Of a stretch of 64,000 nt of DNA, positions 1 through 64,000 are shown one piece after another. The first letter of the stretch is position 1, and the number at the start of each line of letters is the position of its first letter. The stretch is taken from NCBI GenBank assembly GCA_963751015.1, contig CAVVSU010000003.1:13681-77680 (forward strand), given 5' to 3'. The notes under the pieces were generated by a model. It saw only the letters and a program-made list of their open reading frames with translations, was not told where the DNA came from and searched no databases. The position numbers and the translations under genes were made by a program. Origin of the DNA: an uncultured Actinomycetes bacterium. Its GTDB lineage: Bacteria > Actinomycetota > Thermoleophilia > Solirubrobacterales > 70-9.

Positions 1-629
1 AGCTCGTAGCGCCGGGTCCGCACCTCCTCGCCGCGCTCTCGCGCCAGCGCGCCGACCACGCAGCGCGCCACGTCCGCCGCCCAGATCGGCTGGAACCGCG
101 CCCGCCCCTCGCCCGAGACCGGCAGCACCGGCAGGAAGGAGAAGCGTTTCAGCAGGGTGATCCAGGGGTCGCTGTGGTCGTAGACGATCGAGGGCGCAAA
201 GACGGTGGTCCGCAGCGAGGAGGAGAGGACCGCCTGCTCGGCCAGCCACTTGGCGCGGAAGAAGCGGGTCCGCTGTGCCGCCTGCGCGTCGAGCGCGCTG
301 AAGAAGTGGAAGCTCTCGACGCCGCTGCGCTCCGCCGCCCGCAGCAGCCGCACCGTCGCCAGCCCGTTCAGCTCCTCGATCCGCTTCGGCGGCTGGTCGC
401 GGATCGAGGCCGCCAGGTGGATCACCCGGTCGACCCCGCGCAGCGCCTGGCGCACCAGATAGGGATCCGACATCTCGCCGAGGTCGCCGAGCGCGATCTG
501 CACGTCGACCCGCCGCGCCCCCAGCCGCCGGGGCTCGCGCACCAGGCAGCGCACCTCCTCGCCCTGCTCGAGCAGCAGCGGCAGAAGGCGCGACCCGATG
601 CTTCCCGTTGCCCCCGTCAGCAGCAGCAT
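1..629 (-). CDS. NAD(P)-binding Rossmann-fold protein (NmrA / atypical SDR family); the 3' end runs off the window
   Basis: Hand translation of the minus strand from the ATG at 629 gives MLLLTGATGSIGSRLLPLLLEQGEEVRCLVREPRRL...RVIHLAASIRD..., with a GxxGxxG dinucleotide-binding motif. The frame is open to position 1. It is absent from the ORF track because it has no stop inside the window. Confidence 0.7.
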   Translation of the reverse strand, partial: MLLLTGATGSIGSRLLPLLLEQGEEVRCLVREPRRLGARRVDVQIALGDLGEMSDPYLVRQALRGVDRVIHLAASIRDQPPKRIEELNGLATVRLLRAAERSGVESFHFFSALDAQAAQRTRFFRAKWLAEQAVLSSSLRTTVFAPSIVYDHSDPWITLLKRFSFLPVLPVSGEGRARFQPIWAADVARCVVGALARERGEEVRTRRYE

Positions 630-715
630 GTCCGCATCATCCCTAAAATGTGCGCTCGCGCTTGGCCGGGGCCCCCGGCGGGCACCCGGAAATACGAGCT
701 AGGAGAACTTCTCGA

Positions 716-985
716 ATGACCTACGTCATCGCCGAGCCGTGCATAGGACAGAAGGACAACTCGTGCGTCGAGGTTTGTCCCGTCGACTGCATCCACCCGA
801 CGCCTGACGAGGCCGATTACGACAACGTCGAGCAGCTCTACATCGACCCGGACGAGTGCATCGACTGCGACGCCTGCGTCGAGGCCTGCCCGGTGGATGC
901 TTGCTTCGCCGAGGATCAGCTGCCGGCCGAGTGGGCGAAATACGCTGAGATCAACGCGAACTACTTCAAAAACCAAGCTGCGTAA
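716..985 (+). CDS. fdxA: 7Fe-type ferredoxin (3Fe-4S / 4Fe-4S)
   Basis: MTYVIAEPCIGQKDNSCVEVCPVDCIHP...CIDCDACVEACPVDA shows two Cys clusters typical of FdxA. An AGGAGA Shine-Dalgarno lies 9 nt upstream of the ATG at 716. The track ORF 650..985 is an upstream extension. Confidence 0.9.
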   Translation: MTYVIAEPCIGQKDNSCVEVCPVDCIHPTPDEADYDNVEQLYIDPDECIDCDACVEACPVDACFAEDQLPAEWAKYAEINANYFKNQAA

Positions 986-1093
986 GTAGGGAGGGGCGGG
1001 ACCCCCTCTGCCAAAGACCGTCGCGCAGCTGGTCGGACTTCCTGTGCCAGCGTGACTTCTTGAGCCTTTGTCAGAGGGGGTACCCGCCCCTAC
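986..1093. repeat. G-rich inverted-repeat element (arms about 986-1016 and 1066-1093), a likely bidirectional terminator between convergent genes
   Basis: GTAGGGAGGGGCGGGACCCCCTCTGCCAAAG ... CTTTGTCAGAGGGGGTACCCGCCCCTAC. Each arm can also fold on itself (GAGGGG/CCCCTC). It shares the head sequence AGGGAGGGG(G)CGGG with the element at 45009-45091. Confidence 0.6.
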
Positions 1094-1111
1094 TGCTAGC
1101 CGCTTAGTTGC

Positions 1112-1693
1112 TCAGTAGCCGTCGGGGTGTCTTGCGGTGAATGGACCGCTCGCGGCTGCTCTTAGGGATTTGTGCCACCTGGGGCCGGTGCCGCTGGTGT
1201 TGCCTGCGGTGTCCCAGCGGAGGCCGGCTATTACCGCGTAGGCGTGGCCGCCGTTGGCGTAGACCGTGATCCAGCGGCCTCTGCCGGCGGTGCCCCAGCC
1301 GGCGAGGGAGCCGGAGGGCATCGGGGTGGTGATCAGGCTGCCGCCGTGGAGGGCGAAGCTGACCGCTCCCGAGCAGTCGTAGCCCGCGTCCCACCAGCGG
1401 GCGTGGCCGCCGCCGTAGACGTAGGGCTTGCTGCGGATCTTGTTTGCCGCCGCGATCACCTTTTTCACGGCCGGCGGTGCGTCGGCGGGCGGGATCGCCC
1501 GGCCGCCGACGAGGATCGCCTTGCCGGGAGGGGCGGTCGGTTCGGAGACTTCCGGGGTGGTCGAGGAGACCCCACCCGGGGTTTCCGCCTTGGCCGGAGC
1601 CGCGAGGACCGTTGCGATCGCAACCGCGGCCAGAACAGCTATGGAGATGCAAAGGGCGGGCGCTTTCCTGGCCACCCCAAGGGCGTTCGTCAT
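1112..1693 (-). CDS. Secreted NlpC/P60-family (C40) cell-wall hydrolase
   Basis: N-terminal signal peptide (ALCISIAVLAAVAIATVLAAPAKA). YVYGGGH...GYDCSGAVSFAL has the catalytic Cys context of NlpC/P60. Confidence 0.7.
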   Translation of the reverse strand: MTNALGVARKAPALCISIAVLAAVAIATVLAAPAKAETPGGVSSTTPEVSEPTAPPGKAILVGGRAIPPADAPPAVKKVIAAANKIRSKPYVYGGGHARWWDAGYDCSGAVSFALHGGSLITTPMPSGSLAGWGTAGRGRWITVYANGGHAYAVIAGLRWDTAGNTSGTGPRWHKSLRAAASGPFTARHPDGY

Positions 1694-1699
1694 TCACTC

Positions 1700-1835
1700 C
1701 TCCTTCGTCGGCCGGCGGGGTTAGCTGTCGGGCTGGCGCTGAAGGAGCCTGCGCCCCCACTCGAAGGTGGGTTAGCCCCAGAAACCTGGGTCCCCCGCTC
1801 CTCGGCGTGAGCCGAGGATTAGGCGTTTGTGTGCA
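1700..1835 (-). promoter_or_regulatory. ydaO-yuaA type (c-di-AMP) riboswitch-like leader of the NlpC/P60 gene
   Basis: The minus-strand leader reads ...CCUCGGCUCACGCCGAGGAGCGGGGGACCCAGG...GGGGCUAACCCACC...CCAGCCCGACAGCUAACCCCGCCGGCCGACGAAGGAGG-AUG. The cores GAGCGGGGGACCCA (plus 1787-1800) and CAGCUAACC (plus 1716-1730) match the conserved ydaO cores as I recall them from the B. subtilis ydaO leader. The 3' strand abuts the Shine-Dalgarno. Confidence 0.65.
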
Positions 1836-1919
1836 AATCCTAACGCTGAAGGATGGCGGAAGTTTCGGTTCCGAGTGTGCGCTTCGTCACTCTCGGAGCC
1901 TCGCCCGCCCGCGACGCGA

Positions 1920-3068
1920 CTACTGGACGACCGGCAGCGGCGTGCCGCTGACCGGTGGCGCTTCCGCCGCGCTCGGCGTCGCCTGCAGCACCGGCAGCTC
2001 CTGCGGCGTCGCGGCGACGATGCCCCGCGCGGCCTGGCGGATCGCCTGCGAGGCGGGGGCGTCGGGATCGTCGATCACCAGCGGCGAGCCGTTGTCGGCG
2101 TGCTCGCGCAGCGGCTCGGAGAGCGGCACCTTGCCGAGCAGCGGCACGTCGAGCTCGTCGGAGAGCAGCTGCCCGCCGCCCTCGCCGAAGATCGTGAAGC
2201 GCTCGCCGTCGGGGGTGGTGAAGCCGGACATGTTCTCGATCACGCCGAGGATCTCGAGGTCGAACTTCTTCGCCATCTCGGCCCCGCGCTGGGCGACCGA
2301 CTGCGCCGCCGGCTGCGGCGTCGTGACGACGAGGAATTTGGCCTGCGGCAGCAGCTGGGCGAGCGTCATCGAGACGTCGCCGGTCCCCGGCGGCAGGTCG
2401 AGCAGCAGGTACTCGAGCTCGTCCCAGGCGACGTCCTCGAGAAACTGCTGGATCGCCTTGTGGAGCATCGGCCCGCGCCAGACGACGGCCGAGTTGTCCT
2501 CGACGAAGAAGCCGATCGACATCACCTTCACCCCGCTCGGCGAGTCCAGCGGCAGGATCTTGCGCTCGGCGTTCACCTCGGGTTTGTGGTTGACGCCGAG
2601 CATGCGCGGGATCGAGTAGCCGTAGACGTCGCAGTCGAGCGCCCCGGACGGGTGCCCTTCGGCGGTCAGCGCCGCGGCCAGGTTGGCGGTCATCGTCGAC
2701 TTGCCGACGCCGCCCTTGCCGGAGGAGACGCAGATCACGTTCTTCACCTTCGCCAGCGCGCCCTGCGGCAGCTTGTTGCGGCCGAGCGTCTGCTGGAGGG
2801 TGCCTTTCTCCTCGTCGGAGAGGACGTCGAAGCCGACCGCGACCGCGGTCACGCCTTCCAGCTGGGAGACGTTCTGGGCGACGGCCTGTTCGAAGTGGGA
2901 GCGGATCGGGCAGCCGGCGGTGGTCAGCGAGACGACGACCTCGACGCGGCCGTCCTCCTTGACCTCGATCGAGCGGACCATGCCCAGCTCGACGATCGAG
3001 CGCCGCAGCTCGGGGTCGATGACGGCACGCAGCTTCTCGGTGATCTGATCTTTGGTGGGAAGTGGCAT
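1920..3068 (-). CDS. apbC: Mrp/ApbC/NBP35-family Fe-S cluster carrier ATPase
   Basis: MPLPTKDQITEKLRAVIDPEL... (DUF59-like N-terminus), deviant Walker A SSGKGGVGKST, and the ...CDVYGYSIP... region. The track ORF 1920..5411 is a spurious N-terminal extension across the opposite-strand gene. Confidence 0.9.
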   Translation of the reverse strand: MPLPTKDQITEKLRAVIDPELRRSIVELGMVRSIEVKEDGRVEVVVSLTTAGCPIRSHFEQAVAQNVSQLEGVTAVAVGFDVLSDEEKGTLQQTLGRNKLPQGALAKVKNVICVSSGKGGVGKSTMTANLAAALTAEGHPSGALDCDVYGYSIPRMLGVNHKPEVNAERKILPLDSPSGVKVMSIGFFVEDNSAVVWRGPMLHKAIQQFLEDVAWDELEYLLLDLPPGTGDVSMTLAQLLPQAKFLVVTTPQPAAQSVAQRGAEMAKKFDLEILGVIENMSGFTTPDGERFTIFGEGGGQLLSDELDVPLLGKVPLSEPLREHADNGSPLVIDDPDAPASQAIRQAARGIVAATPQELPVLQATPSAAEAPPVSGTPLPVVQ

Positions 3069-3173
3069 TAGCTCGATTCTCGCAAAGGCGGTAGCTCGGA
3101 AGCCCCGCGGGGGGGAGAGTTTGACCCCGCCCGTCCCTTGGCCCTCGGTACGCACCCGAGTGGAGGAGGAACG

Positions 3174-5399
3174 ATGTCTGGGACGAGGCTTGCCGTGGGA
3201 CGAGGTGTCGCGCTGGGGCTGTTGCTGGCGCTGAGCATGCTGCTGCTGATGGCCGCGAAGGCGGAGGCGGGCAGGTACGCCGTCGCCCAGTGCGGCTGGT
3301 ACGCCGGTGCGGACGCGAGCTGGGCCGACACCACCGGCGGGTCCAAGTTCCGCTCCGACGCCTACTGCGTCCCGCCCGGCGGCGACCCCTTCGACGGGGT
3401 CCACGTCAAGAGCCTCACCCGCGACGGCCAGGGGACGGTCTCCGGGACCCGGTTCGCCCGCTGGCGCTGGACCGCGCCGGGCGGCACCGGGATCACCGCC
3501 GTGCGCGGGACCTGGTGGCACGCCCTCCACGACGGGATCGAGCAGCGCCTCGGCAGCGTCGACGCCGCCGGCGGCTTCATCCCCTTTCTCACCGCCGCCA
3601 CCACCGACACGGCGCTGCGCGAATTCAGCAAGGGGTTCCCGTCCCCGGTCAGCGGCTTCGAAGACCGCCTGCTCTGCGCCCGCGCCGAAAGCAAGTGGTG
3701 CTCGCTGGAACAGGGCTCGTGGTCCTCGCTGCGGGGGCTGACGATCACCCTCGAGGACAACAACCCGCCAAATGTCGGGATCGGCGGCGACCTGCTCGGC
3801 GGCGGCTGGCGCAGGGGTAACCAGGACGTCGCGATCTGGTCCGCCGACCTGGGCGGCGGTCTGCGCTTCGCCGAGAGCTTTCTCGACGGCACCCGGATCG
3901 GCTCCACCGAGCACAGCTGCGCCAAGGCGCTGATCGGCGGCGAATGGAAGGCGACGACGATGCAGCCCTGCCCGGGCGACGCCTGGGCCCACCAGGGCGT
4001 CAACACCTGGGTCTTCGGCGACGGGTCGCACCAGGCGCTCGCCTGCGCGACCGACTTCGCGGGCAACCAGCGCTGCACCTCCTCCTACACGGTGCGGATC
4101 GACAACAACCCGCCGCCGCACCCCAAGGCGGTCGCGCTCGCCGGCGGGGAGGGGTGGCACCGGGCAAACGACTTCGACCTCAGTTGGGAGAACCCCGACC
4201 AGGGCGCGGCCAGCCCGATCGGCGGTGCCTCCTGGCGGCTCGTCGGCGCGAACGGCTTCGACAGCGGCGCCCGCTTCGCCGGCGGGCACGACCGCCGCAG
4301 CCTCGCCGACCTCAGCGTCCCGGCGGCCGGCTCCTACTCCCTGCAGTTGTGGCTGCGCGACGAGGCGGGAAACGAGGCGCCGAGCACGGCGGTGACGGTG
4401 CCGCTGCGCCTCGACGACGTCAAACCGAAGGTCGCCTTCGCCGACGGGGAGCCCGGCGACCGGGTCGAGGCTGAGGTCGCAGACGAATTCTCCGGGCCGG
4501 GATCGGGCCAGATCCTCTTCCGCCGCGTCGACGCGGCGAGCTGGACGGAGCTGCCGACCAAGCTGGTCCCCGCCGGCGCCCCCGGTGCCGCCAGGCTCTT
4601 TGCGCCGATGCCCGAGATCGGCGTCGGCACCTTCGTCTTCCGCGCCGACGCGACCGACGCCGCCGGCAACGCCGCCTCCACCAGCCTGCGCGCCGACGGC
4701 ACCCAGATGGCGATCCGCCGGGTGCCGCCGCCGCACGTGCCGCGAGCCAAGTCGCGGCTCTTCGCCCGGCTCCGCGGCGGCCACGGCCGGGGCGATTCGC
4801 TGACCGTCCCCTTCGGCGCGCCGGCGCTCCTCAGCGGCCGGCTCACCCGCGCCGCCGACGGCGCCGGGCTCGGCGACCGCGACGTCCGCGTCGTCTCGCG
4901 ACCCTCGCGCGGGGCGCTTGTCCCGCTCGACGCCGCCACGGTCAGGACCGGTGAGGAGGGGGGCTTCGAGCTGCGCCTGCCGCCCGGGCCCTCGCGCCGG
5001 GTCACGGTCGTCTTTGCCGGCGACGGGGCGCTGGAGCCGTCGATCCGTGAGGCCCTGGAGCTGCGGGTGCGGAGCGGCGTCTCGCTGCGGGCCGCCCCGC
5101 GGGCCCTGCGCACCGGCGAGGTCGTCCGCCTCAGAGGCAAGGTCAAGAGCAGCGCCGCGCCGATCCCCCGCCGCGGCAAGCTGGTCGCGATTCAGTACCT
5201 GGAGGAGGCGACGCACCGCTGGCGGCCGGTCCTGGTCACCCGGACCGACCACCACGGCCGTTTTCGCGCCCGCTACCGCTTCCGCTACGTGACCGGGCGG
5301 GCGGCGATCCGCATCCGCGCCACCGCCCTGGCCGAGGAGCGCTGGCCCTATGCACCGGGATCCTCGCCGCCGGTGACGATCCGTGTGAAGGGGAGCTAG
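3174..5399 (+). CDS. Large secreted hypothetical protein (Ig-like / carboxypeptidase-regulatory-like repeats likely)
   Basis: A GGAGGAGGA Shine-Dalgarno lies 3 nt before the ATG at 3174. Signal peptide [32 protein letters not shown]. It is a long coherent ORF of 741 aa with no catalytic motif that I recognise. Confidence 0.7.
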
Positions 5400-5409
5400 G
5401 GTTCGGGCC

Positions 5410-5871
5410 ATGTCGCAAGCGACCCTTCACACCAGCGCCGGGGCGATCGTGCTCGAGCTTCACGACGAGGACGCGCCGAAAACCGTCGAGAACTTCCGCA
5501 AGCTCTCCGCGGACGGGTTCTACGACCAGCTCGTCTTCCACCGGGTGATCCCGGACTTCATGATCCAGGGCGGCTGCCCCGAAGGCAGCGGCCGCGGCGG
5601 GCCGGGCTACACCTTCGAGGACGAGTTCAACGACCACAAGGTCGTGCGCGGAGCGCTGGCGATGGCCAACGCGGGCCCCAACACCAACGGGTCCCAGTTC
5701 TTCATCGTCACCACCGGCGCCGCGCCCTGGCTGGACGGCAAGCACACCGTCTTCGGCGAGGTGATCGACGGCATGGACGTGGTCGACGCGATCGAGTCGG
5801 TGCCGACCGACGGCGGCGACAAGCCGCTCGAGGCGCAGACGATCGAACGGGTCGAGCTCGACGAGGGGTAG
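5410..5871 (+). CDS. Cyclophilin-type peptidyl-prolyl cis-trans isomerase
   Basis: [15 protein letters not shown]...[13 protein letters not shown]...[11 protein letters not shown] is a canonical cyclophilin signature. Confidence 0.95.
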
Positions 5872-5884
5872 TGGCGCCGGCGCT

Positions 5885-6616
5885 TTAGGTGGTCTCGCCC
5901 GGCGCCTCGCGCCGTTCGCGGCGGCGGCGCAGCGCCTCGCCAGGGCGCCAGAGGCTGACCAGCCCGGCGACCAGGGTGACGAGGAAGATCTGGCCGAGCA
6001 TCATCTCGATGCCGGCGATCATCCGTCCCGGCTGCCCGCCAGGGACGAGGTTGCCGTACCCGGTCGTGGTCAGCGTGGTGTAGCTGAAGAAGAGGAAGTC
6101 GTTCCCCTCCGGCCGGGCGACCTCTTCGAAGAACGGCCCGCCCTGGATCCGGTCGATCGTCCCGTAGGCGAAGGTGAAGAGGATGCCGAGCACGGTGTAG
6201 ACGCTGATCGCGCCGAGGATCGTGCGCGAGCCGACTTCGGCGCTCGTCACCACCCGCCACAGCACCGCCGCCATCGCGAACGCCAGCAGGCAGATCTCGA
6301 TCAGCGAGGCGATATTGAGCAGGGTCTGACTGTCGGCCGCCGCCGCGATGACAGCCAGAAGGACCGCCAGACCCGAGAGCCAGAGCGAGGAGCGGACGAA
6401 CCCGTCCCTGACGTGGGAGCTGACCAGGGCGACGACCGAGGTGGTGCTGGCCGCCAAGGTGAGGACGACGGCCGACCAGCCGCGATTGTCCAGCAGCGAG
6501 GCGAGCACGTAGGTGAGGAGGACGAGGAACAGGACCAGGCCGAACGCGTCCCTGACCCTCTCTGCGCGCTCCAGCCAGACGTCGCGGCGGTCGGCGCGCC
6601 TGCCGGCGTTCTCCAT
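5885..6616 (-). CDS. Potassium channel family protein (multi-TM N-terminus, then outer helix, P-loop and inner helix)
   Basis: FFSYTTLTTTGYGNLVP has the selectivity filter TxGYG. Start taken at MENAGRR (ATG at 6616). The longer track ORF 5885..7183 runs across the tRNA and is rejected. Confidence 0.8.
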   Translation of the reverse strand: MENAGRRADRRDVWLERAERVRDAFGLVLFLVLLTYVLASLLDNRGWSAVVLTLAASTTSVVALVSSHVRDGFVRSSLWLSGLAVLLAVIAAAADSQTLLNIASLIEICLLAFAMAAVLWRVVTSAEVGSRTILGAISVYTVLGILFTFAYGTIDRIQGGPFFEEVARPEGNDFLFFSYTTLTTTGYGNLVPGGQPGRMIAGIEMMLGQIFLVTLVAGLVSLWRPGEALRRRRERREAPGETT

Positions 6617-6669
6617 GGCTTGCTCGTTCGTCCGCCGCGGCCGCTTTCCTGCCGCGACACGGCTGGGAG

Positions 6670-6757
6670 CGGAGGGGGTGGGATTCGAACCCACGAGACC
6701 GCTTACGCGGCCAACGGCTTTCAAGGCCGCCGCATTCAACCGCTCTGCCACCCCTCC
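6670..6757 (-). tRNA. tRNA-Ser (anticodon TGA)
   Basis: The reverse complement GGAGGGGTGGCAGAGCGGTTGAATGCGGCGGCCTTGAAAGCCGTTGGCCGCGTAAGCGGTCTCGTGGGTTCGAATCCCACCCCCTCCG folds as a cloverleaf with a long variable arm, anticodon loop CTTGAAA and T-loop GGTTCGAATCC. CCA is not encoded. Confidence 0.9.
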
Positions 6758-6787
6758 AGAGCGCGTCAGGCGGCTCCCACTGATTGG

Positions 6788-7957
6788 ATGCAGGGGGTGC
6801 GCAGGTTGCTCATCCTGGCTTCGGCGATGATCTTCTTCGACGTCGCCTTCTTCGCGGCGATCGCACCCCTGCTTCCGGAGTACGTCGACGAGCTCGGCCT
6901 GACCAAGGCCGAAGCCGGGATCCTCTCCGCCGCCTACGCCGCCGGCACGCTGCTCGGCTCGCTGCCGGCGGGTTTCGTCGCCAGCCGCGTGGGGCCGAAG
7001 AGGACGGTCATCGCCGGGCTGCTCCTGCTTGGCTGTGCCAGCTTCGTCTTCGGCTTCGCCAAGGACATCTCGCTGCTCGACGCGCGCCCGGTTCGTGCAG
7101 GGGATCGCGGGCGCTCTGATCTGGTCGGGCGCCCTCACCTGGCTGATCACGGCCGCGCCCGAGGAGAAGCGGGGCTCGGTCATCGGCGCCGCCCTGGGGA
7201 CCGCGATCGCCGGGGCGCTGCTCGGCCCGGCCTTGGGCGCGATCGCCGGCGCAATCGGGACCGAGCCGGTCTTCAGCTCCGTCCTGGTGATAACGATCCT
7301 CCTCTCGCTCGCCGCCTCGCGGCTGCCGGAGTCGCGGGCCCCAGAGCGCCAGAGCCTGCGCGAAGTGATGCGCGACCCTGGTCAGCCCCCCGATCCTTCG
7401 GGCGGCCGCCTTCGTCGCCGTCCCTTCGGTGATGTTCGGGGCGATCGAGGTGCTGGTGCCGCTGCGGATCGACGAGCTCGGTGGCAGTCACGGGCTGATC
7501 GCCGGCGGGTTCATCGCGGGCGCCGCGCTGGAGGCGACCCTGGCGCCGCTGGCCGGGCGTATCTCCGATCGGGTCGGACGGCGCCTGCCGTACGTGGTCG
7601 GGCTCTCGATCTGCGCGGTGGCGATGGTCGCGATCGCGCTGGCGGCAACCCTGGGCGCCGTTCTCGCAGGCCTGATCATCACCTCGCTCGGCGCCGGGCT
7701 CTGCTTCGCCCCGGCGCTGACCCTGATCTCCGACGTCGCCGAGGCGAGCACCCTGCACCAGGGCTTCGCGGCCGGGGTCTCCAACATGGCCTGGGCCTCG
7801 GGGCAGGTGATCGGCGGCGTCGGCGGAGGCGTGCGTCGCCAGCCTTACCGGCAATGCGGTGCCGAGCATCGCCATCGCGCTCCTGCTGTCCCTCACCGTC
7901 GTCTACGCCTTCCGGGCGATGCCCGCCGAGGCCGAGCCGCATCCCGCGGCGGGCTAG
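6788..7957 (+). pseudogene. MFS transporter disrupted by three frameshifts
   Basis: The MFS sequence continues across three reading frames: MQGVRRLLILASAMIFFDVAFFAAIAPLLPEY...FAKDISLL (frame A) / ARFVQGIAGALIWSGALTWLITAAPEEKRGS...REVMRDP (frame B, junction about 7088) / VSPPILRAAAFVAVPSVMFGAIEVLVPLRIDELGG...GQVIGGVGGG (frame C, junction about 7380) / ASLTGNAVPSIAIALLLSLTVVYAFRAM...* (back to frame A, junction about 7830, stop 7955-7957). Confidence 0.6.
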
Positions 7958-7966
7958 CCTCGAGCG

Positions 7967-9283
7967 ATGGCAGGGCGGCGCCGGAGGGCGAGCGGCGAAT
8001 GGGTCAACTGGGCGGGCGACCAGCGCTGCCGGCCCGCGAAGCTGATCCGTCCCGGCAGCCGGGACGAGCTGGCGGAGGCGATCGCCGCCGCCGCGGCGGC
8101 GGGGCAGAGGGTCAAGGTCGCCGGATCCGGGCACTCCTTCACCGAGGCGGCGATGACCGACGGGCTGATGATCGACCTCGCGGGCTCGGCGGGGTGCTCG
8201 ACGCCGACCCCGGCTCGGGGCTGGTCAAGGTCGCCGGCGGCACCGTGCTCGCCGACCTCAACGAGGAGCTGGCCGGGCTCGGGCTGGCGATGGAGAACCT
8301 CGGCGACATCGACCGCCAGACGATCTCCGGCGCGATCTCGACCGGCACCCACGGCACCGGCGCCCGGCTGCGCAACATCTCGGCCCAGGTCGAGGGGCTG
8401 GAGCTGGTCCTCGCCGACGGCAGCGTCCGCCACCTCAGCGCCCAGACCCACCCGGAGCTGCTGCGGGCGGCGCGGGTCGGGGTCGGTGCGCTGGGCGCGA
8501 TCTCCGCCGTCACGCTGCGCTGCGTCCCGGCCTTCGACCTGCTGCGGGTCGACTCGCCGTACCCGCGCGAGGAGGTCCTCGACACCTTCGCCGAGCGCGC
8601 CGACGCGCACGAGCACTTCGAGCTCTTCACCTTCCCCTACGACGACTCGGCCCTGGTGCTCGAGCGCAACCGCGTCGACGGCCCGGCGCAGCCGCGCGGC
8701 CGCGCCGCCGCCTACCTCAACGACGTCGTCTTCGAGAACTGGGCGCTCGGCGTTCTGGCGCGGACCGGGAAGGCGCTGCCGCGGCCTCGATCCCCTCGCT
8801 CTCCCGGCTGGCGGGCCGCCTCGCCACCGGCGGCCGCACCAGCGACCGCAGCGACCGCGTCTTCGCCAACGAGCGGCGGGTGCGCTTCACGGAGATGGAG
8901 TACGGGGTGCCGCGCGAGGCCGGGCCGGAGGCGGCGCGGCGGGTGATCGAGTGGGTGCGCGCGAACGAATATCCGGTCTTCTTCCCGATCGAGATGCGCG
9001 TCGCCGCCGGCGACGACGCCCGCCTCAGCCCCTCCTACGAACGCGATACCGCCTACATCGCCGTCCACCAGTACCGGGGCATGGAGTGGCGGCCCTACTT
9101 CGAGGCGGTCGAGGAGATCATGGACGACTACGACGGCCGTCCCCACTGGGGCAAGCGCCACTTCCAGACCGCCGCGACCCTGGCCCCGCGCTACCCGGCC
9201 TGGGACGAGTTCCAGCGCGCCCGCGACACCCTCGACCCTCAGCGCGTGTCGCCAACGAGACCGGAACGCGTTCAGGGCCTTAA
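7967..9283 (+). pseudogene. FAD-linked D-arabinono-1,4-lactone / L-gulonolactone oxidase-like oxidoreductase disrupted by at least four frameshifts
   Basis: EWVNWAGDQRCRPAKLIRPGSRDELAEAI...VKVAGSGHSFT...MIDLAGSAG / VLDADPGSGLVKVAGGTVLADLNEEL...GTHGTG... (junction about 8192 in a GGGG run) / ASIPSLSRLAGRL...VFANERRVRFTEMEYGVP...HWGKRHF (junction about 8780), plus two more shifts near 9255-9275. Confidence 0.6.
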
Positions 9284-9408
9284 GCGCGGCTCCCCGCCAC
9301 CGAAGACGATGGGCGACGCCAGCGGGCCGCCGGTTCGAGTGCGATTGGAGAGTTGACATCGCTATAGCGATGTCACTTCAATCGTGAAGCCGACGCGTCT
9401 GGCGACCC

Positions 9409-10624
9409 TCAGAGGAAGCTCTTGCCCTCGCCGCGGTAGGTCGGGACCTCGTCGACGATGCGCGTCGCCTTCGACCAGGTGCAGGGTGTCGAAGCGCTCG
9501 CAGAGCTCGCCGGCCTTGGCATGGCGGAGGTAGACGCGGTCGCCGACGCTGAGCTCCCCGCCGGGCGTCGCCGAGCAGCGGCGTCTGCACCTCGCCGGCG
9601 CCCTCCTCGGCGTCGAAGCTCGAGCCCCGCGGGCAGCCAGGGCGCGGGCAGGCGGCCGCGGTCTCCCGGCGCCGGAGGCGAGGTAGCCGCCGCCGAGCGC
9701 GGTCGCCACCCACGCCGACGGCTTGCGCGACGATCGGCAGCGCGAAGGCCGCCGCCGGGGTGAGGCTGAAGCGGCTGTAGTGGTCGAAGAGGGCGGGGGC
9801 GTAGAAGCCGGAGCCGGCGGTCACCTCGGTCACCGCCTCCTCGGCCGCGGTCAGTTCGAGGCTGCCGGTGCCGCCGCCGTTGACGATCTCCAACTCGACG
9901 AACTCGCCCAGCGCGGCGACGATCGCCCCCCGCCGCTCGGCCAGCTCCGCCGCCGAGCGCTTCTGCATGAAGCGGATCGCGGCGCCGCGCAGGCGCTGCC
10001 CCGGCGGCAGGTCGCCGACCCCGGCGATCTGCCCCTCGTAGGCCATCAGCGCGTCGAGTTCGATCTGCGGCCGCTTCTCGATCTCCCGCGCCAGCGCCAC
10101 CGCCTGCTCGACCGTGTGGATCGGCGAGCGCTTCGGGCCGACCTTGACTCTGCCGCCGAGCGCACCACCAGCTCGGCGTCGACGTCGATGCAGACCCGCA
10201 GCGGCGGTGCCCCCTTGCCGAGCACCGACTCGATCATCTCCAGGTGCTCGACGCAGTCGACCATCACGATCGGCGCCCCCTGCGGGCCCGCCGCCGAGCG
10301 CAGCGCCAGCTCCTCCAGCGCCCCGACGTCGGCGGTCGGGTAGGCGAGCAGCAGATCCTCGAACCCCTGCTCGGCGAGCCAAAGGGTCTCCGGCAGCGTG
10401 TAGGTCATCAGCCCCCGGAAGCGCTCGTCCCGCCCGAGGATCGCTTCCATCAGAGCCCGGCAGCGGACCGACTTCGACGCCACCCGCACATTCTTGCCCT
10501 GCGAGCGCTCCAGCATCCCCTCCGCGTTCGACCACATCGCATCGAGGTCAACAAAGGCAAACGGCGCCTCGACATCCGCAAAGACCCGCTCGTAGCGCTC
10601 GTGGGTCTGGGGCGGGACGGACAC
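9409..10624 (-). pseudogene. PLP-dependent amino-acid deaminase/aldolase (alanine racemase N-terminal domain family) disrupted by about five frameshifts
   Basis: MSVPPQTHERYERVFADVEAPFAFVDLDAMWSNAEGML...RVCIDVDAE / GGRVKVGPKRSPIHTVEQAVALAREI...FALPIV / VATALGGGYLASGAG / ...FDAEEGAGEVQTPLLGDA / PGGELSVGDRVYLRHAKAGELCERFDTLHLVEGDA / IVDEVPTYRGEGKSFL*. Junctions are near 10165, 9720, 9660, 9575 and 9463. Confidence 0.6.
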
Positions 10625-10745
10625 GGCGCCAGCCTATCCCGGAGACCCAGCGGCGAGCGACGGAAGCCGAGAATTGCCGATCGCCTGCTGTCGGTTCGCA
10701 GCCATCGCGGTTTCTAGACCGTGATAGAAACGCTGAGCAAACGGT

Positions 10746-11444
10746 ATGGGTCCGCAGGTGGAGAGAGCAGCGATTCCGGGTGACAAGCCCCCGCCGTCAT
10801 GGTCGCTGGAAGCGGGGGCCTCGTGGCTCCACGGTCTGCTGAAACGGAGTTGCTTGTCGTGGCTGATCATCGATCGCTGCGAAACAAACGTCCGAAAAAG
10901 CGATTCCCTCGTTCCCTCGTATGCATGGGACCTGAGCCGAGGCATCTACGTACTCGTCTGGACCGGGGCCCTGATTGCAGCCTGGCTGTGGAATCCAGGC
11001 CCGTTTCAGTTTCGGATGTTCGTCGGCTTTATTGCCGCTTATCGTGCCTACGAGATCACCGTCTCCGGGCTGGGCACCGTCCTCGGTGATTCGACCCAGA
11101 CCAAGGCCCGAAACCTGATCACCATCGGTTTCTATGGCATCCAGCTGACGCTGATCTTCGCCATCGTCTACCACAGCTTTGCCGGTGGCTGTTTCCAGCC
11201 GGCGTCGGGCTCCTCCGTCGACGGTCACCTGGCCTCATCCGACTACCTCTACATCAGCTGGGCCAACTTCACGTCACTGGGTCAGGACGCCTATGAAGCG
11301 AAGAGTGCCGTCGCCGAGTTTCTGGAAGCCTCGACCGCTTCGATGGGCATTCTGCTGCTGGCTGTGCTGCTCGCCTTCGGTATCAACGAAGTCAGAGACC
11401 CCGAAAAACACAAGAGCCAGGAGGCGGCCCGGAGATCCGCCTGA
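10746..11444 (+). CDS. Hypothetical 4-TM membrane protein with a degenerate ion-channel-like pore loop, in a lower-GC islet
   Basis: Hydrophobic segments GIYVLVWTGALIAAWLW, FRMFVGFIAAYRAYEITV, LITIGFYGIQLTLIFAIVY and STASMGILLLAVLLAFGI. YISWANFTSLGQDAY resembles a P-loop but lacks the GYG filter. The true start is uncertain. Confidence 0.5.
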   Translation: MGPQVERAAIPGDKPPPSWSLEAGASWLHGLLKRSCLSWLIIDRCETNVRKSDSLVPSYAWDLSRGIYVLVWTGALIAAWLWNPGPFQFRMFVGFIAAYRAYEITVSGLGTVLGDSTQTKARNLITIGFYGIQLTLIFAIVYHSFAGGCFQPASGSSVDGHLASSDYLYISWANFTSLGQDAYEAKSAVAEFLEASTASMGILLLAVLLAFGINEVRDPEKHKSQEAARRSA

Positions 11445-11452
11445 GGTGAGAA

Positions 11453-11541
11453 CGGAGAGGGAGGGATTCGAACCCTCGAGAGAGCTTGCGCCCCCTACTC
11501 GCTTAGCAGGCGAGTGCCTTCAGCCACTCGGCCACCTCTCC
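11453..11541 (-). tRNA. tRNA-Ser (anticodon GCT)
   Basis: The reverse complement GGAGAGGTGGCCGAGTGGCTGAAGGCACTCGCCTGCTAAGCGAGTAGGGGGCGCAAGCTCTCTCGAGGGTTCGAATCCCTCCCTCTCCG has anticodon loop CTGCTAA and a long variable arm. Confidence 0.9.
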
Positions 11542-11620
11542 ACGTGCGCGCGCTGTGCGCTGGTCCGATTGTAGGTACTGAAGGCAGGACGGGACGGCTC
11601 CCGTCTACCCTCCGCAGACC

Positions 11621-13069
11621 ATGGACGCGAGCCAGACATCCGGCGCACATCTCGGGCGCCGGACCAAGATCATCGCCACCGTCGGCCCGGCGAGCTGGGA
11701 CCCGGCGGTGCTGGAGCGGCTGGTCGCGGCCGGGGCCGACGTCTTCCGCCTCAACTTCTCCCATGCCGGGCCGGAGCGGCAGGCGGGGACGATCGCCGAC
11801 ATCCGTGCCGCCGCGGAGCGGGTTGGGCGCGAGGTGGCGATCCTCGGCGACCTGCCGGGGCCGAAGCTGCGGATCGGCTCGCTGCGCGGCGACGTCGCCG
11901 AGCTCGAGACCGGCATGCACGTGACCCTCACCCCGGACGAGGTCGAGGGCGACAGCGACACCATCCCGGTCCAGTGGGCCGGGGTCTCCGACCTGCGCGA
12001 GGACCAGCTCGTCTACCTCGCCGACGGCGCGATCCGGCTGCGGGTCGGCGACAAGGAGAACGAGGGTGTCGGCGCCGAGGTCGAGGTCGGCGGCACCCTC
12101 TCCTCCCACAAGGGGATGAACATCCCCGGCGGCGCCGACCTGCCGGCGACCACCGGCACGGACCTCGACTGGGTCGAGTTCGCGGTCAGGGAAGGCGTCG
12201 ACCTGCTCGCCGTCTCCTTCGTCTCCAGCGCCGCCGACCTGGAGCCGGTCGCCGCGCGGCTGAAAGAGCTTGGGTCGCGCATCCCGCTGGTCGCCAAGAT
12301 CGAGAAGCAGGAGGCGGCCGAGCACGCCGAGGAGATCGTCCGCGTCGCCAACGGCGGGATCATGGTCGCCCGCGGCGACCTCGGGATCGAAATCCCGCTG
12401 GAGCAGATGCCGGTCGAGCAGAAGCGGCTGATCCGCCTCGCCGGCCAGCGCTCGAAACCGGCGATCACGGCGACGCAGATGCTGGCCTCGATGGTGCACG
12501 CGCGGCGCCCGACCCGGGCCGAGGTGACCGACGTCGCCAACGCGATCTACGACGGCACCGACGCGGTGATGCTCTCCGAGGAGACCGCGGTCGGCCAGAA
12601 CCCGGTCGAGGCGGTGGAAACGATGGACCGGATCGCCCGCGCGACCGAGCCCGACCTTCCCTACGGCGAGTGGCTCTTCACCCGCACCGACCAGGCGACC
12701 CAGGACGTCGCCGACTCGGTCGCCCAGAGCGCCGTCGGCGCCGTTTACCGGCTCGGCCTCAAGGCGCTGGTGGTGCCGACCAACAGCGGCCGCACCGCCC
12801 GCCTCGTCTCCGCCCACCGGCCCGACGTGCCGGTCCTCGCGGTCTCCCCCTATATAGAGACGGTGCGCCGGGTCAGCCTGCTGTTCGGCGTCACCGCCGT
12901 GCAGAGCGACTTCGGGACCGAGCTGCGCAGCCTGCTCGGCCATTGCGCCGGGCTCGCCGCCAAGCACGGGATCGCCGCGCCGGGAGAGCTGGTCGCGATC
13001 ACCGCCGGGCTCGACGGCCAGGAACTCGGCACGAACCTGTTCGAGGTCCATAGGGTTCCGGAGCTATGA
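11621..13069 (+). CDS. pyk: Pyruvate kinase
   Basis: RRTKIIATVGPAS...FRLNFSHA...ILGDLPGPKLRIG...MVARGDLGIEIP...TQMLASM are classic pyruvate kinase motifs. Confidence 0.95.
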   Translation: MDASQTSGAHLGRRTKIIATVGPASWDPAVLERLVAAGADVFRLNFSHAGPERQAGTIADIRAAAERVGREVAILGDLPGPKLRIGSLRGDVAELETGMHVTLTPDEVEGDSDTIPVQWAGVSDLREDQLVYLADGAIRLRVGDKENEGVGAEVEVGGTLSSHKGMNIPGGADLPATTGTDLDWVEFAVREGVDLLAVSFVSSAADLEPVAARLKELGSRIPLVAKIEKQEAAEHAEEIVRVANGGIMVARGDLGIEIPLEQMPVEQKRLIRLAGQRSKPAITATQMLASMVHARRPTRAEVTDVANAIYDGTDAVMLSEETAVGQNPVEAVETMDRIARATEPDLPYGEWLFTRTDQATQDVADSVAQSAVGAVYRLGLKALVVPTNSGRTARLVSAHRPDVPVLAVSPYIETVRRVSLLFGVTAVQSDFGTELRSLLGHCAGLAAKHGIAAPGELVAITAGLDGQELGTNLFEVHRVPEL

Positions 13070-13851
13070 GCACGGACGCGGCAGCACGGCTGGAGCGCGA
13101 CGGCGGCCTGGCGACGATCACCCTCGACAGCCCGCCCCTCAACCTCTTCGACCAGCGGATGATGGACGACCTGCGGGCGGCGATCGACGACGTCGCGGCG
13201 ACGCCGCCGCGGGCGCTGCTGATCCGCGCCGAGGGCCGCGCTGTCTCCGGCGGCGTCGACGTCCAGGTCTTCGCCGGCCTGACCCCCGAGCAGGGGAGCG
13301 CGCTGTGGACCGAGCTGCTGGAGATGATCGACAAGGTCGAAGCGCTGCCGGCGCCGGTCGTCTTCGCCGCCCACGCCCTGACCCTGACCGCGGCCTTCGA
13401 GCTGGCGCTCGCCTGCGACCTGATCGTCGCCTCGCCGAAGGCGAAGTTCGGCCTGGTCGAGAAAGTCGTCGGCCTGACGCCGTCGATGGGCGGCACCCAG
13501 CGGCTGGCCGAGCGCGCCGGCAGCGGCCGCGCCCGCCACTTCGTCATCTCCGGCGGCATCTTCGGCGCCGAGGAGATGGAGCGCTGGGGCGTCGTCAACC
13601 TGCTCTTCGAGGACCACGACTTCGAGGCGGCCTCGCGCAAGCTCGCTCAGGAGCTGGCCGACGGCCCGACCAAGGCGCACGCGATGACCAAGCACATCCT
13701 CCGCCGCTTCCGCGAAGGCGGGATCCCGGCCGCTGACGAGGCGGTGCGGACCGAAGCCGGCGAGCTCTTCGCGACCGAGGACCTGCAGAACGCCGTCCAG
13801 ACCTTCCTCGAGCACGGCGGCCCGGGTCACGCCACCTTCGAGGGCCGCTGA
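13066..13851 (+). CDS. Enoyl-CoA hydratase/isomerase (crotonase) family protein
   Basis: ITLDSPPLNLFD...FSGGVDV-like oxyanion region and a crotonase fold pattern. Its ATGA start overlaps the pyk stop. Confidence 0.8.
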   Translation: MSTDAAARLERDGGLATITLDSPPLNLFDQRMMDDLRAAIDDVAATPPRALLIRAEGRAVSGGVDVQVFAGLTPEQGSALWTELLEMIDKVEALPAPVVFAAHALTLTAAFELALACDLIVASPKAKFGLVEKVVGLTPSMGGTQRLAERAGSGRARHFVISGGIFGAEEMERWGVVNLLFEDHDFEAASRKLAQELADGPTKAHAMTKHILRRFREGGIPAADEAVRTEAGELFATEDLQNAVQTFLEHGGPGHATFEGR

Positions 13852-14315
13852 TGCCGGGCATGCCGAACGTCGACTTCGACGCGATCGCCAAAGGGATGTC
13901 GATCGCGGTGCCCTTCGCCGGGTACCTCGGCCTCGAGATCACCGAGGTCGGGCCGGGCGAGGCAACCGTCGTCCTACCGCGCAAAGCCGAGCTCAACAAC
14001 CACGTCGGCTCCCAGCACGCGGGCGCGCTCTTCACCGCCGCCGAGACCGCCTCGGGCGCGGCATTCGTCGGCGCCTTCGCGGTCCGCATGGGCGACGTCA
14101 CGCCGCTCGCCCGCTCGGCCGAGATCGACTATCTGAAGATCGCCCACGGGCCGATCACGGCAAAGGGCACGCTCGGGATGGACGCCGCCAAGGCGCTGGC
14201 GATCCTCGACGAAGAGGGGAAGGTCGAGTTCCCCTGCGAGGTCGAGCTGACCGACAAGGACGGCCAGCTGGTCGCGACCGCGACCGTCCACTGGCACGTG
14301 CGGCTCAAAAGCTGA
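13851..14315 (+). CDS. Hotdog-fold (PaaI/YiiD-type) thioesterase domain protein
   Basis: 154 aa with the ...NHVGSQHAGALFTAAETASGAAF... pattern typical of PaaI/DUF4442 hotdog proteins. It is translationally coupled to the crotonase gene. Confidence 0.6.
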   Translation: MPGMPNVDFDAIAKGMSIAVPFAGYLGLEITEVGPGEATVVLPRKAELNNHVGSQHAGALFTAAETASGAAFVGAFAVRMGDVTPLARSAEIDYLKIAHGPITAKGTLGMDAAKALAILDEEGKVEFPCEVELTDKDGQLVATATVHWHVRLKS

Positions 14316-14327
14316 GCCGCGCGCTGC

Positions 14328-15905
14328 TCAAGCGGTAAGGCGTTCGGCCGGCAGCCGCCGCGTCGACCAGAAGGACGCGAGGACGAGCAGGGCGGCGACG
14401 AGGAAGGCGAGCTTCAGCGCTTCCAGCTGCGCGTCTTCGTAGTGGGAGACGAGCGCGTCGGTTTCCCGCGGGGGGATGTGTTCGTCCTCGGCCGCTTCGC
14501 GGACTTCGTCGGAGGCGACGAAGCTGCCGCCGGCGCTGAGCTGCACCTCGACCTGCTGTTCGACCCGGTCGGAGATCTGCGCGTCGTCGGCGACGTTGGC
14601 GGTGAAGGCGGTGGCCAGGCCGGTGATCACGATCGCTCCCAGCAGCGCCGTGCCGAGCGAGGAGCCCAGCTGCTGGGCCGTGTTCTGCAGGCCGCCGGCT
14701 TCGCTGCGCTGCTCGTCGCCGATCGCCGACTGGACGACGTTGCCGAGCTGGGAGACGACCAGGCCCATGCCGACGCCGAGCACGCCCATCGCGATCAGGA
14801 ACGGGGTGTTGTCGAGCTCCGGCTCGATCGTCCCCATCAGCAACAGCGAGGCGACGAAGACGAGGGCGAGGCCGACGCGGACGATCAGCCGCGGCGCGAA
14901 GCGCGAGGCCAGCGCCGAGCCGGCGAGGGCGCTGACGAAGAGCCCGACCGAGGTCGGCAGCATGCGGATCCCGGTTTCCAGCGCGTCCAGGCCCTGGACG
15001 ATCTGCAGGTAGAGGGGGATCGTGAAGAAGATCCCCATCAGGATCAGGTTCTGGGCGAGGAGCATCGCCACTCCGCCGCGCAGCGGCGGGATCTTCAGCA
15101 TGTCGAGGCGCACCAGCGGTTCCTCGCCGCGGGCCTCGCGCCGGCGCTCCCAGGAGACGAAGCCGGCGAGGAGCAGGCCGGCGGCGGCAAGCACGAACGG
15201 CGTCAGCGAGAAGCCGAAGGGGGTGATCGGCGAGTCGTGCGGGCGGAGCCAGCCCCAGTTGCTCGCCTGCAGGACGCCGAAGACGAGGACCGCGAGGCCG
15301 GCGGCGGAGAGGACGCTGCCGACCCAGTCGAGGGTCGGCTTGCCCGGCGCGCGCTCGGGCTCGGCCATCAGGCGGGTGCCGATCAGGATGCCGGCCGCGA
15401 CGACGACCTCGCCGACGAACACGTAGCGCCAGGAGAAGTCGGTGGTGACCCAGCCGCCGAGGATCGGGCCGACGGCGATCCCGGCGCCGGCGACGCCGCC
15501 GAGGACGCCGTAAGCGACCGCGCGGTCGCTGCCGCGGTATGAGCCCGCGACCAGAGCGACCATCGCCGGCAGCACCATCGCAGCGCCGATCCCCTCGAGG
15601 ATCGACCAGCCAAGCATCAGCGAGGGGACGTTCCAGGAGGCGGCGGTCAGGCCGGAGCCGACCGCGTAGATCACCAGCCCGATCGCGAAGATTCGGCGGC
15701 GGCCGAAGATGTCGCCGAGCTTGCCTCCGGTCAGCATCAAGCCGGCCATCACCAGCGCGTAGAGGGCGATCACCATCTGGATCGTGGTCACCGTCGTGTC
15801 GAAGTCTTCGACCAGCTGGCTGATCGCGACGTTCATCACCGCCTGGTCGAGGACCATCAGGAACTGCGCCGCCGCCAGGACCCCGAGTACCGCCCACTTG
15901 GTCAC
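14328..15905 (-). CDS. MFS transporter, DHA2 (EmrB/QacA, 14-TMS) family
   Basis: LDQAVMNVAISQL..., GKLGDIFGRRRIF, and about 14 hydrophobic segments. Confidence 0.85.
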   Translation of the reverse strand: MTKWAVLGVLAAAQFLMVLDQAVMNVAISQLVEDFDTTVTTIQMVIALYALVMAGLMLTGGKLGDIFGRRRIFAIGLVIYAVGSGLTAASWNVPSLMLGWSILEGIGAAMVLPAMVALVAGSYRGSDRAVAYGVLGGVAGAGIAVGPILGGWVTTDFSWRYVFVGEVVVAAGILIGTRLMAEPERAPGKPTLDWVGSVLSAAGLAVLVFGVLQASNWGWLRPHDSPITPFGFSLTPFVLAAAGLLLAGFVSWERRREARGEEPLVRLDMLKIPPLRGGVAMLLAQNLILMGIFFTIPLYLQIVQGLDALETGIRMLPTSVGLFVSALAGSALASRFAPRLIVRVGLALVFVASLLLMGTIEPELDNTPFLIAMGVLGVGMGLVVSQLGNVVQSAIGDEQRSEAGGLQNTAQQLGSSLGTALLGAIVITGLATAFTANVADDAQISDRVEQQVEVQLSAGGSFVASDEVREAAEDEHIPPRETDALVSHYEDAQLEALKLAFLVAALLVLASFWSTRRLPAERLTA

Positions 15906-15916
15906 GCCGCCAGCCT

Positions 15917-17545
15917 ATGCGCTGGGGGTGGGGGATAGGGTTTGGATCGATGGACTCGACCGCTACCGCCCCGGCGTCCGCCTCGAGCTCATCCGCCCCG
16001 CCGCAGGCGAAGCTCGTCCTCACGGCGCTGATCGCCGTGGCAGCGGTGGCCAACCTCAACCTCGCCGTCGCCAACGTCGCCTTGCCGGACATCGGCAAGG
16101 CCTTCGACGCGAGCCAGACGGGGCTCGACCTGGTCGCCGTCGGCTACTCTCTCGGACTCGCCGCCTCGGTCCTCTACCTCGGCGCGCTCGGCGACGCCCA
16201 CGGCCGCAAGCAGATGCTGCTGGCAGGGACGGCGCTGGCGATCCCGGCCTCGCTGGCCGCCGGCTTCGCCCCCTCGATCACGGTGCTCTTCTTCGCCCGC
16301 CTCGTCGGCGGCCTCGCCGCGGGGATGGCCTTCCCGACCACGCTGGCGCTGATCACCGCGCTCTGGAGTGGGCCGGAGCGGACCAGGTCGATCGCGCTCT
16401 GGTCGGCCCTCGGCGGAGGGATCTCGGCCCTCGGGCCGCTGGTCTCCGGCGCGCTGCTGGAGCAGTTCGACTGGGACTCGGTCTTCTTCGTCACCCTGCC
16501 GCTCGCCGTCGTCGCCCTCTACCTCGCCTGGCGCTTCGTCCCCGCCCACGTCAACGAGACCTCCGACCGGGTCGACAACCTCGGCGGCATCCTCTCGGTG
16601 CTGATGGTCGCCGCCCTGGTCCTGGCGATCAATTTCGCGCCGGTGCCGGGAGCGGGTGCGGCGGCCGCCGGTCTCGCGATCGTCGCCATCGCCGCAGTCG
16701 TCGCCTTCGTCGTGCGCCAGCGCCGCGCGCCCTCGCCGCTGTTCGACCTCGAGGTGGCCGGCCGGCGGACCTTCTGGGTTGCGGCCTGCGCCGGGATCAT
16801 CGTCTTCGGCTCGCTGATGGCGGCGATGTTCGTCGGCCAGCAGTACCTGCAGAACGTGCTGGAGTACTCGACCCTCGACGCCGGCCTGGCGATCATCCCG
16901 GCGGCGGTGGCGATGGTCCTCGTCGCCCCCCGCTCGGCGAAGCTCGTTGAGGCGCGCGGGGCGCGCTTCACCCTCCTGCTCGGCTACGCCTTCTGCCTCG
17001 CCGGCTTCCTCGTGATGCTGCTGCTCTGGGACGAGAACGCCCAGTACTGGCACGTCGGCCTCGGCTACGTGCTGATCGGCATCGGCGTCGGCTTCGCCGG
17101 CACCCCGGCATCGCACTCCCTGACCGCCTCGGTCCCGGTGCGCCGGGCGGGGATGGCCTCGGCGACGGCCGACCTGCAGCGCGATCTCGGCGGCGCGATC
17201 ATGCAGTCGATCCTCGGCGCGCTGCTCACCGCCGGCTACGCGGCGGCGGCGGCCACGGCGGTCGCCTCGGCGCCCCACTCGGTCTCCACCAGCGTCGAAA
17301 GCGAGCTGACGAAGTCGTTCTCCAGCGCCGCCGCGGTGGCCGAACAGCACCCCCGCTACGCCGAATCGATCATCGAAGGCGCCCGCGGGGCCTTCCTCCA
17401 GGGGGACAGCTGGGCCTACCTGGCGGGCATCGTCGCCATCGCCCTCGGCGCCCTCCTCGTCGCCACCCGCTTCCCCGACAAGGACGGGGAGCAAAAGCTG
17501 CTGGCCGCCTACGCCGAGGAAGATGGGACCGCCCAAACCGGGTAG
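15917..17545 (+). CDS. MFS transporter, DHA2 family (alternative start ATG at 15950)
   Basis: NLNLAVANVALPDIGKAF..., GALGDAHGRKQML, multiple TMS. It is divergent from the preceding MFS gene. Confidence 0.85.
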   Translation: MRWGWGIGFGSMDSTATAPASASSSSAPPQAKLVLTALIAVAAVANLNLAVANVALPDIGKAFDASQTGLDLVAVGYSLGLAASVLYLGALGDAHGRKQMLLAGTALAIPASLAAGFAPSITVLFFARLVGGLAAGMAFPTTLALITALWSGPERTRSIALWSALGGGISALGPLVSGALLEQFDWDSVFFVTLPLAVVALYLAWRFVPAHVNETSDRVDNLGGILSVLMVAALVLAINFAPVPGAGAAAAGLAIVAIAAVVAFVVRQRRAPSPLFDLEVAGRRTFWVAACAGIIVFGSLMAAMFVGQQYLQNVLEYSTLDAGLAIIPAAVAMVLVAPRSAKLVEARGARFTLLLGYAFCLAGFLVMLLLWDENAQYWHVGLGYVLIGIGVGFAGTPASHSLTASVPVRRAGMASATADLQRDLGGAIMQSILGALLTAGYAAAAATAVASAPHSVSTSVESELTKSFSSAAAVAEQHPRYAESIIEGARGAFLQGDSWAYLAGIVAIALGALLVATRFPDKDGEQKLLAAYAEEDGTAQTG

Positions 17546-17578
17546 CTGAAGCTCGTAACCCCAACGAAGGGAGCGAGC

Positions 17579-18007
17579 ATGGCGACGAGAAACGGCAACG
17601 CGGAGTGGCGGGGAGACCTCAAAGGCGGGGCGGGCACCGTCAAGGTGGGCGACGGCGTCTTCGAGGGCAACTACTCCTTCAGCTCCCGCTTCGAGGAGGG
17701 TGAGGGGACCAACCCCGAGGAGCTGATCGGCGCAGCCCACGCCGGCTGCTTCGCCATGGCGCTGAGCCTCGTCCTCACCGAAGCCGACCACCCGCCGGAG
17801 TCGATCAAGGCCGAGGCCCGGGTTCACCTCCGCATCGTCGAGGGCCTGCCGACCATCGCCAAGATCGACCTCGACGTCGAGGGCGCCGTCCCAGGAATCG
17901 ACGAGGACGCCTTCCGCTCCTACGCCGAGAAAGCCAAGGACGGCTGCGTCGTCTCCCGCGCCCTGGCCGGCGTGCCCGAGATCACCCTCGACGCCCATCT
18001 CGCCTAA
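17579..18007 (+). CDS. osmC: OsmC-family peroxiredoxin
   Basis: TNPEELIGAAHAGCFAMAL...AKDGCVVSRAL has the two conserved Cys of OsmC. Confidence 0.9.
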   Translation: MATRNGNAEWRGDLKGGAGTVKVGDGVFEGNYSFSSRFEEGEGTNPEELIGAAHAGCFAMALSLVLTEADHPPESIKAEARVHLRIVEGLPTIAKIDLDVEGAVPGIDEDAFRSYAEKAKDGCVVSRALAGVPEITLDAHLA

Positions 18008-18026
18008 AACCCAGCCGCATCCTTTA

Positions 18027-18191
<165 letters not shown>

Positions 18192-18296
18192 TCACCTGTT
18201 TCTCCGTTCCGTTGGTATCTACGCGGTTCCGGGGCGTTCCGGCCTGTCTTGGTCTCATCCTGGTCTCATTTCCCAGGCCCAATAGGGTCCCCGGCG

Positions 18297-18506
18297 ATGA
18301 CGGGAGATCCACAGGCCAAAGCGCGCAAATCCGTCCGGCGGGCACAGGCTGATTTCGAGAAGGCCCAGGACAAGCTCGAAGCGCTCCGCGAGGCTCGGCG
18401 CAAGTCGTTCGAGGAGGCGCAGGCGGCCGGACTCTCGACGCGCGACATAGCGAGCGAGACCGGCCTGCACTTCACCCGAGTAGCGCAGATCCTCCGTAAG
18501 GACTAG
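18297..18506 (+). CDS. Small helix-turn-helix protein (island A)
   Basis: MTGDPQAKARKSVRRAQADFEKAQDKLEALREARRKSFEEAQAAGLSTRDIASETGLHFTRVAQILRKD has a C-terminal HTH (LSTRDIASETGLHFTRVAQI). The longer track ORF 18138..18506 begins inside the att repeat flank. Confidence 0.55.
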   Translation: MTGDPQAKARKSVRRAQADFEKAQDKLEALREARRKSFEEAQAAGLSTRDIASETGLHFTRVAQILRKD

Positions 18507-18611
18507 GAGCGTGTAGAGGGGTCTCTACGACCCTGCTAGGCTTTGCCGATCGACAAAGCGCCCCCGCGCTGCGCAAACAGCCGGGGGCATGGCACAGGAG
18601 GGTGAACTCCC

Positions 18612-18908
18612 ATGCACGACAAGCCTAGAGGCGCGGGCGATGATGAACGCGCCACGACCCCCGCCGAGCAGGATCTTCGCGACCAGGCGGCGGTCCTGAA
18701 TCACGTTCTCGCGCTCTTCCCGGAGACGCTGACGGAGCTGGAGCTGCTGAAGGAAATGACCGGCAGAGAGGAGGCGACGTTCGAGGAACGCGACCGCCAC
18801 CGGCGAGCTGTCCGCGATCTCGCCAAGGGCGGCCTGCTCGGAACTGAGACTAGGCGCGTCATCCCGACCAGGGCGGCCCTGTTTTTCCACGAGCTGGCCG
18901 AACTCTGA
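18612..18908 (+). CDS. Hypothetical winged-helix-like protein (island A)
   Basis: An AGGAGGGTG Shine-Dalgarno lies 9 nt upstream. The C-terminal ...AVRDLAKGGLLGTETRRVIPTRAALFFHEL pattern is typical of wHTH proteins on actinobacterial mobile elements. Confidence 0.55.
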   Translation: MHDKPRGAGDDERATTPAEQDLRDQAAVLNHVLALFPETLTELELLKEMTGREEATFEERDRHRRAVRDLAKGGLLGTETRRVIPTRAALFFHELAEL

Positions 18909-19195
18909 TGGACGGCAGGAGCGTGGACCGCGAGGTCGCCGGGCAGCTCGGGAGGAACGTATGGCTGGCCCGCCGCCGCGCCGGCTTCTCCCAGGAAGCG
19001 CTCGGCGCGGTTGCCTCCCTTCACCGCACCGAGATCGGATTGATCGAGCATGGGCAAAGACTGCCTCGCGTAGACACGCTGATGAGGCTTGCCGGAGCCC
19101 TCGACGTGCGCGTGGAAAGCCTGCTGGAGGGCATCGCCTGGATTGCGCCGGGTCCGAACGCGAGGGGCAGCTTCGTCGTCAGGAGGTTCGGATGA
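18908..19195 (+). CDS. XRE-family HTH transcriptional regulator (island A)
   Basis: GRNVWLARRRAGFSQEALGAVASLHRTEIGLIEHGQRLPRVDTLMRLAGAL is a Cro/C1-type HTH. Its ATG overlaps the upstream stop (TGATG). Confidence 0.8.
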   Translation: MDGRSVDREVAGQLGRNVWLARRRAGFSQEALGAVASLHRTEIGLIEHGQRLPRVDTLMRLAGALDVRVESLLEGIAWIAPGPNARGSFVVRRFG

Positions 19196-19404
19196 GCACC
19201 AAGGCAACGAGCCTGCGTCTTCCCACGGAGCAGGCGGAAGAACTTGCCGCAGTCGCCCGGGTCGACGGAGTCCCGATCTCAGAAATCGTTCGCGCGGCGA
19301 TTTACCAATTCATCGCGGCCCGTCGATCCGAGCCCGACTTCAAGGAGCGCCTGAGGCAATGCCTGGAAGAAGACCGCAAGACCCTGGAGCGGCTGGCGAC
19401 GTAA
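19192..19404 (+). CDS. Ribbon-helix-helix (CopG-like) protein (island A)
   Basis: MSTKATSLRLPTEQAEELAAVARVDGVPISEIVRAAIYQFI has the RHH pattern. Its ATGA start overlaps the XRE gene stop. Confidence 0.7.
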   Translation: MSTKATSLRLPTEQAEELAAVARVDGVPISEIVRAAIYQFIAARRSEPDFKERLRQCLEEDRKTLERLAT

Positions 19405-19821
19405 GGGGGTCACTCCGCGTCGCTCGGGGCGAAGGAGGACCGCCCCCAGTCCCACATTGACCCAAAGAGACCAAGACCCGATCAAAACCCCGATCCACTC
19501 CCGAAGACGTAGCCAGGTAGCCCGAGCCCAATGCATGAAACGCAGACCCCCAACAACGCAGCTTCGCTACGGCCCTGCGGCCCTCCTCGAAGCCCCGACA
19601 CACTACGAACCCTCCGGATTCGGCTATTCCAAGCCGCCCCTCCCGCCCCTCCGGGCGGCCGATTTTGGCACGGCTTCGCCGCGCGGAGGCCGCCCTTAAG
19701 GAGGGCCAGGAGGGGTCTGACCTTCGGTCGGATTCCGATGCAGCCGCCGGTCTCGCCGGACAGAAGGGACATGGCGGCAACTCACCCCGTGCAGATGGCC
19801 CTCTCCGGTGGCAAGAAGGGC

Positions 19822-20019
19822 ATGCAGGCTAAAGCCAGCGGTCCGACCTTTTTCACCGAGCGCAGTCTTGCCGCCTACCTATCGGTCTCAGATAGGACCG
19901 TTCGCAACTGGATCAGGCGCGGCGAGCTGCCCAGCTACAAGCTCGGCGCATCCAGGCGGATCGACCCGACCGACGTTGCGACGTTCCTTGAGCAGCGGAG
20001 GGAGGAGGCGGCGGCATGA
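19822..20019 (+). CDS. xis: Excisionase-family (HTH_17/MerR-like) DNA-binding protein (alternative start 19771)
   Basis: FFTERSLAAYLSVSDRTVRNWIRRGELPSYKLGASRRIDPTDVATFLEQRR. Its stop overlaps the integrase start (ATGA at 20016). Confidence 0.8.
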   Translation: MQAKASGPTFFTERSLAAYLSVSDRTVRNWIRRGELPSYKLGASRRIDPTDVATFLEQRREEAAA

Positions 20020-21104
20020 GGCGAGACACCCCCGTCAAGCGTCGCAACCCATCTGGGCAGGTTGTGTGGGTCGCCAGGTACACCGGCCGCGACGGTCGTC
20101 GCCAGATCGCCAAGCCGTCTTGGAACCGAGGCAAAGGCACCTTCGTCAGGAAGGGCGAAGCGCAGAAAGCGATTGACGAGGCGTACGGCTTCTCGGACCG
20201 GCCGGACACCCTAGGCGACTATTCCGCGACCTGGACCGAGAGACACCCACGCTCGGAACGGACCAACGCGACGAACGAGCATCGGATCAGCCGAGTCACC
20301 GAGATCCAAGTCGAGGGGATCGCGTTGAAGGACTGGCCGATGCGCGAGCTGCGCCGCCGCCATGCGCTCGCCTTGGTCGACCACATGCTCAGGGTCGAAG
20401 GCCGAGCCACCACCGGAGCGGTCGGGATCATCCGCTCGCTATCGGCAATGACCGAGGACGCGATCACCGACGAAGTCTGCGACCTCAACCCGTTCAAGGG
20501 CGTGCGGATCAGAGCCAGCGATCCGAGAGCGCAGAAGAAGCCCCGCCCGATCCGCGTCTTCACCTTCGAGGAAATGCACCGCTTCGCCAAGTCGGCGGGC
20601 GACTACGAGGCGATGGTCCGCGTCTTCACCGACACCGGCCTCAGACTGGGGGAGGTCCTTCCGCTCCGCCGCGAAGACTTCGACGGCGAGACTCTCCAGG
20701 TCCGCCGCACGGCGCACGAGGGCCAGATCCTCGAGGGCACGAAGACCGACCACGGCGAGCTAGACGCTGGCCGCGTCGTCCCCGTCCCGGCAACTCTCGC
20801 CTGGATGCTCGAAGCGCAGCTCCAAGTCAGCGACGAGAGCGACCTGCTCTTCACGACTCCGACCGGCCGCATGTGGCGCGAGCGCAACTTCTACCGCGAC
20901 CTTTGGAGGCCCGCGCAAGAAGCCTCCGACCTAGACATCCGCCCCCATGAGTGCCGCCACAGCTACGTCACGCACTTACGAGCTGCCGGCGTCAACGACG
21001 CCGACTTGGCCGAGATCGCGGGACACCGCGTTGAGACGATGCTGGCCCGGTACACGCATGCGGTAGGCGAGAGCTTCCCGTCTGTCAGAGCCGCTATTGG
21101 CTAG
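20016..21104 (+). CDS. int: Tyrosine recombinase / phage-type integrase
   Basis: The C-terminal catalytic region ...TGLRLGEVLPLRRED...RPHECRHSYVTHLRAAGVNDADLAEIAGHRVETMLARYTH fits the R..HxxR..Y pattern. Confidence 0.95.
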   Translation: MRRDTPVKRRNPSGQVVWVARYTGRDGRRQIAKPSWNRGKGTFVRKGEAQKAIDEAYGFSDRPDTLGDYSATWTERHPRSERTNATNEHRISRVTEIQVEGIALKDWPMRELRRRHALALVDHMLRVEGRATTGAVGIIRSLSAMTEDAITDEVCDLNPFKGVRIRASDPRAQKKPRPIRVFTFEEMHRFAKSAGDYEAMVRVFTDTGLRLGEVLPLRREDFDGETLQVRRTAHEGQILEGTKTDHGELDAGRVVPVPATLAWMLEAQLQVSDESDLLFTTPTGRMWRERNFYRDLWRPAQEASDLDIRPHECRHSYVTHLRAAGVNDADLAEIAGHRVETMLARYTHAVGESFPSVRAAIG

Positions 21105-21167
21105 TTGGATCGCCAGCCGAGGAGGAAACCGCTGCAAACCTTCGCAATTTTGGTGCTCCCCTTGACG

Positions 21168-21237
21168 CTGGCGGTAAAATCGATCAAGTCTCGCTTTAAG
21201 CGAGACGACCCTCTGGGTTGATCGATTTTACCGCCAG
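21168..21237. repeat. Perfect 20-bp inverted repeat enclosing a nested 7-bp hairpin
   Basis: CTGGCGGTAAAATCGATCAA (21168-21187) / TTGATCGATTTTACCGCCAG (21218-21237). The inner hairpin is GTCTCGC-TTTAA-GCGAGAC (21188-21206). It lies in an AT-rich spacer between the convergent int and GNAT-like genes. Confidence 0.8.
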
Positions 21238-21355
21238 CTAAAAGGGATTCACGATTTTCTGGTTTTCTGCTCCCCGCTCCGGTAACTTGTTTATCCGAGT
21301 ACCCGGGTACAGCCCTATGAAGGATCTGTTCCCCCGAGCCGATTAGGAACTCAAG

Positions 21356-21523
21356 ATGGCGCTTATAACTGACATCCGAGTGGCGACGAAAATTGACGGC
21401 GACGACTTTGACGCCGCACGGAAAGATTCGAAGGTCAGCGCTCTGGTTCGTGCTTCCCGCAAGTATGGAGATGAACTCCGGAAGAGCGGGAAAGATCACT
21501 CTTTGGCCCCCTCTGGCCGGTAG
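21356..21523 (+). CDS. Candidate 55-aa small ORF (hypothetical)
   Basis: Hand translation gives MALITDIRVATKIDGDDFDAARKDSKVSALVRASRKYGDELRKSGKDHSLAPSGR*. AGGAA lies about 6 nt upstream, and codon GC3 is low like the rest of the island cargo. It is below the ORF-track size cutoff. Confidence 0.3.
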   Translation: MALITDIRVATKIDGDDFDAARKDSKVSALVRASRKYGDELRKSGKDHSLAPSGR

Positions 21524-21531
21524 CCAGCTCG

Positions 21532-22143
21532 CTACTCCAGTCCCCGGTCAAACGGGCCCATATAAGGACCGGTCAGCGGGAGATAGAGGCGCCGCAGCTC
21601 CCCACCCTCGTCCTGGGTTTGAGAGTTTCGGAGTCCCTTTGCTCGCCACATTCCCTGCGTCTCCAAGTCAAAGGGATCCAGCGTAAGGATTACGTTCCCC
21701 TGTAGCTCCGCGACCAAGCTAGCGACGTAGATCGCATGCCTGAGTGCCTTATCGCCTGCTCCGGCGGGGGCTCGCCGATCCCTTGCTATCCACTCAACAT
21801 GGGAAGAGCCGAACCTCGCCCCTCCTCCGCCCATTTGAGCCTGGTACTTCTCCGAGGTGATGATGGCCTCACCCGAGCTAAGCGCATAGAAGGCCGCCAC
21901 GTGGCCTTGGGCAACGAGGATGCGCGTTACGCAGACGGTTAGTTCGGCCGCCCGGTCTCTGAACCATTCCGTCCCCTCCTTGGCAGCCGCTTGATTCCTT
22001 GAATATGCCTCGAAGTCGGCGACGGCATCGCCAAGATCGGGCCGTTCCTCGGCGACCTGCAGGTTCCACTGAAACCACTCTGCCTCGTGAAGGTCGCCTG
22101 CGGTTAGCTGCCAGTCCTCCGCCATGTCTTGATCTTGTCGCAT
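21532..22143 (-). CDS. Hypothetical protein, possibly GNAT-like acetyltransferase fold (island A cargo). Alternative starts at 22185 (TTG) and 22125 (ATG).
   Basis: ...VAAFYALSSGEAIITSE...GSSHVEWIARDRRAPAGAGDKALRHAIYVASLVAELQGNVILTLDPFDLETQGMWRAKGL loosely resembles the GNAT beta4-alpha3 (RxxGxG/A-like) and C-terminal region. This is weak, motif-level similarity only. Confidence 0.4.
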   Translation of the reverse strand: MRQDQDMAEDWQLTAGDLHEAEWFQWNLQVAEERPDLGDAVADFEAYSRNQAAAKEGTEWFRDRAAELTVCVTRILVAQGHVAAFYALSSGEAIITSEKYQAQMGGGGARFGSSHVEWIARDRRAPAGAGDKALRHAIYVASLVAELQGNVILTLDPFDLETQGMWRAKGLRNSQTQDEGGELRRLYLPLTGPYMGPFDRGLE

Positions 22144-22303
22144 AAGGCCGATGACCCTGCCAGCCCCGGGTATCGCGGCCCTCAAGACCGATGAGTCAGC
22201 GCCTGCGTGGAACTCGGGCTCTAGACATTCAACGACGCAGAACTTCTAGGCCGCTTAACCGTGCAGCACAATCCTCGCGCGTAACTGGTGGTTTTGGCGT
22301 CCG

Positions 22304-22996
22304 ATGCTCCCTTCAAGCTCCAAGACAATGAGTTGGAGAAAGATTGCGCCAGGGGCTTGGGGGGAGCAGTTGCGACTCGGAATCCTGGCCGCCCTGCAAC
22401 AAGTCTACGACGAGAACTGCGAGAGGCACGCGCCGGAAGATATCGGCGACAACAACAAAACCTTCGGGATCAACGTTTCGGAGAACCTCCGGTTTGTCGT
22501 CGAACGTGACGTGATTCCAGTAATTGACGGCGCGGGAGTCGAGACCTCGCGTGGTGCTTGGATGATTCGACTCTGGGGCGGCAAGCTCGTCCATATCTAT
22601 AAGGCGCCACCTGGTGCCCTGGATGTCCGCGAGTTCCGCTTCAACGTGTCGAAAGTCAAGCTGGAACTCGTTTCGCAGAATGCCAATCAGCTGCAGCTGT
22701 TTGAGGAAGAGGGATTCCAGAGTCACGGAGCCGAGGATCTTCAACACGTAGTGATCGTCCACTTCGGCGATCCCCAGAATGGCCTCACTCGCGTAGACGT
22801 GGGTGCGCCATGTCTTGACGAGGCGCTTGGCTATCAGTGGATCTGGTCAGCACCCTTCAGCGAGCTTGAGCCGCTACAAGAGGCCGACGGGGGCGATGGC
22901 GCAGTAGGCTCCAATTCAATGGACGACGAGGACTTCGGCTTGGAGATGCGCGACGTTGACGAGGACGATCGTAAGGATCTCCTGGGTGAGGCGTGA
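22304..22996 (+). CDS. Orphan hypothetical protein with a highly acidic C-terminal tail (island A cargo). Alternative start 22328.
   Basis: It is a 230-aa coherent ORF in the low-GC cargo region. I recognise no motif. The tail reads ...EADGGDGAVGSNSMDDEDFGLEMRDVDEDDRKDLLGEA. Its stop overlaps the downstream start (GTGA at 22993-22996). Confidence 0.6.
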   Translation: MLPSSSKTMSWRKIAPGAWGEQLRLGILAALQQVYDENCERHAPEDIGDNNKTFGINVSENLRFVVERDVIPVIDGAGVETSRGAWMIRLWGGKLVHIYKAPPGALDVREFRFNVSKVKLELVSQNANQLQLFEEEGFQSHGAEDLQHVVIVHFGDPQNGLTRVDVGAPCLDEALGYQWIWSAPFSELEPLQEADGGDGAVGSNSMDDEDFGLEMRDVDEDDRKDLLGEA

Positions 22997-24111
22997 GCCT
23001 GGACGCGCGGAGCGCAGCCGCGCTGTTTGATCCCTCCCGCCTTCGCCTCGCCCGCCAACTCAAAGGCTTAAAGCGCTCTCAGCTCGCGGAGCTGGTGGGC
23101 CTCTCCGCTCCTGCTGTTAGCCAATTCGAGAGCGGTGTTACGAAGCCACGTCCCTCAACTTTGGCCGAGATCTCGTTGCGACTGGGGATGCCGGCGGCCT
23201 TTTTTGCTTCGACTGGGCGACCGCTGCAGTCCGTTCCTACCGAGGAGACCTTCTTCCGAAGCCTGAGGCGCACGTCCCAGCTCGACCGTGAACGGGCTGC
23301 CGCGCATGCTGTCCTCCTAGCGGAACTCGTCAGGATCATCGAGGGCCGGGTGAAGCTCCCCGCCTACGACGTGCCAGTTGACTTAACCCTTCGAGCCGAT
23401 GAGTCACTCGAGGCTGCAGAAACAATCGCCAACGGTCTCCGCTCCCGGTGGGATCTTGGGGAAGAGCCGATTCCCAGCACGGTCAGGGTGTTGGAGAGGC
23501 GTGGAGTTCCAGTTGCTCGCCTTCCCCTGCTCACGTCTGACGTGGATGCATTCTCGACTGTCGCGACTACCCGCCCCGTGATTGTCCTGGGTGCGGATAA
23601 GGGAGTTCGGGAGCGGTCGCGGCGTGATGCCTTGCACGAGCTAGGGCACTTGGTGATGCACCATGCCGAACCTGAGGCAGCGAGCCCTCCATTAGAGCGA
23701 CAGGCCGAGCGGTTCGCTTCCGCCCTCCTATTTCCGGCGACTGCATTTATGGACGAGTGGCCCCAGGGAAATCGACTGGATTGGCCGCGTTTGATGAGTC
23801 TGAAGGCACGTTGGGGGATGTCCCTCGGTGCCCTTCTTTATCGAGCTAGAGAGTTGAGTCTTCTATCGCCTACGGCATATGAGTCCGCCGTGAAGTACAT
23901 GTCGAAGAAGGGGTGGCGGACCCGCGAGCCCGGACCTTCCGGGGAGCCAGAGGAGCCGAAACTACTGAGCGATGCGCTGGCACTCATGGTTGAGAATCAG
24001 GTCGATGTCGACCGACTGCTGGCCGAGAATGGTCTACCTAGCGCCGACCATCTGGCGGCCCTACTTAGGGTCGAGTCTCGACAGCCACAGCGCCTTAAGC
24101 TGGCTGTCTAA
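22993..24111 (+). CDS. XRE-HTH / ImmA-IrrE (COG2856, DUF955) zinc-metalloprotease fusion protein
   Basis: N-terminal HTH LKRSQLAELVGLSAPAVSQFESGVTKPRPSTLAEISLRLG. The central HEXXH motif is HELGH (codons about 23635-23649) in ...RRDALHELGHLVMHH...ERQAERFASALLFP, which is typical of ImmA/IrrE. Confidence 0.85.
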   Translation: MSLDARSAAALFDPSRLRLARQLKGLKRSQLAELVGLSAPAVSQFESGVTKPRPSTLAEISLRLGMPAAFFASTGRPLQSVPTEETFFRSLRRTSQLDRERAAAHAVLLAELVRIIEGRVKLPAYDVPVDLTLRADESLEAAETIANGLRSRWDLGEEPIPSTVRVLERRGVPVARLPLLTSDVDAFSTVATTRPVIVLGADKGVRERSRRDALHELGHLVMHHAEPEAASPPLERQAERFASALLFPATAFMDEWPQGNRLDWPRLMSLKARWGMSLGALLYRARELSLLSPTAYESAVKYMSKKGWRTREPGPSGEPEEPKLLSDALALMVENQVDVDRLLAENGLPSADHLAALLRVESRQPQRLKLAV

Positions 24112-24172
24112 CCCGGGGTCGCATCCCGGTCACATCAGCGCCGCAACAGCCGCTCCGCCGCCACGCTCTCCT

Positions 24173-24220
24173 GGTCTACGAAACCGAAGGTCACAGGTTC
24201 AAATCCTGTCGGGCGCGTTC
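24173..24220 (+). repeat. attR of island A / attL of island B: 48-bp direct repeat, copy 2
   Basis: It is identical to 18089-18136 and is the 3' half of tRNA-Arg without the 5' half. Confidence 0.9.
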
Positions 24221-24702
24221 GCGCGATGTCGCTTGTGAAGCGGGTTGCGGACTTCTGGGGAATCGGCCGGGAGGCCGATCGGCGACGAGATCGCCGCGAT
24301 TGGACAGCTTGGCGAGGCTGCGGCGCGGCGGGCTCGTCCACCAGTGCGGGGACTTCGCCTTCCCCTTTAGGCCGGCCTTGGAGGGGGCCGCCGTCTGGGG
24401 CACGTGCTCGCGGCGGGAGACTGAGGTGGGGGCGGAGCCTCACGCGGGAAATAGCCCCGGCGGACGAGTTCAATCGCCGAGACAGGTGTGGCATCTGACG
24501 TCACGAGCGCTAGGCACCCGATGCAGATGCCCCGATACGTTCCAAATGCCGGAGGGCTTTACTTTGCGATAGCCGTACCTTCGGCGCCATCGTCTGGTCA
24601 ACATTTTGAAAGCAGTCTTGGTTTCGGTCCGGTCTTGTTCGCGGAGCTGGAGACCAACACTCGATGTATCGTGTATCGATACCTGATACGCTAGTTGCAT
24701 CT

Positions 24703-25230
24703 ATGGTCAAGAAGTCGGACATCTACGTACTCAGTGGCCTCTTGGCTGAGGGCGGTGACTGGAGCTACAGGTCCCTGGCCGAGCGCTTGCGCGTTCCGCA
24801 TCCCGTGGTTCAGCGGGCGCTTGCGCGCGCTCAGGACGGGGATCTTTATTCGCTCGAGCGACGACAGGTTCATGTTCCGCACTTTGAGGAGTTCGCGCTC
24901 CACGCGCTGCGCTTCGTCGCTCCGGCTCGGCTGGGTGCGCTCGTGCCGGGGGTTTCCGCCGCATGGGCGGCCGAGCCGATGGCCAGCGCGATCCGCTCCT
25001 CCGGTGAGGAGCCGCCACCGGTGTGGCCTTATGCCAGAGGCCGGGTGCGAGGTCAGGCGATTGAGCCGCTTCATCCCGCGGCGCCAGAGGCGGTGGAGGA
25101 CTGGCCGGAGCTGGGCGAGATCCTGGCGCTGCTCGACAGCCTGCGGGCCGGCGACTCGCGTGTCCGGCGGGTGGCCGGTGAACTTCTCATGGGCCTGCTG
25201 CAGGAGCGGGCGGGGGAGAGGAAACGCTGA
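24703..25230 (+). CDS. Winged-helix transcriptional regulator, putative AbiEi-like antitoxin (track ORF starts at 24664)
   Basis: MVKKSDIYVLSGLLAEGGDWSYRSLAERLRVPHPVVQRALARAQDGDLY is an N-terminal wHTH. It sits immediately upstream of a nucleotidyltransferase gene. Confidence 0.6.
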   Translation: MVKKSDIYVLSGLLAEGGDWSYRSLAERLRVPHPVVQRALARAQDGDLYSLERRQVHVPHFEEFALHALRFVAPARLGALVPGVSAAWAAEPMASAIRSSGEEPPPVWPYARGRVRGQAIEPLHPAAPEAVEDWPELGEILALLDSLRAGDSRVRRVAGELLMGLLQERAGERKR

Positions 25231-25274
25231 GCGCGCAGCAGCTCGAGATCGCGGCCGAGCTGCTCGGCCCGCTC

Positions 25275-25913
25275 TTGGACGAGGTCGTCTTCGTCGGCGG
25301 CGCGACGGTCCACCTCTGGCTCACCGAGCCCGGCGCGCCGCCCGCTCGCGCCACCGAGGACGTCGATGTCCTCTGCGAGGTCACCAGCCGCGCTGACTAC
25401 TACCGGCTCGGAGGGAAGCTGCGCGAGCGTGGCCTGCAGGAGGCGGCCGGCGCACCTGTGCTGTGTCGGTGGCAGAGCGCCGAGCCACGCCTGATCCTCG
25501 ACGTCATGCCGACCGACGCCGACATACTTGGTTTCTCCAACCCCTGGTACGAGGAGGCGATTTCGACCGCGGTGACGATCGCTCTCGACTCAGGTGCCGA
25601 GATCCGAGCCGCGACCCCGGTGCTGCTGGTGGCGACCAAGCTCTGCGCCTGGAAGGGTCGAGGCAGGGGAGACCTGCTGCGAAGCCTCGACGTCCACGAC
25701 GTGCTGACGCTGATCGACGGCCGCCCGGAGCTCATCGAGGAGATCGAGGTCGCCCCGTCGGGAATCGGTACCTACATCAAGGACGAGCTGACTGACCTGC
25801 GAACCGAGCCCTACTTCGACTATGCGGTCGAGGGTGCGACCGCCTCCTACGGCACGATCGGTATCGAGCGCGCCCAGCTCGTCCGGGACCGCATCGAGGG
25901 ACTGCTCGCCTGA
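25275..25913 (+). CDS. Nucleotidyltransferase-fold protein, putative AbiEii/DUF1814-like toxin
   Basis: VFVGGATVHLWL...ATEDVDVLCEV is a pol-beta-type NTase core (GG...DxD). There is no in-frame ATG or GTG between the upstream stop (25179) and the TTG at 25275, so the start is non-canonical (TTG, or the CTG at 25227). Confidence 0.6.
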   Translation: MDEVVFVGGATVHLWLTEPGAPPARATEDVDVLCEVTSRADYYRLGGKLRERGLQEAAGAPVLCRWQSAEPRLILDVMPTDADILGFSNPWYEEAISTAVTIALDSGAEIRAATPVLLVATKLCAWKGRGRGDLLRSLDVHDVLTLIDGRPELIEEIEVAPSGIGTYIKDELTDLRTEPYFDYAVEGATASYGTIGIERAQLVRDRIEGLLA

Positions 25914-25936
25914 CCTTCCTGGGACAACACAGGTTC

Positions 25937-25961
25937 AAATTCTGTCGGGCGCTTAGCTCCA
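25937..25961 (+). repeat. Degenerate third copy of the tRNA-Arg 3' end (outer att remnant)
   Basis: CACAGGTTCAAATTCTGTCGGGCGC matches the tRNA T-arm/acceptor segment CACAGGTTCAAATCCTGTCGGGCGC at 24 of 25 positions. Confidence 0.7.
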
Positions 25962-25996
25962 GCTCGCCGCTAATCGTGTGAAGATTTGGGGCCACA

Positions 25997-26122
25997 GTGA
26001 CCAACTTCGTCTTCGGCATGCTCATCGGCCTCTTCATCCTCGCCGCGCTCGTGGTGGCTGGCCTCGTCTACCTGGACTGGTTCTTGGACCAGGGTGGTGT
26101 CCTGACTTCCCCGCTCGCATAG
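25997..26122 (+). CDS. Candidate 41-aa hydrophobic peptide (single TM)
   Basis: Hand translation from GTG gives VTNFVFGMLIGLFILAALVVAGLVYLDWFLDQGGVLTSPLA*. It is below the ORF-track cutoff and has no clear Shine-Dalgarno. Confidence 0.3.
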   Translation: MTNFVFGMLIGLFILAALVVAGLVYLDWFLDQGGVLTSPLA

Positions 26123-26207
26123 ATCCGGCGCTTGGGGGACGGCGCCGCCGGTCGGGAATGGACCGGACGGCGCCGCGGCAGTTCCCCTTCCTAGTCTGTG
26201 TGGCATT

Positions 26208-27122
26208 TTGTCGGTACGTGGCGATACCCTGACGGGCATTACGGGAGGTCAATCGAGATCCGAGCACCCCGAGAACGAGCCGCCAAGGCGTCGGCTCGGT
26301 CGCCTGGGGAAGGCTGGAATCGCGCTGGCGATTCTGGTCGTCGCCCTCGCCGTGCTTGCCTCGCAGCAAGGTGGTGACAGTGGCGGCAGCGGGCCGCTGA
26401 ACGCGATCGCTCAGGCGGCGGAGAAGACGCAGAGCGAGCCGGGTGGGCGGGCGACGATGCGGGCGGTCGTCACCGAGCCGGGGTCGGAGCCGATCACGAT
26501 GAGGGGGCAGATCGTCTTCGACGACGAGGACCGCAGCCGGACGGTCTTGACGGCGCAGCGACCCGACTCGGACGGTTCGGTGCGGATGACCATGGTCGGC
26601 GAGGGAACCGTCATGTACATGAGCTCGAGCGAGTTCGGCTCGCTGCCGGACGACGACAAGTGGATGGCGCTCGACCTCACTCTGGGGCGGGAACTCGATA
26701 CCCCCGTCGCCGCCAGCCCCGACCCGAAGGGAGAACTGGCGCTTCTCGAAGCGGCGAGCGGGGACGTGCAGAAGCTCGGGAAGGAGAATGTCCGTGGCGT
26801 GCCGACGACGCGCTACCGCGGCACGATCGGCGTTTCCGAGCAGGCTGAGAATCTGCGCGAGGTGGGTGCCGAGGATCTCGCCGCGCGCACCGAAGAGGAA
26901 GGCTCGCCTCTGCGCGTCGAAGCATGGGTCGACGCAGATGAATTGGTGCGCCGCATGAGGATGGTCCACACGCAGCCGCAGGTCGAGGGCGAGGGAACCG
27001 CGACGATGGACATGACGATGGACTTCTTCGACTTCGGCCTCGAACCTCAGATCGACGTGCCCGACTCGGACGAAGTCTTCGACGCGACGGCCTTGGCCGA
27101 AGAAGAACTCCGCGAGCACTGA
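26208..27122 (+). CDS. Membrane-anchored/secreted hypothetical protein (possibly LolA/LppX-like fold)
   Basis: N-terminal TM/signal anchor GIALAILVVALAVLA followed by a soluble domain. The fold assignment is a guess. Confidence 0.55.
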   Translation: MSVRGDTLTGITGGQSRSEHPENEPPRRRLGRLGKAGIALAILVVALAVLASQQGGDSGGSGPLNAIAQAAEKTQSEPGGRATMRAVVTEPGSEPITMRGQIVFDDEDRSRTVLTAQRPDSDGSVRMTMVGEGTVMYMSSSEFGSLPDDDKWMALDLTLGRELDTPVAASPDPKGELALLEAASGDVQKLGKENVRGVPTTRYRGTIGVSEQAENLREVGAEDLAARTEEEGSPLRVEAWVDADELVRRMRMVHTQPQVEGEGTATMDMTMDFFDFGLEPQIDVPDSDEVFDATALAEEELREH

Positions 27123-27155
27123 GCGTCATCCGGGCGCGCTCCTAGGCTGCCCGCC

Positions 27156-27656
27156 ATGCCGACTACCCGCTCCCGCGTTGGATTGACCCTCGTCGTCCTG
27201 GCGGCATTCGCCCTCGGCGCCCTGCTGCCCGGCGCCTTCGCCGAGGACGGGTCGGAACCGACCGCGGTTCGCAACGCGCTCGCCCGCGGCGGCAAGGTCC
27301 AGGGCGCGCCGAACCGGACCATGGTGCTGAGCCGGGTGGTGGTCGAACCCGGCGCGAAGCTGGCGCTCCATCACCACCTCGGGACGCAGATCTCCCGCGT
27401 CGCCTCCGGCACGCTCACCTACACGGTCCGTCAGGGCTCGGCGCTGGTGAACGAAGGCGACGCCGAAAAGGACCCGCGCCGGGTGCGGACGATCGCCGCC
27501 GGCCAGACCGCCCGCATCGAGGCGGGGCAATGGCTCGTCGAGCAGCCCTCCGACATCCACGAAGCGGCCAACCGGGGTGGCTCCCCGGTCGTCATCTACC
27601 TGGCGACGCTGCTGAAGAGCGGGGCGCCGCCGGCGACGCCGGTCACCCCGCCCTGA
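27156..27656 (+). CDS. Secreted cupin-domain protein
   Basis: Signal peptide RVGLTLVVLAAFALGALLPGAFA. Cupin-like core ...VEPGAKLALHHHLGTQISRVASGTL...IHEAANRG. Confidence 0.65.
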   Translation: MPTTRSRVGLTLVVLAAFALGALLPGAFAEDGSEPTAVRNALARGGKVQGAPNRTMVLSRVVVEPGAKLALHHHLGTQISRVASGTLTYTVRQGSALVNEGDAEKDPRRVRTIAAGQTARIEAGQWLVEQPSDIHEAANRGGSPVVIYLATLLKSGAPPATPVTPP

Positions 27657-27662
27657 TCCGGC

Positions 27663-29215
27663 CTACTTGCAGGCTCTGACGGTCCCCTTCAGCAGCCGCT
27701 TGATCTTCTTTTCCTTGCTGCCCTTGGTGAGAATCAAGGTCACCCTCGCCTTGGCGACGTGGACGGAGCCGGCGGCCATCGGCCCGGGGTTGACCAGGTA
27801 GCGGAAGGGCTTCTTCTTCTTGACCTTCAGCTTCTTGCCGTCGTAGATGAAGACGACCTTGGTGAAGCGGATCGTGCCGCCGAGCTTTTTCGAGAGCTGT
27901 TTGCGCTTGCGTTTGCCGACGCCCATGAAGAAGCGCTGTCGCGACTGCAGGCAGCTCTTCGGCAGTCGCAGCACGATGAGGAAGTTGCCGACTCTCTTGA
28001 CGATCGCCTTGGTTTTGCCTTTGTAGATCGGCGGCAGCGGCGGTTCTCCCGGCGGCACGCCGGCGATCGGGTTGAGGTCGGCGATCCGCAGGCCGGAACC
28101 GTCGCGGAAGAGGACCCAGCCGCTGCCGCCGTCGTTCGTCGCCAGCTCGGCGTTGGGGCCGAGCGAGTAACCGCTGCCGAGGAAGGCGACGTGGCTTTCG
28201 GCGTAGCTGCCGCCGCCGTCGGTCGAGGTGAAGAGGCGCATCACGAAGGCGTCGTCGCCGGCACGCTTCCCGGGCCAGACGACGGCGATCCGGTTGCCGC
28301 TCGGCGACTGGGCGATCGCCCCGCCGACGTAGAGGCTGGTGGAGGGGTCGACCGCGAGCGTCCGCGCCGCGCCGAAGTTCGTCCCCTCGTAGCGACGGAC
28401 GTTGATCGCGTTCGGGTACTGGCTGCCTCCGCTGTAGTCCTGGGAGACCATGAACAGCCCGGCCGGGCCGCCGGCCAGGTTCGGTTCGTAGCCCTTGGTC
28501 ACCTCGGTGGGACCGACCCAGTTGCTTTCGGTGGTGGGCGAGCCCGAACCGTCGTAGCGGTAGAAGAGCAGCGGGTAGGGCGGGTCGGAGATGTTCCAGT
28601 AGGCGATCACCGGGTTGGCGCCGTCCAGTCCCATGCTCGAGCCGGCGACGCCGCCGCTGCCGGGGCTTTCGAAGTTAAGCGCCCCACCGCCGAGGCCGCC
28701 GACTTCGGTGGTGCTGACGCCCAGGCCGGAATTGAAGGCACCGATGAGGAAGTTGGAGCCGACCAGGAAGGCGTCGGTCGGGTCGGTCTTGCTCGAGTAG
28801 TAGGCGCTTTCGGTGCCCCCGTCGAAGCTGACCCCGCCGTTGGTCGAGGTCCAGTAGATGACGTCGTTGTGGGGATACCGGGGGGCGACCACATAGAGCG
28901 TGTTGCCCGGCCCGAAGACCGGAATCGCCGCGGAGGCGCTGTCCGAGAGGCTTTTCGCGCCCGGGATCGGGAGGGTGATCGCCGAGCAGCCCCCGCCCGG
29001 CGCGATCTTGCAGAACCTCACCGGCTCGACGCCGGTGCCCACCCCTGGCTCGTCCAGGCGACGTAGGCGTTGCCCGCTCCGTCCTCGATCACGTGCCCGT
29101 CCGAGGTCGGGCTCGGGTCGAGGGTGAAGAGGTCGTTGGCGCCGGCGGCGCCGGGGAAGACGGCGAGAGCGAGGCTCGCCACGGTCAGCGTCAGGACTGC
29201 TCTCAAGGTCGGCAT
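27663..29215 (-). CDS. Secreted BNR/Asp-box (sialidase-like beta-propeller) protein with a Lys-rich C-terminal domain, interrupted by one frameshift near 29040
   Basis: The signal peptide and N-terminus lie in ORF 29018..29215 (MPTLRAVLTLTVASLALAVFPGAAGA...AYVAWTSQG). The body lies in ORF 27663..29042 (GTGVEPVRFCK...YWTSTNGGVSFDGG...TSTDGGGSY Asp-box-like repeats). The two frames join if the run CAGGGGTGGG had one more G. Confidence 0.6.
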
Positions 29216-29255
29216 GGCGGCACCCTAAGCGCCGCGGGCCGGCCTCGCAAGTGGG

Positions 29256-30512
29256 CTAAGCGTTGAGCCGAACCGGCAGCGTTTTCAGCTGGTTGAGAAA
29301 GCCCGACTCGATGTAGACGGGGTCTCCCGTCATCTCCATCTTCGGGTAGCGCTTCAGGGTCTCCTCGAGCAGGATGTTCAGCTCCAGCCGCGCCAGGGCG
29401 GCGCCGAGGCAGAAGTGGCGGCCGCCGGCGCCGAAGGCCTGGTGGTCGGGATTGCGAAGGACGTCGAAGCGGTCGGGATCCTCGTAGCGGGTCTCGTCGC
29501 GGTTGGAGGACGCGTACCACATGACCACCTTCTCGCCCTCTTTGATCTGCTGGCCGCCGAGCTCGGTGTCCCTGGTGGCGGTGCGGCGGAAGTGGGCGAA
29601 GGCGGGGAACATCCGCAGCGCCTCCTCGACCGCGCCGGGAACGAGCGAGGGGTCGTCGACCAGCTTCTGGCGCTGCTCCGGGTTTTCCATCAGCGCCCGC
29701 ATCGCGCTCGAGTAGGTGGCCTTGGTGCTGTCGTTGCCGGCGGCGACGAGGAGGAAGAAGCCCATCACGATCTCGTGCTCCTCGAGCTTCTGGCCTTCGA
29801 CTTCGGCGTGGACGAGGACGCTGGTCAGGTCGTCGGTCGGGTTCTCGCGGCGTTCGGCGATCATCGCCCCGCAGCGGGCGAAGACCTGCTGGATCGCCTC
29901 CTGGATCGTCGCTTCGACGCTCTCGACGTCGGGGCTGTAGTCGGGGTCGTTGGCGGCGAGCGCCATGTTCATCAGCTCGGCCCAGGCGGCGTCGTCCTCC
30001 TCGGGGATGCCCATGAAGCTGCCGATCACCCGCGAGACGGCGGGCTGGGCGACGTCGGTGACGAGGTCGCACTCATCGCGGCCCTCGAGGCGGTCGAGCG
30101 TGCCGGTGACGATCTCGCGGATCGCGTCGGTGTGCGCCGCGATCCGCTTCGGCGTAAAGCCGGCCTGGAAGAGCGCCTTCAGCCGGTCGTGCTTGGGCGG
30201 GTCCATGCCGATGAACATCGCCCGCGCCAGCTCGATCGGGAAGACCTCGTCGATGACGACGACGCCGCCGAGTTCGGAGGAGTACGTCTCCCAGTCGCGG
30301 CTCACCTTATGGACGTCATCGGCCCGGGTCACCGACCAGAAGCCCTTCGCCTGCGGCAGCTCGGTTACTTCGGAGGTCCAGTGGACGGGGCATTTGCCGC
30401 GCATCCGCTTGAACAGCTCCTGCGGCGGGCCGTTCTCCCAGTGCTCGCGCTCGAGCACCAGGGCGTCCTCGACGTCCCCTCCTCCAGCAGCGATCTCAGC
30501 CTGGTCAGCCAC
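29256..30512 (-). CDS. Cytochrome P450
   Basis: Heme-binding loop FGAGGRHFCLGAALA, EALR (ExxR) motif and I-helix LLVAAGNDST. Confidence 0.95.
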   Translation of the reverse strand: MADQAEIAAGGGDVEDALVLEREHWENGPPQELFKRMRGKCPVHWTSEVTELPQAKGFWSVTRADDVHKVSRDWETYSSELGGVVVIDEVFPIELARAMFIGMDPPKHDRLKALFQAGFTPKRIAAHTDAIREIVTGTLDRLEGRDECDLVTDVAQPAVSRVIGSFMGIPEEDDAAWAELMNMALAANDPDYSPDVESVEATIQEAIQQVFARCGAMIAERRENPTDDLTSVLVHAEVEGQKLEEHEIVMGFFLLVAAGNDSTKATYSSAMRALMENPEQRQKLVDDPSLVPGAVEEALRMFPAFAHFRRTATRDTELGGQQIKEGEKVVMWYASSNRDETRYEDPDRFDVLRNPDHQAFGAGGRHFCLGAALARLELNILLEETLKRYPKMEMTGDPVYIESGFLNQLKTLPVRLNA

Positions 30513-30794
30513 GCCCCGCGGATACTACTGGCTGGCTGGCCAGTTTTGGTCAGGCGGGACGGCCGAGGGGACGGCGCCCTGCTCGCCGCCCCCCGCCGTC
30601 GCGTCCCCGGAGGAGGATGGACGCCCCCGGTGAACCCCTAACAAGGAGAGGCCGCGGGTAGATCGGCTTGCCGGTTCCCTTGACCTTCATCCGCCCGAGT
30701 CTCCGTCCTCCCTCGGCCTGCCGCCACCGGGTGGCACCCCAAGATCGACCCTAAGATTCTTTGAGTACTGTCAGGGAATGAGGGGGGTATAACC

Positions 30795-33602
30795 GTGCTG
30801 CTCGAACGGGAGCGGGAGCTGGAGGAGCTCGAGGCCGCCGTCGGGCGTGTCGCCGGCGGGACGGGCTGTGCCGTCGGGATCGAAGCCGGCGCCGGATTGG
30901 GGAAGACCAGCCTGCTGCGGGAGGCTCGCCGGGCTGGCGCGCGCGCCCCGCTCAACGTCCTCACCGCCCGGGCCGGCGAGCTGGAGCGGGACTTTCCCTT
31001 TGCGCTGGTGCGGCAGCTGTTCGACTCCCCGCTCACCGGGCTGTCGGAAAAAGAGCGCGAGCAGGTCTTCGAGGGTGCGTCGGCCGCCCGGTCGGCACTT
31101 GGTCTCGACCGAGGCGGACCCCGCGATCGCGACGCCTTCGCCGTGCTTCACGCCCTCTACTGGATTACCGCGGCCCTTGCCGAGCGGCAGCCGCTCCTGC
31201 TGGCGATCGACGACGCCCATATCGCCGACCCGGCCTCGCTCGACTACCTCGGATTCCTGCTGCCCCGGCTTGAGGAGCTGCCGGTCCTGCTGATCCTCAC
31301 CGGCCGCCCCGAGGAACCCGATCCGTCCGGCGGCTTTCGGCGCTTGATGTCCGATCCGCTGGTGCGCCACGCGGTCCTGTCTCCGCTCAGCACCGCGGCA
31401 ACCGCGGAGCTGCTGGCGCAGGAGCTAGGGAGCCACCCGGAGCCCGGGCCCGCCGCCACCTGCCACGAGCTGAGCGGCGGCAACCCCTTTCTGCTCCGTG
31501 AGCTCGCCCGCACCGTCGTCCGCCAGGGCATCGAGCCGGGGCCTGAGCGCGCAGCGCGTGTACGGGGCCTGGTGCCGGAGCGGGTGGCGCAGACTGTCTC
31601 GCTGCGGTTGGAGCGGCTGTCCGCCGAGGCGGGGGCGATCGCGCGATCCCTCGCCGTCCTCGGCGACGGTGCCGACCCGCGGATACTGGCGGAGTTGGCG
31701 GGTGTCGGGGCCGATGGCGCCCCCGACGAGTTGCGAGCCGCCGCCATCCTCGACCCCGAAGTGTCGCTGCGGTTCATCCACCCGCTGGTACGCAACGCGG
31801 TCTACACGAGCATGCCGGCCGGCGAGCGTGCGCTTGCACATGCGAGAGCGGCGGCTCTGCTGCGCGACCGCGGCGCCGCTCCCGAGGAGGTCGCCACCCA
31901 GCTGTTGGCCGCCGAGAGCGGGGGAGACCGCGAGGCGGTCGAGACCTTGATCGAAGCGGGGGAGAGATCCCTCGGCAGCGGGGCGCCGCTTTCCGCGATC
32001 GCCTACCTCGATCGTGCCTTGCGGGAGCCGCCCCCATCGGACTTGCGAGCCTCGGTCTTGGAGCCACTCCTCTCCGCGGTCGTCAGGATCGGAGACCGCG
32101 ACGCCTTTGCGGCGATCGAGGAGGACCTGTTCGCGGAGATGGACCGTGACCCATCTCTGCGAAGCCGCTGGGCGGTCGTGTTGACCCTGGCGCTTGCGCT
32201 CAGCGGGCGCTTCGAAGACGCAATTTCGCTCCTTCGCGACGCTGTTGCGGTCGCCGAGGAGCAGGGCGAGCTCGAGCACGCCTACATCCTCTCCGTCCAG
32301 ATCAACACGCTGGCGGTGATCCTGCGCTCCTCCCGCCCGGAGCCTTTTCGCAACGCCGACAGAATCGATCCGAACAGCGCGGCTGGGCGGCTGGCGGCGG
32401 TGGTCGAGATGAGGGCGGCAGCGGTGGGGGGTAGCTCCGCAGATGCGGCAGCAGCCGCCGGGAGGGCGCTTGGCGACCACGCCGCCATCTTCGCCGAGGA
32501 TCCAGAGATGACCGCAGCGGTGGGGCTCGTGTTGATCCTCGTCGCAGCCGACGAAATGGAGCCCGCCCGCCAGGCAACCCGGCGAGCTTTGGAGATCGCC
32601 CGCGAGCGCGGTGCGACCGCTGCCCTGATACGTGCTCTGATGCTGAACAGCGTCGTCGGGTGGGGTGAAGGGGACCTGGTCAGCGCCGAGCCGGACATGC
32701 GCCAGGCGATGGAGCTGGCTCGCAATTTGGAAAGCATGCCGTTGATCCTCTCCATCGTCCCCTTGATGATCGAGATCTCGATCGAGCGCGACGAGCTGGA
32801 AACGGCCGAGCGGGAGCTCGCACTCACGGGCCTGGTCGATGGCCCGATGCCGGAGAGCCCCCTGTTCACCCTGCTGCTCTACGCCCGTGGACACCTGCGC
32901 TTCGCGCGGGGCGAGCTCGATCTGGCATCAGAGGACTTCGCGGCGCTTTCGACCCAGCCGGGAGGCTGGAGTTTCGACAACCTCTACGTATCTCACGCAG
33001 GTCCGCTGGCCGCGCGCACCCTGCGGGCGCTCGGGGATCTGAAGCATGCACGCGAGCTGGCCGCCAGCATGCAGTTCCTGGCACGCCGCTGGGGAAGCCC
33101 GTCGACGGGGGCGCATGCGCTCCGCGCCCGCGCCGCGGCCCACGAGAGCAAGGGGGCGATCGGTGACCTCGAAGGGGCCGCCGCATTGCTGGATGGCTCG
33201 CCTCGGCGCCTTGAGCACGCGCACGCGCTGCTCGAGCTGGGCGAAGCGCTTCGCCGCGAGGGCCGCCGCAGCCAGGCGCGGGAGCCGCTGCGGAGGGCAT
33301 TCGAGCTCGCCCGGCGGGGAGGGGCGACGAGGATCGCCCGGCGCGCCCACGGGGAACTGGAGGCGACCGGGGAAAAGATCCGCCGCTACGCCCCGATCGG
33401 AGTCGAGTCGCTGACGCCGAGCGAGCGCCGTGTTGCCGAGCTGGCAGCCGGCGGGATGACCAACCGGCAGATCGCCCAGTCCCTCTTCGTCACCTTGAAG
33501 ACGGTCGAGGCGCACCTCAGTGCTACCTACGACAAGCTGGACATCAGCTCGCGGCGGCAGCTATCCGGCGCTCTAGTGGACGAGAGTTCCTCGGCGGACT
33601 AA
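30795..33602 (+). CDS. Large ATP-binding LuxR-family (LAL/MalT-like) transcriptional regulator
   Basis: N-terminal Walker A GIEAGAGLGKTSLL, a long helical/TPR-like middle region, and a C-terminal LuxR HTH LTPSERRVAELAAGGMTNRQIAQSLFVTLKTVEAHLSATYDKL. Confidence 0.9.
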   Translation: MLLERERELEELEAAVGRVAGGTGCAVGIEAGAGLGKTSLLREARRAGARAPLNVLTARAGELERDFPFALVRQLFDSPLTGLSEKEREQVFEGASAARSALGLDRGGPRDRDAFAVLHALYWITAALAERQPLLLAIDDAHIADPASLDYLGFLLPRLEELPVLLILTGRPEEPDPSGGFRRLMSDPLVRHAVLSPLSTAATAELLAQELGSHPEPGPAATCHELSGGNPFLLRELARTVVRQGIEPGPERAARVRGLVPERVAQTVSLRLERLSAEAGAIARSLAVLGDGADPRILAELAGVGADGAPDELRAAAILDPEVSLRFIHPLVRNAVYTSMPAGERALAHARAAALLRDRGAAPEEVATQLLAAESGGDREAVETLIEAGERSLGSGAPLSAIAYLDRALREPPPSDLRASVLEPLLSAVVRIGDRDAFAAIEEDLFAEMDRDPSLRSRWAVVLTLALALSGRFEDAISLLRDAVAVAEEQGELEHAYILSVQINTLAVILRSSRPEPFRNADRIDPNSAAGRLAAVVEMRAAAVGGSSADAAAAAGRALGDHAAIFAEDPEMTAAVGLVLILVAADEMEPARQATRRALEIARERGATAALIRALMLNSVVGWGEGDLVSAEPDMRQAMELARNLESMPLILSIVPLMIEISIERDELETAERELALTGLVDGPMPESPLFTLLLYARGHLRFARGELDLASEDFAALSTQPGGWSFDNLYVSHAGPLAARTLRALGDLKHARELAASMQFLARRWGSPSTGAHALRARAAAHESKGAIGDLEGAAALLDGSPRRLEHAHALLELGEALRREGRRSQAREPLRRAFELARRGGATRIARRAHGELEATGEKIRRYAPIGVESLTPSERRVAELAAGGMTNRQIAQSLFVTLKTVEAHLSATYDKLDISSRRQLSGALVDESSSAD

Positions 33603-33841
33603 AACGGCGCCTTCTCGCGCGCTTTCTTCCCCGCCGAGTGGCTCTTGTCGCTTGCCCGCTGAGATTTGCCGAAGGACTTGCTGAGCAGGGTGCCGATCGG
33701 GCCGGGCGCCTTGCTGCCGGCGCGCTGGCCGACGCCGAAGCCCTTGTCGGTTCCCCGCTTGGCGTGGTTGGAGAGCCGCGGCACGAGGAAGCCGAGGATC
33801 AAGAGCAGCACACAGATTCCTACTACGACTCCGATAACCAT
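33599..33841 (-). CDS. Small membrane protein (hypothetical)
   Basis: MVIGVVVGICVLLLILGFLVPRL is an N-terminal TM, followed by a basic tail. Confidence 0.5.
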   Translation of the reverse strand: MVIGVVVGICVLLLILGFLVPRLSNHAKRGTDKGFGVGQRAGSKAPGPIGTLLSKSFGKSQRASDKSHSAGKKAREKAPF

Positions 33842-33868
33842 TGGTTCTCCCCTTATTGGTGGTTCGAC

Positions 33869-34144
33869 CTAGAGCTTCTGCTCGAGGTCGTCAGCTTTAC
33901 TGCCGTGGCGCTCGGCGATCTGGCGCTCGCGCTCGGCTCGCTCGGCCGCCTCCTGCGCAGCCTGCTCGTGCTCCTGAGCCTTGCTGGCGTGCACCTCGGC
34001 CTCGTTGCGATGGCCGCCGGCCTGTTCGCTGAGGCGCTGGCGCTCCAGCTCGCGTTCGGCGCGACGCTTGCGTGCGGCCCTCAGGGCGAGGACCAGCAGG
34101 ATGGCGACGACTACGACTATGGCGATGATCAGTACGGTTGACAT
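33869..34144 (-). CDS. Small membrane-anchored coiled-coil protein (hypothetical)
   Basis: MSTVLIIAIVVVVAILLVLAL is a TM segment, followed by a charged helical region (RAERELERQRLSEQ...). Confidence 0.5.
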   Translation of the reverse strand: MSTVLIIAIVVVVAILLVLALRAARKRRAERELERQRLSEQAGGHRNEAEVHASKAQEHEQAAQEAAERAERERQIAERHGSKADDLEQKL

Positions 34145-34204
34145 GGCCCCTTAATTACCCGTCTGGCGATTGGTAAACCAAGCCGATCCGGGTAGCGGTG
34201 GCCT

Positions 34205-34837
34205 GTGTTTCACTGGCTCACCCAGGAGGTCTCACACAGCGTCGTCACCTATCCCGTGCTGGGCTTCGCGGCGGCGGCCGACGTCGTCTTCCCGCTGATC
34301 CCCTCGGAGACGATCGTGATCACCGCCTCGGTGTTGGCGGCGCAGGGGGACCTGCTGATCTGGGTGATCGTCCCGGTCGTCGCCCTCGGGGCCTTCGTCG
34401 GCGACAACCTCTGCTACTGGCTCGGCCGCAAGATCGGCGACCCGATCGCCGACCGGCTCTTCGACGGCGAGAAGGGACAGGCGCGGCTGAAGTGGGCCGA
34501 GGAAGCGCTGCGCCGCCGCGGGGCGATCCTGATCGGCGTCGGCCGCTTCATCCCCGGCGGCCGCACCGCGACCACCTTCGCCGCCGGCACCCTGGAGATG
34601 CCCTATCGCCAGTTCGTCGTCGCCGATGCGGTGGCGGCGTCGCTGTGGGCGCTCTACGTCTCGATGCTCGGCTACCTCGGCGGCGAGACCTTCAACGAAA
34701 GCCTCTGGCTGCCGCTCGCCGCCTCCTTCGGCGCCGCGATGACGGTCGGGCTCGGGTTCGAGGTCTGGCGCCGGCTGCAGAGCCGCCGTGGCAAGGACAT
34801 CCTCGGCGACGAGCTGCCGGAGGAGCTGGCCGCCTGA
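34205..34837 (+). CDS. DedA-family (SNARE-associated) membrane protein
   Basis: ...VFPLIPSETIVITASVLAAQG...GRFIPGGRTATTFAAGTLEMPYRQF are DedA signatures. Confidence 0.85.
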   Translation: MFHWLTQEVSHSVVTYPVLGFAAAADVVFPLIPSETIVITASVLAAQGDLLIWVIVPVVALGAFVGDNLCYWLGRKIGDPIADRLFDGEKGQARLKWAEEALRRRGAILIGVGRFIPGGRTATTFAAGTLEMPYRQFVVADAVAASLWALYVSMLGYLGGETFNESLWLPLAASFGAAMTVGLGFEVWRRLQSRRGKDILGDELPEELAA

Positions 34838-34892
34838 TCCGCGGTGTCGAGGGCGGCTCCTCGCTTTGGGATATCCAAGATATACTCTGCCC

Positions 34893-35138
34893 ATGGCAAA
34901 GGTCCTGGTCTCCTTCGACGAGAAACTGCTGAAGCGGATCGATCGGGCGGCCGCGGCGAGCGGGGAGACCCGAAGCGGGTATCTCGCTCGGCTCGCCGAA
35001 TCCCAGATCGGCCGGGGTACCGGTCCCGGCAGGAGTCCCGGCGCGCGGCGCGCGATGCAAACCCTCGATCGTCTCTTCGTCGACTCACCCCCCGGCGACT
35101 CGACCGCTGCGGTGCGGGCGGATCGCGACGCACGTTGA
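34893..35138 (+). CDS. vapB: Ribbon-helix-helix antitoxin (VapB/CopG type)
   Basis: MAKVLVSFDEKLLKRIDRAAAASGETRSGYLARLAE has the RHH pattern. It sits immediately upstream of, and overlaps, a PIN gene. Confidence 0.75.
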   Translation: MAKVLVSFDEKLLKRIDRAAAASGETRSGYLARLAESQIGRGTGPGRSPGARRAMQTLDRLFVDSPPGDSTAAVRADRDAR

Positions 35139-35539
35139 GGGAAGCCGTCCTCGACGCCTCGGTCGTCCTCAAGTGGTTTCACCGTGGGGACGAGGTCCAC
35201 GCCGAGGCGGCGGGGCTGCTGCGCGGGGACTTCGAAGCAGGAGAGCTGAGGGTTATCGCTCCACCTCTCCTCTGGCTGGAGATCATCAACGTGGCCGCGC
35301 GACGGTGGGGCTGGGACTCGTCGCAATTGGAGGCACTGGCGGCATCGTTGTCGGAGCTCGGCTTCGAGCTCGTCGAGCCCGAGCCGGAGGCGATCGCCCG
35401 CTGGGCCGGTCGCGGCCTGACCGCCTACGACGCCGCCTATGTCGCGGTCGCCGAGGAAACCGGAGCGCCGGTGATCACTGACGACGCCCAGATCTGCCGG
35501 CTGGCGACGGGGCTGTCAGAGCCGCTGGGCGAGCGCTAG
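35135..35539 (+). CDS. vapC: PIN-domain toxin (VapC type), TTG start overlapping the vapB stop (TTGA)
   Basis: (L)REAVLDASVVLKWF...LLWLEIINVA...LTAYDAAYVAVAEETGAPVITDD has the PIN acidic residues (D..E..D..D). Confidence 0.75.
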   Translation: MREAVLDASVVLKWFHRGDEVHAEAAGLLRGDFEAGELRVIAPPLLWLEIINVAARRWGWDSSQLEALAASLSELGFELVEPEPEAIARWAGRGLTAYDAAYVAVAEETGAPVITDDAQICRLATGLSEPLGER

Positions 35540-36834
35540 CTGCCGGAGGCCTCGCGCACGGTCGCCTCGATCAGGTCCGCGGCCCGCTCGGTCCCGCGGG
35601 CGCCGCGCAGCCGCTCCGAGGTGGACGCGAGGCGCGAGCGCAGCTCGGTGTCGGCGAGCAGGCGGTCGATCGCGCCGGTCAGCTCCTCGCCGCTGTGGCG
35701 GTAGGTGTCGAGCCGGGCGCCGAAGCCGGTCTCGTCGATCCGCTGGGCGTTGTCGTGCTGGTCCCAGAAGATCGGCAGCACCACCATCGGCTTGCCGAAG
35801 TGCAGGCACTCGGTGACGGTGTTGTTGCCGCCGTGGGTGATCACCAGGTCGACCTTGGGCAGGACTTCGGTCTGCGGCAGGAACTCCTCGCCGGCCATGT
35901 TCCCGGCGAGCTCGAGCTCGGCGTGCTGGGGACCCTTGGAGACGACGATCCGGTACGGCGCCTCCGCCAGCTCGGCGATCAGCTTCCGCATCAGCTCGAC
36001 GTCGGCCGAGCCGAGCGAGCCGAGGCTGAGGTAGACCAGCGGCCCCTCGCGCTCCCGCAGCGCCGGCGGCAGCTCCCAGGCCGGGTCGGTCCTCCGCACG
36101 CTGCTCTGCAGGTTGTGCCAGCGCGGCCCCAGCGGGCGGGCGCGCGGGTAGTCGACCTCGTCGGGATAGATGTAGAGGTTCAGCCAGTCGCTTTCGTGGA
36201 TGAAGTCGTCGGCGGGCAGCGGCGGCGCCCCGCGCTCGGTGCAGAACTCGCTGAAGGAGGCGTGCAGCTCGCGATGGGCGTCGCGGTATGCGTCCCAGAA
36301 CGGCGCCCAGCCGCTGCGCTCGGCGCTCGGCAGGCCGGAGAAGACCGGCGGGACCTCGGGGTCCTTCATCTCCGCCGGGTTGCAGGAGGCGATCCGCGCC
36401 CAGGGCGTGCCGCCGGCGAGCAGCGCCGGGAAGCTGACGACGTTGTCCTCGACCACCAGGTCCGGCGCCAGCTCGTCGATGATCTCGCGCAGGCGGTCGT
36501 CGACGTAGCGGGCGCCGTCGACCAGCGCCTCGAAGGTTGGGGCGATGAACTCGGCCAGCTGCTCCGTGGTCGATTTGCGGAAGACCGGCGCGGTGTCGCG
36601 GATGAAGTCCTTCCAGAACTGGCCCGGCGCTTCCTCGGTCTCCGGCGGCGGCGTCAGCCGCATCAGCCGCTCCTCGAACCCCTGCGTCTCGAGCGTCCCG
36701 GCGAACGACTCCTCGACGATGAAGACGACCCGGTGCCCGCGCTCGCGCAGGACGGCGCCGATCCCGACGCAGTTGTTGGTCGGCCCGAACGCCCCCTCGG
36801 GGAAGAAGACGATCGTCGACCCGCTGCCCTGCAT
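35536..36834 (-). CDS. GT1-family UDP-glycosyltransferase (MGT/macrolide-glycosyltransferase-like)
   Basis: The C-terminal nucleotide-sugar signature is VITHGGNNTVTECLHFGKPMVVLPIFWDQHDNAQRI. Confidence 0.85.
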   Translation of the reverse strand: MQGSGSTIVFFPEGAFGPTNNCVGIGAVLRERGHRVVFIVEESFAGTLETQGFEERLMRLTPPPETEEAPGQFWKDFIRDTAPVFRKSTTEQLAEFIAPTFEALVDGARYVDDRLREIIDELAPDLVVEDNVVSFPALLAGGTPWARIASCNPAEMKDPEVPPVFSGLPSAERSGWAPFWDAYRDAHRELHASFSEFCTERGAPPLPADDFIHESDWLNLYIYPDEVDYPRARPLGPRWHNLQSSVRRTDPAWELPPALREREGPLVYLSLGSLGSADVELMRKLIAELAEAPYRIVVSKGPQHAELELAGNMAGEEFLPQTEVLPKVDLVITHGGNNTVTECLHFGKPMVVLPIFWDQHDNAQRIDETGFGARLDTYRHSGEELTGAIDRLLADTELRSRLASTSERLRGARGTERAADLIEATVREASGS

Positions 36835-37099
36835 CGGCCCATCTTGGAGGACCTGTCACCGGGCCGCAATGTCCGAGGTGTAGAGGCCGACGTCCGCGTT
36901 TGCTTCAATCGGATCACCAGAGAAAGGAGGTGGTCCTATTTTGAGTCACATGCTTGGAGGGACTCTGGAGGTGCAGGGCCGCTAGGCGCCGCACTGGTTT
37001 GGGCGCCCGGCGGAATCCACCCCGGGCACCGGCGAGCGTAGGGAGACCGGACTTTGTCCCATCCGGCCGCAGTTCTCGCGTTCGTTTCCTATGCACCAG

Positions 37100-37136
37100 G
37101 CGAGAGCCGCCCCCAGGGGCGGCTCTCGCGCTTTTT
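37100..37136 (+). terminator. Rho-independent terminator with no assignable upstream gene
   Basis: GCGAGAGCCGCCCC-CA-GGGGCGGCTCTCGC is followed by GCTTTTT, giving a 14-bp GC-rich stem plus a T-tract on the plus strand only. Confidence 0.7.
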
Positions 37137-37261
37137 GGCCGCCCATGGCCGCCCCGGCGCTCTCCGAGCTGCCTTCGCGCTTTTCGACTGGCGCGGTTTT
37201 CGGTCTGGCCAATGCGAAAGTATTGGCTGAGTACTCGATAACCAGTCGATCAAGGAGAGAG

Positions 37262-37606
37262 ATGGACGTCCAAGCATTGGGTACCGCAATCGAGCGAAGC
37301 GATGCCTGCGAGATCGCCCGCATCAACTGGGACGACAAGCGGGAGAACGACCGTCGCTACCAGGCTCTGATCTATTACACCTCCTGCGCTTTCGTGGTGT
37401 TCCTGCTGGGGGCGATCGTCCTGACCGCGCTCGGAGGCGATACCCGTGGCGCCGGCCTCGTCAGCTTCGTCGGCACCGTGGCGAGCGGGGCCGGGATGGC
37501 CTTCGTGCTGAAACGGAAAAAAGAAGTCGCGGCGGAACTCAAGGCGGCGAGCAAACTGGTGAAAGAGAACTGCTCGGAGGAGCGGGTGCGACAGCTGCTC
37601 GGCTGA
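37262..37606 (+). CDS. Hypothetical 2-TM membrane protein (lower-GC)
   Basis: An AAGGAGAGAG Shine-Dalgarno lies directly before the ATG at 37262. MDVQALGTAIERSD...YQALIYYTSCAFVVFLLGAIVLTAL...GLVSFVGTVASGAGMAFVL has two TM helices and a charged C-terminus. Confidence 0.55.
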   Translation: MDVQALGTAIERSDACEIARINWDDKRENDRRYQALIYYTSCAFVVFLLGAIVLTALGGDTRGAGLVSFVGTVASGAGMAFVLKRKKEVAAELKAASKLVKENCSEERVRQLLG

Positions 37607-37630
37607 CTCGCGGCGCGTCCCTCTAGCTGG

Positions 37631-38173
37631 CTAGGCGATCCGCCGCAGGCCGTCCTGCGCTTCCGAGAGGAAGTGCGAGGCGATCCGCCAGCGGCGCTGC
37701 AGCACCGGTTCGATGTCGGTCGAGCCGCAGCCGAGCTTGGAGACGCATTCGCCCCAGTCGTTGGCGGCTTCGATGTAGCGGTTGAAGGCCTTCTCGCCGG
37801 GGGTGGCGACGGCGCCGAGGCAGTCGATCTGCAGCCGGTCGGTCGGGATCTCGCCGTAGGTCGAGCGGATCCCCCGCACCTCGGCGACGTACTGGTCGTA
37901 GGTGACGCCGACGGCGAGCCGCCGCCGCAGGCCGTCCATCGAGCCGACGAAGCTGCCGAGCTGGCTCTGGCAGAGGTCGCCGGCGGGGACCGGCCGGGGC
38001 TTGCCCTTCGCCTCCTCCCGGGATGCGGTGGGCTTCTCGGTGGTGCGAGCGGTTTCGTCGCTGGAGACGGTCCGTTCGGTCGTCACATCCGAGCCCCCGC
38101 CTCCGCAGCCGCCGACGAGCAGCGCCGCGAGCAGGGCGAAGCCGAGGAGCCGAAGCCGAGTAGCGGCGAGCAC
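37631..38173 (-). CDS. Lipoprotein (hypothetical)
   Basis: GTG start at 38173. VLAATRLRLLGFALLAALLVGGCGGGG has a lipobox (LVGGC). The track ORF 37631..39148 is an upstream extension. Confidence 0.6.
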   Translation of the reverse strand: MLAATRLRLLGFALLAALLVGGCGGGGSDVTTERTVSSDETARTTEKPTASREEAKGKPRPVPAGDLCQSQLGSFVGSMDGLRRRLAVGVTYDQYVAEVRGIRSTYGEIPTDRLQIDCLGAVATPGEKAFNRYIEAANDWGECVSKLGCGSTDIEPVLQRRWRIASHFLSEAQDGLRRIA

Positions 38174-38185
38174 GCGCGGCAGTTT

Positions 38186-38968
38186 ATGGAGCGGCCACGT
38201 CGTGTAGAAACACTTCCCGTGCGGCGAATCGGCAGCTTCGGCGGGTTGTTCCTGGCGGCTTTGCTGCTCTGCCTGTGCGCTCCGGCCGCCCAGGCGCGCC
38301 CGGCCCCGCACGTGCTGGTGGTGGGGGACAGCCTCGAGGATCTGACCTCCCCCTATCTGAGTCGTTACCTGCCCGGCGTCGAACTGACGATCAACGCGGT
38401 CGGCGGCTACAACAGCTACCAGATCTTCGACCTCTTCCAGGAAAGCTACGAGCCCTCGGTCGACGTGATCGTCTTCGACGCCGGCACCAACGACAACCCC
38501 GAATATCCCGAGATCCTCGCCGGCAACCTGGCCAAGGTCGCGGAAACCGTCGGCGACCGCTGCATGGTGGTGCCGACCGTCCACGGCTTCACCGTCAACG
38601 GCGTCGACAACACGGGGAAGAACCGGGTCGTGGCGGAATTCGCCTCCTCGCGGCCGGGGACCCAGGTTCCCGACTGGGCCGGGACCGTCGCCACCCGTCC
38701 CGACCTGATGCAGGCCGACAACCTGCACCCGATCGAAGAGGGCGCCGACTACCGGGCCCAGCTGATCGCGCAGGGCGTGCAGGGCTGCCTCGCCTACGGC
38801 GACGCGATTGCGACCGCGCCGCCGGAACCGCGGAGCGACGTCGAGCCGATCGCCACCGTCGGCCGCCTGCGGGCGCGCGAGGAGGCGGTGATGGGCACGA
38901 TCCGGGCCGACGTGCTGCGCCAGGCCGCCGCCTCGCTGATCGCCGGCGCCCTGCTCGCCGGCCGCTGA
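38186..38968 (+). CDS. Secreted SGNH/GDSL-family hydrolase
   Basis: Signal peptide LFLAALLLCLCAPAAQA, then block I VLVVGDSLED, ...FDAGTNDN..., and ...DNLHP (block V-like). Confidence 0.7.
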   Translation: MERPRRVETLPVRRIGSFGGLFLAALLLCLCAPAAQARPAPHVLVVGDSLEDLTSPYLSRYLPGVELTINAVGGYNSYQIFDLFQESYEPSVDVIVFDAGTNDNPEYPEILAGNLAKVAETVGDRCMVVPTVHGFTVNGVDNTGKNRVVAEFASSRPGTQVPDWAGTVATRPDLMQADNLHPIEEGADYRAQLIAQGVQGCLAYGDAIATAPPEPRSDVEPIATVGRLRAREEAVMGTIRADVLRQAAASLIAGALLAGR

Positions 38969-39014
38969 GGGTGCAGCATCCCGAAGTGTCAATCTGTAGG
39001 CATGGAGCTGCCCC

Positions 39015-40406
39015 ATGAGTGAGGTGGTGATGCCACGCCTCTCCGACTCGATGGAGGAGGGGACGATCCTCACCTGGCTGAAGCAGGTCGGCGACGAGGT
39101 CGCGGTCGGCGACGAGCTGGTCGAAATCGAGACCGACAAGGCGAACATGGCCTACGAATCCGACACCGCCGGGACGCTGCAGGAGATCTTGGCGCAGGAG
39201 GGCGAGACGTTGCCGATCGGATCGCCTATCGCCCGGATCGGGGACGGTTCCAACGGTGGAAAGCCTGGCGCTGAGGCTGACGGCGAGGGACCAAGCGCTC
39301 GACCCGCGGGTCCTGCCGACGCAGGGGACCCACCTCCTCCTGCGCGGCAGGAGGAGGTCCCCCCTACGACGTCACCCACGGGTCAAGCGGAGGACACCCG
39401 CTCCGAAGATCAGACCGCTGAGGCGGAGCCCGAGTCGCAGGAGCAGGCCAGTTCAGCTTCCGCAGACGGGGAGCGGGTGAAAGCTTCTCCGCTGGCGAGG
39501 CGGCTGGCCCGTGACAAGGGCCTAGAGCTGACGGACCTCCACGGGTCCGGTCCTGGAGGGCGGATCGTCAAGCACGACGTCGAGGAGGCGGCCTCTCCGG
39601 CGGGTGACGCTGTAGGGGGGACCCCCCCTGAGGAAGCTTCAGCTACCGGAAGGGGGGGTGGGTCCCCTGCGGCGGCAGGACCCGCTGGCCAAGGCGCTTC
39701 GTCCGAAACCGCCAAGGGCAACGTCCAGACCCAGGACCCGAACAAACTGCAGCAGACGATTGCCCGCCGGATGGCCGAGTCGAAGGCGACCGCGCCGCAC
39801 TTCTACCTGACGATCGAGATCGACATGGGGAAGGCGGTCGAGGCGCGGGCCGGGTTCAAAGCCGCCGCGAAGGAGGGCGACGTGGTGCCGTCCTTCAACG
39901 ACATGGTCGTCAAGGCCTGCGCGATCGCGCTGCGCGAGTTTCCGAAAGCCAACGGCGCCTACCGCGACGGCCGCTTCGAGCTCTATTCGCGGGTCAACGT
40001 CGGCGTCGCCGTCGCCGCCGAGGAAGCCCTCGTCGTTCCGACCGTCTTCGACGCCGACAAGAAGGGCCTGCGCCAGATCGCCGCCGACACCCGCGCCGTC
40101 GCCGCCAAAGTCCGCGACGGCTCGGTCACCCCGCCGGAGCTCTCGGGCGGCACCTTCACCGTCTCCAACCTGGGGATGTTCGGGATCGACGAATTCGACG
40201 CCGTCATCAACATGGGCCAGGCCGCGATCCTCGCCGTCGGCGCGATCCGCGAAGTGCCCGCCGTCTGCGACGGCGAGATCGTCCCGGCGCGACTGATGAA
40301 GGCGACCCTCTCCTGCGATCACCGCATCCTCTACGGCGCCGAGGGCGCCGAATTCCTCGCCCGCGTCAGGCAGCTGCTGGAGGAGCCGGTCTCGCTGGCC
40401 CTCTAG
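39015..40406 (+). CDS. Dihydrolipoamide acyltransferase (E2 component of a 2-oxoacid dehydrogenase complex)
   Basis: Lipoyl domain EIETDKANMAYES, E3-binding domain ASPLARRLARDKGLEL, and catalytic domain ending ...LSCDHRILYGAEGAEFL. Confidence 0.9.
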   Translation: MSEVVMPRLSDSMEEGTILTWLKQVGDEVAVGDELVEIETDKANMAYESDTAGTLQEILAQEGETLPIGSPIARIGDGSNGGKPGAEADGEGPSARPAGPADAGDPPPPARQEEVPPTTSPTGQAEDTRSEDQTAEAEPESQEQASSASADGERVKASPLARRLARDKGLELTDLHGSGPGGRIVKHDVEEAASPAGDAVGGTPPEEASATGRGGGSPAAAGPAGQGASSETAKGNVQTQDPNKLQQTIARRMAESKATAPHFYLTIEIDMGKAVEARAGFKAAAKEGDVVPSFNDMVVKACAIALREFPKANGAYRDGRFELYSRVNVGVAVAAEEALVVPTVFDADKKGLRQIAADTRAVAAKVRDGSVTPPELSGGTFTVSNLGMFGIDEFDAVINMGQAAILAVGAIREVPAVCDGEIVPARLMKATLSCDHRILYGAEGAEFLARVRQLLEEPVSLAL

Positions 40407-40858
40407 TCCTCGTCGGGGTAGTCGGCCTGCCCGCCGCCGAGCTCGGGCGGCAGCGCCTTCGGCCCTTCCGGATACATGTGCTCGAGCTGCTCCGCGCTCA
40501 TCTCCAGCGTGCTGGTGATGTTTTCCCGCGGCGCCCCGACGACCAGCCACAGCTGATCGGCCTCGGTGTCGTTGAACAGCTGGCGGTCGGTGTCGGGGTC
40601 GACCAGCAGCGTGTCGAGCGGCGCCAGCGTCAGCACCTCGTCCCCGATCCGCACCCGCCCCTCGCCCTCCAGCAGGACGTAGAGCTCCTCCTGGGTGAAG
40701 TGCCGGTGCCTGGTCGAGGCTTTGCCCGGCTCCAGTCGCCACATCCGCGCCCCGATCTGCGACGCCTCGAGCTGCCCACCGAGGTCGGTGTTCGGCGTCT
40801 TCATCTGGTTCGACCGCCGCCAGAAGGCGTCGGCGGCTCTCAGGAGGCGATGTGACAT
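40403..40858 (-). CDS. Cupin-domain protein
   Basis: Start taken at MSHRLL (ATG at 40858). ...WRLEPGKASTRHRHFTQEELYVLLEGEGRVRIGDE is a cupin motif. Confidence 0.65.
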   Translation of the reverse strand: MSHRLLRAADAFWRRSNQMKTPNTDLGGQLEASQIGARMWRLEPGKASTRHRHFTQEELYVLLEGEGRVRIGDEVLTLAPLDTLLVDPDTDRQLFNDTEADQLWLVVGAPRENITSTLEMSAEQLEHMYPEGPKALPPELGGGQADYPDED

Positions 40859-40933
40859 AGACGCAAGTATGCCGTTCCACAATCGGCGCATCCTGCGCGC
40901 CACACGTGCGCGGAGGCGACCTAGGTTCGTCCG

Positions 40934-41194
40934 GTGCCGCGGCTTAGCTCCTTCTACGGGATCGTCATCACGATGTACCACCGCGAGCACGGGGTCCCGC
41001 ACTTTCATGCTCACTACGGTGAGCACAGAGCCTCGATCTCGATTGATCCAGTTGAGGTCCTCGGTGGCGCCTTGCCTATCCAGGCGCTTCGTCTCGTCAG
41101 GCGATGGGCGATGCTTCGCAAGGTTGAGCTACTGGAGAATTGGAAACGCGCACAGAGAAGGGAGGCTCTGGAAAGCATTGAGCCACTTCCCTAG
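40934..41194 (+). CDS. DUF4160-family protein
   Basis: SFYGIVITMYHREHGVPHFHAHYGEHRASISI is a characteristic DUF4160 N-terminus. Confidence 0.75.
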   Translation: MPRLSSFYGIVITMYHREHGVPHFHAHYGEHRASISIDPVEVLGGALPIQALRLVRRWAMLRKVELLENWKRAQRREALESIEPLP

Positions 41195-41204
41195 CATCAG
41201 CGTT

Positions 41205-41468
41205 ATGGAGAAGCTCGTTTACGTGACGGAGGTGCAGTACCTCGGCGGCCACCGATTGCGACTTCGGTTCGAGGACGGCGCTTCAGGACAGCTCGACTTT
41301 TCTAATGAAGAGTGGAGGGGAGTTTTCGCGCCGCTCGCGGACGCCGATTACTTCAGCAGGGTCGAACTCGACGAGGAGCTCGGGACGATCGTCTGGCCGA
41401 ACGAAGCTGACATTGCTCCGGAGACCCTGCATAGCTGGGTCGTCTCGGGAACCATGGTCGTCGGCTAG
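41205..41468 (+). CDS. DUF2442-family protein
   Basis: MEKLVYVTEVQYLGGHRLRLRFEDGASGQLDFS...IVWPNEADIAPETLH is the typical DUF2442 pattern. It pairs with DUF4160 upstream. Confidence 0.7.
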   Translation: MEKLVYVTEVQYLGGHRLRLRFEDGASGQLDFSNEEWRGVFAPLADADYFSRVELDEELGTIVWPNEADIAPETLHSWVVSGTMVVG

Positions 41469-41476
41469 AACTGCCG

Positions 41477-42082
41477 CTAGATCTCGATCCAGGTGCCCTT
41501 GGGGCCGAGGTTGCGGACCGGGGTCTCGCCGATCGTGCTCTCGCAGCCCCAGGACTCGTGGATGTGGCCGCAGACGGCGAGGCGGGGGCGCTTCTCCTCG
41601 ATCGCGCGCAGGAGGGCGGGGCTGCCGAAGCTGCCGCCACCGCCGGCGGAGTCGCAATGGTCCTTGGGGGGCGAGTGGAGGACGAGGACCGCGCCCTCGG
41701 GGCAGGCGGCGAGCATCTCGGTCGCCGCGTCGTCGTCGAGGTCGAAGCTCCAGTCCCAGGGGGTGACCGGGATGCCGGCGCCGAGGCCGTAGAACTCGGT
41801 CCCGTCGATCGTCGTCCCCTCGCCGTGCAGGACGGTGGCGGCGTTCCAGCCGGCGGCTGCCGCGCGCAGCGCGTCGACGGTCTCGTTGTTGCCGGGGACG
41901 AGGACGGTCGGGGTCGTGATCGCGGCCAGCGCGCCGATCGTCTCCTCCAGCCCCTCGTGCACCGAGGCGAAGTCGCCGGCGCTGATCACCACGTCGGCCT
42001 CGGCGGCCATCTCGACCAGTCGCGCCCCCTGCTCGAGGTCGCAATGCAGGTCGCTGAAGGCGAGGATCTTCACGGGCCTCAA
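41477..42082 (-). CDS. Metallophosphoesterase
   Basis: ILAFSDLHCD, SAGDFAS, VPGNNE and VCGHIHESWG are calcineurin-like phosphoesterase motifs. Confidence 0.85.
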   Translation of the reverse strand: MRPVKILAFSDLHCDLEQGARLVEMAAEADVVISAGDFASVHEGLEETIGALAAITTPTVLVPGNNETVDALRAAAAGWNAATVLHGEGTTIDGTEFYGLGAGIPVTPWDWSFDLDDDAATEMLAACPEGAVLVLHSPPKDHCDSAGGGGSFGSPALLRAIEEKRPRLAVCGHIHESWGCESTIGETPVRNLGPKGTWIEI

Positions 42083-42121
42083 CTTACCCGTTGCGTGGTT
42101 CGAAAGTCGGGCCTGGGACGA

Positions 42122-42312
42122 CTAAGGAACCACGGGTTCGGAGCGCCGGCGTTTGAGCAGGCGCCGCCGCGGCACCGGTTCCTCCTCCTCCTCCTCGCGC
42201 ACCTGCAGGTCGAAGTAGAGGAGCGTCTGGCCGACGGCGAGGTAGGGGATGAAGAGGGCGAAGACGACCGAGCCGAGGACGTTGATCCAGAACAGCGGGA
42301 AGGCGGTGAAGA
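42122..42312 (-). pseudogene. 3'-terminal remnant of a membrane-protein gene (no start codon)
   Basis: ...LIFTAFPLFWINVLGSVVFALFIPYLAVGQTLLYFDLQVREEEEEEPVP...*. The frame has no ATG or GTG before the fragment, and its upstream continuation is occupied by the MFS gene in another frame. Confidence 0.35.
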
Positions 42313-43878
42313 TCAGGCAGGGCCGGCGGAGGTCGGCTCGCCGAAGTCCTCGACCTCGGTTTCGACTTTGCCGGCGGGCATGCCGGCGAGGGCGATGACG
42401 AAGGCGACCGCCATCACCGCGGCCATTCCGTAGAAGACCGTGCGCGAGGCCATCGCGAAGTCGTGGGGGATCGCGTCGACCACCTTCTGGATCGGGGCGG
42501 GCAGGTGTTCCTGCGTTTCGCCGGCACCCGTGCCCTGGCTGATCTGGTCGGCGATTTCGCTGCCGACCTCCTTGGGGATGCCGCTCTTGTCGGCCGTCGC
42601 TTCGAGGTTGGAGCGGTTCTCGAGGATCAGGACCGAGCCGAGCACCGCGAGCCCGAGGCTGGAGCCGAAGTTGCGCACCGTCTGGGTGATCCCGGTCGCT
42701 TCGCCGTAGCGGTCGCGGGAGACCCGGTTGAGCGCGTCGGTGTTGGCGGGGCTGAGGACCAGCCCGACCCCGGCGCCCGCGAGGACGATGTAGTACCACT
42801 GGTCGGAGACCGAGAGCTCGGTCAGCGAATGCCCCCAGAGGTAGAAGCCGACCGCGGCGACGCCGCAGCCGAGGACCATCGGGCGGCGCGCCCCGATCCG
42901 GTCGAGCATCTTCCCGCCCCATTGCGAGGCGGTGGCGAAGCCAGCGAAGAAGATCAGCAGGTAGAGACCGGTTTCCGAGGCGCTTTCGCCGAGCGAGATC
43001 TGCGCGTACATGCTGGCGAAGAAGAACAACGGCACGAACGGGATCATCAGCAGGAAGAGGACGATGTTGTCCACGGCGAAGGCTTTGTCCTTGAAGATCG
43101 TCAGCCGCAGCAGCGGGTTCTCGGTCCGCAGCTCGTAGCGGACGAAGGCAGCGAGTACCGCCAGCCCGATGGCGATGCAGCCCCAGGTCCTGGCGTCGTC
43201 CCAGCCCCAGATGCTCGACTGCTGCAGGCCGAGGACCGCCAGTCCCATGCCGCCGGTGATCAGCGCCGTCCCCGTGTAGTCGAGCTCCGCCGGGTGCTTC
43301 TCGTCGGCCGGCTTCGACTTCCAGATCAGGAGCAGGGCGATGATCGCGACCGGGATGTTGACCCAGAAGATCGCCCGCCAGGTGATCTCGACCAGGTAGC
43401 CGCCGGCCAGCGGCCCGATCGCCGTCAGCCCGCCCGCGATCGCGAAGAAGATCGCCATCGCCTTGCCGCGTTCGGAGACCGGGAAGGCGCCCAGGACGAT
43501 CGCCAGCGCCGCCGGGAACATGATCGCCGCGCCGGCGCCCTGGATCACCCGGAAGACGATCAGCCAGGTCTCGTCGAGCGAGCCGGTCGGGGTGGCGCCA
43601 CAGAGGGCGGAGGCGGTGGCGAAGATGACGACGCCGAGCACGACCATCCGCCGGTGGCCGGCGATGTCGGCGAGCCGGCCGCCGAAGGCGAACAGGGCCG
43701 AGAGCGAGAGCAGGTAGCCGTTGATGATCCACTGGACCCCGGTGGCCGAGAGGGTCAGGTCGTCCTGGATCGTCGGGATCGCGATCGCGACGATCGTCTG
43801 GTCGATGAAGGTCATCGAGACGGCGAAGATCATCGCCGCCAGGATCAGCTTGCTGTTCTGGGCGGGTGACTGGTTCAT
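42313..43878 (-). CDS. MFS transporter, DHA2 (EmrB/QacA) family
   Basis: IDQTIVAIAIPTIQDDL..., GGRLADIAGHRRM, and about 14 TMS. Confidence 0.85.
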   Translation of the reverse strand: MNQSPAQNSKLILAAMIFAVSMTFIDQTIVAIAIPTIQDDLTLSATGVQWIINGYLLSLSALFAFGGRLADIAGHRRMVVLGVVIFATASALCGATPTGSLDETWLIVFRVIQGAGAAIMFPAALAIVLGAFPVSERGKAMAIFFAIAGGLTAIGPLAGGYLVEITWRAIFWVNIPVAIIALLLIWKSKPADEKHPAELDYTGTALITGGMGLAVLGLQQSSIWGWDDARTWGCIAIGLAVLAAFVRYELRTENPLLRLTIFKDKAFAVDNIVLFLLMIPFVPLFFFASMYAQISLGESASETGLYLLIFFAGFATASQWGGKMLDRIGARRPMVLGCGVAAVGFYLWGHSLTELSVSDQWYYIVLAGAGVGLVLSPANTDALNRVSRDRYGEATGITQTVRNFGSSLGLAVLGSVLILENRSNLEATADKSGIPKEVGSEIADQISQGTGAGETQEHLPAPIQKVVDAIPHDFAMASRTVFYGMAAVMAVAFVIALAGMPAGKVETEVEDFGEPTSAGPA

Positions 43879-43941
43879 GGGGCCGGCTTTTGCCGCGCGG
43901 GCGGCGATTCCTCCCCTCGTTCGGGTATTCTCGCCGCCGCA

Positions 43942-44115
43942 ATGCCGCAGATCTTCTGGCTTGGATTCGGAATCGCCGCCGCCTTCGTTCTCGTCGGCGC
44001 GATCTCCGGCGCGCGGTCGCGCACCGCGAGCCTCGGCAGCGGCGCCGCGATCGGCGCCTACCTCGGCGTGATGGCGGCGTTCCCGCTCCTGGCCATCGGC
44101 CTAGCCACCAGCTAA
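43942..44115 (+). CDS. Candidate 57-aa 2-TM small membrane protein
   Basis: Hand translation gives MPQIFWLGFGIAAAFVLVGAISGARSRTASLGSGAAIGAYLGVMAAFPLLAIGLATS*. It is below the ORF-track cutoff. Confidence 0.4.
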   Translation: MPQIFWLGFGIAAAFVLVGAISGARSRTASLGSGAAIGAYLGVMAAFPLLAIGLATS

Positions 44116-44166
44116 GCGCCGCAACTCCCTGCTTGAAGGCGCCGCCCCGGGGGTAGCCGAGGGCGC

Positions 44167-45006
44167 ATGACCAATGCGACCGAGGTTCCCGTCCTGACCC
44201 TGCACGACGGCGTCGAGATCCCGCAGCTCGGGTTCGGCGTCTTCCAGATCCCGCCGGAGGAGACCCAGGAAAAGGTCGAGGAGGCGCTCGGGGTGGGCTA
44301 CCGCCACGTCGACACCGCCGCCGCCTACCGCAACGAGGCGGAGGTCGGGGCGGCGATCGCGGCGACCGGCGTGCGGCGCGAGGACGTCTTCGTCACCACC
44401 AAGCTGTGGAACTCCGAGCAGGGCTACGACTCGACGCTGCGCGCCTTTGAGAAGAGCGTCGAGCGGCTGGGGACCGGCCACGTCGACCTCTATCTGATCC
44501 ACTGGCCGCTGCCGAGCAAGGACCTCTTCCTCGACACTTGGCGCGCCTTCGAACGGATCCAGGAGGAAGGCGGCGCCCGCTCGATCGGCGTCTCCAACTT
44601 CCGCGTCGAGGACCTGGAGCGGCTGGAGCAGGACGCCGAGCGGCGGCCGACCGTCAACCAGGTCGAGCTGCACCCGCGCCTCCAACAGGCGGAGCTGCGC
44701 GCCTGGCACGGCGACCACGACGTCGCCACCGAGGCCTGGAGCCCGCTGGCGCAGGGCGAGCTGCTCGAAGACGGGACGATCGAAACCGTCGCCGCCCACC
44801 ACGACCGCACCCCGGCGCAGGTGATCCTCCGCTGGCACCTGCAGCTCGGCAACGTCGTGATTCCCAAATCCTCGACCCCGGAGCGGATCCGCGAGAACTT
44901 CGAGCTCTTCGACTTCGAGCTGAGCGAGGACGACATGGCCGCGCTCGAAAGGCTCGATACCGGCGAGCGGATCGGGCCGGACCCGGCCACCTTCAGCGCT
45001 GGATAG
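44167..45006 (+). CDS. Aldo/keto reductase (2,5-diketo-D-gluconate reductase-like)
   Basis: GYRHVDTAAAYRNE, DLYLIHWP, SIGVSNF and NQVELHP are AKR signatures. Confidence 0.9.
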   Translation: MTNATEVPVLTLHDGVEIPQLGFGVFQIPPEETQEKVEEALGVGYRHVDTAAAYRNEAEVGAAIAATGVRREDVFVTTKLWNSEQGYDSTLRAFEKSVERLGTGHVDLYLIHWPLPSKDLFLDTWRAFERIQEEGGARSIGVSNFRVEDLERLEQDAERRPTVNQVELHPRLQQAELRAWHGDHDVATEAWSPLAQGELLEDGTIETVAAHHDRTPAQVILRWHLQLGNVVIPKSSTPERIRENFELFDFELSEDDMAALERLDTGERIGPDPATFSAG

Positions 45007-45008
45007 CA

Positions 45009-45091
45009 GGGAGGGGGCGGGGTGCCCCTTCCAGACACATCTCGCCAATGGCTCGATGTTGAGTGTCTGGAAGAGGCACCCCGCCCCCTCC
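45009..45091. repeat. G-rich inverted-repeat element (29-bp arms with 1 mismatch), same family as 986-1093
   Basis: GGAGGGGGCGGGGTGCCCCTTCCAGACAC (45010-45038) pairs with GTGTCTGGAAGAGGCACCCCGCCCCCTCC (45063-45091) across a 24-nt spacer. It starts immediately after the AKR stop. Confidence 0.7.
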
Positions 45092-45131
45092 AGTGATCCG
45101 ATGAGAAGGGACAGCGGAATACGCTGCCGCG

Positions 45132-45887
45132 ATGGCTCTCGATCGGCGGGTGTTGCGCAAGCGCGGGGTGGTCGTTGGAGGAGGGCAGGATCCATCCGCG
45201 GCCAGGGCGCAGGCGGATGAGGCGACCAAGCGACGGCTGACGAGGATCAATGCGGTTGCGGCTACCGCTTTCGTCGTCGGCGGGTCGCTGTTCTCGATCG
45301 GGGCTTTGCTGGCGCAGGCGCACGTCGGCGGGCCGCGGTTGGCTGCCGCGGTCTTCATGCTCGGCGGCGTCTTCTTCACCACCGGTGGCTACGCATCGGT
45401 GCTGCAGGTCGCGAACGCGCCGCGTGAGGCGGGGCCGGACGGGGTCGTGCGGGCGCCGAGGTGGCGCTGGTGGTCGACCGAGCCGGGGCGGCTCGACTGG
45501 GCGAGCGCAGTCGCCCTCTTCGTCGGCACCCTCTACTTCGGTGCCAGCCTGGCGGTGGCGCTGGTCGGCGACCTCACCATCGCGCAGCTGCACCGTCTCG
45601 TCTGGTCGCCGGAAATCATCGGCTGCGTCCTCTTCCTCGTCTCCGGCCACCTCGCCCTGACCGAGATGCACCGCGACCGGCCGCGCGGCCGGCGCGCCGA
45701 CCTCGGCTGGTGGATCGTGGTCGTCAACCAGGTCGGCTCGGCGCTGTTCATGGCCGCCGGCGTCGCCGCCTTCGTCCGCCCCGAGACCGGCGACGCGCTG
45801 GCGGTCGGGATCGCCAACTGGGCCACCTTCTCCGGCGCCGCCTGCTTCGCCGCGGCCGGCGTGATGCAGGAGTTCGAGCGTCCCTGA
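45132..45887 (+). CDS. Hypothetical multi-pass membrane protein
   Basis: There are about six hydrophobic segments (e.g. AVAATAFVVGGSLFSIGALLA, AAVFMLGGVFFTTGGYA, IIGCVLFLVSGHLAL). I recognise no family. Confidence 0.55.
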   Translation: MALDRRVLRKRGVVVGGGQDPSAARAQADEATKRRLTRINAVAATAFVVGGSLFSIGALLAQAHVGGPRLAAAVFMLGGVFFTTGGYASVLQVANAPREAGPDGVVRAPRWRWWSTEPGRLDWASAVALFVGTLYFGASLAVALVGDLTIAQLHRLVWSPEIIGCVLFLVSGHLALTEMHRDRPRGRRADLGWWIVVVNQVGSALFMAAGVAAFVRPETGDALAVGIANWATFSGAACFAAAGVMQEFERP

Positions 45888-45900
45888 AAGGATTGGCTGC

Positions 45901-46899
45901 GTGGCCAGTGATAAGCGAGCGGAGGCGCCGCGGACCGAACGCCTGATGCCCGGAATATGGCGCCTGCGCCTGCCGCTGCCCTGGCCCGGCGTCCCGCACG
46001 GGAACGCCTGGGCCGTGGCCCACGACGGGGGCATCGTCATGTTCGACACCGGGATGGGCGGCAAGGGCCGCCTGCGGCAGCTCGACCTGGCGCTCGCCCA
46101 GGCCGGCTTCGGGGTCGAGGACGTGCGGCTGGTCGTCTGCACCCACTCCCACACCGACCACTACGGGCTGGCCGGCTCGATCACCGAGACCGCCGGCTGC
46201 GAGCTCTGGATGCACCCGCGCTGGGAGCACGTGCGGCTGCTCGCCGACGACCCGCAGGCGGCGCTCGAGGCGCGGATCGAGGTAGCGCGCGAGAGCGGCG
46301 TCCCGATCGCGGCGCTGGAACGCTACCGCGAGGCCCGCAGCGACGAGGAAAGCGGGATCGACGTCCTCAAGGAGCCCGACCGCGAGCTCGTCCCGGGGGT
46401 CGAGATCGAGACCGACCTCGGCACCTGGCAGGTCCACGAGACCCCCGGCCACGCCCCCTCGCACGTCGTCCTCCACCAGCCCGAGCGCAAGCTGCTGATC
46501 TCCGGCGACCACCTGCTCGGGCGCACGGTCCTCTTCTTCGACTACGGCCACAGCCCCGACCCGGTCGGCGAATTCCTCGCCAGCCTCGACGCGGTCGAGG
46601 GCCTCGACGTCGGCCTCGTCCTCCCCGGCCACGGCCGCACCTTCCGCGACCCCGAGGCGAAGATCGCCGAGTCCCGCCGCCAGGTGGCCGAGCTGCTCGA
46701 CAAGGTGCGGGCGGCGCTGGCCGGCGGCGAGCGCACCGCCTTCGAGATCGTCGAAGAGATCATCGGCCCCGACATGGTCAAAACCCCGGCCAGCGCCTGG
46801 GTCCTGCAGATCGTCCGCTCCTGCCTCGACCACCTGGCGATCGCCGGCACGGTCGCCCCGGTCGAGGGCACCGACCCGCGGCGCTGGCGCCTCACGTAG
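45901..46899 (+). CDS. MBL-fold metallo-hydrolase
   Basis: VVCTHSHTDHYGLAG has the HxHxDH motif, with downstream GHAPSH and LPGHG. Confidence 0.85.
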   Translation: MASDKRAEAPRTERLMPGIWRLRLPLPWPGVPHGNAWAVAHDGGIVMFDTGMGGKGRLRQLDLALAQAGFGVEDVRLVVCTHSHTDHYGLAGSITETAGCELWMHPRWEHVRLLADDPQAALEARIEVARESGVPIAALERYREARSDEESGIDVLKEPDRELVPGVEIETDLGTWQVHETPGHAPSHVVLHQPERKLLISGDHLLGRTVLFFDYGHSPDPVGEFLASLDAVEGLDVGLVLPGHGRTFRDPEAKIAESRRQVAELLDKVRAALAGGERTAFEIVEEIIGPDMVKTPASAWVLQIVRSCLDHLAIAGTVAPVEGTDPRRWRLT

Positions 46900-46910
46900 C
46901 CTGTCGGGCG

Positions 46911-47357
46911 ATGGCGAGCTTCACCTACGTGCGCCAGGCGGCCGCCCCGCCCGAGGTCGTCTTCGACGTCCTCACTGACCACCGGCGCTACACCGAGATC
47001 ACTCCCCTGCGCAAGGCGGAGCTGGAGCGCGAGGGCGAGCCGACCCCGAACGGCCTCGGCGCGATCCGCGTCCTCAGCGCCCTCCCCGGCCCGCCGATGC
47101 GCGAGGAAGTGATCGCCTACGAGGCGCCGCGGCGCTTCTCCTACAAGATCCTCTCCGGCCTGCCGGTCCGCGACCACGTCGGCACCGTCGAGCTGAAGCC
47201 GAAGGACGGTGGCACCGAGATCACCTACGCGGTGAAGACGACGCCGACGATCCCGCTCGCCGGCCCGGTCTTCATGGCGATCCTGAAGAAAGCGATCAGG
47301 GACCTGATCGCGGGCGTCTCCAAAGAGTCCGAGCGCCGCGCAGGCGATGCGCGTTAA
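46911..47357 (+). CDS. SRPBCC (START/polyketide cyclase-like) domain protein
   Basis: MASFTYVRQAAAPPEVVFDVLTDHRRYTEITP... is a typical SRPBCC N-terminus. 148 aa. Confidence 0.65.
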   Translation: MASFTYVRQAAAPPEVVFDVLTDHRRYTEITPLRKAELEREGEPTPNGLGAIRVLSALPGPPMREEVIAYEAPRRFSYKILSGLPVRDHVGTVELKPKDGGTEITYAVKTTPTIPLAGPVFMAILKKAIRDLIAGVSKESERRAGDAR

Positions 47358-48702
47358 GCGCTTCCTCGAGCTCCACCTCTCGCATCGCTCGAATCAGATG
47401 CTGGTCGTGGCGTTCCTCGCCCTGGCGATCCTCGTCAGCGGCGCGATCGTCGCCTACGAGCTGCTGAAGCGCCCCGGCGACGTCCACAACCAGGAGGCGA
47501 TCGAAAACTTCAAGCCGCAGAAGCCGCCGCCGCCGAAGGAGCCGAAGACGGTCAACTGGCCGGTCTTCGGGTTCAACCCCGCCCGCACCCGCTACCTGCC
47601 GGTCAAGGGGGTGAAGCCGCCCTTCGACAAACTCTGGCGCTTCACCGACCGGCCGCTGCTCGAGTTCCCGCCGATCTACGTCGGCGGCAAGCTCTACTTC
47701 GTCAACAACAGCGGCTTCGCCTACGCGCTCGACGCCGACACCGGCAAAGAGCTCTGGAAACGACGGATCGGCCGCCTCAACGCCTCCTCGCCGGCCTATT
47801 ACAAACACCGGCTCTACATCGTCAACCTCGTCCCCGGGCACATCGTCAAGCTCGACGCGAAAACCGGCAGGACGATCTGGAAACGCAACCTGCCGGGACG
47901 GGCCGAGTCCTCTCCGGTGATCGTCAACCGCACCGTCTACTTCGGCTGCGAGAACGGCGAGCTGTTCGCGATGAGCACCGGCAAAGGGCAGGTCCGCTGG
48001 TCCACTTCCCTCGGCGGCCCGATCAAGTCCGCCCCCGCCTACTCCGACGGCAAGATCTTCGTCGGCGACTACGGCGGCTACATGAACGCGGTCGACGCCA
48101 AGAGCGGCGAGCTGGTCTGGCAGAGCGGCTCGCTCGGCCCCGGCTTCGGCGGCTCGGGCGCCTTCTACTCGACCCCGGCGGTCGCCTACGGCCGCGTCTA
48201 CGCCGGCAACAACGACAGCCGCGTCTACAGCTACGACACCACCGACGGCGAGCTCGCCTGGTCCTACTCGACCGGCGGCTACGCCTACTCCGGCCCGACC
48301 GTCGCCAACACCCGGCACAGCCCGCCGACCGTCTTCATCGGCTCCTTCGACGGCAACGTCTACGCGCTCGACGCCAAGGACGGCAGCGTCCGCTGGAGCC
48401 GCTCGGCCGGCGGCCAGGTGGTCGGCTCGCTCTCGGCGATCGGCGACATCGTCTACGTCGCCGAGTTCACCAACAAAACGACGAGCGGCTTCATGATGAG
48501 GAGCGGCAAGCGGGTCTTCCGCTACCCGAAGGGCACCTACACGCCGGTGATCAGCGACGGCCGGCGGATCTACCTGACCGGCTACTCGTCGATCACGGCG
48601 CTCCAACCCCACCGGGGGGTGGCGGCGGTAGATGAGGCGCACCCCGCGCATAAGCGGGGAAAAGCCCGGAGTGGAGGCGAGCGCGGAGGACGCTCAGGCT
48701 AG
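47347..48702 (+). CDS. Membrane-anchored PQQ-like beta-propeller repeat protein
   Basis: N-terminal TM MLVVAFLALAILVSGAIVAY. Repeated ...G.LYF/V.....G.vYAlDa.tGe..W blocks (e.g. GFAYALDADTGKELWK, GYMNAVDAKSGELVWQ, GNVYALDAKDGSVRWS). Confidence 0.8.
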   Translation: MRVKRFLELHLSHRSNQMLVVAFLALAILVSGAIVAYELLKRPGDVHNQEAIENFKPQKPPPPKEPKTVNWPVFGFNPARTRYLPVKGVKPPFDKLWRFTDRPLLEFPPIYVGGKLYFVNNSGFAYALDADTGKELWKRRIGRLNASSPAYYKHRLYIVNLVPGHIVKLDAKTGRTIWKRNLPGRAESSPVIVNRTVYFGCENGELFAMSTGKGQVRWSTSLGGPIKSAPAYSDGKIFVGDYGGYMNAVDAKSGELVWQSGSLGPGFGGSGAFYSTPAVAYGRVYAGNNDSRVYSYDTTDGELAWSYSTGGYAYSGPTVANTRHSPPTVFIGSFDGNVYALDAKDGSVRWSRSAGGQVVGSLSAIGDIVYVAEFTNKTTSGFMMRSGKRVFRYPKGTYTPVISDGRRIYLTGYSSITALQPHRGVAAVDEAHPAHKRGKARSGGERGGRSG

Positions 48703-49669
48703 ATCCGTAGTTCTGGATCCGGTAGCTGTTGCCGTCGCCGAAGTCCTGGTAGTAGACGAGCATCCTCGTGCGGCGGTGGCTTTTCACCCAGGCGAAGAGC
48801 TTGTTGACGAAGTTGGGGTCGTCGCCGCTTTCCACCGCCCACTCGGTGACGGCGAAGGGCTTGCCGGAGAAGCGGCGGTAGAGCCCGGTCAGCGCCTTCC
48901 ATTCGGGGTAGCCGGAGTAGAAGTCGGTCCCGACCCAGTCGACCCAGCGCGAGCCGGGGTAGAAGTGCTTCGGCCGGTTGTGGGGGACGGTCGGGGAGCC
49001 GGCGGGCAGCGGGCTCCAGACGATCGCCACCGGGGATTTCGGCAGCGCCCGGACGCTGACGGTCAGCGGCGGCAGCCCGGCTTCGGCGAGGCGGCGGTTG
49101 ATCTCGCGGGCCTTGCCACCGCCGTGGACGACGACGTAGACGCGGCGGAAGGCCTGTTTGTAGGCGCGCGGGCTGTGCTCGGGCCCGCGCGAGGCGCCCG
49201 AGCAGTCGTAGGCGGCGTAGACGTTGAGGCAGCGGTTGGGCTCGCCGAGCGGCCGCACGTAGGCGCGCATCCCCTTTTCGTAGAAGAGCTTGTTGAGGCG
49301 GACCAGATAGCGGTCGCCGCCGCCGGCGGCGATCTGCGCCGGGGTGATCAGCTCGTGGCCGTCGTTGTTGTCGGCGGTGGTGAGGTGGATCATCGGCCGC
49401 GCCCGGGCGATCTGCCAGCGGGTGATCACCTCGTCGAAGTCGGTGCCCCAGGTGCGGAAGGACTGGATCACCGCCGGGTGCTTGTTCAAGTCGTTGGAGA
49501 AGCTGCCGAAGTCGGCCGGGTCGCCGGTGTCCGAGACTCCCCAGTAGACCTTCTTGCCGGGCGGCAGCAGCGGGCTGAAGGCGGCGGCGGGCGCAGCGAG
49601 CAGCAGCAGCGCGAGCGCGCTGAGGAGAGCAGCCGCGAGGGCGGCGCGGAAGTTAGGCGGGCCGGGCAC
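48593..49669 (-). CDS. Secreted TIM-barrel glycoside-hydrolase-like protein (GH26-type, tentative)
   Basis: Signal peptide ALLSALALLLLAAPAAA. ...VRPLGEPN..., WVGTDFYS and FAVTEWAV resemble GH26 acid/base and nucleophile contexts. The 3' end overlaps the convergent PQQ gene by 110 nt. Confidence 0.45.
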   Translation of the reverse strand: MPGPPNFRAALAAALLSALALLLLAAPAAAFSPLLPPGKKVYWGVSDTGDPADFGSFSNDLNKHPAVIQSFRTWGTDFDEVITRWQIARARPMIHLTTADNNDGHELITPAQIAAGGGDRYLVRLNKLFYEKGMRAYVRPLGEPNRCLNVYAAYDCSGASRGPEHSPRAYKQAFRRVYVVVHGGGKAREINRRLAEAGLPPLTVSVRALPKSPVAIVWSPLPAGSPTVPHNRPKHFYPGSRWVDWVGTDFYSGYPEWKALTGLYRRFSGKPFAVTEWAVESGDDPNFVNKLFAWVKSHRRTRMLVYYQDFGDGNSYRIQNYGSSLSVLRARLHSGLFPAYARGAPHLPPPPPGGVGAP

Positions 49670-49692
49670 CGAAGGTCGTATGCTCGCAAGCG

Positions 49693-51579
49693 GTGAGCGT
49701 CAGGCCTGAGCCCCGCCGGGTCGCTGCAACCTCGGTTGCGCTCGCTGCCCTGCTCTGCGCGCTCTGCACCGCCTGCGGGCTGGCGCCTCAGGCTCTCGCC
49801 TCGGCGACCGCGCCCTTCGGCCACGCGTGCGTCGCCGAGAACGCGGTCCGCTTCTGCCCGACGGCCGATCCCGCCGCGCGCGTCCCCTCCTTCGACGGCG
49901 TGCCGCTCGACGTCGACGTGACCCTGCCCGAAAAAGGCAAAGCGCCCTACCCGGCGATCGTGATGATGCACGGCTTCGGCGGCAGCAAGACCGACTTCGA
50001 GACGACCACCCCCGCCGGGCCGGCCCCCGAAGAAGCGGGCAACGGCTCGACGATCTACCGCTACAACAACAACTTCTACGCCCGCCGCGGCTACGCGGTC
50101 GTCAACTACACCGCCCGGGGTTTCGGCGGCTCCTGCGGCGGCGGCACCGCCGGCGACCACTCCGGTCCCTGCGCCAGCGGCTACATCCGGCTCGCCGACA
50201 GCCGCTACGAGGCGCGCGACACCCAGTACCTGTTGGGGCTGCTGGCCGACGAAGGGGTGATCCGGCCGCGGGCGATCGGCGTCACCGGCATCTCCTACGG
50301 CGGCGGCCAGGCGATGGAGCTCGCCTTCCTCCGCGACAAGGTCCGCCGCCCCGACGGCAAGCTCGCCCCCTGGCGCAGTCCCGGCGGTTCGAAGATGCGG
50401 ATCGCCGCCGCCTACCCGCGGTGGCCCTGGTCGGACCTGGTCTCGGCACTGATCCCGAACGGCCGCTACCTCGACGGCAAGGTCGCGGGACGGGAACAGA
50501 GCCTGCAGCCCTACGGCGTGCCGATCTCGAGCTTCCTCGACGGGCTCTACCTGACCGGCGTGGTGCGCGGCTACTACTGCGGCGGCGCCCCCGCCTCGTT
50601 CCCCTGCGCCGACCCGGAAGCGGACATCACCCAGGACAAGGCCTACATCGACTCGGGCCCGCCGCTCTCCGCCGAAGCGGCGGCGGCGCTGAAAGGCATC
50701 TACCGCAACCACGGCGGCTATCCCCTGCGGTTCCTCAAAGGGGCCTCGGAGCCGGCGCCGCTGCTGATCGAGAGCGGCTTCACCGACGAACTGTTCCCGA
50801 TCGAGCAGGCGCTCCGCGTCTACGGCTTCCTCCGCTCGCGCGACCGCAAAGCCCCGGTCGCGCTGCAGTTCGGCGACCTCGGCCACAGCCGCGGCTCCAA
50901 CAAGCCCGCCCTCAACCACTTCTTCAACGAACAGGCGGCGCGGTTCTTCGCCGCCCACCTGCTGGGGGCGAAGAAGGGAGCGCCCGCGCCCGGCCAGGTC
51001 ACCGCCACGCTCACCACCTGCCCCAGCGACCAGCCCGACGTCGGTCCCTTCAAGGCGGTCGGGTGGAAGAAGCTCCATCCCGGTGCCTTCAGCCTCGGCC
51101 GCGCGCCCGCCCAGGAGTTCACCTCGGCGGGCGGCAACCCGACGGTGGCGAGGGAATTCGACCCCGTCTTCGGCACGACCGAAGCCTGCAAGACGATCGC
51201 CGAAAACACCGAGCCAAACGCCGCCCTCTACGGGCGCAAGGTCAGCGACGGGTTCGCGCTGATGGGCCGGACCACCGTCAAAGCCCAGATCTCCAGCACC
51301 GGCCAGAACGGCCAGATCGTCGCCCGGCTCTGGGACGTCTCCCCGGAGGGAACCCAGCTATTGGTGGACCGCGGCGTCTACGCGCTGACCAGCGCCCAGA
51401 GCGGCCGGATCGAGTTCCAGCTGCACGGCAACGGCTACCGCTTCGCCAAAGGCCACCGGGTCTGGCTGCAGCTGCTCGGGCGCGACGCCCCCTACTACCA
51501 GGTGGCCAACACTCCGTTCACGGTGCGGGTCTCGAACCTGCGCGCGACGCTGCCGACGCTGAAGCCGAACCCGCGTTAG
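49693..51579 (+). CDS. Secreted alpha/beta hydrolase, CocE/NonD (X-Pro dipeptidyl-peptidase S15-like) family
   Basis: Signal peptide, MMHGFGGSK, nucleophile elbow GISYGGG, and a large C-terminal beta-sandwich-like region. Confidence 0.6.
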   Translation: MSVRPEPRRVAATSVALAALLCALCTACGLAPQALASATAPFGHACVAENAVRFCPTADPAARVPSFDGVPLDVDVTLPEKGKAPYPAIVMMHGFGGSKTDFETTTPAGPAPEEAGNGSTIYRYNNNFYARRGYAVVNYTARGFGGSCGGGTAGDHSGPCASGYIRLADSRYEARDTQYLLGLLADEGVIRPRAIGVTGISYGGGQAMELAFLRDKVRRPDGKLAPWRSPGGSKMRIAAAYPRWPWSDLVSALIPNGRYLDGKVAGREQSLQPYGVPISSFLDGLYLTGVVRGYYCGGAPASFPCADPEADITQDKAYIDSGPPLSAEAAAALKGIYRNHGGYPLRFLKGASEPAPLLIESGFTDELFPIEQALRVYGFLRSRDRKAPVALQFGDLGHSRGSNKPALNHFFNEQAARFFAAHLLGAKKGAPAPGQVTATLTTCPSDQPDVGPFKAVGWKKLHPGAFSLGRAPAQEFTSAGGNPTVAREFDPVFGTTEACKTIAENTEPNAALYGRKVSDGFALMGRTTVKAQISSTGQNGQIVARLWDVSPEGTQLLVDRGVYALTSAQSGRIEFQLHGNGYRFAKGHRVWLQLLGRDAPYYQVANTPFTVRVSNLRATLPTLKPNPR

Positions 51580-51588
51580 GCGCTACCG

Positions 51589-53175
51589 CTAGGCGGCTTC
51601 GGCGACCGGTGCCTGGCCGGCGACGATCTCCAGCACCTCCGGCGCGTACTTCTCGATGAAGGCGGGGCCGACGCCGCTGATCGCGAGAAGGGAGGTCTCG
51701 TCGCCGGGCCGCGCTGCGGCGATCGCGGTCAGGGTCTTGTTGCTGGCGACGGTGAAGGCGGGCTTGCCGACGGCGGCCCTCAGGCGCCACTCTTTCAGCG
51801 CCTCGAAGAGCGGCGCGTCGGCGGGGGAGAGGTCGGGCGCGGGCGCCGCCTTGGCGCTGGCGCGCTTGGAGCCGCGGACCGCGATCGTGTCCGGGTCGGG
51901 CAGCCAGTCGAGCATGTCGCAGACGTCGCAGCAGCGGCCTAGGGGCGCGCCCGCGGTGCGGTCCGAGAAGTGGTCGAGCAGGGCGCGGCGGCGGCAGGCG
52001 GTGCCGTAGATGAAGTCCTTGATCACGTGATAGGCGCGCCAGCCGCGCTCGCGGGCGACGGCCAGGTCGGGGTCGCCGGCGCGCTGTTCGTTGAAGCGGA
52101 CGAGGCGGCCGAGGTCGGCTTTCAGCGCCAGCATCGTCGCCCGCGAGGGGAGCCCGTCGCGCCCGGCGCGTCCCGCCTCCTGGTAGTAGGCCTCGACGCT
52201 GGTCGGGATCGTCACGTGCCAGACCGAGCGCACGTCGGGCTTGTCGACGCCCATCCCGAAGGCGTTCGTCGCGCAGATGACGCCGGTGTCGGTGGCCATG
52301 AACCGTTCCTGGATCGCCGTCCGCTGCTCGGGTGCGAGGCCGGCGTGGTAGGCGACCGCGGCGACGTCGGCGTCGCGCAGCTCCGCCGCCACCTCTTCGG
52401 TCTGCTTGCGGGTGCCGCAGTAGACGATCGCCGGGCGGTTGGCCGGGTCGCTGAGGCCGGCCTCGAGCAGCGCCTGGCGGCGCGCCGTCGAGCCCTTGCC
52501 CTCGAGCGCGACGACGTCGAAGGAGAGGTTCGGCCGGTCGAAGCCGGAGCGGACCTGGAGCGGCTCCCGCATCCCGAAGCGCGAGGCGATCTCGCGCGCG
52601 ACCGGCACCGTCGCCGTCGCCGTGCAGGCCATCACCGTCGGCCGGCCCAGCCGCTCGACGACCTCGGGCAGCCGCAGGTAGTCCGGCCGGAAGTCGTGCC
52701 CCCACTCCGAGACGCAGTGCGCCTCGTCGACCGCGATCAGGTCCACCTCGCGGCAGGCGAGCGCTTCGAGGAAGACGCCCGAGGCGAACCGCTCCGGCGC
52801 GCAGTAGACGATCCGCGCCTCGCCGCGCACCTTCTCCAGCGCCTCGGAGGCCTCCCAATCTTCCATCCCGGAGGTGATCATCGTGACGCTGTGGCCCAGC
52901 CGGCTCAGCTTCCCCCACTGGTCCCGCATCAGCGCGATCAAGGGGCTGACGACGATCGTCAGCTGCTCAGAAGCCAGTCCCGGCAGCTGGTAGCAGAGGC
53001 TCTTCCCACCGCCGGTGGGCATGACGATCAGCGAGTCGCGCCCTTCGAGGGCAGCGATCACCGCCTCCCGCTGCCCGGCGCGCCAGTCGGCGTAGCCAAG
53101 CTCCCGCAGCAGTCCGTCGGCTCTTTCCCCGGCATCGACCATGGACGAGCCAGGGTAGGTGTTCCCCCGGCGCAT
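51589..53175 (-). CDS. recQ: ATP-dependent DNA helicase RecQ (short form with HRDC-like C-terminus)
   Basis: MPTGGGKSLCYQLP, AVDEAHCVSEWGHDFRPDY, the RQC Zn-finger region CRRRALLDHF...CCDVC, and a C-terminal HRDC-like segment. Confidence 0.9.
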   Translation of the reverse strand: MRRGNTYPGSSMVDAGERADGLLRELGYADWRAGQREAVIAALEGRDSLIVMPTGGGKSLCYQLPGLASEQLTIVVSPLIALMRDQWGKLSRLGHSVTMITSGMEDWEASEALEKVRGEARIVYCAPERFASGVFLEALACREVDLIAVDEAHCVSEWGHDFRPDYLRLPEVVERLGRPTVMACTATATVPVAREIASRFGMREPLQVRSGFDRPNLSFDVVALEGKGSTARRQALLEAGLSDPANRPAIVYCGTRKQTEEVAAELRDADVAAVAYHAGLAPEQRTAIQERFMATDTGVICATNAFGMGVDKPDVRSVWHVTIPTSVEAYYQEAGRAGRDGLPSRATMLALKADLGRLVRFNEQRAGDPDLAVARERGWRAYHVIKDFIYGTACRRRALLDHFSDRTAGAPLGRCCDVCDMLDWLPDPDTIAVRGSKRASAKAAPAPDLSPADAPLFEALKEWRLRAAVGKPAFTVASNKTLTAIAAARPGDETSLLAISGVGPAFIEKYAPEVLEIVAGQAPVAEAA

Positions 53176-53196
53176 GGCCGGGGGAACCCGTGCTCT

Positions 53197-54060
53197 TTAC
53201 GAGTCTTCGCTGGAGGCGATAGCCGCCGGAACCTGACTCAGCTCCTCCGCAAGCGCATCGATTTCCCGAGCCAGCTTCCGAGTGTCCGCCTTGGTCAACT
53301 CGGTGTACGACACGAACCCGTCCGCGGTCCGGTAGGGCTCGAGCGAGTTGAAGACTGCCTTGAAGTCGGCTTCGATCTCACCCGCCAGCTCCGGATCGGT
53401 TTCGTCGAGCAGCGGCTTCACCGCTTCGAAGGCCGCCTCGGAGCCTTCGACGTTGGCCTCGAAGTCGACCAGGTCGATGTGCGAGTAGCGCTCCTCCTCG
53501 CCGGTGATCTTCGAGGCCGAGACCTCGCCCAGCAGCCCGTTGGCGCCTTCGGCGATCTGCACCGGCTGCAGCTCGACGCCCTTGACCTTCGCCGCCAGCG
53601 TTTCGACGTCGCGCTGCAGCTGCTGGGCGACCGGCGCCATGCCCGCGGTCGTGCCTTCCTCCCAGAGTGCTTTCTCGATCCGGTGGAAGCCTTCGAATTC
53701 GCCGGCGGCGACGTCGTTCTCGCGGGCGTCGATCTTCGGGTCGAGGCTGCCGAAGGAGTCGGCGACCGGCTCGATCCGCTCGTAGGGGATGCGCGGCGCC
53801 GCGTAGAGCGCTTTCGCCTCGGCGAGGTTCCCGGCGACGACGGCGGCGACGAAGGGCTCGGTCGTCGCGACCAGCTCGTCGGCGTTCTGCTGCAGGTAGT
53901 CCCGGTAGTCGGCGACGACGGCCTCGACCTTGGGGCTGGTCACCTGTTCGGCCACCTCGGTCGTGGTCGTCTCATCGCCGGAGCCGCAGGCGGCCGCGGT
54001 CAGGGCGAGGAGGCCGAAGGCTCCTGCGCAAAGCAGGGTTCGGACGAGATTTCGATGCAT
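53197..54060 (-). CDS. efeO: EfeO/EfeM-family (imelysin, M75-like) iron-uptake lipoprotein
   Basis: Lipobox LTAAACG, GFHRIEKALW (HxxE motif), and downstream position relative to efeB. Confidence 0.75.
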   Translation of the reverse strand: MHRNLVRTLLCAGAFGLLALTAAACGSGDETTTTEVAEQVTSPKVEAVVADYRDYLQQNADELVATTEPFVAAVVAGNLAEAKALYAAPRIPYERIEPVADSFGSLDPKIDARENDVAAGEFEGFHRIEKALWEEGTTAGMAPVAQQLQRDVETLAAKVKGVELQPVQIAEGANGLLGEVSASKITGEEERYSHIDLVDFEANVEGSEAAFEAVKPLLDETDPELAGEIEADFKAVFNSLEPYRTADGFVSYTELTKADTRKLAREIDALAEELSQVPAAIASSEDS

Positions 54061-54091
54061 GTGGTGCGTTTCTCCTTGTGTCGTGACTGGT

Positions 54092-55330
54092 TCAGGCGAG
54101 CAGCGCTTCGCCGACGTAGCCGCCGGGCTCGGCGCCGGGTGGCACCGCGAAGAGGGCGCTGCCGACGTGCTTGATGTACTCGTTCAGCGCGTCCATCGAG
54201 CCGAGCTGCTGCTGGATCCGGACGAACTGCCCGGGGTCGCGCTGGAAGCTGATGAAGAAGAGCCCGGCTTCGAGCTCGCCGAGGCTCTCGTCGACGCCGT
54301 CGGTGAACGAGTAGCCGCGGCGGAGGATGCGGGCGCCGCCGTTCTCCTTGGCGGAGGCGAGGCGGACGTGGGCGTCGACCGGGATCACCGGGTGGCCGTT
54401 GCGCCGGGCCTCGAGCGGCAGCGGCTCGAACTCGTCCGTCCCGCCGAGCGGGGCGCCGCTGTACTTGTGGCGGCCGATCGTCCGCTCCTGGTCCTGGAGG
54501 GGCGCCCGGTCCCAGACCTCGAGCAGCATCCGGATCCGCCGCGTGACCATAAAGGTGCCGCCCCGCATCCAGGCGGGGCCCTCGCCGCCAGCCCAGACGA
54601 AGCGCTCCATCGCCTCGCCGTCCTCGGCGCGGATGTTCGCGGTGCCGTCCTTCATCCCCATCAGGTTGCGCGGCGTGTCCTGGCTGCGGCTGGTCGAGGC
54701 GGTGCGGCCGAAACCCAGCTGCGACCAGCGCATCGCCACCGTGCCGCGGCCGATCCGGGCCAGGTTGCGGACGGCGTGGAAGGCGACCTGGGGATCGTCG
54801 GAGCAGGCCTGGATGCAGATGTCGCCGCCGCTTTCCGCCGGGTTCAGCTCGTCGCGAGGCAGCGGCGGCAGCGGCCGCAGCGCCGCCGGCCGCTTCGCCG
54901 CCAGGCCGAGGCCCGGCTTCTCGAACAGGCTCAGGCCGAAGCCGAAGGTGACGGTGAGGCGGGACGGGAGGAGGCCGACGGTCTCGCCGGTGTCTTCAGG
55001 CGGGGCCAGCGGCAGGTCGTTGACGTTGCCCACCATCTCGCCGGCGCTCGCTTCCGCGGCCGCCAGGGTCCAGGCCCGCATCAGCTCGCGCAGCTCCTCC
55101 GGGTCTTCGCTCAGCAGGTCGAAGGCGGCGAAGTGGAGGCGGTCCTGGGCGGCGGTGTCGATCCCGGCCTGGTGGGGGCCGTAGAAGGGGACGCTGCCGG
55201 TTCCCTCGTCGTTCGCCTCGGCGAGCTGGTGGCCTGCCAGGAACCCCCCGCCCCCGAGACCGACGGCCGCAGCGCCCACGCCGGCAGATGCCAGCAGGCG
55301 GCGACGCGTGAGTGAGGTGGTCGGAGGCAA
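54092..55330 (-). CDS. efeB: Dyp-type peroxidase / deferrochelatase EfeB with Tat signal
   Basis: Twin-arginine signal TRRRLLASAGVGAAAVG, plus Dyp motifs ...FGF.DGT.N... (MGMKDGTANI) and RRGYSF. Confidence 0.85.
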   Translation of the reverse strand: MPPTTSLTRRRLLASAGVGAAAVGLGGGGFLAGHQLAEANDEGTGSVPFYGPHQAGIDTAAQDRLHFAAFDLLSEDPEELRELMRAWTLAAAEASAGEMVGNVNDLPLAPPEDTGETVGLLPSRLTVTFGFGLSLFEKPGLGLAAKRPAALRPLPPLPRDELNPAESGGDICIQACSDDPQVAFHAVRNLARIGRGTVAMRWSQLGFGRTASTSRSQDTPRNLMGMKDGTANIRAEDGEAMERFVWAGGEGPAWMRGGTFMVTRRIRMLLEVWDRAPLQDQERTIGRHKYSGAPLGGTDEFEPLPLEARRNGHPVIPVDAHVRLASAKENGGARILRRGYSFTDGVDESLGELEAGLFFISFQRDPGQFVRIQQQLGSMDALNEYIKHVGSALFAVPPGAEPGGYVGEALLA

Positions 55331-55349
55331 GGGGTCCTGGCAACTGGTA

Positions 55350-55368
55350 TTAGGCCACCCTAATTAGG
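55350..55368. promoter_or_regulatory. Possible IdeR/DtxR-type iron box upstream of efeB (weak)
   Basis: TTAGGCCACCCTAATTAGG matches the IdeR consensus TTAGGTTAGGCTAACCTAA at 10 of 19 positions. It contains the 12-bp palindrome CCCTAATTAGGG in an otherwise GC-rich spacer. Confidence 0.25.
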
Positions 55369-55399
55369 GCAGCCGAAAACCTAGCAGGACGCTAGGGAT

Positions 55400-56785
55400 T
55401 CAGTCGGCAGGCGGCCAGGGCTGGGACCAGTGACCGGTCCCGCGGAGCAGCTTCTCGGCCTCTTCCGGACCCCAGGTCCCAGGCTCGTAGGGGAGCACCG
55501 GGCCCGGCTCGTCGAGCAGCGGCTGGACCACGCGCCAGGTCTCCTCGATCGCGCTCTGGCGGGTGAAGAGCTGGTGGTTGCCGGTGAGGGCGTCGCCGAG
55601 CAGGCGCTCGTAGGGCTCCGGGTCCTCGCCCGGCACCTTCTCGAACAGGACCTCCATGTCGGCGGCCTGGAAGGTCTCCTCGCCGGCCTGCTTCGCGTAG
55701 AGGCGGATTCGCGCGCCCGCCTCCGGCTCGATCCGGATCGTCAGCTGGTTCGGTTCCGGCGTCTTGCCGCGGCCGACCCCGAGCCGCGGCGGCCGCTTGA
55801 AGAAGACGCTCACCTCGCTGACCTTGACCGGCAGGTTCTTGCCGGCGCGGACGAAGAACGGCACCCCCGCCCAGCGCCAGTTGTCGACCGCGAGCTCGAC
55901 CGCGGCGAAAGTCTCGGTCTGCGAGTCGGCCGCCACGTCCTTGACGTCGAGGAAGCCGTCGTACTGGCCGCGCACGTAGCGCTTCGGGTCCGCCGCGCAC
56001 ATCGCCTTGAAGAACTCGAGCTTCTTGTCGCGGACACTGTCGGGATGGTTGCCGGTCGGCGGCTCCATGCCGACGATCCCCAGCACCTGCAGGGCGTGGT
56101 TCTGGATCACGTCGCGCATCGCCCCGACGGCGTCGTAGAAGCGGCCGCGATCGTCAACCCCGAAGTTCTCGGCGATCGTCATCTGCACGTGGGAGACGTG
56201 CTCGCGGTTCCAGACCGGCTCGAGGATCGCGTTGGCGAAGCGCAGGTAGGTGATGTCGAGCACCGGCTCCTTGCCGAGGTAGTGGTCGATGCGCAGGATC
56301 TGCTCCTCGCGCAGGACCGAGCACAGCTCGGAGTTGAGCTTGCGCGCCGATTCGAGGTCGTGGCCGAAGGGCTTCTCGATCACCACGTGGGCGTTCTCGG
56401 TAAGCCCGGCCTTGCCGAGGCCCTGGACGACCGTGGCGAACAGCGAGGGCGGGATCTCCAGGTAGAAGACGGGATTCTTGGCGTCGCCGAGCGCCTTCCC
56501 GACCCGCTCGAAGGTGTCGGCGTCCCCGTAGTCGCCCTGGACGTAGGTGAGCCGCGCCGCAAGCCGCGAGAAGACGTCCTCGTCGGGCTCGGCGACGGAG
56601 GCGCCGATCGCGTCGCGGGCGTGCTGGCGCAGCTGCTCGTCGTCCCACTCGTCGATCGCGACGCCGACGATCGGGCAGTCGAGCTTGCCGCGCTCCTCCA
56701 GCTTGTAGAGCGCCCGGAAGGTCATTTTCTTCGCCAGGTCGCCGCTGATCCCGAAGATCGCCAGCACGTCGGCCACGTCGCTCAT
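55400..56785 (-). CDS. zwf: Glucose-6-phosphate 1-dehydrogenase (track ORF extends to 56884)
   Basis: FGISGDLAKKMTF and the LRIDHYLGKE signature. Start chosen at MSDVADV (ATG at 56785). Confidence 0.9.
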   Translation of the reverse strand: MSDVADVLAIFGISGDLAKKMTFRALYKLEERGKLDCPIVGVAIDEWDDEQLRQHARDAIGASVAEPDEDVFSRLAARLTYVQGDYGDADTFERVGKALGDAKNPVFYLEIPPSLFATVVQGLGKAGLTENAHVVIEKPFGHDLESARKLNSELCSVLREEQILRIDHYLGKEPVLDITYLRFANAILEPVWNREHVSHVQMTIAENFGVDDRGRFYDAVGAMRDVIQNHALQVLGIVGMEPPTGNHPDSVRDKKLEFFKAMCAADPKRYVRGQYDGFLDVKDVAADSQTETFAAVELAVDNWRWAGVPFFVRAGKNLPVKVSEVSVFFKRPPRLGVGRGKTPEPNQLTIRIEPEAGARIRLYAKQAGEETFQAADMEVLFEKVPGEDPEPYERLLGDALTGNHQLFTRQSAIEETWRVVQPLLDEPGPVLPYEPGTWGPEEAEKLLRGTGHWSQPWPPAD

Positions 56786-56812
56786 CGGCCGCAGGCTATC
56801 CCTCCCCGCGCC

Positions 56813-56857
56813 CGAGACCGCAAACGAGGTCGATATGCGATCCCGTTTGCGGTCTCG
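56813..56857. promoter_or_regulatory. 14-bp perfect inverted repeat in the zwf / gnd-pgl divergent control region
   Basis: CGAGACCGCAAACG (56813-56826) pairs with CGTTTGCGGTCTCG (56844-56857) across a 17-nt spacer. Confidence 0.45.
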
Positions 56858-56906
56858 CTGAAAGTACGATGCTCCCAGTGCCACCCACCCCTACCGCGGA
56901 GGTCTC

Positions 56907-57923
56907 ATGGAACTAGGAATCGTCGGCCTCGGACGGATGGGGGCCAACATGGCACGGCGCCTGCTGCGCGACGGCCACAAGATCGTCGCCTTCGACGTCA
57001 ATCCCGACGCGGTCTCGCAGCTGGCCGGCGAGGGCGCCGAGGGCGCCTCCTCGCTGGAGGACATGGCCTCGAAGCTGAGCGCGCCGCGCTCGGTCTGGGT
57101 GATGGTCCCCGCCGGCGGGATCACCGAGCAGACGGTCGACGACGTCGCCGCGGTGCTGGAGTCCGGCGACGCGATCGTCGACGGCGGCAACTCCTACTAC
57201 CGCGACGACATCCGCCGCGCCGCGAAGGTGGGAGAGAAGGGGATCGACTACGTCGACTGCGGGACCAGCGGCGGCGTCTTCGGGCTCGAGCGCGGCTACT
57301 GCCTGATGATCGGCGGCCCTGACCGCGCCGTCGAGCGCCTCGACCCGATCTTCGCCAGCCTCGCGCCCGGGGTCGAGTCGGCCGAGCGCACCCCGGGCCG
57401 CTCCGGGGACCCCTCGCCCTCGGAGAACGGCTATCTCCATTGCGGCCCGAACGGGGCCGGCCACTTCGTGAAGATGGTCCACAACGGGATCGAGTACGGG
57501 GTGATGGCCGCCTATGCCGAGGGCCTCAACATCCTCAAGAACGCCAATGCCGGCAAGGTCGAGCGCGAGGCCGATGCCGAGACGGCGCCGCTCGACCATC
57601 CCGAGTACTACCAGTACGACCTCGACCTGCCGGAGGTCGCCGAGGTCTGGCGCCGCGGCAGCGTGATCGGCTCCTGGCTGCTCGACCTGACCGCGGCGGC
57701 GCTGCAGGACTCCGCCGACCTGGAGGAGTTCACCGGCCGCGTCTCCGACTCCGGCGAGGGTCGCTGGACGGCGATCGCGGCGATCGACGAGGGGGTGCCG
57801 ACCCCGGTCCTGACCACCGCCCTGCACGAGCGCTTCTACTCGCGCGGGCTCGGCGACTTCGGCGACAAAGTCCTCTCGGCGATGCGCAAACAGTTCGGCG
57901 GGCACGACGAGAAGGCGAGCTGA
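56907..57923 (+). CDS. gnd: 6-phosphogluconate dehydrogenase (decarboxylating), short Gnd-like form
   Basis: GIVGLGRMGANMARRL (Rossmann), GGNSYY and HFVKMVHNGIEYG. Confidence 0.9.
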   Translation: MELGIVGLGRMGANMARRLLRDGHKIVAFDVNPDAVSQLAGEGAEGASSLEDMASKLSAPRSVWVMVPAGGITEQTVDDVAAVLESGDAIVDGGNSYYRDDIRRAAKVGEKGIDYVDCGTSGGVFGLERGYCLMIGGPDRAVERLDPIFASLAPGVESAERTPGRSGDPSPSENGYLHCGPNGAGHFVKMVHNGIEYGVMAAYAEGLNILKNANAGKVEREADAETAPLDHPEYYQYDLDLPEVAEVWRRGSVIGSWLLDLTAAALQDSADLEEFTGRVSDSGEGRWTAIAAIDEGVPTPVLTTALHERFYSRGLGDFGDKVLSAMRKQFGGHDEKAS

Positions 57924-57924
57924 G

Positions 57925-58590
57925 GTGCCGATCGAGCTCGAGGTCGCCGGCGACGAAAAGGCCGCCGCGCGCCGCGCCGCCGAGCTGATCGCTGCCGCCG
58001 GCGCCGAGGCGGCGGCCGAGCGCAACCACTTCCCATTGGCGATGAGCGGTGGCCGCTCGCCCTGGGCGATGCTGGCGATCCTCGGCGAACTCGAGGCGAT
58101 GCCCTGGGACCGGACCGAGCTCTTCCAGGTCGACGAGCGCGTCGCCTCGCCCGGCAGCCCCGACCGCAACCTCACCCACATGGTCCTCGGCCTCTCGATG
58201 GACCACCAGGCGACGCTGCGGCCGATGCCGGTCACCCAGCGCGACCGCGATGCCGCGGCGCGCGAGTACGAAACCTCCCTGCCCGAGCGCTTCGACCTTC
58301 TCCACCTCGGCCTCGGCCCCGACGGCCACACCGCCTCGCTGGTGCCCGGCGACCCCGTCCTCGAGGTCTCCGACCGCCGCGTCGCCATCACCGGCGAGTA
58401 CCAGGGCCACCCCCGCATGACCCTCACCTACCCCGCGATCGACGACGCCCGCCGCATCGTCTGGCTCGTCACCGGCCCCGACAAGCGCGAGCCGCTGCAG
58501 AAGCTCCTCGCCGGCGACGAATCGATCCCGGCGGGTCGGGTTCGCAACGAGAACATGATCGTGGTGGCGGACGAGGCGGCCGCCGGATAG
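57925..58590 (+). CDS. pgl: 6-phosphogluconolactonase
   Basis: AMSGGRSP and LLHLGLGPDGHTASLVPGDP signatures. GTG start 1 nt after the gnd stop. Confidence 0.85.
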   Translation: MPIELEVAGDEKAAARRAAELIAAAGAEAAAERNHFPLAMSGGRSPWAMLAILGELEAMPWDRTELFQVDERVASPGSPDRNLTHMVLGLSMDHQATLRPMPVTQRDRDAAAREYETSLPERFDLLHLGLGPDGHTASLVPGDPVLEVSDRRVAITGEYQGHPRMTLTYPAIDDARRIVWLVTGPDKREPLQKLLAGDESIPAGRVRNENMIVVADEAAAG

Positions 58591-58618
58591 ATGTTAGCGA
58601 ATTCGCTAACATCTATCC
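58585..58618. promoter_or_regulatory. 34-bp perfect AT-rich palindrome, a likely operator of the downstream XRE gene
   Basis: GGATAGATGTTAGCGAATTCGCTAACATCTATCC. It overlaps the pgl stop codon (TAG 58588-58590) and ends 1 nt before the XRE ATG (58619). Confidence 0.7.
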
Positions 58619-58954
58619 ATGCCTTCTGCAGCGCTGCTAGCCAACATCCTCGATCAAAGCGGGGTTACCCAAGCTGAGCTTGCCCGCCGGGCGGGCATAC
58701 CCCGGTCGGTCCTGAACGCTTACCTCAAGGGCCACCGAGAGCCTGGCGGCGATGCTCTGCTCCGCATCGCCGCAGCCGGCGGGGTGCAGCTGGGAATCAA
58801 GGAGCGGAAGCCCCCCGTCGATCCTCAGCGGGCCAGCGAGATCTTGATCCAGGTGCTCGGATTGGCGGAGGCGCTTCCGTACCGACCGCGGGCGGAAATG
58901 GCATACCCACCGTTGAAGGACCGGCTTGCGGGAGCGGCCACGCATGAACCCTGA
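58619..58954 (+). CDS. XRE-family HTH protein, putative antitoxin
   Basis: LANILDQSGVTQAELARRAGIPRSVLNAYLKGHREPGGDALLRIAAAGG is a Cro/C1-type HTH. Confidence 0.75.
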   Translation: MPSAALLANILDQSGVTQAELARRAGIPRSVLNAYLKGHREPGGDALLRIAAAGGVQLGIKERKPPVDPQRASEILIQVLGLAEALPYRPRAEMAYPPLKDRLAGAATHEP

Positions 58955-59495
58955 GCTCGTCGAAAAGCTCCTGGCGATTCATGCGGCCCTCAAAGGCCGA
59001 TCGCTGCCGCATGCCTTTGGGGGCGCGATCGCCCTCGCCTACTGCGTGCAGGAGCCACGCGGGACCCGCGATCTCGACGTCAACATCTTCGTCGACGCCG
59101 AGAAGGCAGCCGATGTGCTGGCGGCCCTCCCGGATGGGGTGCGGGTGGAGGAGGCCGATGTCGAGAAAGTGGTTCGCGAGGGGCAAGCGCGCCTCTTCTG
59201 GGACGGAGTGCCGGTCGACGTATTCCTCAACAACCTGCCCCTGCACGAGGAGGTTGCAAACGGCATCCTCTGGGTCGACATGCAGGGGACTCAGGTCCCG
59301 GTCCTCGATTGCGCCTCGCTGGTGATCTTCAAGTCCTTCTTCGCCCGCACCCGCGATTGGGGTGACATCGAGGACGTCGCGCTCGCCACCCCCGAGGATG
59401 TCGACATGGCGGTCAAGGCGGTCGCTGCTCTCGTCGGCGCGGATGACCCGTCCTACAAACGCCTGGCGGAGATCTCCGCCGCCAACCCACCCTGA
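58944..59495 (+). CDS. Nucleotidyltransferase-fold protein, putative toxin partner (track ORF starts at the TTG at 58926)
   Basis: HAFGGAIALAYCVQEPRGTRDLDVNIFVD has the NTase GG...DxD core, the same architecture as 25275..25913. Its ATG at 58944 overlaps the XRE gene by 11 nt. Confidence 0.6.
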   Translation: MNPELVEKLLAIHAALKGRSLPHAFGGAIALAYCVQEPRGTRDLDVNIFVDAEKAADVLAALPDGVRVEEADVEKVVREGQARLFWDGVPVDVFLNNLPLHEEVANGILWVDMQGTQVPVLDCASLVIFKSFFARTRDWGDIEDVALATPEDVDMAVKAVAALVGADDPSYKRLAEISAANPP

Positions 59496-59503
59496 ATTCG
59501 CCT

Positions 59504-59538
59504 GTCGCTTTTGTGGCCTCAGAGGCCACAAAAGCGAC
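59504..59538. terminator. 17-bp-stem hairpin between the convergent NTase and FAD-oxidase genes
   Basis: GTCGCTTTTGTGGCCTC-A-GAGGCCACAAAAGCGAC. There is no clear U-tract on either strand. Confidence 0.4.
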
Positions 59539-59546
59539 ATGACCCT

Positions 59547-60914
59547 TCAAGCAGCCGGATCGAGCGAGACGGCGTGGTTGCCGAAGACGCGGCCGTCGGG
59601 GTCCCATCGGCGCTTGACGTCGGCGAGGCGGGCGCAGACGTCGGCGGGGAGGATCGCGTCGGTGTCGCAGGCGCGGTCGGCGAAGTTGAAGTAGCCGCCG
59701 TCGGCCGCCCAGGGCTCCATCGCCTCGGTCATGCGGTCGAGGCCCGCGTCGACGGCCGCCGCCATCTCCGGATTCATCGCCATCCCGACCCCGTACATCA
59801 CCCAGCCGGCGTCGAGGTGCGAGAGCGCGCCGCCTTCGGGGTCGGGCCGGCCAATGGCGCCGCCGAGCTGCCGCAGCTCGGACAGCAGCAGAGGCGTGTT
59901 TGAGGCCGGGCCGACGGCACCGACCCAGGCGTCGATCGCCTCGTCGGAGAGCTCGCGCAGGACCCGGTGGTGGCCGTGTCCCGGGACCGGCTGCTCGGGG
60001 TCCATGTGGATATGGCAGAGCCCGGGTGCCGGGATCTGGCCGAAGGTGTCGAGGATCGGCTCGCCGATCTCGCGCAGCGGCGCGATCGCCGCCTCCCCCG
60101 CCGCCTGGCCGCCGATGCAGGCGGCGTCGATCACCAGCAGCGCTTTGCCGCGCAGGAACTCGGGGACGTCGGGGATGTCCGGCGGCCGCAGGAAGCGGAT
60201 GATCGAGGTGACGTCCTCGGAGACGCCGGCGGCCCAGTCGCGGTAGGCTCGGACCCCGTCCGCGCCGACATCGGCCGGAAACAGCAGCGCCCCGGCGTAG
60301 ACCTCCGCCAGCGGCACCAGGTTCACGTGCAGCGCGGTCACCACGCCGAAGTCCCCGCCGCCGCCCCGCAGCGCCCAGAAGAGGTCCGGCTCGCTCTCGG
60401 CGTCGACCGTCCGCTCCTCGCCGTCGGCGGTGACCAGCTCCACCGCCCGCAGCCGGTTGCAGGCGAGGCCGTAGCGCCGGCCGAGCCAGCTCAGCCCGCC
60501 GCCGAGCGTGAAGCCGGTGACGCAGACGTCGGGCGAGGACCCAGGCAGCGAGCAGAGGTCGTGGGCGGCGGCCGCTTCGACCAGCTCCAGCGAGAGGACC
60601 CCGGCTTCGACCCGCGCCGTTTGTGCCTCCGCGTCGACCTCGATGCCCCGCATCCGCTCGGTCTTGACGAGGATCGTGCCCTCCGGGATCCGCAGCGAGA
60701 GGGCGCCGTGGCCGCTTCCCTGGGCGGTCACCCGCAGCCCGTTTTCGGCGGCGAAGCGGACCACCGCGGCGACGTCGCCGGCGCTCTCGACGAAGGCGAC
60801 GGCGGAGGGGTGCTGGTCGGCGGCGAGGTTCCAGGCTTGACGCGCCTGGTCCCAGTCGGCGTCGTCGGGCGTGGCGAGGCGGCCGGCGATCGCCAGCCCG
60901 CTGAAATCGGTCAT
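59547..60914 (-). CDS. FAD-binding (PCMH/BBE-type) oxidoreductase
   Basis: ...AVVRFAAENGLRVTAQGSGHG..., ...GGGLSWLGRRYGL..., and a C-terminal BBE-like ...VKRRWDPDGRF tail. Confidence 0.85.
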   Translation of the reverse strand: MTDFSGLAIAGRLATPDDADWDQARQAWNLAADQHPSAVAFVESAGDVAAVVRFAAENGLRVTAQGSGHGALSLRIPEGTILVKTERMRGIEVDAEAQTARVEAGVLSLELVEAAAAHDLCSLPGSSPDVCVTGFTLGGGLSWLGRRYGLACNRLRAVELVTADGEERTVDAESEPDLFWALRGGGGDFGVVTALHVNLVPLAEVYAGALLFPADVGADGVRAYRDWAAGVSEDVTSIIRFLRPPDIPDVPEFLRGKALLVIDAACIGGQAAGEAAIAPLREIGEPILDTFGQIPAPGLCHIHMDPEQPVPGHGHHRVLRELSDEAIDAWVGAVGPASNTPLLLSELRQLGGAIGRPDPEGGALSHLDAGWVMYGVGMAMNPEMAAAVDAGLDRMTEAMEPWAADGGYFNFADRACDTDAILPADVCARLADVKRRWDPDGRVFGNHAVSLDPAA

Positions 60915-60933
60915 CTAGGAGTCTCCTTCTGGC

Positions 60934-63053
<2,120 letters not shown>

Positions 63054-63065
63054 GGCTTCTCTTTC

Positions 63066-63116
63066 GCCGACGGTACGAAAACCGGTTAGAGGCAGACCGG
63101 TTTTCGTCCCGTCGGC
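63066..63116 (+). terminator. Stem-loop terminator after ahcY
   Basis: GCCGACGGTACGAAAACCGGT-tagaggcag-ACCGGTTTTCGTCCCGTCGGC (20-bp stem with one mismatch) is followed by GCTTTAA. Confidence 0.55.
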
Positions 63117-63132
63117 GCTTTAACGTCGGCAC

Positions 63133-63720
63133 ATGGACCCCCGGCTCTGGATCTCCTCCAGCGGTGAGGCGCCGCACTCCGTCGCGCTGAGCGCCGAGCG
63201 GACCGTGGTCGGGCGCTCGCCCGAGGCCGACGTCGTCCTCGATGACGAGGCGGTCTCCTGGAACCACCTGGAGATCGAGCGCCGCGGCGACGTGCTGATG
63301 GCGACCGACCTCGACAGCCGCAACGGCACCGGGCTGAACGGCGAGCCGCTGGACCGGCCGCGGCGCCTCCGCGACGGCGACACCCTGATCGTCGGCGGCC
63401 ACCGGCTGGAAGTGAAGACGGGATCGGTGACTCCTGTCGGCGCCACCGTCGCCGCCAGCGAGCCGGCGGTCGCGCTCAGCGACGAGGAGCGCGCGACCGC
63501 CGCCGCCCTGGTCGCGCCGTACCGCAGCGAGGGCGCATTCGCCGGCCGCCCCGCCACCCGCGCCGAGATCGCCGCCGAGCTCCACGTCTCCGAGCGCACC
63601 GCCCAGCGCCGCCTCGACGCCCTCGCCGCCAAGCTCGACGTCGCCGGCGACGCCGGCCGCGACCGCCCGAGGCAGATCGCCGCCCGCGTCATCGAGCTCG
63701 GCCTCGACCGTCCGCGCTGA
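63133..63720 (+). CDS. FHA-domain protein with a C-terminal HTH-like region
   Basis: RTVVGRSPEADVVLDDEAVSWNHLEIERRGDVLMATDLDSRNGTGLNGE is the FHA core. The C-terminus ...RAEIAAELHVSERTAQRRLDAL is HTH-like. Confidence 0.8.
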   Translation: MDPRLWISSSGEAPHSVALSAERTVVGRSPEADVVLDDEAVSWNHLEIERRGDVLMATDLDSRNGTGLNGEPLDRPRRLRDGDTLIVGGHRLEVKTGSVTPVGATVAASEPAVALSDEERATAAALVAPYRSEGAFAGRPATRAEIAAELHVSERTAQRRLDALAAKLDVAGDAGRDRPRQIAARVIELGLDRPR

Positions 63721-63761
63721 GTACCGCTCCAACGGCGGGGGCCGCGTGTTCCAGGTGCATC

Positions 63762-64000
63762 ATGCGCCGGCCCGGGACAATCGTCATCGCCCTCGCGTTT
63801 CTCGCTTGCCTTCTGCTCGCCGCGACGGCGTCGGCAGCCACCACTCGACCGATCGTCTACGGCAAAACCCAGTGGGAATGGCCGGGGGAAGGGCTTCCGC
63901 TGCGCCAATGGGGCGGGCTCTACGCATCGGGTAAGGGTGAGCCTCGGCAGCTCACCGAGCACCCCGGGGATAGGGAACCAAACGTCTCGCCCAGCGGCGA
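63762..64000 (+). CDS. Secreted hypothetical protein, 5' fragment (runs off the window)
   Basis: The ATG at 63762 opens MRRPGTIVIALAFLACLLLAATASAATTRPIVYGK..., a clear signal peptide. The frame is open to position 64000. Confidence 0.5.
   Translation, partial: MRRPGTIVIALAFLACLLLAATASAATTRPIVYGKTQWEWPGEGLPLRQWGGLYASGKGEPRQLTEHPGDREPNVSPSG

Follow-up and report, generated by a model that had tools for sequence, protein, structure and literature searches.

RosmerTA is a toxin–antitoxin system in which a Zn-peptidase antitoxin accompanies a toxin of unknown function, and in which a deletion of rmrA proved untransformable (Millman 2022; 10.1101/2022.05.11.491447). Antitoxins with an ImmA domain partner many unrelated RmrT families, with the toxin gene placed first in 58% of cases (Ernits 2023; PMC10440598), and the Rosmer system of Gordonia phage Kita gives narrow defence (PMC10440598). 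In RipAB (Spr1630/Spr1629), the Rosmer pair of Streptococcus pneumoniae, the antitoxin is essential only with the toxin present, and the toxin binds the DnaN sliding clamp (10.1101/2025.09.02.673660). Two RosmerTA homologues have been tested in S. thermophilus and were ineffective against most phages; one RosmerTA homologue of this species is without an M78 domain.

Within the window, meaning the whole stretch of 64,000 nucleotides that was analysed, the genes at 22328..22996 and 22993..24111 very probably constitute an anti-phage toxin–antitoxin cassette of the RosmerTA type, which a tRNA-Arg integrase island carries as cargo. Like RosmerTA (NetFlax node D25, ‘ImmA/Rosmer’), the pair is a two-gene operon with an XRE HTH–M78 antitoxin of about 370 aa and a toxin without known domain. 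The toxin gene comes first, which is the commoner order in the class, and the setting is likewise RosmerTA-like, the cassette being found on mobile elements and within defence islands. The toxins of characterised RosmerTA systems are, however, unrelated in sequence to the RmrT of the window. Judged by its profile matches, the cassette is a divergent copy of the already catalogued RosmerTA and therefore not the undescribed system for which the initial annotation saw it as the best candidate in the window; the name RosmerTA was given to this architecture in 2022, and PADLOC includes it. The accompanying proposal of a toxin, abortive-infection or defence module with a 230-aa effector agrees with the family membership, under which the two genes would be rmrT and rmrA.

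Genomic location and composition

The island is 6.1 kb long and lies at a tRNA-Arg(ACG) gene (18059..18134), between two copies of a perfect 48-nt direct repeat. The left copy (attL, 18089..18136, forward strand) is the 3' part of the tRNA gene, while the right copy (attR, 24173..24220, forward strand) is 100% identical to the left and begins 61 nt past the rmrA stop. A tyrosine integrase gene (20016..21104, forward strand; Pfam Phage_integrase, E 7e-17) is preceded by a Xis-like HTH_17 gene that ends at 20019 (Pfam HTH_17, E 1.5e-13), and Pfam searches place other small HTH genes on the island as well. The rmrT/rmrA cassette is located at the right end, opposite from xis and int. When the other ORFs of the island and of the adjacent remnant were scanned, only integrase, HTH/regulator and AbiEii-type families were matched, and no CBASS components were found among them.

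Three ORFs had initially been reported in this segment, at 22304..22996 (forward strand, 230 aa), 22993..24111 (forward strand, 372 aa) and 21532..22185 (reverse strand, 217 aa). All three exist and, having homologues elsewhere, are real genes and not chance ORFs of high-GC DNA. Their reading frames stand, yet two of the starts do not: alignments of homologues put the start of rmrT at ATG 22328 (MSWR..., 222 aa) rather than at the in-frame ATG at 22304 that yields the 230-aa ORF, and have the divergent gene begin at ATG 22143 (203 aa) rather than at the TTG of the 217-aa ORF. The low-GC position assigned to these genes on the tRNA-Arg island was confirmed, with a GC content of 0.58–0.62 for rmrT, rmrA and the divergent gene against about 0.70 in the flanks. 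The GC3 of the three genes is 0.65–0.68 against 0.93–0.95 in flanking genes, a contrast that marks a foreign composition.

The probable antitoxin gene rmrA

The antitoxin component is encoded by rmrA (22993..24111, forward strand), which has a GTG start and specifies 372 aa. Its product matches the PADLOC RmrA model PDLC03955 over the full length (E 3e-97; model positions 14–369 of 371), 13 further PADLOC RmrA models match it as well, and PHROG 2439 is matched at E 6e-81. The fusion of an HTH with an HEXXH domain, noted at the outset, is recovered by Pfam as HTH_3 at residues 17–69 (E 6e-11) and Peptidase_M78, or IrrE N-terminal-like, at residues 168–285 (E 4e-19). On the forward strand these correspond to an XRE-type HTH at about 23038–23208 and an M78 ImmA/IrrE Zn-peptidase domain at about 23494–23847. 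The HTH is followed by a linker, in which an FRSLRxT motif is invariant, and then by the M78 domain and a C-terminal region. The zinc-binding and catalytic motif HELGH is encoded at 23635..23649 (forward strand) and occupies residues 215–219 (H215, E216, H219); the third zinc ligand is likely E235, within ERQAERFASALLFP. Residues H215, E216, H219, H223, E235, A238 and F241 show no variation among 16 RmrA sequences, which extend to about 49% identity.

The architecture of an HTH plus an ImmA-like domain is common to RmrA and RipB (Spr1629). The NCBIfam model for the spr1629-family antitoxin (NF052239) matches RmrA at residues 15–359 with 134.5 bits (E 5e-39) against a cut-off of 335, which leaves the window RmrA outside the spr1629 equivalog and, the score being so far under the cut-off, in a different subfamily.

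An XRE HTH and an M78 domain with HEXXH...E, as in RmrA, are also found in ImmR/ImmA (ICEBs1), DdrO/IrrE (Deinococcus) and CapH/CapP (CBASS), which like the window pair are located on mobile or defence loci. In these systems repressor and protease are separate proteins, whereas they are fused in RmrA, and what they control is other genes (excision, the radiation regulon and CBASS). RmrA might be pictured in the same way, as a fused ImmR/ImmA-like switch for excision or transfer of the island after DNA damage, with the 222-aa protein as an accessory and not a toxin. M78 proteases of the ImmA/IrrE/CapP type do cut XRE repressors upon damage signals, the island does have further small HTH genes besides int and xis, and RmrA gives weaker PADLOC matches to capP (E 1e-11) and capH (E 1.6e-4). 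We nevertheless regard a role as island switch as very unlikely. Full-length matching to the RmrA models beats the match to capP by 60–85 orders of magnitude, the pair lies far from xis and int on the island and has a conserved leader of its own, and homologous pairs at four loci (L023, L024, L025 and L002) have no integrase within 4–6 kb yet keep both partner and overlap. In contrast to ImmR/ImmA, DdrO/IrrE and CapH/CapP, the fused RmrA invariably follows a single toxin gene to which it is coupled, and it occurs where int and CBASS genes are lacking. An identity as an ImmR/ImmA-type element regulator was accordingly rejected on the fusion of HTH and protease and on the homologous pairs without a nearby integrase, and CapH/CapP was rejected on the E-values of capP and capH relative to that of RmrA and on the lack of CBASS genes.

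The probable toxin gene rmrT

The toxin component is encoded by rmrT (22328..22996, forward strand). Its product had been described as an orphan, but it matches a catalogued RmrT model, PADLOC PDLC03941 (E 5e-19, 67 bits), over residues 23–172, a span that covers the folded core and lies outside the low-complexity tail. The match is remote. A scan of 50 family members found the same model matched in 48, with a best E of 2e-25. A word-index search yielded 51 homologues, and in a library of 1.84 billion proteins the family forms 118 clusters at 50% identity; every distant representative is either a ‘hypothetical protein’ or without a name. All 11 genome-derived loci belong to Solirubrobacterales or related actinobacterial MAGs, to which the clade appears to be restricted. 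RmrT has no match in Pfam, NCBIfam or PHROGs, and the 50 family members together gave nothing meaningful against Pfam at E ≤ 1. Searching the RmrT profile against PDB sequences returned noise only (E 0.36 or worse), and tblastn against plasmid and phage collections returned zero matches.

The AF2 model of RmrT (pLDDT 80, pTM 0.74) comprises a folded core at residues 1–178 followed by a disordered acidic tail, with a predicted topology of a1 a2 b1 b2 b3 a3 b4 b5 b6. The fold is confidently predicted and, going by the model, would be unlike any solved structure. Foldseek searches of the model against PDB and BFVD gave nothing below E 1e-3; the best match, human Rep15 (E 1e-3, TM 0.33), is insignificant, and scattered nuclease matches were rejected on the same ground. 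Among these, PD-(D/E)xK nucleases reached E 0.3–0.9 only, with TM 0.2–0.35. The PD-(D/E)xK fold calls for significant structural similarity together with an alpha-beta-beta-beta-alpha-beta core in which strand 2 bears D and strand 3 bears (D/E)xK. The topology of RmrT is compatible with such a core and K92 is located at the end of b3, and neither b2 nor b3 has an acidic residue that is conserved in the 50-sequence alignment. The conserved polar cluster of RmrT is made up of E29, N30, R33, D41, N53, Y91, K92, N118, Q121 and H145.

By sequence, RmrT is a soluble, enzyme-like protein, which is probably cytosolic because no transmembrane segment is seen. RmrT(D5) of Gordonia phage Kita is in contrast a membrane-depolarising, TM-containing toxin, whereas the RmrT of the window is soluble and has a long acidic tail with a conserved motif.

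Linkage of the two genes and their neighbourhoods

The TGA stop of rmrT and the GTG start of rmrA overlap by 4 nt (GTGA) in GAGGCGTGAGCC, and the overlap given in the initial annotation is thus read directly in the sequence. RmrT homologues are present at 17 other distinct loci, which range in RmrT identity from 94% to about 30% and include the profile-only relatives P0147 and P0173. At every one of them, a gene for a protein of 366–374 aa with HTH_3 and Peptidase_M78 lies immediately 3'. The linkage of homologues of the 230-aa protein to HTH-COG2856 fusions, when checked, was kept at every locus examined. Overlap could be counted in 16 pairs, the window's own and 15 of the 17 others; it is 4 nt (GTGA or TTGA) in 14 and 11 nt in two. 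The identities of RmrT and RmrA fall in parallel (78/78, 62/70, 41/53 and 31/49%), indicating that the two proteins co-diverge.

A conserved leader precedes rmrT at 22253..22327 (forward strand), as determined by upstream alignment of 10 loci, and is presumed to contain the promoter and operator. The blocks conserved over these loci include ACTTAA, CTCGCC, GTTTTT-CCGTCC and GCTCC-TTCA, and sequences further 5', beyond the leader, are unrelated. Scanning the leader with a sigma-70 consensus revealed no promoter-like site. A search for operator palindromes in the leader region of the window found a single exact one of only 6 bp, with arms at 22318 and 22333, which spans the rmrT start. The genes rmrT and rmrA are translationally coupled, and they and their own leader always travel together.

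Homologous pairs often have defence genes as neighbours: PRTase and DprA at L001, ThsB/ThsA at L002, a ubiquitin-like Bub operon at L022, methylases at L024, and PLD-SNF2 together with Eco57I at L025. None of these loci has an annotated integrase, so the cassette is autonomous. As a sign of protection against phage, this setting is circumstantial.

Toxin–antitoxin modules stabilise islands, and the pair is carried by an integrative island, directly inside attR. It could accordingly be a post-segregational-killing addiction module that only stabilises the island and has no role in phage defence, a reading with which the ineffectiveness of RosmerTA homologues against most phages tested in S. thermophilus would agree. 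The same can be said of RipAB, for which the role reported is in competence induction and not in demonstrated defence (10.1101/2025.09.02.673660). We consider a purely addictive function unlikely all the same. Homologous cassettes are found in integrase-free chromosomal defence clusters, by Thoeris, a PsyrTA-like pair, methylases and Eco57I-type genes, and anti-phage activity has been shown by members of the RosmerTA class (10.1101/2022.05.11.491447; PMC10440598). Roles in addiction and in phage defence are mutually compatible.

The divergent GNAT gene

The gene divergent from rmrT (21532..22143, reverse strand) encodes a GNAT-fold protein of 203 aa that resembles TacT, AtaT and KacT. The original description of this gene as GNAT-like was upheld by a profile search against PDB sequences (TacT/KacT, E 1e-4) and by Foldseek of its AF2 model (pLDDT 86), in which nearly all top matches were tRNA-acetylating toxins (E 5e-9 to 1e-6), with target-normalised TM values of 0.65–0.76 for ItaT, AtaT, TacT, KacT and GmvT. 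Pfam acetyltransferase models did not match the protein. Both the GNAT fold and a ...G[FL]+xSQT segment are common to the 203-aa protein and the TacT, AtaT, KacT, ItaT and GmvT toxins. The catalytic Tyr of TacT (Y140), AtaT (Y144) and KacT (Y145) is replaced by an invariant W180, the counterpart of residue 140 in the alignment with the TacT chains. Tyr-to-Phe mutants of TacT/AtaT-type toxins are inactive forms; it is as such mutants that these toxins were crystallised, whereas the 203-aa protein has Trp at this position.

No DUF1778/RHH antitoxin gene is found beside the GNAT gene, the upstream gap of 184 nt being too small for a partner ORF, and no conserved partner is present at the other loci of this family (L006–L010), where its members stand alone beside unrelated genes. 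The initial annotation had listed the GNAT gene with the pair, as divergently transcribed. A three-gene system in which the GNAT protein works together with the pair, perhaps as a second effector placed under the RmrA HTH via the shared intergenic region, would be in keeping with the divergent arrangement of the two genes 184 nt apart, seen again at L011, and with the TacT/AtaT-type toxin fold. However, L011 simply carries the same island segment in a copy of 88% identity, and it is the only other place where GNAT and rmrT occur together. The GNAT gene is absent from the other 16 RmrTA loci, its relatives at L006–L010 lack any such association, and about 110 nt separate the end of the conserved rmrT leader from the GNAT start. 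The neighbourhood data largely refute a three-gene system, to which we assign next to no likelihood; the GNAT gene is independent cargo outside the RmrT/RmrA cassette.

The acidic tail and a proposed mechanism

The disordered tail of RmrT is encoded at 22862–22993 and is as acidic as first described, with 17 acidic and 3 basic residues among the last 44. It contains a motif, D-F-G-L-E-M-R (codons at 22931..22951, forward strand; residues 202–208 of the 222-aa form), in which F203, L205 and R208 are nearly invariant across the 50-sequence RmrT alignment, while the AF2 pLDDT is below 50 on either side. Within the close clade the peptide reads DFxLx[LM]R, and many of the distant representatives have a related alternating-hydrophobic motif near the C-terminus, with the form (E)P[DE]LxLxLR. 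This family-wide, hydrophobic-alternating tail motif, which RmrA might dock on or use as a substrate, is possibly a new detail.

By analogy with other RosmerTA systems, RmrT would be toxic, and RmrA would both neutralise it and autorepress the operon via its HTH. A phage-specific cue would then disable or redirect RmrA, leaving RmrT to arrest the infected cell, and the outcome would be abortive infection with a phage range that is probably narrow. Less certain is the part of the DFxLx[LM]R tail peptide, which might be the handle that enters the peptidase groove of RmrA in extended-strand form, either as its substrate or as a pseudosubstrate; this would tie neutralisation to the protease site.

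The part of the protease could also be the reverse, RmrT being a pro-toxin silenced by its acidic tail until RmrA clips the tail on a phage cue and so activates it. Such protease gating is what the initial annotation proposed, and in the literature, too, it has the standing of a hypothesis. The catalytic site of RmrA is invariant in the 16 sequences, the disordered tail with its conserved extended motif suits a protease groove, and with ImmA, IrrE and CapP, which serve as precedents, activation comes about through proteolysis. Yet in those RosmerTA systems that have been studied the peptidase protein is required for viability with the toxin, in that the rmrA deletion is untransformable and ripB is essential only with ripA; it therefore behaves as a neutraliser and not as an activator. 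Activation by clipping seems improbable to us, and neutralisation of RmrT by RmrA is the preferred reading.

That the tail peptide is central to how this RosmerTA clade works is conceivable, if doubtful, and could hold in either of two ways. The peptide may be a substrate or pseudosubstrate strand held by the M78 active site of RmrA. If true, RmrT would be neutralised via capture or cleavage of its tail, and this would provide the first concrete reason why Rosmer antitoxins retain an intact protease. Alternatively, in parallel with RipA, the pneumococcal Rosmer toxin that binds the DnaN pocket, it may be a beta-clamp-binding-like motif (compare QLxLxL) that would steer the toxin core to the replisome. 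A link of RmrT to the clamp is speculative, being drawn only from the loose likeness of the tail motif to QLxLxL.

Implications

A single PADLOC scan assigns the pair to RosmerTA, and a false lead towards an undescribed system is thereby removed. The tRNA-Arg(ACG) gene is documented as a hotspot for defence cargo in this lineage. A coherent family of soluble RmrT proteins, of about 118 clusters at 50% identity, is defined, and its conserved polar residues are now listed and usable for mutagenesis. The conserved tail peptide could explain how the toxin is recognised by its protease-bearing antitoxin, a question that concerns the whole RosmerTA class, and either reading of the tail, if true, would make an uncharacterised toxin family mechanistically tractable.

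Identity of the coupled gene pair

The toxin-type gene rmrT and the antitoxin-type gene rmrA lie consecutively on the forward strand and are coupled. ORF listing gives a 230-aa frame at 22304..22996 and a 372-aa frame with a GTG start at 22993..24111, and homologue alignments moved the rmrT start to the ATG at 22328 (MSWR..., 222 aa). At the junction, GCGTGAGCC, the TGA stop and the GTG start share 4 nt, as the initial annotation had read it; all three ORFs that it named are present. In RmrA, Pfam places HTH_3 at residues 17-69 and Peptidase_M78 / IrrE N-terminal-like at 168-285, with HELGH at 215-219, in agreement with the fusion of an HTH to a HEXXH domain already proposed for this protein. 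The protease site is intact: 16 RmrA sequences, with identities as low as about 49%, all keep H215, E216, H219, H223 and E235, of which E235 belongs to an E..A..F motif that is typical of ImmA/IrrE. All 16 also share an FRSLRxT motif in the HTH-M78 linker (residues 88-94; window 23254-23274), which might serve as a hinge, be a site of autocleavage or bind a partner. With a pI of 11.6, the HTH segment is strongly basic.

RmrA matches the PADLOC RmrA model PDLC03955 over its full length (E 3e-97) and 13 further PADLOC RmrA models at E 1e-39 to 1e-77, while capP (E 1e-11) and capH (E 1.6e-4) from the same collection are far weaker. It also matches PHROG 2439 (E 6e-81), and scores 134 bits against the NCBIfam 'spr1629 family repressor/antitoxin', below the cut-off of 335. 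RmrT gave no match in Pfam, NCBIfam or PHROG. In PADLOC, the RmrT model PDLC03941 matches the folded core (residues 23-172 in the numbering of the 222-aa protein) at E 5e-19, with the acidic tail outside the match, and 48 of 50 RmrT family members scanned match the same model (best E 2e-25), so that the upstream protein can no longer be called an orphan. RmrT and RmrA are the two components of RosmerTA. The pair carries every feature of RosmerTA that can be looked for in sequence, and we regard a RosmerTA-type cassette as a likely assignment. ImmR/ImmA, CapH/CapP and the spr1629 equivalog were each considered as its identity and rejected, since the pair does not qualify as any of them. Because both proteins match RosmerTA models, the module is of a kind already described: the initial annotation was right about the kind of system and wrong in taking it to be undescribed. 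Beyond this, possible novelty is confined to the motif conserved in the tail and to the set of conserved RmrT core residues.

Distribution and linkage of RmrT and RmrA

A collection of 5.8 billion proteins yielded 12 close and 39 more distant RmrT homologues, and a representative library of 1.84 billion proteins contained 118 clusters at 50% identity (E ≤ 1e-3); the family is small but genuine. The 11 genome-derived RmrT loci all belong to Solirubrobacterales or to related actinobacterial MAGs, and the pair is a new, divergent RosmerTA member of this clade. Linkage was assessed in 17 distinct homologue-bearing stretches from other genomes or contigs (L001, L002, L003, L011-L021, L023, L024 and L025); L004 and L005 represent the same place as L003, and L022 the same contig as L017, and these were not counted separately. 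An HTH_3 and Peptidase_M78 gene of 366-374 aa immediately follows the rmrT homologue in every one of the 17, which upholds the predicted linkage to HTH-M78 genes. The linkage holds over RmrT identities between 94% and about 30%, and also for the profile-only relatives P0147 and P0173. Among 16 pairs (the window's own and 15 of the 17 others), the start and stop overlap by 4 nt (GTGA or TTGA) in 14 and by 11 nt in the two most distant. RmrA is more conserved than RmrT, with RmrT/RmrA identities of 62/70, 41/53 and 31/49%. For two distant loci (L020 5769-6686; L021 5784-6808), tblastn places parts of the rmrA homologue in different reading frames, either because the antitoxin gene has decayed or because these long-read MAGs contain indel errors.

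Loci with unrelated outer flanks nevertheless share about 75 nt of leader ahead of rmrT, starting near 22253 in the window, indicating that the rmrTA cassette brings its own leader. Comparison of window 22253-22327 with the homologous leaders in L001-L003 and L011-L016 revealed the conserved blocks ACTTAA, CTCGCC, GTTTTTCCGTCC and GCTCCxTTCA. The short palindromes ACTTAAGT and CTGCAG are found in the leaders of some loci and are absent from that of the window.

Neighbours of the homologous cassettes include a PRTase and DprA pair (PsyrTA/ShosTA-like), Thoeris ThsB/ThsA, a ubiquitin-like Bub operon, DNA methylases, and a PLD-SNF2 helicase with an Eco57I-type gene. Several of the homologous loci contain no integrase within 4-6 kb, which argues against an ImmR/ImmA-like regulator of the island and, together with the defence-type neighbours, for an autonomous defence-type cassette.

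Island context and composition

The tRNA-Arg(ACG) gene lies at 18059..18134, and two identical copies of a 48-nt direct repeat (18089-18136 and 24173-24220) bound a 6.1-kb island. Besides the three cargo genes, the island holds small HTH genes, an Xis-like HTH_17 gene and a tyrosine integrase (20016..21104). The low GC attributed to the cargo is evident, at 0.58-0.62, down from about 0.70; GC3 is 0.65-0.68 in the cargo versus 0.84 in the integrase and 0.93-0.95 in the housekeeping genes of the flanks. A 29-nt inverted repeat (window 21159-21246; 90% complementary, 30-nt spacer) follows the integrase stop codon directly; a terminator scan flagged there only a short stem-loop inside the spacer (21206-21220), and the repeat might act in termination, recombination or regulation. 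The left end of the island holds another coupled pair of an unknown and an XRE protein, which could be regulatory or TA-like: the gene for a 98-aa protein (18612..18908) without a match in a family search shares 1 nt with the start of the gene for a 95-aa XRE HTH protein (18908..19195).

Beyond the right repeat, a degenerate third att copy (25909-25956) is 60% identical, with the core CACAGGTTCAAAT.CTGTCGGGCGC, and window 24221-25956 is the remnant of a second, tandem island. This remnant holds a PADLOC candidate defence pair, PDC-M21A (24664..25230, E 8e-29) and PDC-M21B (25275..25913, E 6e-56), the latter additionally matching the Pfam AbiEii nucleotidyltransferase. The tRNA-Arg(ACG) site adjoins a PK / enoyl-CoA hydratase / DUF4442 block in the window (18059-18136), L001 (5570-5656) and L006 (7418-7629), and is a cargo hotspot in related genomes. 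In L001 rmrTA directly follows the tRNA, succeeded by PRTase and DprA and RecA-like genes; L006 carries VapBC and the GNAT there, with no annotated integrase in the stretch examined.

The divergent GNAT gene

The reverse-strand neighbour of rmrT was listed as a 217-aa ORF from a TTG (21532..22185), and homologue alignments moved its start to the ATG at 22143 (203 aa). Its family profile finds TacT and KacT among PDB sequences at E 1e-4, and its AF2 model (pLDDT 86) lies nearest to ItaT, AtaT, TacT, KacT and GmvT (E 5e-9 to 1e-6; target-normalised TM 0.65-0.76). The label GNAT-like was therefore apt, and tRNA-acetylating-toxin-like is closer. An invariant Trp, W180 when counted along the 217-aa ORF, falls opposite residue 140 of the TacT chains in the alignment; in TacT-type toxins this is the catalytic Tyr, seen as Phe in crystallised mutants, whereas the divergent GNAT has Trp. 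No antitoxin-like partner of the gene is present. The family may have been derived from tRNA-acetylating toxins by inactivation or re-purposing. The gene had been counted as part of the module; it stands beside rmrTA only in L011, an 88%-identical copy of window 21203-24219, and alone among unrelated genes in L006-L010, several Solirubrobacterales-type contigs, and is thus independent cargo.

The RmrT fold and its conserved tail

The AF2 model of RmrT from a 50-sequence alignment (pLDDT 80, pTM 0.74) has the predicted topology a1 a2 b1 b2 b3 a3 b4 b5 b6; from about residue 179 onwards the chain is a disordered tail. The conserved polar residues E29, N30, R33, D41, N53, Y91, K92, N118, Q121 and H145 suggest an enzyme-like site. 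Foldseek of the model against PDB and BFVD returned no significant structural analogue, the best being Rep15 (E 1e-3, TM 0.33); PD-(D/E)xK nucleases appeared at E 0.3-0.9 only, and the alignment shows no conservation of the canonical D...(D/E)xK residues. The Gordonia phage Kita system provides narrow anti-phage defence via a membrane-depolarising toxin (Ernits et al., PMC10440598). RmrT is unlike the Kita toxin in that inspection finds no transmembrane segment.

The acidic tail noted earlier is real, with 17 acidic and 3 basic residues at positions 179-222. Within it the motif DF[GD]L[ER][ML]R (F203, L205, R208) is nearly invariant in the 50-sequence alignment, and many distant family members have a related peptide with alternating hydrophobic residues, (E)P[DE]LxLxLR, near the C-terminus. 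The codons of the motif are 42-62 nt ahead of the rmrA start, and the residues that follow the motif vary, so what is conserved here is the peptide itself and an RBS does not account for it. In pneumococcus, the Rosmer toxin RipA binds the hydrophobic pocket of DnaN (10.1101/2025.09.02.673660), which raised the idea that the RmrT tail might be clamp-binding-like, given its resemblance to the QLxLxL hexapeptide; we consider this improbable.

Proposed mode of action

The ImmA-domain antitoxin is a hub paired with many unrelated RmrT families, and toxin-first order is the commoner arrangement in such pairs (58%; Ernits et al., PMC10440598). Activation of the toxin by the RmrA protease would fit less well than neutralisation, as the peptidase protein is needed for viability in the RosmerTA systems studied (10.1101/2022.05.11.491447; 10.1101/2025.09.02.673660).

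Mechanistic steps past RosmerTA membership are less certain than membership itself. By analogy with other RosmerTA systems, RmrT would be toxic, RmrA would neutralise it and autorepress the operon, and phage infection would lift neutralisation, leading to abortive infection. Zincins hold substrates as extended strands. The RmrT tail peptide may likewise bind in the M78 groove of RmrA in extended-strand form, which would tie neutralisation to the protease site.
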